This document shows positions 1 to 17,560 of a DNA stretch of 17,560 nucleotides, piece by piece. Position 1 is the stretch's first letter. Every line of letters begins with the position of its first letter. Source of the DNA: an uncultured archaeon (GTDB lineage: Archaea > Asgardarchaeota > Thorarchaeia > Thorarchaeales > Thorarchaeaceae); contig CAZVZC010000040.1 of assembly GCA_964631415.1 (NCBI GenBank), positions 1-17,560 on the forward strand, in the 5' to 3' direction. A program made the translations under genes and the position numbers. The notes under the pieces were generated by a model that saw only the letters and a program-made list of their open reading frames with translations, did no database searches and was not told where the DNA came from.

Positions 1-311
1 AACTCTCTTGTCTTAGACAGGAAATCAACGGTTTCATGCGCCAGAAGGTCTTCCAAGATGCGCTTCTGTTTCTGAATAGTAACTAATATCTTGTCCAACT
101 TCCTCTGACTCGCTTTCTCCCCCTTATCCTCCAATACGAACTCAACAATGTCACGATTGAAGACGTCAATGATATGAACGAGTATCTCACGAATAGACCT
201 CGTCTTCTCAGAGCACTTATAGTCGACCCTCTTTTCGTCCAGCCGCTGGACTGCGTCCTCAAGTGTGTCAAAGACTTCTCCCCAGTAGGGAAACATAGTC
301 TTCAGTTCCAT
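1..311 (-). CDS. DinB/YfiT-like family protein (partial, runs off window start)
   Basis: Manually translated and absent from the ORF track: MELKTMFPYWGEVFDTLEDAVQRLDEKRVDYKCSEKTRSIREILVHIIDV... with no stop to base 1. RSIREILVHI matches the first-His helix of the DinB fold. An alternative ATG lies at 323. Confidence 0.7.
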   Translation of the reverse strand, partial: MELKTMFPYWGEVFDTLEDAVQRLDEKRVDYKCSEKTRSIREILVHIIDVFNRDIVEFVLEDKGEKASQRKLDKILVTIQKQKRILEDLLAHETVDFLSKTRE

Positions 312-403
312 ATCATCGCACATTGCTATGACCAATCTGTTTACATCATGTTCGCTCAAGAATGAATCGCTCGCTCTAGACGGCCATCAAGGGGAAGAAC
401 AGA

Positions 404-1219
404 TTGCCTGAACTACCAGACATCTACGTTCTAGCAGGAAGCATGGACAAGGCTTTGAGGAACAGAATGATTGAGGATGCCACAATCAATCAGCCCAAGT
501 GCCTCAATGTCAGTCCACGAAGGTTCGTGAATCAGGTGAAGGGCCGCCGATTCGAGCGTTGTCGACAGCGTGGCAAGTGGGTACTGTCAGATCTGGACTC
601 GAACTGGACGCTAGCGTTCAATCTGGGAATGGGTGGAGAGATCCGACTACATGATCAAGACGAAACGCCCGAAGCAAGAAGAGAGAGAGTAGTCCTCCGA
701 CTTGACAATGGACAACAGGTGTGGATTCATCACTGGTGGTTTGGCCATGTGCATCTCGTGCCGAAAGAGCACATCAGCTCTCATCCTCAAATAGGACGTC
801 TAGGTCCGGAACCGCTAGCCGATGACTTCACACCAGACGCTCTCCATCACATGCTTGAGCGAAAACATGGATGGATCAAGAAGTATCTGCTCGACCAGAG
901 CTTCATCGCAGGGATAGGGAACGTCTACGTTCAAGACATGCTCTGGTACGCACGATTACATCCGAAGAGAAGAGCAGACTCTCTGACACAGAAGGAAGTC
1001 GAAGGTCTTCACCGAGCAATCCAAGATGTCCTGAACGCGGGCATCAGATACGGAGGCGGACTTGGGGAGCAGGATATCTGGGGCAACAATGGGCGATATC
1101 ATGAACACTTTAGAGTTGGCTATAGGACCGGCAAAGCATGCCCTAGGTGCAGAACCCTAGTGGAGGAATTGCGCGTCGGTTCGACAACCAGCTATATCTG
1201 TCCAAAGTGCCAAGTCTAG
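404..1219 (+). CDS. mutM: Fpg/Nei family DNA glycosylase/AP lyase
   Basis: N-terminal PELP, RGKW lysine, H2TH motif LLDQSFIAGIGNVY, C-terminal zinc finger CPRC...CPKCQ. TTG start after a purine-rich SD. Confidence 0.92.
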   Translation: MPELPDIYVLAGSMDKALRNRMIEDATINQPKCLNVSPRRFVNQVKGRRFERCRQRGKWVLSDLDSNWTLAFNLGMGGEIRLHDQDETPEARRERVVLRLDNGQQVWIHHWWFGHVHLVPKEHISSHPQIGRLGPEPLADDFTPDALHHMLERKHGWIKKYLLDQSFIAGIGNVYVQDMLWYARLHPKRRADSLTQKEVEGLHRAIQDVLNAGIRYGGGLGEQDIWGNNGRYHEHFRVGYRTGKACPRCRTLVEELRVGSTTSYICPKCQV

Positions 1220-1313
1220 CACCCACACTCAGACTTCTCCCTGTTGTTCGGCAGACAAATACTGATTTGACAATGCAGATTTATGCCGGTGTAAGCGATG
1301 AATCCGGAAGGTG

Positions 1314-1718
1314 ATGGTCTTCGTGTTGATCAAACGCCTACGAGAGTGCTCCGAGATCACTGCCATAGATGACACTCGTCTGCGCGAGCTTCTAAATCCA
1401 TTACGCGACAAGGGCGACTTGAAGCTGGGGTACAGTCTTGCCCACGCTACCGTCAAGCCGAAGAGAACCACACTGCCGCACAGAATCAAGGCATCGTCTG
1501 AAGTGTACTACATGCTGAAGGGCAGTGGCCTCATGCACATCGGTGACGAAACTGCGGAAGTTGGTGCGGGCGATGCAGTATACATCTCTCCGGGCTCAGT
1601 CCAATACATAGAGAACACCGGAAAGGATGATCTGGCTTTCCTATGCATAGTCTACCCGAGCTGGCGGGCAGAGGACGAGGAAGTGGTGCAGGTCACCGCA
1701 AAACAGTACCAAAGGTGA
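1314..1718 (+). CDS. Cupin domain protein (Cupin_2)
   Basis: SLAHATVKP...PH...EVYYMLKGSGLMHIG...VGAGDAVYISPG...IENTG cupin motifs. The start could be 1311, 1314, 1323 or 1326. Confidence 0.88.
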   Translation: MVFVLIKRLRECSEITAIDDTRLRELLNPLRDKGDLKLGYSLAHATVKPKRTTLPHRIKASSEVYYMLKGSGLMHIGDETAEVGAGDAVYISPGSVQYIENTGKDDLAFLCIVYPSWRAEDEEVVQVTAKQYQR

Positions 1719-1812
1719 ATGGAGTCATACACTCTCCGGTACAGGCGGCGTCTGTGTTGGTCGTTCGAGAGCATCACCAATGAAGACGCTCTCAGACGAT
1801 GCAGAAAAGTGG

Positions 1813-3003
1813 CTACTTCACTTTCTTCGCGAACTCTCTGCCCCACTCGTAAGCCTTGTCCAGTTCCTCTTTCGTAGGCACCCACTTGACGGTGAACGGT
1901 TCCATGATCACCTGCATCTTGCCCCGTTCCATGGCCTCTTGGATTTTCTTGACCGCTCCGCCGCCCCAACCATAGGAACCGAATGCCGCGCACTTCTTGC
2001 CCTCGGGTTTCAACATTTCTAGATCGGACAGTGTAGGAGCAACAGTGGGCAGAATCTCATTGTGAAGAGTGGAGCTACCCACTAGGATACCCTTTGCTTC
2101 GAGCAGCTCGGCCATTGTATCGCTACGGTCACTATGTGGGATTAGCCGGAGTAGAGGTGTCAGGCCTTCATCCTTGACTCCTTCAGCTATGGCTCTCGCC
2201 AACTTCGTCGTGCTTTGCCACATGGTGTCCCATGTGATCACGACCTTGTTTGACGTCCGTTCACCCTTTGCCCACTGAAGGTATCTGGTCACGATCTGGA
2301 GTGGGTCTTTTCGCCAGATGAGACCGTGTGACGGTGCTATGATCTTGATGGGAAGCTTGAGCTCCAGCACTTCCTCAATCTTTCTCTGGACCTGTCTGCT
2401 CAGGGGCCACAGAATATTCGCATAGTACTTCTCAGCCTCCTTCCAGAGCACATACTGGTCCACTTCGTCCGCATAGCGCTCCTCTGAGGCGTAGTGCTGG
2501 CCAAACGCATCATTGGGCAACAGCAACTGCTCTTCAACGTAATAAGTGAACATGCTCTCCGGCCAATGAAGCATCGGAGCCTCATAGAACCTCAGAGTCT
2601 TACCCCCGAGGTTGATCTCGTCCCCAGTCTTCACAGTCTGGATCTTCCACCCGTCCTTGTAGTGCTTCTTCAGGGCGTCAATCGCTCTTGCAGTACACAC
2701 AAGGGTAGCGTTTGGCACTCTCTTCAGCACCTCTGGAACGGCACCCGAGTGATCCGTTTCTGTATGGTTAGAGATCATGTAGTCAATCTTCTGAAGGTCG
2801 ACTATCCTTGATATTCTGTCAAACATCTCTTCGGCAAATGGTCCGTAAACCGCATCTACAAGTGCAATCTTCTTGCCCACCACCAAATAGGCGTTGTAGG
2901 TGGTCCCATGGTGCACTGTGTAGCTGTAGCCGTGGAAGTTCCGTATGTCATGGTCTATTGCTCCGACCCAATAGACTCCCTTCATTATCTCGAAAGGCTT
3001 CAT
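1813..3003 (-). CDS. fprA: Flavodiiron protein (FprA family, A-type flavoprotein; O2/NO reductase)
   Basis: GTTYNAY, diiron ligands HTETDHSG, LHWPE, NDAFGQH, PSHG. C-terminal flavodoxin domain TMWQST...AFGSYGWGGGA. Confidence 0.95.
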   Translation of the reverse strand: MKPFEIMKGVYWVGAIDHDIRNFHGYSYTVHHGTTYNAYLVVGKKIALVDAVYGPFAEEMFDRISRIVDLQKIDYMISNHTETDHSGAVPEVLKRVPNATLVCTARAIDALKKHYKDGWKIQTVKTGDEINLGGKTLRFYEAPMLHWPESMFTYYVEEQLLLPNDAFGQHYASEERYADEVDQYVLWKEAEKYYANILWPLSRQVQRKIEEVLELKLPIKIIAPSHGLIWRKDPLQIVTRYLQWAKGERTSNKVVITWDTMWQSTTKLARAIAEGVKDEGLTPLLRLIPHSDRSDTMAELLEAKGILVGSSTLHNEILPTVAPTLSDLEMLKPEGKKCAAFGSYGWGGGAVKKIQEAMERGKMQVIMEPFTVKWVPTKEELDKAYEWGREFAKKVK

Positions 3004-3111
3004 CCTAGGATTCCTCAGGTGAGGCTATGCTCGCTCCAAAATAAACCAGACAGTTCAGGCAGAAAATCACGGGGCTGCTAGCAACTATCTTTGAGTGATG
3101 ATGTCCGGGAA

Positions 3112-3936
3112 TCAGTCTGTGAACTTCACGACTCGAACAAGCCACTCTTCTACGAGAGCGTCGAACAAACTGCTCTGTTCAATCTGCAGATTGTGTCCCG
3201 CTAGATCTAGGACTGCAAACGATCCTCGGGGGTAGCTCCCGAGTATGCTCCATGCATCCTGATACCCCACTATGGAGTCCTGCCGCCCGACGATAATCAG
3301 CGTCGGCGCATCGAACGTTCCCACGGCCTTATCAACATCGAAGGAGAAACCATAGGCTTCTGCCCTTATCTCATCCACAAACGACTTGTTTGCGCATCTC
3401 AGCCCGAGAAGTATCTCTTTCTGGAACCGTTCCCAGAACCACGGATCTTGAACAACAGCAATCGACCCAAACTCGCTTGCATCTTCTGATTTCAGCCTAG
3501 ACATCAGGGTTGGGTCATTGACGAGTGTCATATGGAGCGGCACAATGCGTTTCTGGGAGTCAGCGACAACCAGAGGACATATGAGAAGTAGTCCGTCAAT
3601 CAGATCACGTTTGCGGGAAACTACTCCTCTAGCAAGGTATGCGCCATAGGACTGGCCAGCTAGTGCAAGTCGTTGTCCCGGGATAACCGCATCAATGAAC
3701 TCGAGAACGACTTCTAGCATCTGGTCCGAGCTAGAAATCCAGTCCACAGCTTGCGACTTTCCCATCCCTGGTAAATCAAAGTATATCCGTTTCCAAATTC
3801 CACCGTATCCGGCCGCAGGTTCCATGCAGCCTATCATCACGCGACGGTCGAGAGGGAAGCCATGTATGCTGATGAGAGGTCTTCCCTTGCCGTGTACCTC
3901 ATAGTCAATCGTGACATTCTCAAGCCTGCACTGCAT
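3112..3936 (-). CDS. Alpha/beta fold hydrolase
   Basis: HGF oxyanion motif, DLPGMGKS, GQSYG nucleophile elbow, GRQD acid, AGH His. Likely start is ATG 3936 (MQCRLENV); the upstream part of the 377-aa ORF looks non-coding. Confidence 0.9.
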   Translation of the reverse strand: MQCRLENVTIDYEVHGKGRPLISIHGFPLDRRVMIGCMEPAAGYGGIWKRIYFDLPGMGKSQAVDWISSSDQMLEVVLEFIDAVIPGQRLALAGQSYGAYLARGVVSRKRDLIDGLLLICPLVVADSQKRIVPLHMTLVNDPTLMSRLKSEDASEFGSIAVVQDPWFWERFQKEILLGLRCANKSFVDEIRAEAYGFSFDVDKAVGTFDAPTLIIVGRQDSIVGYQDAWSILGSYPRGSFAVLDLAGHNLQIEQSSLFDALVEEWLVRVVKFTD

Positions 3937-4168
3937 CCTTGTCGCCCCATTCGTCTTCAGAAATTGCGTGAACAGTAGCATGCGCCTACTGGTCGTTTCA
4001 AATGTGACTGTAGAGCATATTAGGTACATGGGTTGCCAAGACACATAGCTGCTACCTAATGATCGAACTCGCCGGACCTGTCCAGTTGTTGATGAGTGCC
4101 AAGTGTTCGCTGAACAAAAGAAGCAAAAGACATCATAGCTTCTATGTTTCACTGGAAGGAGAAAAGAG

Positions 4169-4756
4169 TTGGTCAACAGGGGAATACAGGCAACCGTCTT
4201 GGTAGTAGTAGTTGTTTCAGCTACATTCGTAGGGCTCGTATACACTGGCTGGATTCATCCGCCCGGCTGGGACGGAGGGTCACAGATAGCATCGATTGAA
4301 ATATGCGGTAACTCCTCGGACATATTGTACCCAGAACTCATGGATGCCACCTTTTCTCCAGATTCCACTGGTGGGTGGCTAGTCGCAGTGTCTTTTGTCG
4401 ACGACTCTCTTGGCCCTTATAATCTGACAGTCTATGATAGGAGTTTCACGACCACTACTGTCGAAGTGGAGAACATCAACAAAGCCTTGCATGATGGATT
4501 GGGGCTGACCCACACTTCAAACGACTCGATTGCCGACATCTTGCCAAGTATCGCATTTTACATACTCATCACATACAAGGACGGGACATGGATCTACACG
4601 CTCAAGGTTCTGAACGAGAAAGGGCACATCATTCTACTCAGCGGCACAGGAACACCGAATCTGAATCTGCTTGATGGCGATCTGCTTGAGCCCGGGACCG
4701 CGCTTGACGGTATGGTTTCAGCAATCAATGAGGCATTTGTCAATCACTTGGGCTAG
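4169..4756 (+). CDS. Hypothetical membrane-anchored/secreted protein
   Basis: N-terminal hydrophobic helix (ATVLVVVVVSATFVGLVY), then an acidic Ser/Thr-rich domain with several N-x-S/T sequons. GGAAGGAG SD before a TTG start. Confidence 0.75.
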   Translation: MVNRGIQATVLVVVVVSATFVGLVYTGWIHPPGWDGGSQIASIEICGNSSDILYPELMDATFSPDSTGGWLVAVSFVDDSLGPYNLTVYDRSFTTTTVEVENINKALHDGLGLTHTSNDSIADILPSIAFYILITYKDGTWIYTLKVLNEKGHIILLSGTGTPNLNLLDGDLLEPGTALDGMVSAINEAFVNHLG

Positions 4757-4784
4757 CTAGGTCATACATGCTCAGTGTAATGCC

Positions 4785-5132
4785 CTATACAGAATGACTG
4801 ATCTTACAGTCCTCAAAGATGTCTCCGAACGCACGATAGAAGTAGCGACATGCCTCCGTGAGACCCTGCTTGCCCGTTTCCGTCAGAGTGTAGACAACCT
4901 GCTTTCCATCCGAGATTCCGTCAATCAACTTGCGGACGGCCAAGTCCCTGAGCGCGGGGTAAATGGTACCGGGGGTCGGTCGGCTTCCACGGCGTTCGGC
5001 AATCTGTCTTGCGAGTTCCTGACCGTTCATGGGCTTCTTGCTCAGCTCCCATAGAATCTGAAATGAGAGCATACCGCGCATGTCACAACAGGATGGCGGA
5101 CAGCACCCCTCCGAATCCTGAATGCGTGACAT
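4785..5132 (-). CDS. PadR family transcriptional regulator with N-terminal Cys cluster
   Basis: RGMLSFQILWELSKKPMNGQEL...PGTIYPALRDL...YTLTETG is a PadR winged-helix signature. The N-terminus carries CCPPSCC. Confidence 0.92.
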   Translation of the reverse strand: MSRIQDSEGCCPPSCCDMRGMLSFQILWELSKKPMNGQELARQIAERRGSRPTPGTIYPALRDLAVRKLIDGISDGKQVVYTLTETGKQGLTEACRYFYRAFGDIFEDCKISHSV

Positions 5133-5138
5133 AAGTCA

Positions 5139-5154
5139 TATTGGATGACCAATA
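5139..5154. promoter_or_regulatory. Palindromic operator 1 (TATTGG-atga-CCAATA)
   Basis: Perfect 6-4-6 inverted repeat between the TATA element and the padR ATG. Confidence 0.7.
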
Positions 5155-5155
5155 C

Positions 5156-5164
5156 ATTTATATC
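5156..5164. promoter_or_regulatory. TATA element, probably shared by divergent padR and arsM
   Basis: ATTTATATC reads TTTATA on + and ATATAAAT on -. It lies about 24 nt from the padR ATG (leaderless spacing). Confidence 0.65.
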
Positions 5165-5170
5165 TTGTTG

Positions 5171-5186
5171 TATCGGACACCCGATA
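5171..5186. promoter_or_regulatory. Palindromic operator 2 (TATCGG-acac-CCGATA)
   Basis: Perfect 6-4-6 inverted repeat with the same consensus as operator 1 and a compensatory T/A to C/G change. Confidence 0.7.
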
Positions 5187-5222
5187 GCATGATGTTGGGC
5201 ACCATGATGTGGTGATAGTGGA

Positions 5223-5969
5223 ATGAGAGCGAAAGGCGTGTCTGTCAAGAAACATGTGCAGGAGCACTACTCTGCTGTTGCAAAGAGGGCCGAAGCCCCC
5301 AGTTCGTGTTCGTGCTGTGGACCAGTGTCCAAGGAGCACTACGCTGAGATGATAGGTTATACGAAGACCCAGCTTGCCGCACTGCCTCAAGGCGCTATGG
5401 CAGCTAGTGCAGGATGTGGTAATCCAGCTGCTCTTGCTGGACTGAGGGAAGGAGAGGTGGTTCTCGACCTGGGATCCGGTGGCGGCATTGACGTATTTCT
5501 GGCCGCAAGAGCGGTGGGTCCCAACGGCAGAGCAATCGGTGTGGACATGACTCAAGACATGATCGACTTGGCCAAGAAAAGTGCAGAAGAAATGGGACTA
5601 GGCAACGTCGAGTTCAGACTTGGCGATATCGAGAGCCTTCCCTTGGAAGATGATACCGTCGACGTGATCATATCTAACTGCGTCATCAATCTCGCGCCCG
5701 ACAAGGACAAGGTGTTCAAGGAGGCCTACAGGGTCTTGAAGCCCGGTGGAAGGCTCATGGTTTCAGACATCGTCACAAAAGGAGAACTGCCCAAGGTCGT
5801 TAGAAACGACCCAGACGCGTGGGCTGGATGCGTGGCAGGTGCTCTTGACGAGAAGGTATACCTGAGTAAGGTCCGTGCCGCGGGGTTTCATGATGTCAAG
5901 GTTGTTTCTAAGAGGCCGTTCATGGAACTCGTGTACAGTGCGGAGATAGAGGCACACAAGTCTGCCTAG
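5223..5969 (+). CDS. arsM: Arsenite S-adenosylmethionine methyltransferase
   Basis: GCGNP, SAM motif [17 protein letters not shown] and WAGCVAGAL carry the conserved ArsM cysteines. N-terminal CSCCG. Confidence 0.95.
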
Positions 5970-5993
5970 GGCACGAGAAGGAGGAGGACTAGG

Positions 5994-6122
5994 GTGAGGT
6001 CAAAGCAAGATAAATCCAATCGAGAGAGTCAGTTGTACGACCGTGAGGAACTCAGACGGCAAGACAGCACTGAGAAAGGCTGTGGTCGCACATCATGCTG
6101 CATGGAATCAAGCAGTATCTGA
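5994..6122 (+). CDS. Putative 42-aa small protein with C-x4-CC motif
   Basis: GTG start preceded by a strong SD (AAGGAGGAGG). Sequence MRSKQDKSNRESQLYDREELRRQDSTEKGCGRTSCCMESSSI. Below the ORF-track size cutoff. Confidence 0.5.
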   Translation: MRSKQDKSNRESQLYDREELRRQDSTEKGCGRTSCCMESSSI

Positions 6123-6135
6123 GTTGTCTAAGCTG

Positions 6136-6168
6136 CTTTCTCTCCTATTCGGGGGCATGCTCCCCGGA
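6136..6168 (+). terminator. Possible terminator of the arsM transcript
   Basis: Pyrimidine tract CTTTCTCTCCTATT followed by a GC hairpin TTCGGGGGC-AT-GCTCCCCGGA. Confidence 0.3.
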
Positions 6169-6359
6169 CCACATCACGTCAGGGCGGACAGAATGACTGA
6201 CGGATTCCTGACTTGAAACGAGTCAGAAACGGTGTGCATGTGCTGGTCTGAAGCCGGGCATTGCTTCATCGTCGCCACAGCGACTACGGAGCACAAGTGA
6301 AAGATTATATGCCGCATCGGACCTCGCCGACTCGCGCCCGTCGGGATGGTTGACCTCCG

Positions 6360-6770
6360 ATGCCTCCAAAAGACATGAACCTCATTGTACTCGGATGCAT
6401 GCAATGCATGTACAATGCCGCTGACCTAGCAGGAACGATGAAGATACAGTATGATGTGAGTGCTAGGATCATCCGAATGCCATGCACTGCGCGTCTAGAC
6501 ATCAACTTCATTCTGAAAGCGCTGCAGGAGGGTGCAGACGGTGTGTTGGTCGTAGGCTGTCATCCGGGCGACTGTGCCTATAAGACGGGAAACCTAGGTG
6601 CAGAGAGGCGAGTCCGCTTTGCTAGAAAACTGATTGGCCAGCTGGGCCTGAACGAGGGTCGCGTGAAGATGGTGTTCGTGAGTGCCGCGGAGGGCGACAA
6701 GTTCGCGGCCGAGATCAACCGGTTTGCAGACGAGGTCAGGAAGATAGGGCCAAACCCGGTGCGCCTGTAG
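6360..6770 (+). CDS. mvhD: Methyl-viologen-reducing hydrogenase delta subunit ([2Fe-2S] protein MvhD/FlpD)
   Basis: CMQCMYNAADLAG, IIRMPCTAR, GADGVLVVGCHPGDCAY, VSAAEG, GPNP. TTATAT at 6305-6310 upstream. Confidence 0.95.
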   Translation: MPPKDMNLIVLGCMQCMYNAADLAGTMKIQYDVSARIIRMPCTARLDINFILKALQEGADGVLVVGCHPGDCAYKTGNLGAERRVRFARKLIGQLGLNEGRVKMVFVSAAEGDKFAAEINRFADEVRKIGPNPVRL

Positions 6771-6786
6771 GGGAAAAGGGAAGTAC

Positions 6787-8118
6787 GTGGCTGAAGAGCA
6801 CGAGCATGAGAAGACTGGTTGGCTTCTCAGGGAAGATCCAGTCATAATCAGCTTGTTCACAGCTATCTTCACACTGGGGCTGATGAGTGGTCTTCTTCGC
6901 TTCCTGTTTCCTTTCCAGATACTGGACTTGGGGGGTTCTGAGGCACTCATCTCTTGGGGCAGCGCCTTCTCCTCGATGGGACAGATTGTCGGCCTACTAG
7001 TTGTCAGCAGACTAGTACGCGAAAGAAGGAACACTCTTCTTGTCGCTGGCGGACTACTGTCATTGTTTGCACTGATTGTTGGCGTTACTCCTGATAGTAC
7101 CGTTCTAGCAGTGGCACGCATCACCGAGGGTATGGGGTCTGGTCTTCTCATCATTCTAATCATCCGTGTATCGACAGAGTTCGGGCCCTCCCGTGGTGAG
7201 AGTGTTGGGACTCTCCTAACAGCAATGTTTCTCGGGTCTGCGATTGGTCAGGGACTCGCAGGGTGGGCTGTAGAATATCTTGTCCTCCTCTTGGTGGCAA
7301 GCCAAGCTCAGGTGATTATGCTAGTCGGGGCGGCGATGTGCGTTCTCTCAGCCGCTGTTCTTGTCATCACGGTGGCAAGAGGAGTTCAAGGAGTGATGGA
7401 GCGTCCGACACTCCCAACCCATACACCCGGTCACACGCATCTCGGCATTCTTATCGAGATTGTGTCATCAAGACGAGTCTTGCTCCTTGCCTGTGTCTAT
7501 CTGATTTATGATTTCTCACATGGTATCTACACGCCGGGTCTCTCAATACTGTTTGAAGGAAATGGAATTCCAATGGAGCAGATCGGACTCGGGTATCTAG
7601 TCGGCGACATTGTGTGGGGTATTGTGCAGGTGTACGCAGGTCGGTATGTTGACCGTGTCGGGCACCTCGGCCCTCTGCTCATGAGTCTGATTGTGAAGGG
7701 CGCTATAGTCATGCTGTACCCGGGCGCATCATCTTTCCCGCTGCTAACGTCCCTTCTCATAGTCGCAGGTGTTTCCGAGGGCTTCCTTGAACCCTCAAGA
7801 AACGATGCCGCGATGAGCTTTGCTGGAACGACTGAGTTAGTCCATGATCACCCCCATCACTACTTGGCCCGTGCACAAGGGTTGTCCATTTCTCTGACAA
7901 GCCACAGGCACGAGCATGTTCATACTACGGGCTCCAGTGAAATCGTGTCCTTTCTGCAGACAATAGGCATCGCTGGATTTGCGATGGGTTCTACAGCAGG
8001 TGCTTGGCTACTCTCACAAGGTTTCTTCTTGACCGACTTGACCCCCATAGGAGGATTATTGCTGATCTGTGCAGGACTGCTGTCAGTCGGACTGCATCAA
8101 CGCAGCTCTACCTCCTAG
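6787..8118 (+). CDS. MFS transporter with histidine-rich loops
   Basis: About 12 hydrophobic segments, ARITEGMGSG and GRYVDRVG MFS motifs. His clusters at the N-terminus, the central loop and 7843-7923. Confidence 0.88.
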   Translation: MAEEHEHEKTGWLLREDPVIISLFTAIFTLGLMSGLLRFLFPFQILDLGGSEALISWGSAFSSMGQIVGLLVVSRLVRERRNTLLVAGGLLSLFALIVGVTPDSTVLAVARITEGMGSGLLIILIIRVSTEFGPSRGESVGTLLTAMFLGSAIGQGLAGWAVEYLVLLLVASQAQVIMLVGAAMCVLSAAVLVITVARGVQGVMERPTLPTHTPGHTHLGILIEIVSSRRVLLLACVYLIYDFSHGIYTPGLSILFEGNGIPMEQIGLGYLVGDIVWGIVQVYAGRYVDRVGHLGPLLMSLIVKGAIVMLYPGASSFPLLTSLLIVAGVSEGFLEPSRNDAAMSFAGTTELVHDHPHHYLARAQGLSISLTSHRHEHVHTTGSSEIVSFLQTIGIAGFAMGSTAGAWLLSQGFFLTDLTPIGGLLLICAGLLSVGLHQRSSTS

Positions 8119-8225
8119 TCATGTCTTGTTGGGTGCTGTTTCTAGCTCTCTAATCCTGTTGCCGGAGGAACATAAGCCATAGTTTAAATGGTCCGACAAT
8201 ATTCTTAACAATAGTAAACAAGAGG

Positions 8226-9227
8226 GTGTCGAAAACGATTATAGCCTCCTTGGTCGTGTCACTGCGCGAAGGCATAGAAATCGCCCTGATAGTTGCAGTG
8301 ATTCTGTCATACCTACGAAAGTCGGATCTCCAGAGTCTGAGTCGATACGTTGCTGTGGGGGTCATCCTAGCCACGTTGACAAGCATCGGGGTGGCCTTGG
8401 TGATGGCTGCTGTGTGGGGCGCATTCGAGGGGCCGGGTCTCTCAGTGTTTGAAGGAGTGGTTGTCCTTGCCGCTGCTGTCTTACTCACTTCAATGATACT
8501 CTGGATGTGGAAGTCAAGTGGCAAGATCACGTCTGAGATAGAAGCGTCGGCAGGGAGGCAGGCCGGCTTGCGTGGAGGCATTGGGTTGCTTCTCGTGAGC
8601 TTTGCACTCATACTTCGTGAGGGTGTTGAGCTTGTTCTCTTCTCAATGGCACTGGCAGTGGAGGATGCCTTCCAGACCTACATTGGGATTGCTGCAGGTC
8701 TGTTTCTGGCAACGATTGCAGGCTTCGGCATATATCGCGGGTCGTTTCACGTGAGTCTTCGTTCTTTCTTCAAATGGACGTCCGCCTTCCTCATCCTCTT
8801 TGCAGCCGGAATGGTGGCCTATGGGATACAAGAGCTGCAGGAGGGAGGGCTACTCCTGGTGGGTCCACTTGAGGTGTGGAACACCAACCCGCCCCTGCTT
8901 CCCGATGGCAGTTATCCTTTACTTCACGAAGATGGGCTAATCGGGAGTCTGGCAAAGTCTCTGTTTGGCTACGACGGAAACCCTTCGGCATTGGAGCTAC
9001 TCGGATATCTATCCTACATCGTCATAGTGTCCGTTTACTACTTGCTGAACAGGCCCAGCAGCGGCTCCAAGACGAGACCATCTGAAGGTCGCTTGCAGCA
9101 ACCTGTCATTTCGCAACAGATGCCGCCACAGATGAGTCCATATGTGCACCAACCGAAACGGCTTTCGGCTTTCTTCTCTGCATTCTATCAGAGGGGGAAC
9201 AAACATACATCATTTCACCTCAAATAG
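8226..9227 (+). CDS. FTR1/EfeU family iron permease
   Basis: Two RExxE motifs (REGIE, REGVE), about 7 TM helices, AAGMVAYGIQELQE and LFGY conserved segments. TTTAAAT at 8183 upstream. Confidence 0.93.
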   Translation: MSKTIIASLVVSLREGIEIALIVAVILSYLRKSDLQSLSRYVAVGVILATLTSIGVALVMAAVWGAFEGPGLSVFEGVVVLAAAVLLTSMILWMWKSSGKITSEIEASAGRQAGLRGGIGLLLVSFALILREGVELVLFSMALAVEDAFQTYIGIAAGLFLATIAGFGIYRGSFHVSLRSFFKWTSAFLILFAAGMVAYGIQELQEGGLLLVGPLEVWNTNPPLLPDGSYPLLHEDGLIGSLAKSLFGYDGNPSALELLGYLSYIVIVSVYYLLNRPSSGSKTRPSEGRLQQPVISQQMPPQMSPYVHQPKRLSAFFSAFYQRGNKHTSFHLK

Positions 9228-9242
9228 AGGGGCACGGAAATA

Positions 9243-10091
9243 GTGTCAAGATCTAAGAAACAGAATAATGGAGCGTTGAAGTTTCAAAAGCAAAAGATCA
9301 CTCTCAAAGACCGAATACATGTGCTGATTGCAGAGAGCAAAATCTGTGAGTTGGCATTTGACGAACTTGAGAATGACATCGAAGTCAAGACAATGCTTGA
9401 AGACTCCAACCGAATGGCGATTGACAGACTGAGCTTTTCCGATCACGGCCACACACACTCACTAGTTGTCACTATGAATGGGATTCAGCTTCTGCGCGCA
9501 CTGAGAGCAGGCGTACAACCCTCGATAGTACAGGAGGAAACCGGCACATTCGAGGACTCAGAGCTTGTTGTCTTGCTCGCCTGTTATCTGCACGACATAG
9601 GAATGAGCGTACACCGCGACAGACACAATGAGTTCTCTCTGATGCTAGCAACACCCATAGTCAACAGGATCTTGGAGAAGGTGTACCAGAACGACCGACA
9701 CAAGCAGGTCCATATCAGAGGACACGTTCTTCACGCAATCTTCTGCCATGACAAGATGATAACACCAAGTACCGTCGAAGCAGGCGTTGTGGGTGTGGCG
9801 GACGCACTTGACATGACAAAAGGCAGAGCACGTATTCCATTTGAGGCCGGGAGTGTCAATATCCACTCTGCGTCGGCCATGGCAATCAACAGCGTCGAAA
9901 TCAGGAAGGGCGAGAGCAAGACTGTGAGGATTGAGGTTTCCATGAGCAATGCCACAGGTATCTTCCAGATTCAAGAACTCCTCGAAAAGAAGATACGAAA
10001 CGCCATACAGATAGTCGACCACATAGAACTGTATGCTGTCATGTCCAAGACGGAGGATCGTATACTGGGGAAGGAACTCAGAGTGCTATGA
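9243..10091 (+). CDS. HD-superfamily metal-dependent phosphohydrolase (COG3294-like)
   Basis: DHGHTH, LHDIG, H...HD, ADALDM and IHSASA motifs. Confidence 0.88.
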   Translation: MSRSKKQNNGALKFQKQKITLKDRIHVLIAESKICELAFDELENDIEVKTMLEDSNRMAIDRLSFSDHGHTHSLVVTMNGIQLLRALRAGVQPSIVQEETGTFEDSELVVLLACYLHDIGMSVHRDRHNEFSLMLATPIVNRILEKVYQNDRHKQVHIRGHVLHAIFCHDKMITPSTVEAGVVGVADALDMTKGRARIPFEAGSVNIHSASAMAINSVEIRKGESKTVRIEVSMSNATGIFQIQELLEKKIRNAIQIVDHIELYAVMSKTEDRILGKELRVL

Positions 10092-10283
10092 AGCGTGGTC
10101 GAACACTCCTTCCCTGAAGGTGGCAGCCGCCAAGGTTAAGACCTAGAAGGCCATGCACTCGCACACTGGAGTACCAGCCAGAACCTAGCGACTTTCAAGC
10201 TGAAGACATGATGTCACTGTCTGTTGTAGGCTTGCATAGTCACTGATGAAATCAAGAAGACTGTGCGGATGGAGCCGGCCTGT

Positions 10284-10697
10284 ATGACCGAGGTCTTACA
10301 CTTATCAGTGGAAAACGTTGCCAAGCTTTACCGTCATGCTCAAGACTACTCACCCCTAGAATCTGCTGGTCTTCTCTTTGGCCATCTTGAGGGAAGCGTT
10401 GTCACAGTCACAAGAGTCGAACTCTTGAAGAACGCCCTGCGGTCGAGGATCAGGTTCGAGATAGACCCTATAGCCGAATATGAGCTGTTGTTGGATGCTG
10501 AAACACGCGGCGAAGAACTGGTTGGAATATTCCACTCCCACCCTGCACCACCCCAACCTTCAGAGGCAGACCTTCAGAACATGAGTCTAAACCCAGTCGT
10601 CTGGCTCATAGCATCGAGGACTACTGGAACTTGGATGAGTCGGGCCTTTGTGCTCAAAAGGAGAAAGCCAGTCGAGGTACCTGTCATCCTGTCCTGA
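10284..10697 (+). CDS. JAMM/MPN+ metalloprotease (M67 family)
   Basis: ESAGLLFG...GIFHSHPAPPQPSEAD fits E...H-S-H-x7-S-x2-D. Start uncertain (10263, 10269 or 10284). Confidence 0.92.
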   Translation: MTEVLHLSVENVAKLYRHAQDYSPLESAGLLFGHLEGSVVTVTRVELLKNALRSRIRFEIDPIAEYELLLDAETRGEELVGIFHSHPAPPQPSEADLQNMSLNPVVWLIASRTTGTWMSRAFVLKRRKPVEVPVILS

Positions 10698-10704
10698 GCA
10701 TGCC

Positions 10705-11016
10705 CTATCGTGTCAGTCCTTTCAGCGTGCCTGACGTCCGTTCTGGTTCGAATGATACTTGAGTGCCATCAATCGAAGACAGAAGCGCTGCCGATGCGAG
10801 CACCTTGTCCACTGACTCTGCATTGCACTGCAAGACACCCAAACCGCTCTCCTCATCATAATCATTTATGAAGAGTCTGGAGTCTGCCACGGAGGTTTCG
10901 CCGAAAAGCGACAGGAAGCTCTTCCAGATGGCACTTGACAGGCGCCGGGCGTCAATGAGTGGGCCGGTCCTGTGAAGGTGAAAGAGCACGTATCTTTTCC
11001 TTATCGTCTTGTGCAT
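10705..11016 (-). CDS. rnp2: Ribonuclease P protein component 2 (Pop5/Rpp14)
   Basis: RKRYVLF, LFG and TSGTLKG motifs. Lies directly after rpp30. Confidence 0.9.
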   Translation of the reverse strand: MHKTIRKRYVLFHLHRTGPLIDARRLSSAIWKSFLSLFGETSVADSRLFINDYDEESGLGVLQCNAESVDKVLASAALLSSIDGTQVSFEPERTSGTLKGLTR

Positions 11017-11017
11017 C

Positions 11018-11704
11018 CTATTCACCCTCCCTGACGATCTCGACTCCAGGCGACACGGACTCTATTCTCATCTTATGCTCTGAAGCAGCCACTATCTGGT
11101 CCGGGACTGAATAGGCCGCTTCTCTTGAATGTCGCCTGTCCATCCCGAGAAGGGTACCCACAAACCACATTGCAGACGGCGCTCTCATCAGAATTGGTTC
11201 TATGGCTCCACTGGAGAGGACAATGCGCATTCCTGCATGTGTGGCAGTCGTCACTGACTCTCTGTACACTCTGAGTATCTTGGATCTGTCCAATCCAGAC
11301 GATGTGAGGAGGGATGCAATGGGAATCTCTAGGGCAATCCCGGTCTCAGCTGCCAGACTTGCAGTGCTCTCCTTAACCACATGGTCCTTCGTTGGCTCGC
11401 TGAGTGTCAGCAGATCTATCCTCCGGTCTGCTGCAGCCCAGTTGGCGATCTCGGTGTCCCGAATGGGCACCGATACTATGGCTGACTGTTTCCTGACACG
11501 CCCGATTTGTTTCCTGAGCACATCCAGGCTCTTTCCCTCGAGGTCTATCCTCGTTAGGATGACTACTCCATTGTCAGTCCTAGTTATCGGGCTGCCAAGA
11601 GGCAGTGGTACGGCAAACCCTGTGAGGCCTATCTTGCAAGCCATGTCTACGAATGTGTCTAGCTTCTCCAAACTGGGAACCCTAGCATTCAAGTCCACGG
11701 GCAT
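11018..11704 (-). CDS. rnp3: Ribonuclease P protein component 3 (Rpp30)
   Basis: N-terminal DLN, ALEI, VLSSGA...MRAP motifs. Conserved gene context. Confidence 0.9.
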   Translation of the reverse strand: MPVDLNARVPSLEKLDTFVDMACKIGLTGFAVPLPLGSPITRTDNGVVILTRIDLEGKSLDVLRKQIGRVRKQSAIVSVPIRDTEIANWAAADRRIDLLTLSEPTKDHVVKESTASLAAETGIALEIPIASLLTSSGLDRSKILRVYRESVTTATHAGMRIVLSSGAIEPILMRAPSAMWFVGTLLGMDRRHSREAAYSVPDQIVAASEHKMRIESVSPGVEIVREGE

Positions 11705-11709
11705 CTGGT

Positions 11710-12168
11710 TCAGTCCCCTATTTCTTTCAGGAGGCCCTCAATGAGCGACGCGGCTGTTTCTTGAGCGCATCGTGGATACTGCTGGATATGTATCTGCACA
11801 CTTATCATATCCGGTCCTGTGGCTAGCTTCAGATGACCAAGGTAAGCAGCCTGTTTGTCAATCCTAACAAAGAACACACATCGTTCATCAATGCGCTGCA
11901 TGAGTGTCGAGGCCAGAGTCTTCCTATCGTCAGGCGAGAGCTCCGTCAGAAGATGGCGTACTGCTGTTTCACAAGGCAACTTAGAACGAAGAACTGCGGA
12001 GATTACGTCAATTGGGGGCCGGTTGTACCCCTCTGCCGTTTCAGTTTCGACTTTCACCCGACTACGCAGTTCCTCAGGGAACACATTGAGGACCGCAGTT
12101 TTTACTCTCTCCACAATCTCTGTTGGACGAGAGTGGCCGCGGGCCTCAAACCTAGCAAAGTATGACAT
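11710..12168 (-). CDS. Archaeal RNA-binding protein (DUF54/COG1325)
   Basis: PTEIVERVKTAV, AEGYNRPPI and FFVRIDKQAAYLG motifs. Lies between rpl15e and rpp30. Confidence 0.88.
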   Translation of the reverse strand: MSYFARFEARGHSRPTEIVERVKTAVLNVFPEELRSRVKVETETAEGYNRPPIDVISAVLRSKLPCETAVRHLLTELSPDDRKTLASTLMQRIDERCVFFVRIDKQAAYLGHLKLATGPDMISVQIHIQQYPRCAQETAASLIEGLLKEIGD

Positions 12169-12197
12169 TTCAGACGACCCAGAGGTGTTGTCACAGG

Positions 12198-12779
12198 CTA
12201 CTTTCCAAGGTTACGGTTCGCCCGGAGGGAAGGTCTCATCTTCTCAGCTCCGCGACCCCTGTTCCTCAGGCCTCTGCTTCTCTTGCCAGCAGAAGAGAGT
12301 CCTCGACTCACACGACCCTTCTGTACGGGATCGCAGATCCAGTTGATCTCCGGATCATTATAGATTACTGGATGGCTGGGGTCTACCAGGATACACTCAT
12401 ACCAGACCCATTTGTTGTCGTTACCCACCCAATAGGAGTTCAAGAGGCGCAGGTTAGGGAACTTCTTCGCTGCTCGCTCTTCAGCAATCCAGCGACGTGA
12501 CTTCTGGGGTGTGTATCTGACAACACCCAAGCTCCTTGGCTTCCGTCCTGCCTTTGGTCGTATCTTCTCGCGGGGACCTCGGCCGGTCCTGATTCTTACG
12601 ATCACATATCCCTGCTTGGCCTTGTAGCCGAGCTCGCGTGCTCGTCCAAGCCTAGTCGGACGCTCCAGCCTTATGATGGTTTCCTGCTTTCTCCAGCCTA
12701 TCAGTCTGCTTCGGATGATCTCAGTACGCCCTGTCTGCTCTTCCATCCACGTTTCTTGCATGTGCTTGTAAGCTGACAT
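12198..12779 (-). CDS. rpl15e: 50S ribosomal protein L15e
   Basis: ERPTRLGRARELGYKAKQG, AEERAAKKFPNL, NSYWVG, ILVDPSHP, RGLSSAG. Confidence 0.98.
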   Translation of the reverse strand: MSAYKHMQETWMEEQTGRTEIIRSRLIGWRKQETIIRLERPTRLGRARELGYKAKQGYVIVRIRTGRGPREKIRPKAGRKPRSLGVVRYTPQKSRRWIAEERAAKKFPNLRLLNSYWVGNDNKWVWYECILVDPSHPVIYNDPEINWICDPVQKGRVSRGLSSAGKRSRGLRNRGRGAEKMRPSLRANRNLGK

Positions 12780-12810
12780 CTATCTACTTCCTTTGCAGTG
12801 AATCAAATCG

Positions 12811-12871
12811 CTTTGTTTGTGGTTCAGCCCGGAGGGCCACATCCCGTGCGGACGCATCCGCCAACACAAAG
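12811..12871 (-). ncRNA. Structured rpl15e 5' leader (eL15 ribosomal-protein-leader-like)
   Basis: The minus strand folds as a 3-way junction: closing stem CUUUGU-G-UUG/CAA-ACAAAG, hairpin GCGGA-UGCG-UCCGC, then GGGAU-GUGGCCC-UCC-GGGC-UGAA-CCAC, about 30 nt before the ATG. Confidence 0.65.
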
Positions 12872-12936
12872 GAATGGTTGTGGTCGAGGATACGTGGTCA
12901 ACCCACTGACTCGACCACAGCCCGTTCTGGGAGCTT

Positions 12937-12944
12937 TACTTAAA
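12937..12944 (-). promoter_or_regulatory. TATA box for the rpl15e operon
   Basis: TTTAAGTA on the minus strand upstream of the leader. Confidence 0.5.
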
Positions 12945-12987
12945 GATGTAACGATTGGGCTCCCAGACACAGCCATACTGTATGGTC

Positions 12988-13905
12988 CTACTTTCCAGTG
13001 AGTTCCTTGATGACCTTGTCAACGGTCAGTTCTCCAATCCTCACTTGGGCCTCAAGTGTGGATGAAGCAATATGCGGGCATGCCACTACCTTCGGATGCT
13101 TGACGAGCTTCCAGTCTTTGGGTGGCTCGTCGACGTAGACGTCCAGACCTGCGCCTGCGATTGCTCCGGCGTCAAGGGCCTTCAGCAGAGCTGCCTCGTC
13201 CACAATCCCACCTCGTGAAGTGTTGATTATGTAGGCGGTCTTCTTCATACGAGCCAGCTCCTTCTCACCAATCATGCCCTTTGTTTCAGGGACCAAAGGA
13301 ACATGCAGAGTCATGAAGTCCGACTTCTCTATTACGTCCTTGAGTTCGGAACGCTTTATGCCAAGGTCCTTGCAGGCCTTGCTGATGTCAATCACATCAT
13401 AGGCCAGCACATCCATATCGAAGGCCTTCGCTCTCTTTGCTACTTCTGCTCCGATTCTGCCCAAGCCAACGATGCCCAGGGTCTTCTTGTACAGCTCTGT
13501 GCCCTCCAGTTTCTTCTTCTCCCACTTCTCCTCTTTCATCGTGCGGTCTGCCAGCGGGAGGAACCTGATCAAGGAGAGCATGAGTCCGAAGACCAGCTCG
13601 GCCACAGATACAGAGGGGCCTTCAGGAGTGTTCAACACCTTAATGCCTTTGGCCTTCGCGGCCTCAGCGTCCACATTGTCAAGACCTACCCCTGCTCTGA
13701 CTATCAGTTTCAGCTTGTCTGCAGCAGCGATGACCTCCTTGGTCACCTTTGTTGCACTTCTGACTACTATGCATTCAAAGCCCTTGATCTGCTTCTCCAA
13801 GGGCCCATCAGTTTCTGTCTTTCTGACTACAATCGTCAGTCCTGCTTTTTCCAGCCTCTTCTGGGCGGACTCGGATATGGGATCTGCAATCAGCACACGT
13901 GCCAT
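12988..13905 (-). CDS. serA: D-3-phosphoglycerate dehydrogenase / D-2-hydroxyacid dehydrogenase (short form, no ACT domain)
   Basis: VVRSATKV, RAGVGLDNVD, GLGRIG, NTSRGGIVDE, DVYVDEPP, PHIASST. Confidence 0.9.
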   Translation of the reverse strand: MARVLIADPISESAQKRLEKAGLTIVVRKTETDGPLEKQIKGFECIVVRSATKVTKEVIAAADKLKLIVRAGVGLDNVDAEAAKAKGIKVLNTPEGPSVSVAELVFGLMLSLIRFLPLADRTMKEEKWEKKKLEGTELYKKTLGIVGLGRIGAEVAKRAKAFDMDVLAYDVIDISKACKDLGIKRSELKDVIEKSDFMTLHVPLVPETKGMIGEKELARMKKTAYIINTSRGGIVDEAALLKALDAGAIAGAGLDVYVDEPPKDWKLVKHPKVVACPHIASSTLEAQVRIGELTVDKVIKELTGK

Positions 13906-14006
13906 GGTTCTTACCCTCCGATTTGGGTGTGCGCAGACCGAGCTTGCTCCGTCTTAAGCTTGGCGACCAAAGAGTTTCTTAGGGTCCGGCCTCTGCTCTA
14001 GACCCC

Positions 14007-14591
14007 ATGAAGCGGCAACTGGAGCCTTCGAACTCTCTTGTACCCTGCCCAGCTGTTCTCGTGAGCGTCAGGGGAACTGACCGACCCAACATAATCACTC
14101 TAGCTTGGGCGGCCAATGTATGTAGTGAACCCCCCACTGTCGTCGTGGGCATTCGACCAAGACGTTACAGTCACGGGCTCGTGAAAGAGGCCGGTGACTT
14201 TGTTGTCAACATTCCGTCTGTGGACCTGATCGAGGCAACCAAGATGTGTGGCGCGAAGTCAGGTAGGGACACGGACAAGTTTGCGGTCTGCCACTTGACT
14301 GCAGAGCCCTCGGCCAAGGTCACTTCTCCGATGATCAAGGAGTGCCCTATCAACATTGAATGCAAGACAAAGCAAGTCATCACTCTAGGAAGTCATGACC
14401 TCTTCATCGCCGAAGTTGTGGCTGTCCACATCGATGAGTCTGTGCTTGACGAGAAAGGCAACTTCGACGCAGCCAAGGCGAAGTTGTTCACCTTTCTTCC
14501 ATTGACCGGAGATTACTGGGCACTCGGAAAGCCGGTTCGCGAATCACCCCCTGCACGTTCAGCGGCCACCAAGAGGCGTGGTCGTGGATAG
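14007..14591 (+). CDS. Flavin reductase-like (flavoredoxin family) FMN-binding protein
   Basis: PCPAVLVS, NIITLAW, FVVNIP, CGAKSGRDTDKF, ECPINIEC, GSHDLFIAEVV. Confidence 0.92.
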   Translation: MKRQLEPSNSLVPCPAVLVSVRGTDRPNIITLAWAANVCSEPPTVVVGIRPRRYSHGLVKEAGDFVVNIPSVDLIEATKMCGAKSGRDTDKFAVCHLTAEPSAKVTSPMIKECPINIECKTKQVITLGSHDLFIAEVVAVHIDESVLDEKGNFDAAKAKLFTFLPLTGDYWALGKPVRESPPARSAATKRRGRG

Positions 14592-14668
14592 GTCTTGGAT
14601 TGCGAATGTCATCTTGGCACGGTCAAGTCCGAAACCTGTAAGCCCCGACGGCCATAGAGTGAGAGCGC

Positions 14669-15886
14669 TCACTTGGTCCCCTTTGCGCTCACAATCTTGA
14701 TGACGTCGCCGTTCTTCAGGACCGTCTTGTCAGAGATTCTCATCTTCGTACGCGCGTCAATCGCATGTATGAAGCTCTGCATGAGATCCGTATGAATTAC
14801 CCCTGCGAACTCCTTTGCCGTTATGCCCTCCGGGACTAGGAAGACATCTGGCAGGACATTTCCATCTCCATCAGTGAGCGAGTTCGGGTCGTGAACCGGA
14901 TAGACGGCTATCATATGCAGGTACTCAAACACAGCCCTGTTGAGAATACCCTGTACTCCAGTTCCTCCATACTTCTTGAGAAGGTCCTTCTTGAGCTTCT
15001 CCAGCTGCACCACCTCGCTTTCTTTCAGCCGCTGTGGTTGAAGGATTTGGAAATCATCATCCCCAGGTATGTACTTAATGACTCCCCTCTTGTCCATGTC
15101 TCTCAGTGCTTTCTCAGCCAGGGCGCTTACGGGCACAACTAGGTTGTCGGGGAACGCCTGTTGTAGTTTCTTGAGGTTCTGTTCGGCGGTTGGACGATCA
15201 ATCTTGTTGGCCGCTATGATTATTGGTTTGGCCACTTTGCGGAGTACTCGAACGAACTTCCTAACGTCATCGTTTGTCCAGCTGTCCGCCGTTTCGACCT
15301 TCAGGCCCGAGTCTCTTATCGCCTTCAGGATGTGCCCTCTGCTGATGTTCAGGCCTGTGAGCTTCTCGAGAAGCAGTTCATCGACTTTCGCACCTTCTGC
15401 CCTGACTCGTCCAGAGATCCTTCTCCAGTCCTTCTGCACTATCGCAAGCATCCACTCGGTTATCTCCTCCTCAAGGAACTTCACATCCTCAAGTGGGTCA
15501 TGAGTCCCTGCCGCGACTTCCTGTCCCTCCGAGTTCGTAGAGCCGCTGGTGTCCACGATGTGAATGAGGACATCGGCCTGTCTCAGATCGTCCAGGAACT
15601 GGTTTCCCATTCCTTTTCCTTCATGTGCGCCAGGGACAAGGCCTGCAACGTCGATCAACTTGATGGGTATCATCCTGATACCATCAATACAGGCCGAGTT
15701 CTTCGGGTTATCCGTAACACCGAAGGTCCTGCATACACATGGTGTACGCACGTAGGTGACTGCAACATTCGCCTGAATGGTAGTGAAGGGGTAGTTGCCC
15801 ACCTTGAAGTCGGTCATACATGCCGCGTTAGTAAACGAGGTCTTACCAGACGACGGTTTCCCAACAATACCGACACTGAACCCCAT
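14669..15886 (-). CDS. ychF: Obg-family ribosome-binding ATPase/GTPase YchF (archaeal type, TGS domain)
   Basis: GKPSSGKT, NYPFTT, DVAG, NKID and a C-terminal TGS domain (IHTDL). Start at 15886 or 15895. Confidence 0.95.
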   Translation of the reverse strand: MGFSVGIVGKPSSGKTSFTNAACMTDFKVGNYPFTTIQANVAVTYVRTPCVCRTFGVTDNPKNSACIDGIRMIPIKLIDVAGLVPGAHEGKGMGNQFLDDLRQADVLIHIVDTSGSTNSEGQEVAAGTHDPLEDVKFLEEEITEWMLAIVQKDWRRISGRVRAEGAKVDELLLEKLTGLNISRGHILKAIRDSGLKVETADSWTNDDVRKFVRVLRKVAKPIIIAANKIDRPTAEQNLKKLQQAFPDNLVVPVSALAEKALRDMDKRGVIKYIPGDDDFQILQPQRLKESEVVQLEKLKKDLLKKYGGTGVQGILNRAVFEYLHMIAVYPVHDPNSLTDGDGNVLPDVFLVPEGITAKEFAGVIHTDLMQSFIHAIDARTKMRISDKTVLKNGDVIKIVSAKGTK

Positions 15887-16230
15887 GAGAATCATCTCTC
15901 ACATTATAGGACTGCCACATCACTGGCGAGAGATAAACTTCTCCAATGGTAGCTCATAGGAGGCGAAGTCCTCACTCATCTGACTGCATACTCCTGCATG
16001 TGATACTCTCCGTGACGCCCCCACACACCACTTTCATCCTGATGTCCGTTTGTTAAGTCTGGCGACAGTGCGTTTGCCTGTGCGTCTCTCAGTCTGTGGT
16101 CGACAGGCGACACACACTCCGGTGCCCCCTCGCATGTGACGAAAGGGAGCCTCCACGGACCACCTAGAGATAGTGTCAGATACGACTGCGACTTATATGT
16201 GAAGAACGCGGAGGTTCGTTTGTGGAGCAA

Positions 16231-16659
16231 ATGGCTATCCAATCGGGTGTGTCCCATAGCATGGAATTGGTCAGTGACTACATACTTGTAAGAAAACCCG
16301 CATTGCCTCGATGGTGGGACCCCGTATCTAGACCCCATGTAGCCGTCATTATTGAGGACCCTGCCTCTGGCCGCGTCCAGAAGTACTACCTGTCGCAAGG
16401 CGGTCAACCAGCACCAGACGGCCGCACGCCTCTTGAGGTCAACGACATAGACGGGCTCCCAGACGGCACATTGCTTGAGGTCAGGTTCAATGCGACGAAG
16501 GCCAACCTGTTCAGACTTGAGATGATGGACTGCGTACCGTGTTGGAGATGGGTCGGCCGCTGCAGAGGGCTGCCGGGTTTTGATTCTGATGGGATCGACT
16601 GGACACATCTCATGGACGGCATCGAGCTCTATCACCTCAATGGTTTTGTCGCGAACTAG
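16231..16659 (+). CDS. Hypothetical protein
   Basis: 142-aa ORF with natural composition, TTATAT at 16193-16198 upstream and a CVPC-x6-C motif. No family recognised. Confidence 0.6.
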   Translation: MAIQSGVSHSMELVSDYILVRKPALPRWWDPVSRPHVAVIIEDPASGRVQKYYLSQGGQPAPDGRTPLEVNDIDGLPDGTLLEVRFNATKANLFRLEMMDCVPCWRWVGRCRGLPGFDSDGIDWTHLMDGIELYHLNGFVAN

Positions 16660-16899
16660 AGGCTATCTGACAAGGACCGGTTTCACACTTGCTATCCTTG
16701 TTGTTATCGTCATCCTCAGAAGAGGCTTTTCAGGGCCAACCATTGTGCCATGTACCTGTTCATAATGCTCTTGGTTTCAAAGAACAGCATTGATGCTGGA
16801 ATCTCCTTGCTTTGAAAGGGGCCTTATTATACAGGCTGAGTTGGTGTCACACTCGGCCGGCTAGGAAACCAGTCGCATAAGCACAGGGAGTGAGAAGAG

Positions 16900-17560
16900 A
16901 TGTCGGGCGAATCCGAGATTCTTCAGAAGCACTTTGACGACACAGTCGTGATGTCACATCGCTATCGAGTGCCATCAGGCAAACGCGATGCAGTGACTGA
17001 GAAGGCCAGGCAATTCATAGAGGAGTTCGGCAAGGACGAGAAGCATCCTCTCGTCGTGGTGCTGGACTGGGGTACAATATTCGACAACCAGTATGACATT
17101 GAGATCTGCAAGCCGGCGAAGAAGAAATCCTCTTGGAAGGGGGTTTCGACGAAGACTCTACAGGGCGGCGATGCCTTCACAATGATGCATACTGGATCTC
17201 CTGATGGACTCAAGGAGAAGTACCAGAAACTCATAGCACACATGAAAGAGCGCGGTCTCCGAACATGGGAGTCCGGGAGAGAGATCTATCACGTATTCGA
17301 TTCTGCCCACCCGGAGAAGAATCAGGTCGAGATAGTGTTCATGATACATGATTGGACCGGGATGCTCAAGAGCGGACTCGAGCGTGTGGCGGGCAGAGGG
17401 GTCGCTGACAGGGTCATGGCTGAGGCTCTCGGCTTCACGTTTGAAACCAAGCACCCAGAGAGGAGAGAATGGGTCGGTGGAATGGTTGAGCGGATGGACC
17501 GTTTCCTGGATGAGAAACAGAAGTATGAAGTCCTGTCCTGTTGCGCAGACAAGTTCCCTG
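16900..17560 (+). CDS. GyrI-like small-molecule-binding domain protein with additional C-terminal domain (partial)
   Basis: Manually translated and open to the window end: MSGESEILQKHF...DIEICKP...FTMMHTGSPDGLKEKYQKL...REIYH...VEIVFMIHDW...LSCCADKFP. SD GGGAGTGA, and TTATTATA at 16824-16831. Confidence 0.8.
   Translation, partial: MSGESEILQKHFDDTVVMSHRYRVPSGKRDAVTEKARQFIEEFGKDEKHPLVVVLDWGTIFDNQYDIEICKPAKKKSSWKGVSTKTLQGGDAFTMMHTGSPDGLKEKYQKLIAHMKERGLRTWESGREIYHVFDSAHPEKNQVEIVFMIHDWTGMLKSGLERVAGRGVADRVMAEALGFTFETKHPERREWVGGMVERMDRFLDEKQKYEVLSCCADKFP

Follow-up and report, generated by a model that had tools for sequence, protein, structure and literature searches.

Introduction

In ArsR proteins, the cysteine triad that binds As(III) often includes a vicinal cysteine pair. 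Repressors of the ArsR/SmtB family are released when As(III) binds this triad (bioRxiv 10.1101/2021.08.12.456183). Another precedent is MarR_ars, a winged-helix family distinct from ArsR that has acquired a vicinal cysteine pair plus a third cysteine. [quoted passage not shown] A vicinal cysteine pair with a further cysteine three to five residues away is an established type of As(III) site; in ArsD (R773), Cys12-Cys13-Cys18 form the As(III) site and Cys112-113 together with Cys119-120 have been proposed to act in metalloid sensing (PMC4562236).

Here we describe an archaeal PadR-type regulator with an N-terminal CCPPxCC tail that would probably join these already known thiolate-based metalloid repressors. 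Like ArsR/SmtB proteins (R773 ArsR, A. ferrooxidans ArsR, and C. glutamicum ArsR1), it would be a small, dimeric and autoregulated winged-helix protein with a palindromic operator at an ars promoter. Unlike these proteins, which have the HTH_5 fold, the CCPPxCC protein is a PadR only, so that it would act in an ArsR-like manner without being a member of the ArsR family. It further differs from the ArsR/SmtB examples in its cysteine site (CC-x3-CC, within a tail that precedes helix alpha-1), in its archaeal host with a TATA/TFB-type promoter, and in its target, which is arsM alone instead of an efflux operon. MarR_ars proteins have a MarR fold, are bacterial, target arsV (encoding a flavin monooxygenase) and have cysteines that lie far apart, and the PadR differs from them in all these respects; MarR_ars has been characterised experimentally, whereas the CCPPxCC-PadR is a candidate identified by computation. 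The nearest known sequence pattern to the CC-x3-CC tail is found in the cysteine pairs of ArsD, where the spacing is x5, but ArsD has a thioredoxin-like fold, functions mainly as a chaperone for ArsA and shows no homology to PadR. Our search of the literature on PadR in ars regulation and on Asgard arsM found no description of a CCPPxCC-PadR/arsM module, and it gave no confirmation of a bacterial metalloid-responsive PadR that had been mentioned in the first-pass annotation of this locus.

Results

A PadR-Type Regulator Gene Is Located Head-to-Head With arsM

The locus lies in a stretch of 17,560 nucleotides (the window) from a genome assembly of 2,157,830 bases (2.16 Mb) that is 85% complete. 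The padR and arsM genes are divergently oriented and separated by a gap of 90 nt (5133-5222) which contains one TATA element and two matching palindromes (Table 1), as the first-pass annotation had described. The same holds for the two vicinal cysteine pairs (C10-C11 and C15-C16) preceding the DNA-binding domain and for the lack of an ArsR at this locus: all 12 HTH_5 matches of the genome are on other contigs. The public gene call of padR (P0002) is 95 amino acids long and starts at M21, and therefore misses the Cys cluster. The longer start is conserved in homologues, which shows that it is the real one. Starts at internal methionines are common in automatic gene calls of these PadR proteins, by which the Cys motif is hidden.

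Table 1. Coordinates of the features at the padR-arsM locus (positions in the window).
Feature	Position	Strand	Description
padR-type repressor gene	4785..5132	minus	115 aa, short (subfamily-2) PadR with N-terminal CCPPSCC tail
Codons C10-C11-P12-P13-S14-C15-C16	5085..5105	minus	proposed thiolate sensing site
Operator box 1, TATTGGATGACCAATA	5139..5154	.	perfect 6-4-6 palindrome
Shared TATA element TTTATAT	5157..5163	.	read from the sequence; putative promoter element
Operator box 2, TATCGGACACCCGATA	5171..5186	.	perfect palindrome
arsM, As(III) S-adenosylmethionine methyltransferase gene	5223..5969	plus	248 aa, NCBIfam NF008823 match
Cys-containing ORF 3' of arsM	5994..6122	plus	42 aa, GTG start, ends GCGRTSCCMESSSI; judged outside the module

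The Regulator Is a Short PadR With a Conserved Cysteine Tail

The N-terminus of the 115-aa protein reads MSRIQDSEGCCPPSCCDMRG. In a Pfam scan the protein matched PadR alone (PF03551; residues 26-92, E 2.7e-11, 43.8 bits against a cut-off of 27), and the HTH_5 and MarR profiles were not matched. The AF2 model (mean pLDDT 83.6) contains helices at residues 18-30, 37-48, 54-66, and 85-112 and strands at residues 70-75 and 78-83. This corresponds to alpha1-alpha2-alpha3, a beta wing and a single long C-terminal helix, the arrangement that defines short PadR proteins. The top Foldseek matches were all short PadRs with a probability of 1.00, namely TA0346, H. salinarum RosR, M. tuberculosis Rv3488, and L. 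lactis LmrR, which have the same fold and size as the protein described here. With PadRs as its structural neighbours and no MarR profile match, the protein does not belong with MarR_ars. By analogy with the short PadRs it is presumably a dimer. The matched structures align from about profile position 12-21 onwards and none of them covers the N-terminal Cys tail; we know of no matched short PadR that controls ars genes.

The CCPPSCC motif lies immediately N-terminal to D17-M18-R19-G20 and helix alpha-1, within a tail that is disordered in the model at residues 1-16 (pLDDT <50 at 1-10 and 14-16). In an alignment of 31 sequences with 54-93% identity, C11, P12, P13, C15, C16, D17, M18, R19, and G20 were invariant and C10 was present in at least 90%. 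Of the 120 closest database homologues listed, nearly all carried the four-Cys motif, and CC[P/A]PxCC or a close variant was present in 80/80 genomic loci (the best 80 of 209 relatives). The Cys cluster seen in the first-pass annotation is therefore a near-invariant property of these proteins.

The arsM Product Is a Canonical ArsM

With a score of 326.9 bits, the protein encoded by arsM exceeded the cut-off of 263 for NCBIfam NF008823 ("arsenite methyltransferase"), and an SD-like GGTGAT is located at 5211-5216 ahead of the gene. In alignments to the solved structures 5evj and 4fr0, the motifs GCGNP, SNCVINL and C-AGAL were matched, with C65, C153, and C203 at the positions that we take to be equivalent to the As(III)-binding residues C72, C174, and C224 of CmArsM. 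Among the ArsM proteins linked to PadR these cysteines were kept in 56/57, 57/57, and 57/57 cases, respectively; an N-terminal pair, C31 and C32, was kept in 53/57 and 52/57. The target is a canonical ArsM for which methylation of As(III) is predicted.

Two Palindromes Flank a Shared TATA Element

The spacer consists of two 16-bp palindromes of the form TATYGG-N4-CCRATA on either side of the single TATA element, with 6 nt between box 1 and the padR ATG and 36 nt between box 2 and the arsM ATG. The closest relative (L013) has an identical TTTATAT element, and in many Thorarchaeota loci a palindromic TTTAAA-type element is found between boxes that are 30 bp apart. TTTATAT probably represents a bidirectional archaeal core promoter common to padR and arsM. 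Box 1 would then be located between the TATA element and a near-leaderless padR transcription start, and box 2 between the TATA element and the arsM transcription start; the positions of both starts are predictions.

The strict pattern TATYGGN4CCRATA occurs twice in the 2,157,830-base genome, both times in the padR-arsM spacer, compared to 0.45 occurrences expected from base composition. No other operator target was found in the 2.16 Mb. A looser 14-nt core of the box occurs nine times against eight expected, which is chance level. The palindrome was present in every related spacer examined, with 179 boxes across 81 spacers and two or three boxes in 71 of the 81. Elsewhere in 775 kb only five stray boxes were detected, besides one further specific cluster. 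These conserved 16-bp palindromes are situated at the own promoter of padR, and in 60/81 loci a box is placed at -49 or -50 from the first Cys codon, a fixed distance that fits autoregulation.

The PadR-arsM Pair Recurs in Two Archaeal Phyla

Besides the genome studied here, about a hundred other sediment archaea have the CCPPxCC-PadR/arsM arrangement. Among the best 80 of 209 relatives, whose loci were collected via the PadR protein alone, an intact arsM was located divergently upstream of padR in 77/80 loci and one more locus contained a remnant. The PadR was encoded in 57 of 201 sampled Asgard genomes; in about 52 of the 57, arsM was adjacent on the opposite strand. In a sample of 151 Bathyarchaeia genomes, arsM adjoined 22 of the 24 strong PadR matches, against a background of 73/151 genomes with an ArsM. 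The link thus recurs in two phyla. In the family to which the window belongs (f1), none of the nine genomes without the PadR contained an ArsM above the cut-off, and the same applied to the single PadR-less genome of family f12. Related genomes are not independent, so the locus counts overstate the number of independent events. PadR and ArsM identities were correlated (r = 0.76; Mantel 0/999), which fits co-inheritance but is given little weight because any two vertically inherited genes would show the same. The linkage to ars genes expected in the first-pass annotation was borne out for arsM; in the genomic loci examined, no linkage of PadR homologues to acr3 or arsC was seen. Taken by itself, the regulatory link between PadR and arsM is strongly supported.

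Neighbouring Genes and Other Ars Genes in the Genome

The small Cys-containing ORF downstream of arsM, noted in the first-pass annotation, does exist; as a module part it was rejected, since it was found only in L013 and is deleted in L014-L016. Compared to L013, the ORF showed 4 synonymous and 13 non-synonymous codon changes, while the ratios of synonymous to non-synonymous changes were 49:12 for arsM, 23:9 for padR, and 32:0 for mvhD. The ORF is not conserved and purifying selection on it is not evident. The neighbouring genes encoding mvhD-like, MFS, EfeU, and FprA proteins were likewise rejected as members of the unit because they are syntenic in the three to four closest relatives only.

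Neither Acr3 nor a Grx-type ArsC was found in the 85% complete genome. An ArsB-family pump is encoded on contig C7, where no adjoining gene matched a regulator family and strict boxes, being confined to the padR-arsM spacer, are lacking. An ArsA-type match was observed on contig C16.

Discussion

The conserved CCPPxCC tail, the pairing with arsM and the boxes in the common promoter together suggest that this PadR is probably a non-ArsR arsenic switch. We propose that the autoregulated PadR represses arsM until an As(III)-type metalloid binds to its Cys tail, a reading to which we assign a probability of roughly 65%. A PadR dimer would bind both TATYGG-N4-CCRATA palindromes around the shared TATA element, with box 1 overlapping the expected TFB contact position of the arsM promoter. 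With each box between the TATA element and one of the predicted transcription starts, the bound repressor should shut off both arsM and padR. As(III) entering the cell would be bound by three or four thiolates of C10-C11-P-P-x-C15-C16, and Sb(III) or MAs(III) may be bound as well. The metalloid-bound tail would become ordered and shift alpha-1 and the dimer geometry, upon which the repressor would leave the DNA and arsM would be transcribed. We infer that the ligand is a thiol-binding metalloid, most likely As(III).

The Cys pairs could also act as a redox or electrophile switch (via disulfide formation or S-alkylation) of a general thiol-stress sensor, with arsM as one member of a broad detoxification regulon. 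The presence of the operator on flavoprotein genes in some lineages leaves room for this broader role. In 11 Hermod/Hod loci, a cluster of three boxes is also located ahead of a nitroreductase gene. A nitroreductase-family gene is, in addition, the divergent partner of padR (G053/G061; family f21), and in f21 arsM lies elsewhere, behind an AbrB/MazE-like gene. A flavin-reductase-like (Flavin_Reduct) gene follows arsM in 15 loci. General electrophile or redox regulons typically contain flavoproteins of the nitroreductase and flavin-reductase types. In addition, a four-Cys PadR is retained without arsM on a complete Bathyarchaeota chromosome (G202/L032) and in L077, and the archaeal PadR-like RosR, presumably a regulator of the oxidative-stress response, is among the closest structural matches. 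Against a general sensor, arsM is the sole universal partner (about 95% of loci) and is gained and lost with the PadR, and the genome studied here lacks the operator anywhere else. True ars operons, too, regularly include flavoproteins, such as ArsH, ArsV, ArsO, and ArsT (bioRxiv 10.1101/2021.08.12.456183). We regard a general thiol-stress sensor as unlikely, with the qualification that As(III) is itself thiol-reactive and that the two readings therefore overlap.

Arsenic would not be the physiological signal if the metallothionein-like CC..CC tail bound another soft metal, Cu(I), Cd(II), Zn(II), or Hg(II), or an Fe-S cluster. A clustering of CC motifs is a typical feature of Cu(I)/Cd(II) thiolate clusters, and the structural neighbour Rv3488, a PadR-family protein, is reportedly linked to cadmium, a link for which our literature search found no confirmation. 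Distant relatives with fewer cysteines and similar boxes are encoded beside Rieske, thioredoxin-domain or DedA/VTT genes; arsM is the neighbour of two other distant relatives, P0124 (four cysteines, CCPPPECC) and P0122 (two cysteines). These contexts give a hint only, because each variant is represented by one or two contigs and most contigs with one- or two-Cys relatives are too short for context. Among the locus neighbours, metal-efflux ATPases, copper chaperones and mer genes did not recur, and the universal partner is an enzyme with As(III) and related metalloids as known substrates, both of which make another soft metal improbable as the signal. We consider it still less probable that the tail is structural or irrelevant to signalling and that the PadR is a local arsM repressor that is non-inducible or responds to an organic ligand in the PadR pocket. 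Classical PadR and LmrR proteins do bind organic ligands, LmrR drug complexes were among the structural matches, and AF2 left the tail unmodelled. Yet the near-invariance of seven consecutive residues in a disordered tail, in two phyla and down to 54% identity, argues for a direct function, and loss of the first Cys pair, seen in only one close relative (G037), goes together with loss of the boxes and of arsM.

We regard a wider claim as evenly poised: next to ArsR/SmtB and MarR_ars, the CCPPxCC-PadR proteins might form a third family of arsenic-sensing transcription factors, one of independent origin, and might be the main arsenic switch in many Bathyarchaeia and in the Thor-, Hermod-, and Hodarchaeal lineages of the Asgard archaea. 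Their four-thiolate tail would be unlike any known As(III) site, and their regulon might point to proteins of the nitroreductase and flavin-reductase types as new enzymes that transform arsenic or protect against it.

We know of no account of how sediment archaea regulate arsenic methylation. Methylation by uncultured sediment archaea (Asgard, Bathyarchaeia) is thought to be important in arsenic cycling (PMC10060404). The module offers a candidate sensor of 115 aa together with a 16-bp operator, a pair that can be tested cheaply and is a possible compact part for arsenic biosensors. The operator may be used to trace further arsenic-related genes in the genomes of organisms that cannot be cultured. 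If confirmed, the module would represent another independent origin of cysteine-based metalloid sensing, on a different winged-helix scaffold.

The PadR Protein and Its Cysteine Tail

A PadR-type gene with two vicinal cysteine pairs, divergent from arsM across a 90-nt gap, had been described in a first-pass annotation, and this arrangement was confirmed by Pfam and NF008823 matches (see table). HTH_5 (ArsR-type) genes were absent from the window contig, in agreement with the earlier reading of a locus without ArsR. The N-terminus of the protein places both Cys pairs directly ahead of the PadR winged-helix domain. The public gene call (P0002) starts at M21 and is 95 aa long, and therefore hides the Cys cluster. 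Automatic calls for this family often take an internal Met, either M18 or M21, as the start and so lose the cluster (window gene; P0002, P0003, P0056, P0102), and others begin too early, with '..IGHPI..' ahead of the true start being the translated operator palindrome.

Features of the padR-arsM region; positions refer to the window unless a locus is named
Feature	Position	Strand	Remarks
padR-type gene	4785-5132	-	115 aa; Pfam PadR match, E 2.7e-11
Cys codons C10, C11, C15, C16	5085-5105	-	N-terminus reads MSRIQDSEGCCPPSCCDMRG
Box 1	5139-5154		TATTGGATGACCAATA; in 90-nt spacer
TATA element	5157-5163		TTTATAT; in spacer
Box 2	5171-5186		TATCGGACACCCGATA; in spacer
Direct repeat	5188-5195, 5203-5210		CATGATGT, two copies
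arsM	5223-5969	+	248 aa; NCBIfam NF008823 arsenite methyltransferase, 326.9 bits (cut-off 263)
Small ORF	5994-6122	+	real open frame; strong SD-like AAGGAGGAGG ahead
MvhD/VhuD-like gene	6360-6770		stand-alone iron-sulfur protein
MFS transporter gene	6787-8118
EfeU/Ftr1-type gene	8226-9227		iron permease
Three-box cluster, example	L025:6410-6470		Hermod/Hod locus
Nitroreductase-family gene	L025:6625-7242		behind this cluster

A search of 5.8 billion proteins identified 1082 relatives, the named ones annotated as Thor-, Hod- or Hermodarchaeota PadR, and CCPPxCCDMRG was present in nearly all of the best 120. In an alignment of 31 sequences, 54-93% identical to the window protein, the residues C11, P12, P13, C15, C16, D17, M18, R19, and G20 were invariant and C10 was at least 90% conserved. 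A PadR-only search returned 209 stretches encoding a relative; the analysis used the best 80, which belong to Thor-, Hermod-, and Hodarchaeota, to Bathyarchaeia, and in one case to Methanomethylicota. All 80 loci carry CC[P/A]PxCC or a near variant, with a longer spacer between the Cys pairs or S/T replacing the first Cys, so that the cluster on which the proposed arsenic switch depended proved to be conserved. An exhaustive profile search indicated that the wider family is graded, from CCPPxCC over xCPPECC, CCDMRG, and CDMRG to no Cys. The AF2 model (mean pLDDT 83.6) represents a short, subfamily-2 type PadR with a disordered Cys tail and with residue 18 as the first of helix alpha-1; the closest solved structures are TA0346, RosR, Rv3488, and LmrR.

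Pairing of padR and arsM

The window ArsM aligns with solved ArsM structures and contains the GCGNP, SNCVINL, and C-AGAL cysteines. The three As(III)-binding cysteines are retained in 56 or 57 of the 57 PadR-linked ArsMs, and the N-terminal CC pair in 53 and 52. A lone in-frame TGA occurs in several of the archaeal ArsM matches (G343:C40, G325:C38, G290:C137, G275:C101, G203:C4, G096:C25); because NCBIfam includes selenoprotein ArsM models, selenocysteine may be present in some of these proteins. The window's own genome also encodes an ArsB-family pump (G000:C7:13094-14368, L138:2571-3932; PF02040, 274 bits), unlinked to arsM, and no regulator-family match was found among the ORFs examined beside it.

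An intact arsM lies directly upstream of padR on the opposite strand in 77 of the best 80 loci, one locus has an arsM remnant and two have no arsM. Among 201 Asgard genomes, 103 contain ArsM above the cut-off and 57 contain PadR, and the genes are adjacent and divergent in about 52 of these 57. All nine genomes of the window's own family that lack PadR also lack ArsM. Among 151 Bathyarchaeia genomes, 73 contain ArsM and 24 a strong PadR match, adjacent to arsM in 22; of the other two, one has the pair on separate contigs and one has PadR at a contig edge. The pairing of PadR with arsM is near-obligate. The genomes in these counts are related and hence not independent; the linkage nevertheless recurs in two phyla and, together with co-absence within families, supports padR and arsM as a functional unit. 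A close PadR relative in a 99% complete genome (G037, L126:3045-3848) reads ..NPDCCDMRG, lacking the first Cys pair; no operator boxes were found near it and no ArsM above the cut-off in that genome. First Cys pair, boxes, and arsM appear to have been lost together, which fits a linked function.

The small ORF behind arsM had been noted as Cys-containing. Its open frame is real, and its membership in the module was rejected: it is present only in the closest relative (L013) and deleted in the next three, and when it is set against L013 its codon changes divide into 4 synonymous and 13 non-synonymous ones, the corresponding figures being 49:12 in arsM and 32:0 in mvhD. Among the 80 loci, the mvhD-like, MFS, EfeU, and FprA neighbors are common only to the 3-4 closest relatives, where the MvhD/MFS/EfeU trio is syntenic in whole or in part. 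A conserved promoter-like element, AAAG(A/G)TTA(T/A)ATG, precedes mvhD.

Putative Operator and Promoter

The single TATA element and two matching palindromes reported for the spacer were all found there. Strict TATYGGN4CCRATA occurs twice in the 2.16-Mb genome, both times in the padR-arsM spacer (0.45 expected). Allowing up to one mismatch, 81 spacers contain 179 boxes (one in 10 loci, two in 44, three in 27), with R-Y-R-Y as the central four bases. In 60 of the 81 loci, a box stands 49-50 nt ahead of the first Cys codon; in the window this box is 6 nt ahead of the padR ATG. The 775 kb of sequence flanking the spacers contained only 5 stray boxes and 33 boxes in 11 Hermod/Hod loci.

In the window, the distances from the TATA center (about 5160) to the box centers are 13.5 bp for box 1 and 18.5 bp for box 2. 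In archaea, transcription usually starts about 25 nt from the TATA element. At this distance padR would start at about 5133-5137, giving a near-leaderless transcript, and arsM at about 5183-5187, within box 2. Such a predicted geometry is commonly seen with archaeal repressors that act by preventing the recruitment of polymerase. The direct repeat in the putative arsM 5' leader is not kept in L013.

Box-Bearing Genes Beyond arsM

The 33 Hermod/Hod boxes make up, in each locus, a second group of three (spaced by 24 and 21 nt) that follows padR closely and precedes a nitroreductase-family gene by 150-200 nt (L020, L022, L025-L029, L038, L042, L043, L058). The predicted regulon of those lineages therefore extends beyond arsM. 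In Asgard family f21 (G053, G061), two boxes separate a PadR with CCPEKPDCC from a divergent nitroreductase gene (L128:3025-3420, L129); arsM is found on a different contig, immediately after a 99-aa AbrB/MazE-like gene (L130:1764-2929) that is a possible alternative regulator of arsM. More distant PadR relatives have similar TATYGG-N4-CCRATA boxes beside other genes (L095, L133, L136/L137). On one contig or two each, the gene adjoining a one-Cys form encodes a Rieske protein, that adjoining a CCDMKG form a DedA/VTT membrane protein, and that adjoining a CCRPPECC form a thioredoxin-domain protein. In 19 Thorarchaeota loci (L069:6499-7104 and 18 others), padR is closely followed by a TATA-binding protein gene, ahead of which no boxes were seen; this is probably lineage synteny.

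Proposed Function

We consider it probable (about 0.65) that PadR is an autoregulated repressor released when As(III), perhaps Sb(III) or MAs(III), binds the thiolate tail. The Cys motif resembles the established As(III) site Cys12-Cys13-Cys18 of ArsD and its sensing pairs Cys112-113 and Cys119-120 (PMC4562236), as well as the Cys36-Cys37-Cys157 As(III) site of MarR_ars (bioRxiv 10.1101/2021.08.12.456183). The main rival, a switch responding generally to thiol or electrophile stress, is unlikely but draws on several observations: flavoprotein genes are under the same putative operator, the f21 PadR faces nitroreductase with arsM behind another candidate regulator, locus L077 keeps PadR without adjacent arsM, and in G202, a complete Bathyarchaeota chromosome, PadR is present in a genome devoid of arsM. 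That the tail serves another soft metal or an Fe-S cofactor is improbable, and a non-sensory tail is marginally more so.

Asgard arsM genes have been published with no mention of a regulator (PMC10060404), and no description of the PadR-arsM pairing was found in the literature searched. The proposed function of this PadR is of a known kind, that of a cysteine-based, metalloid-released winged-helix repressor; the scaffold and the site are new, and the promoter is archaeal.
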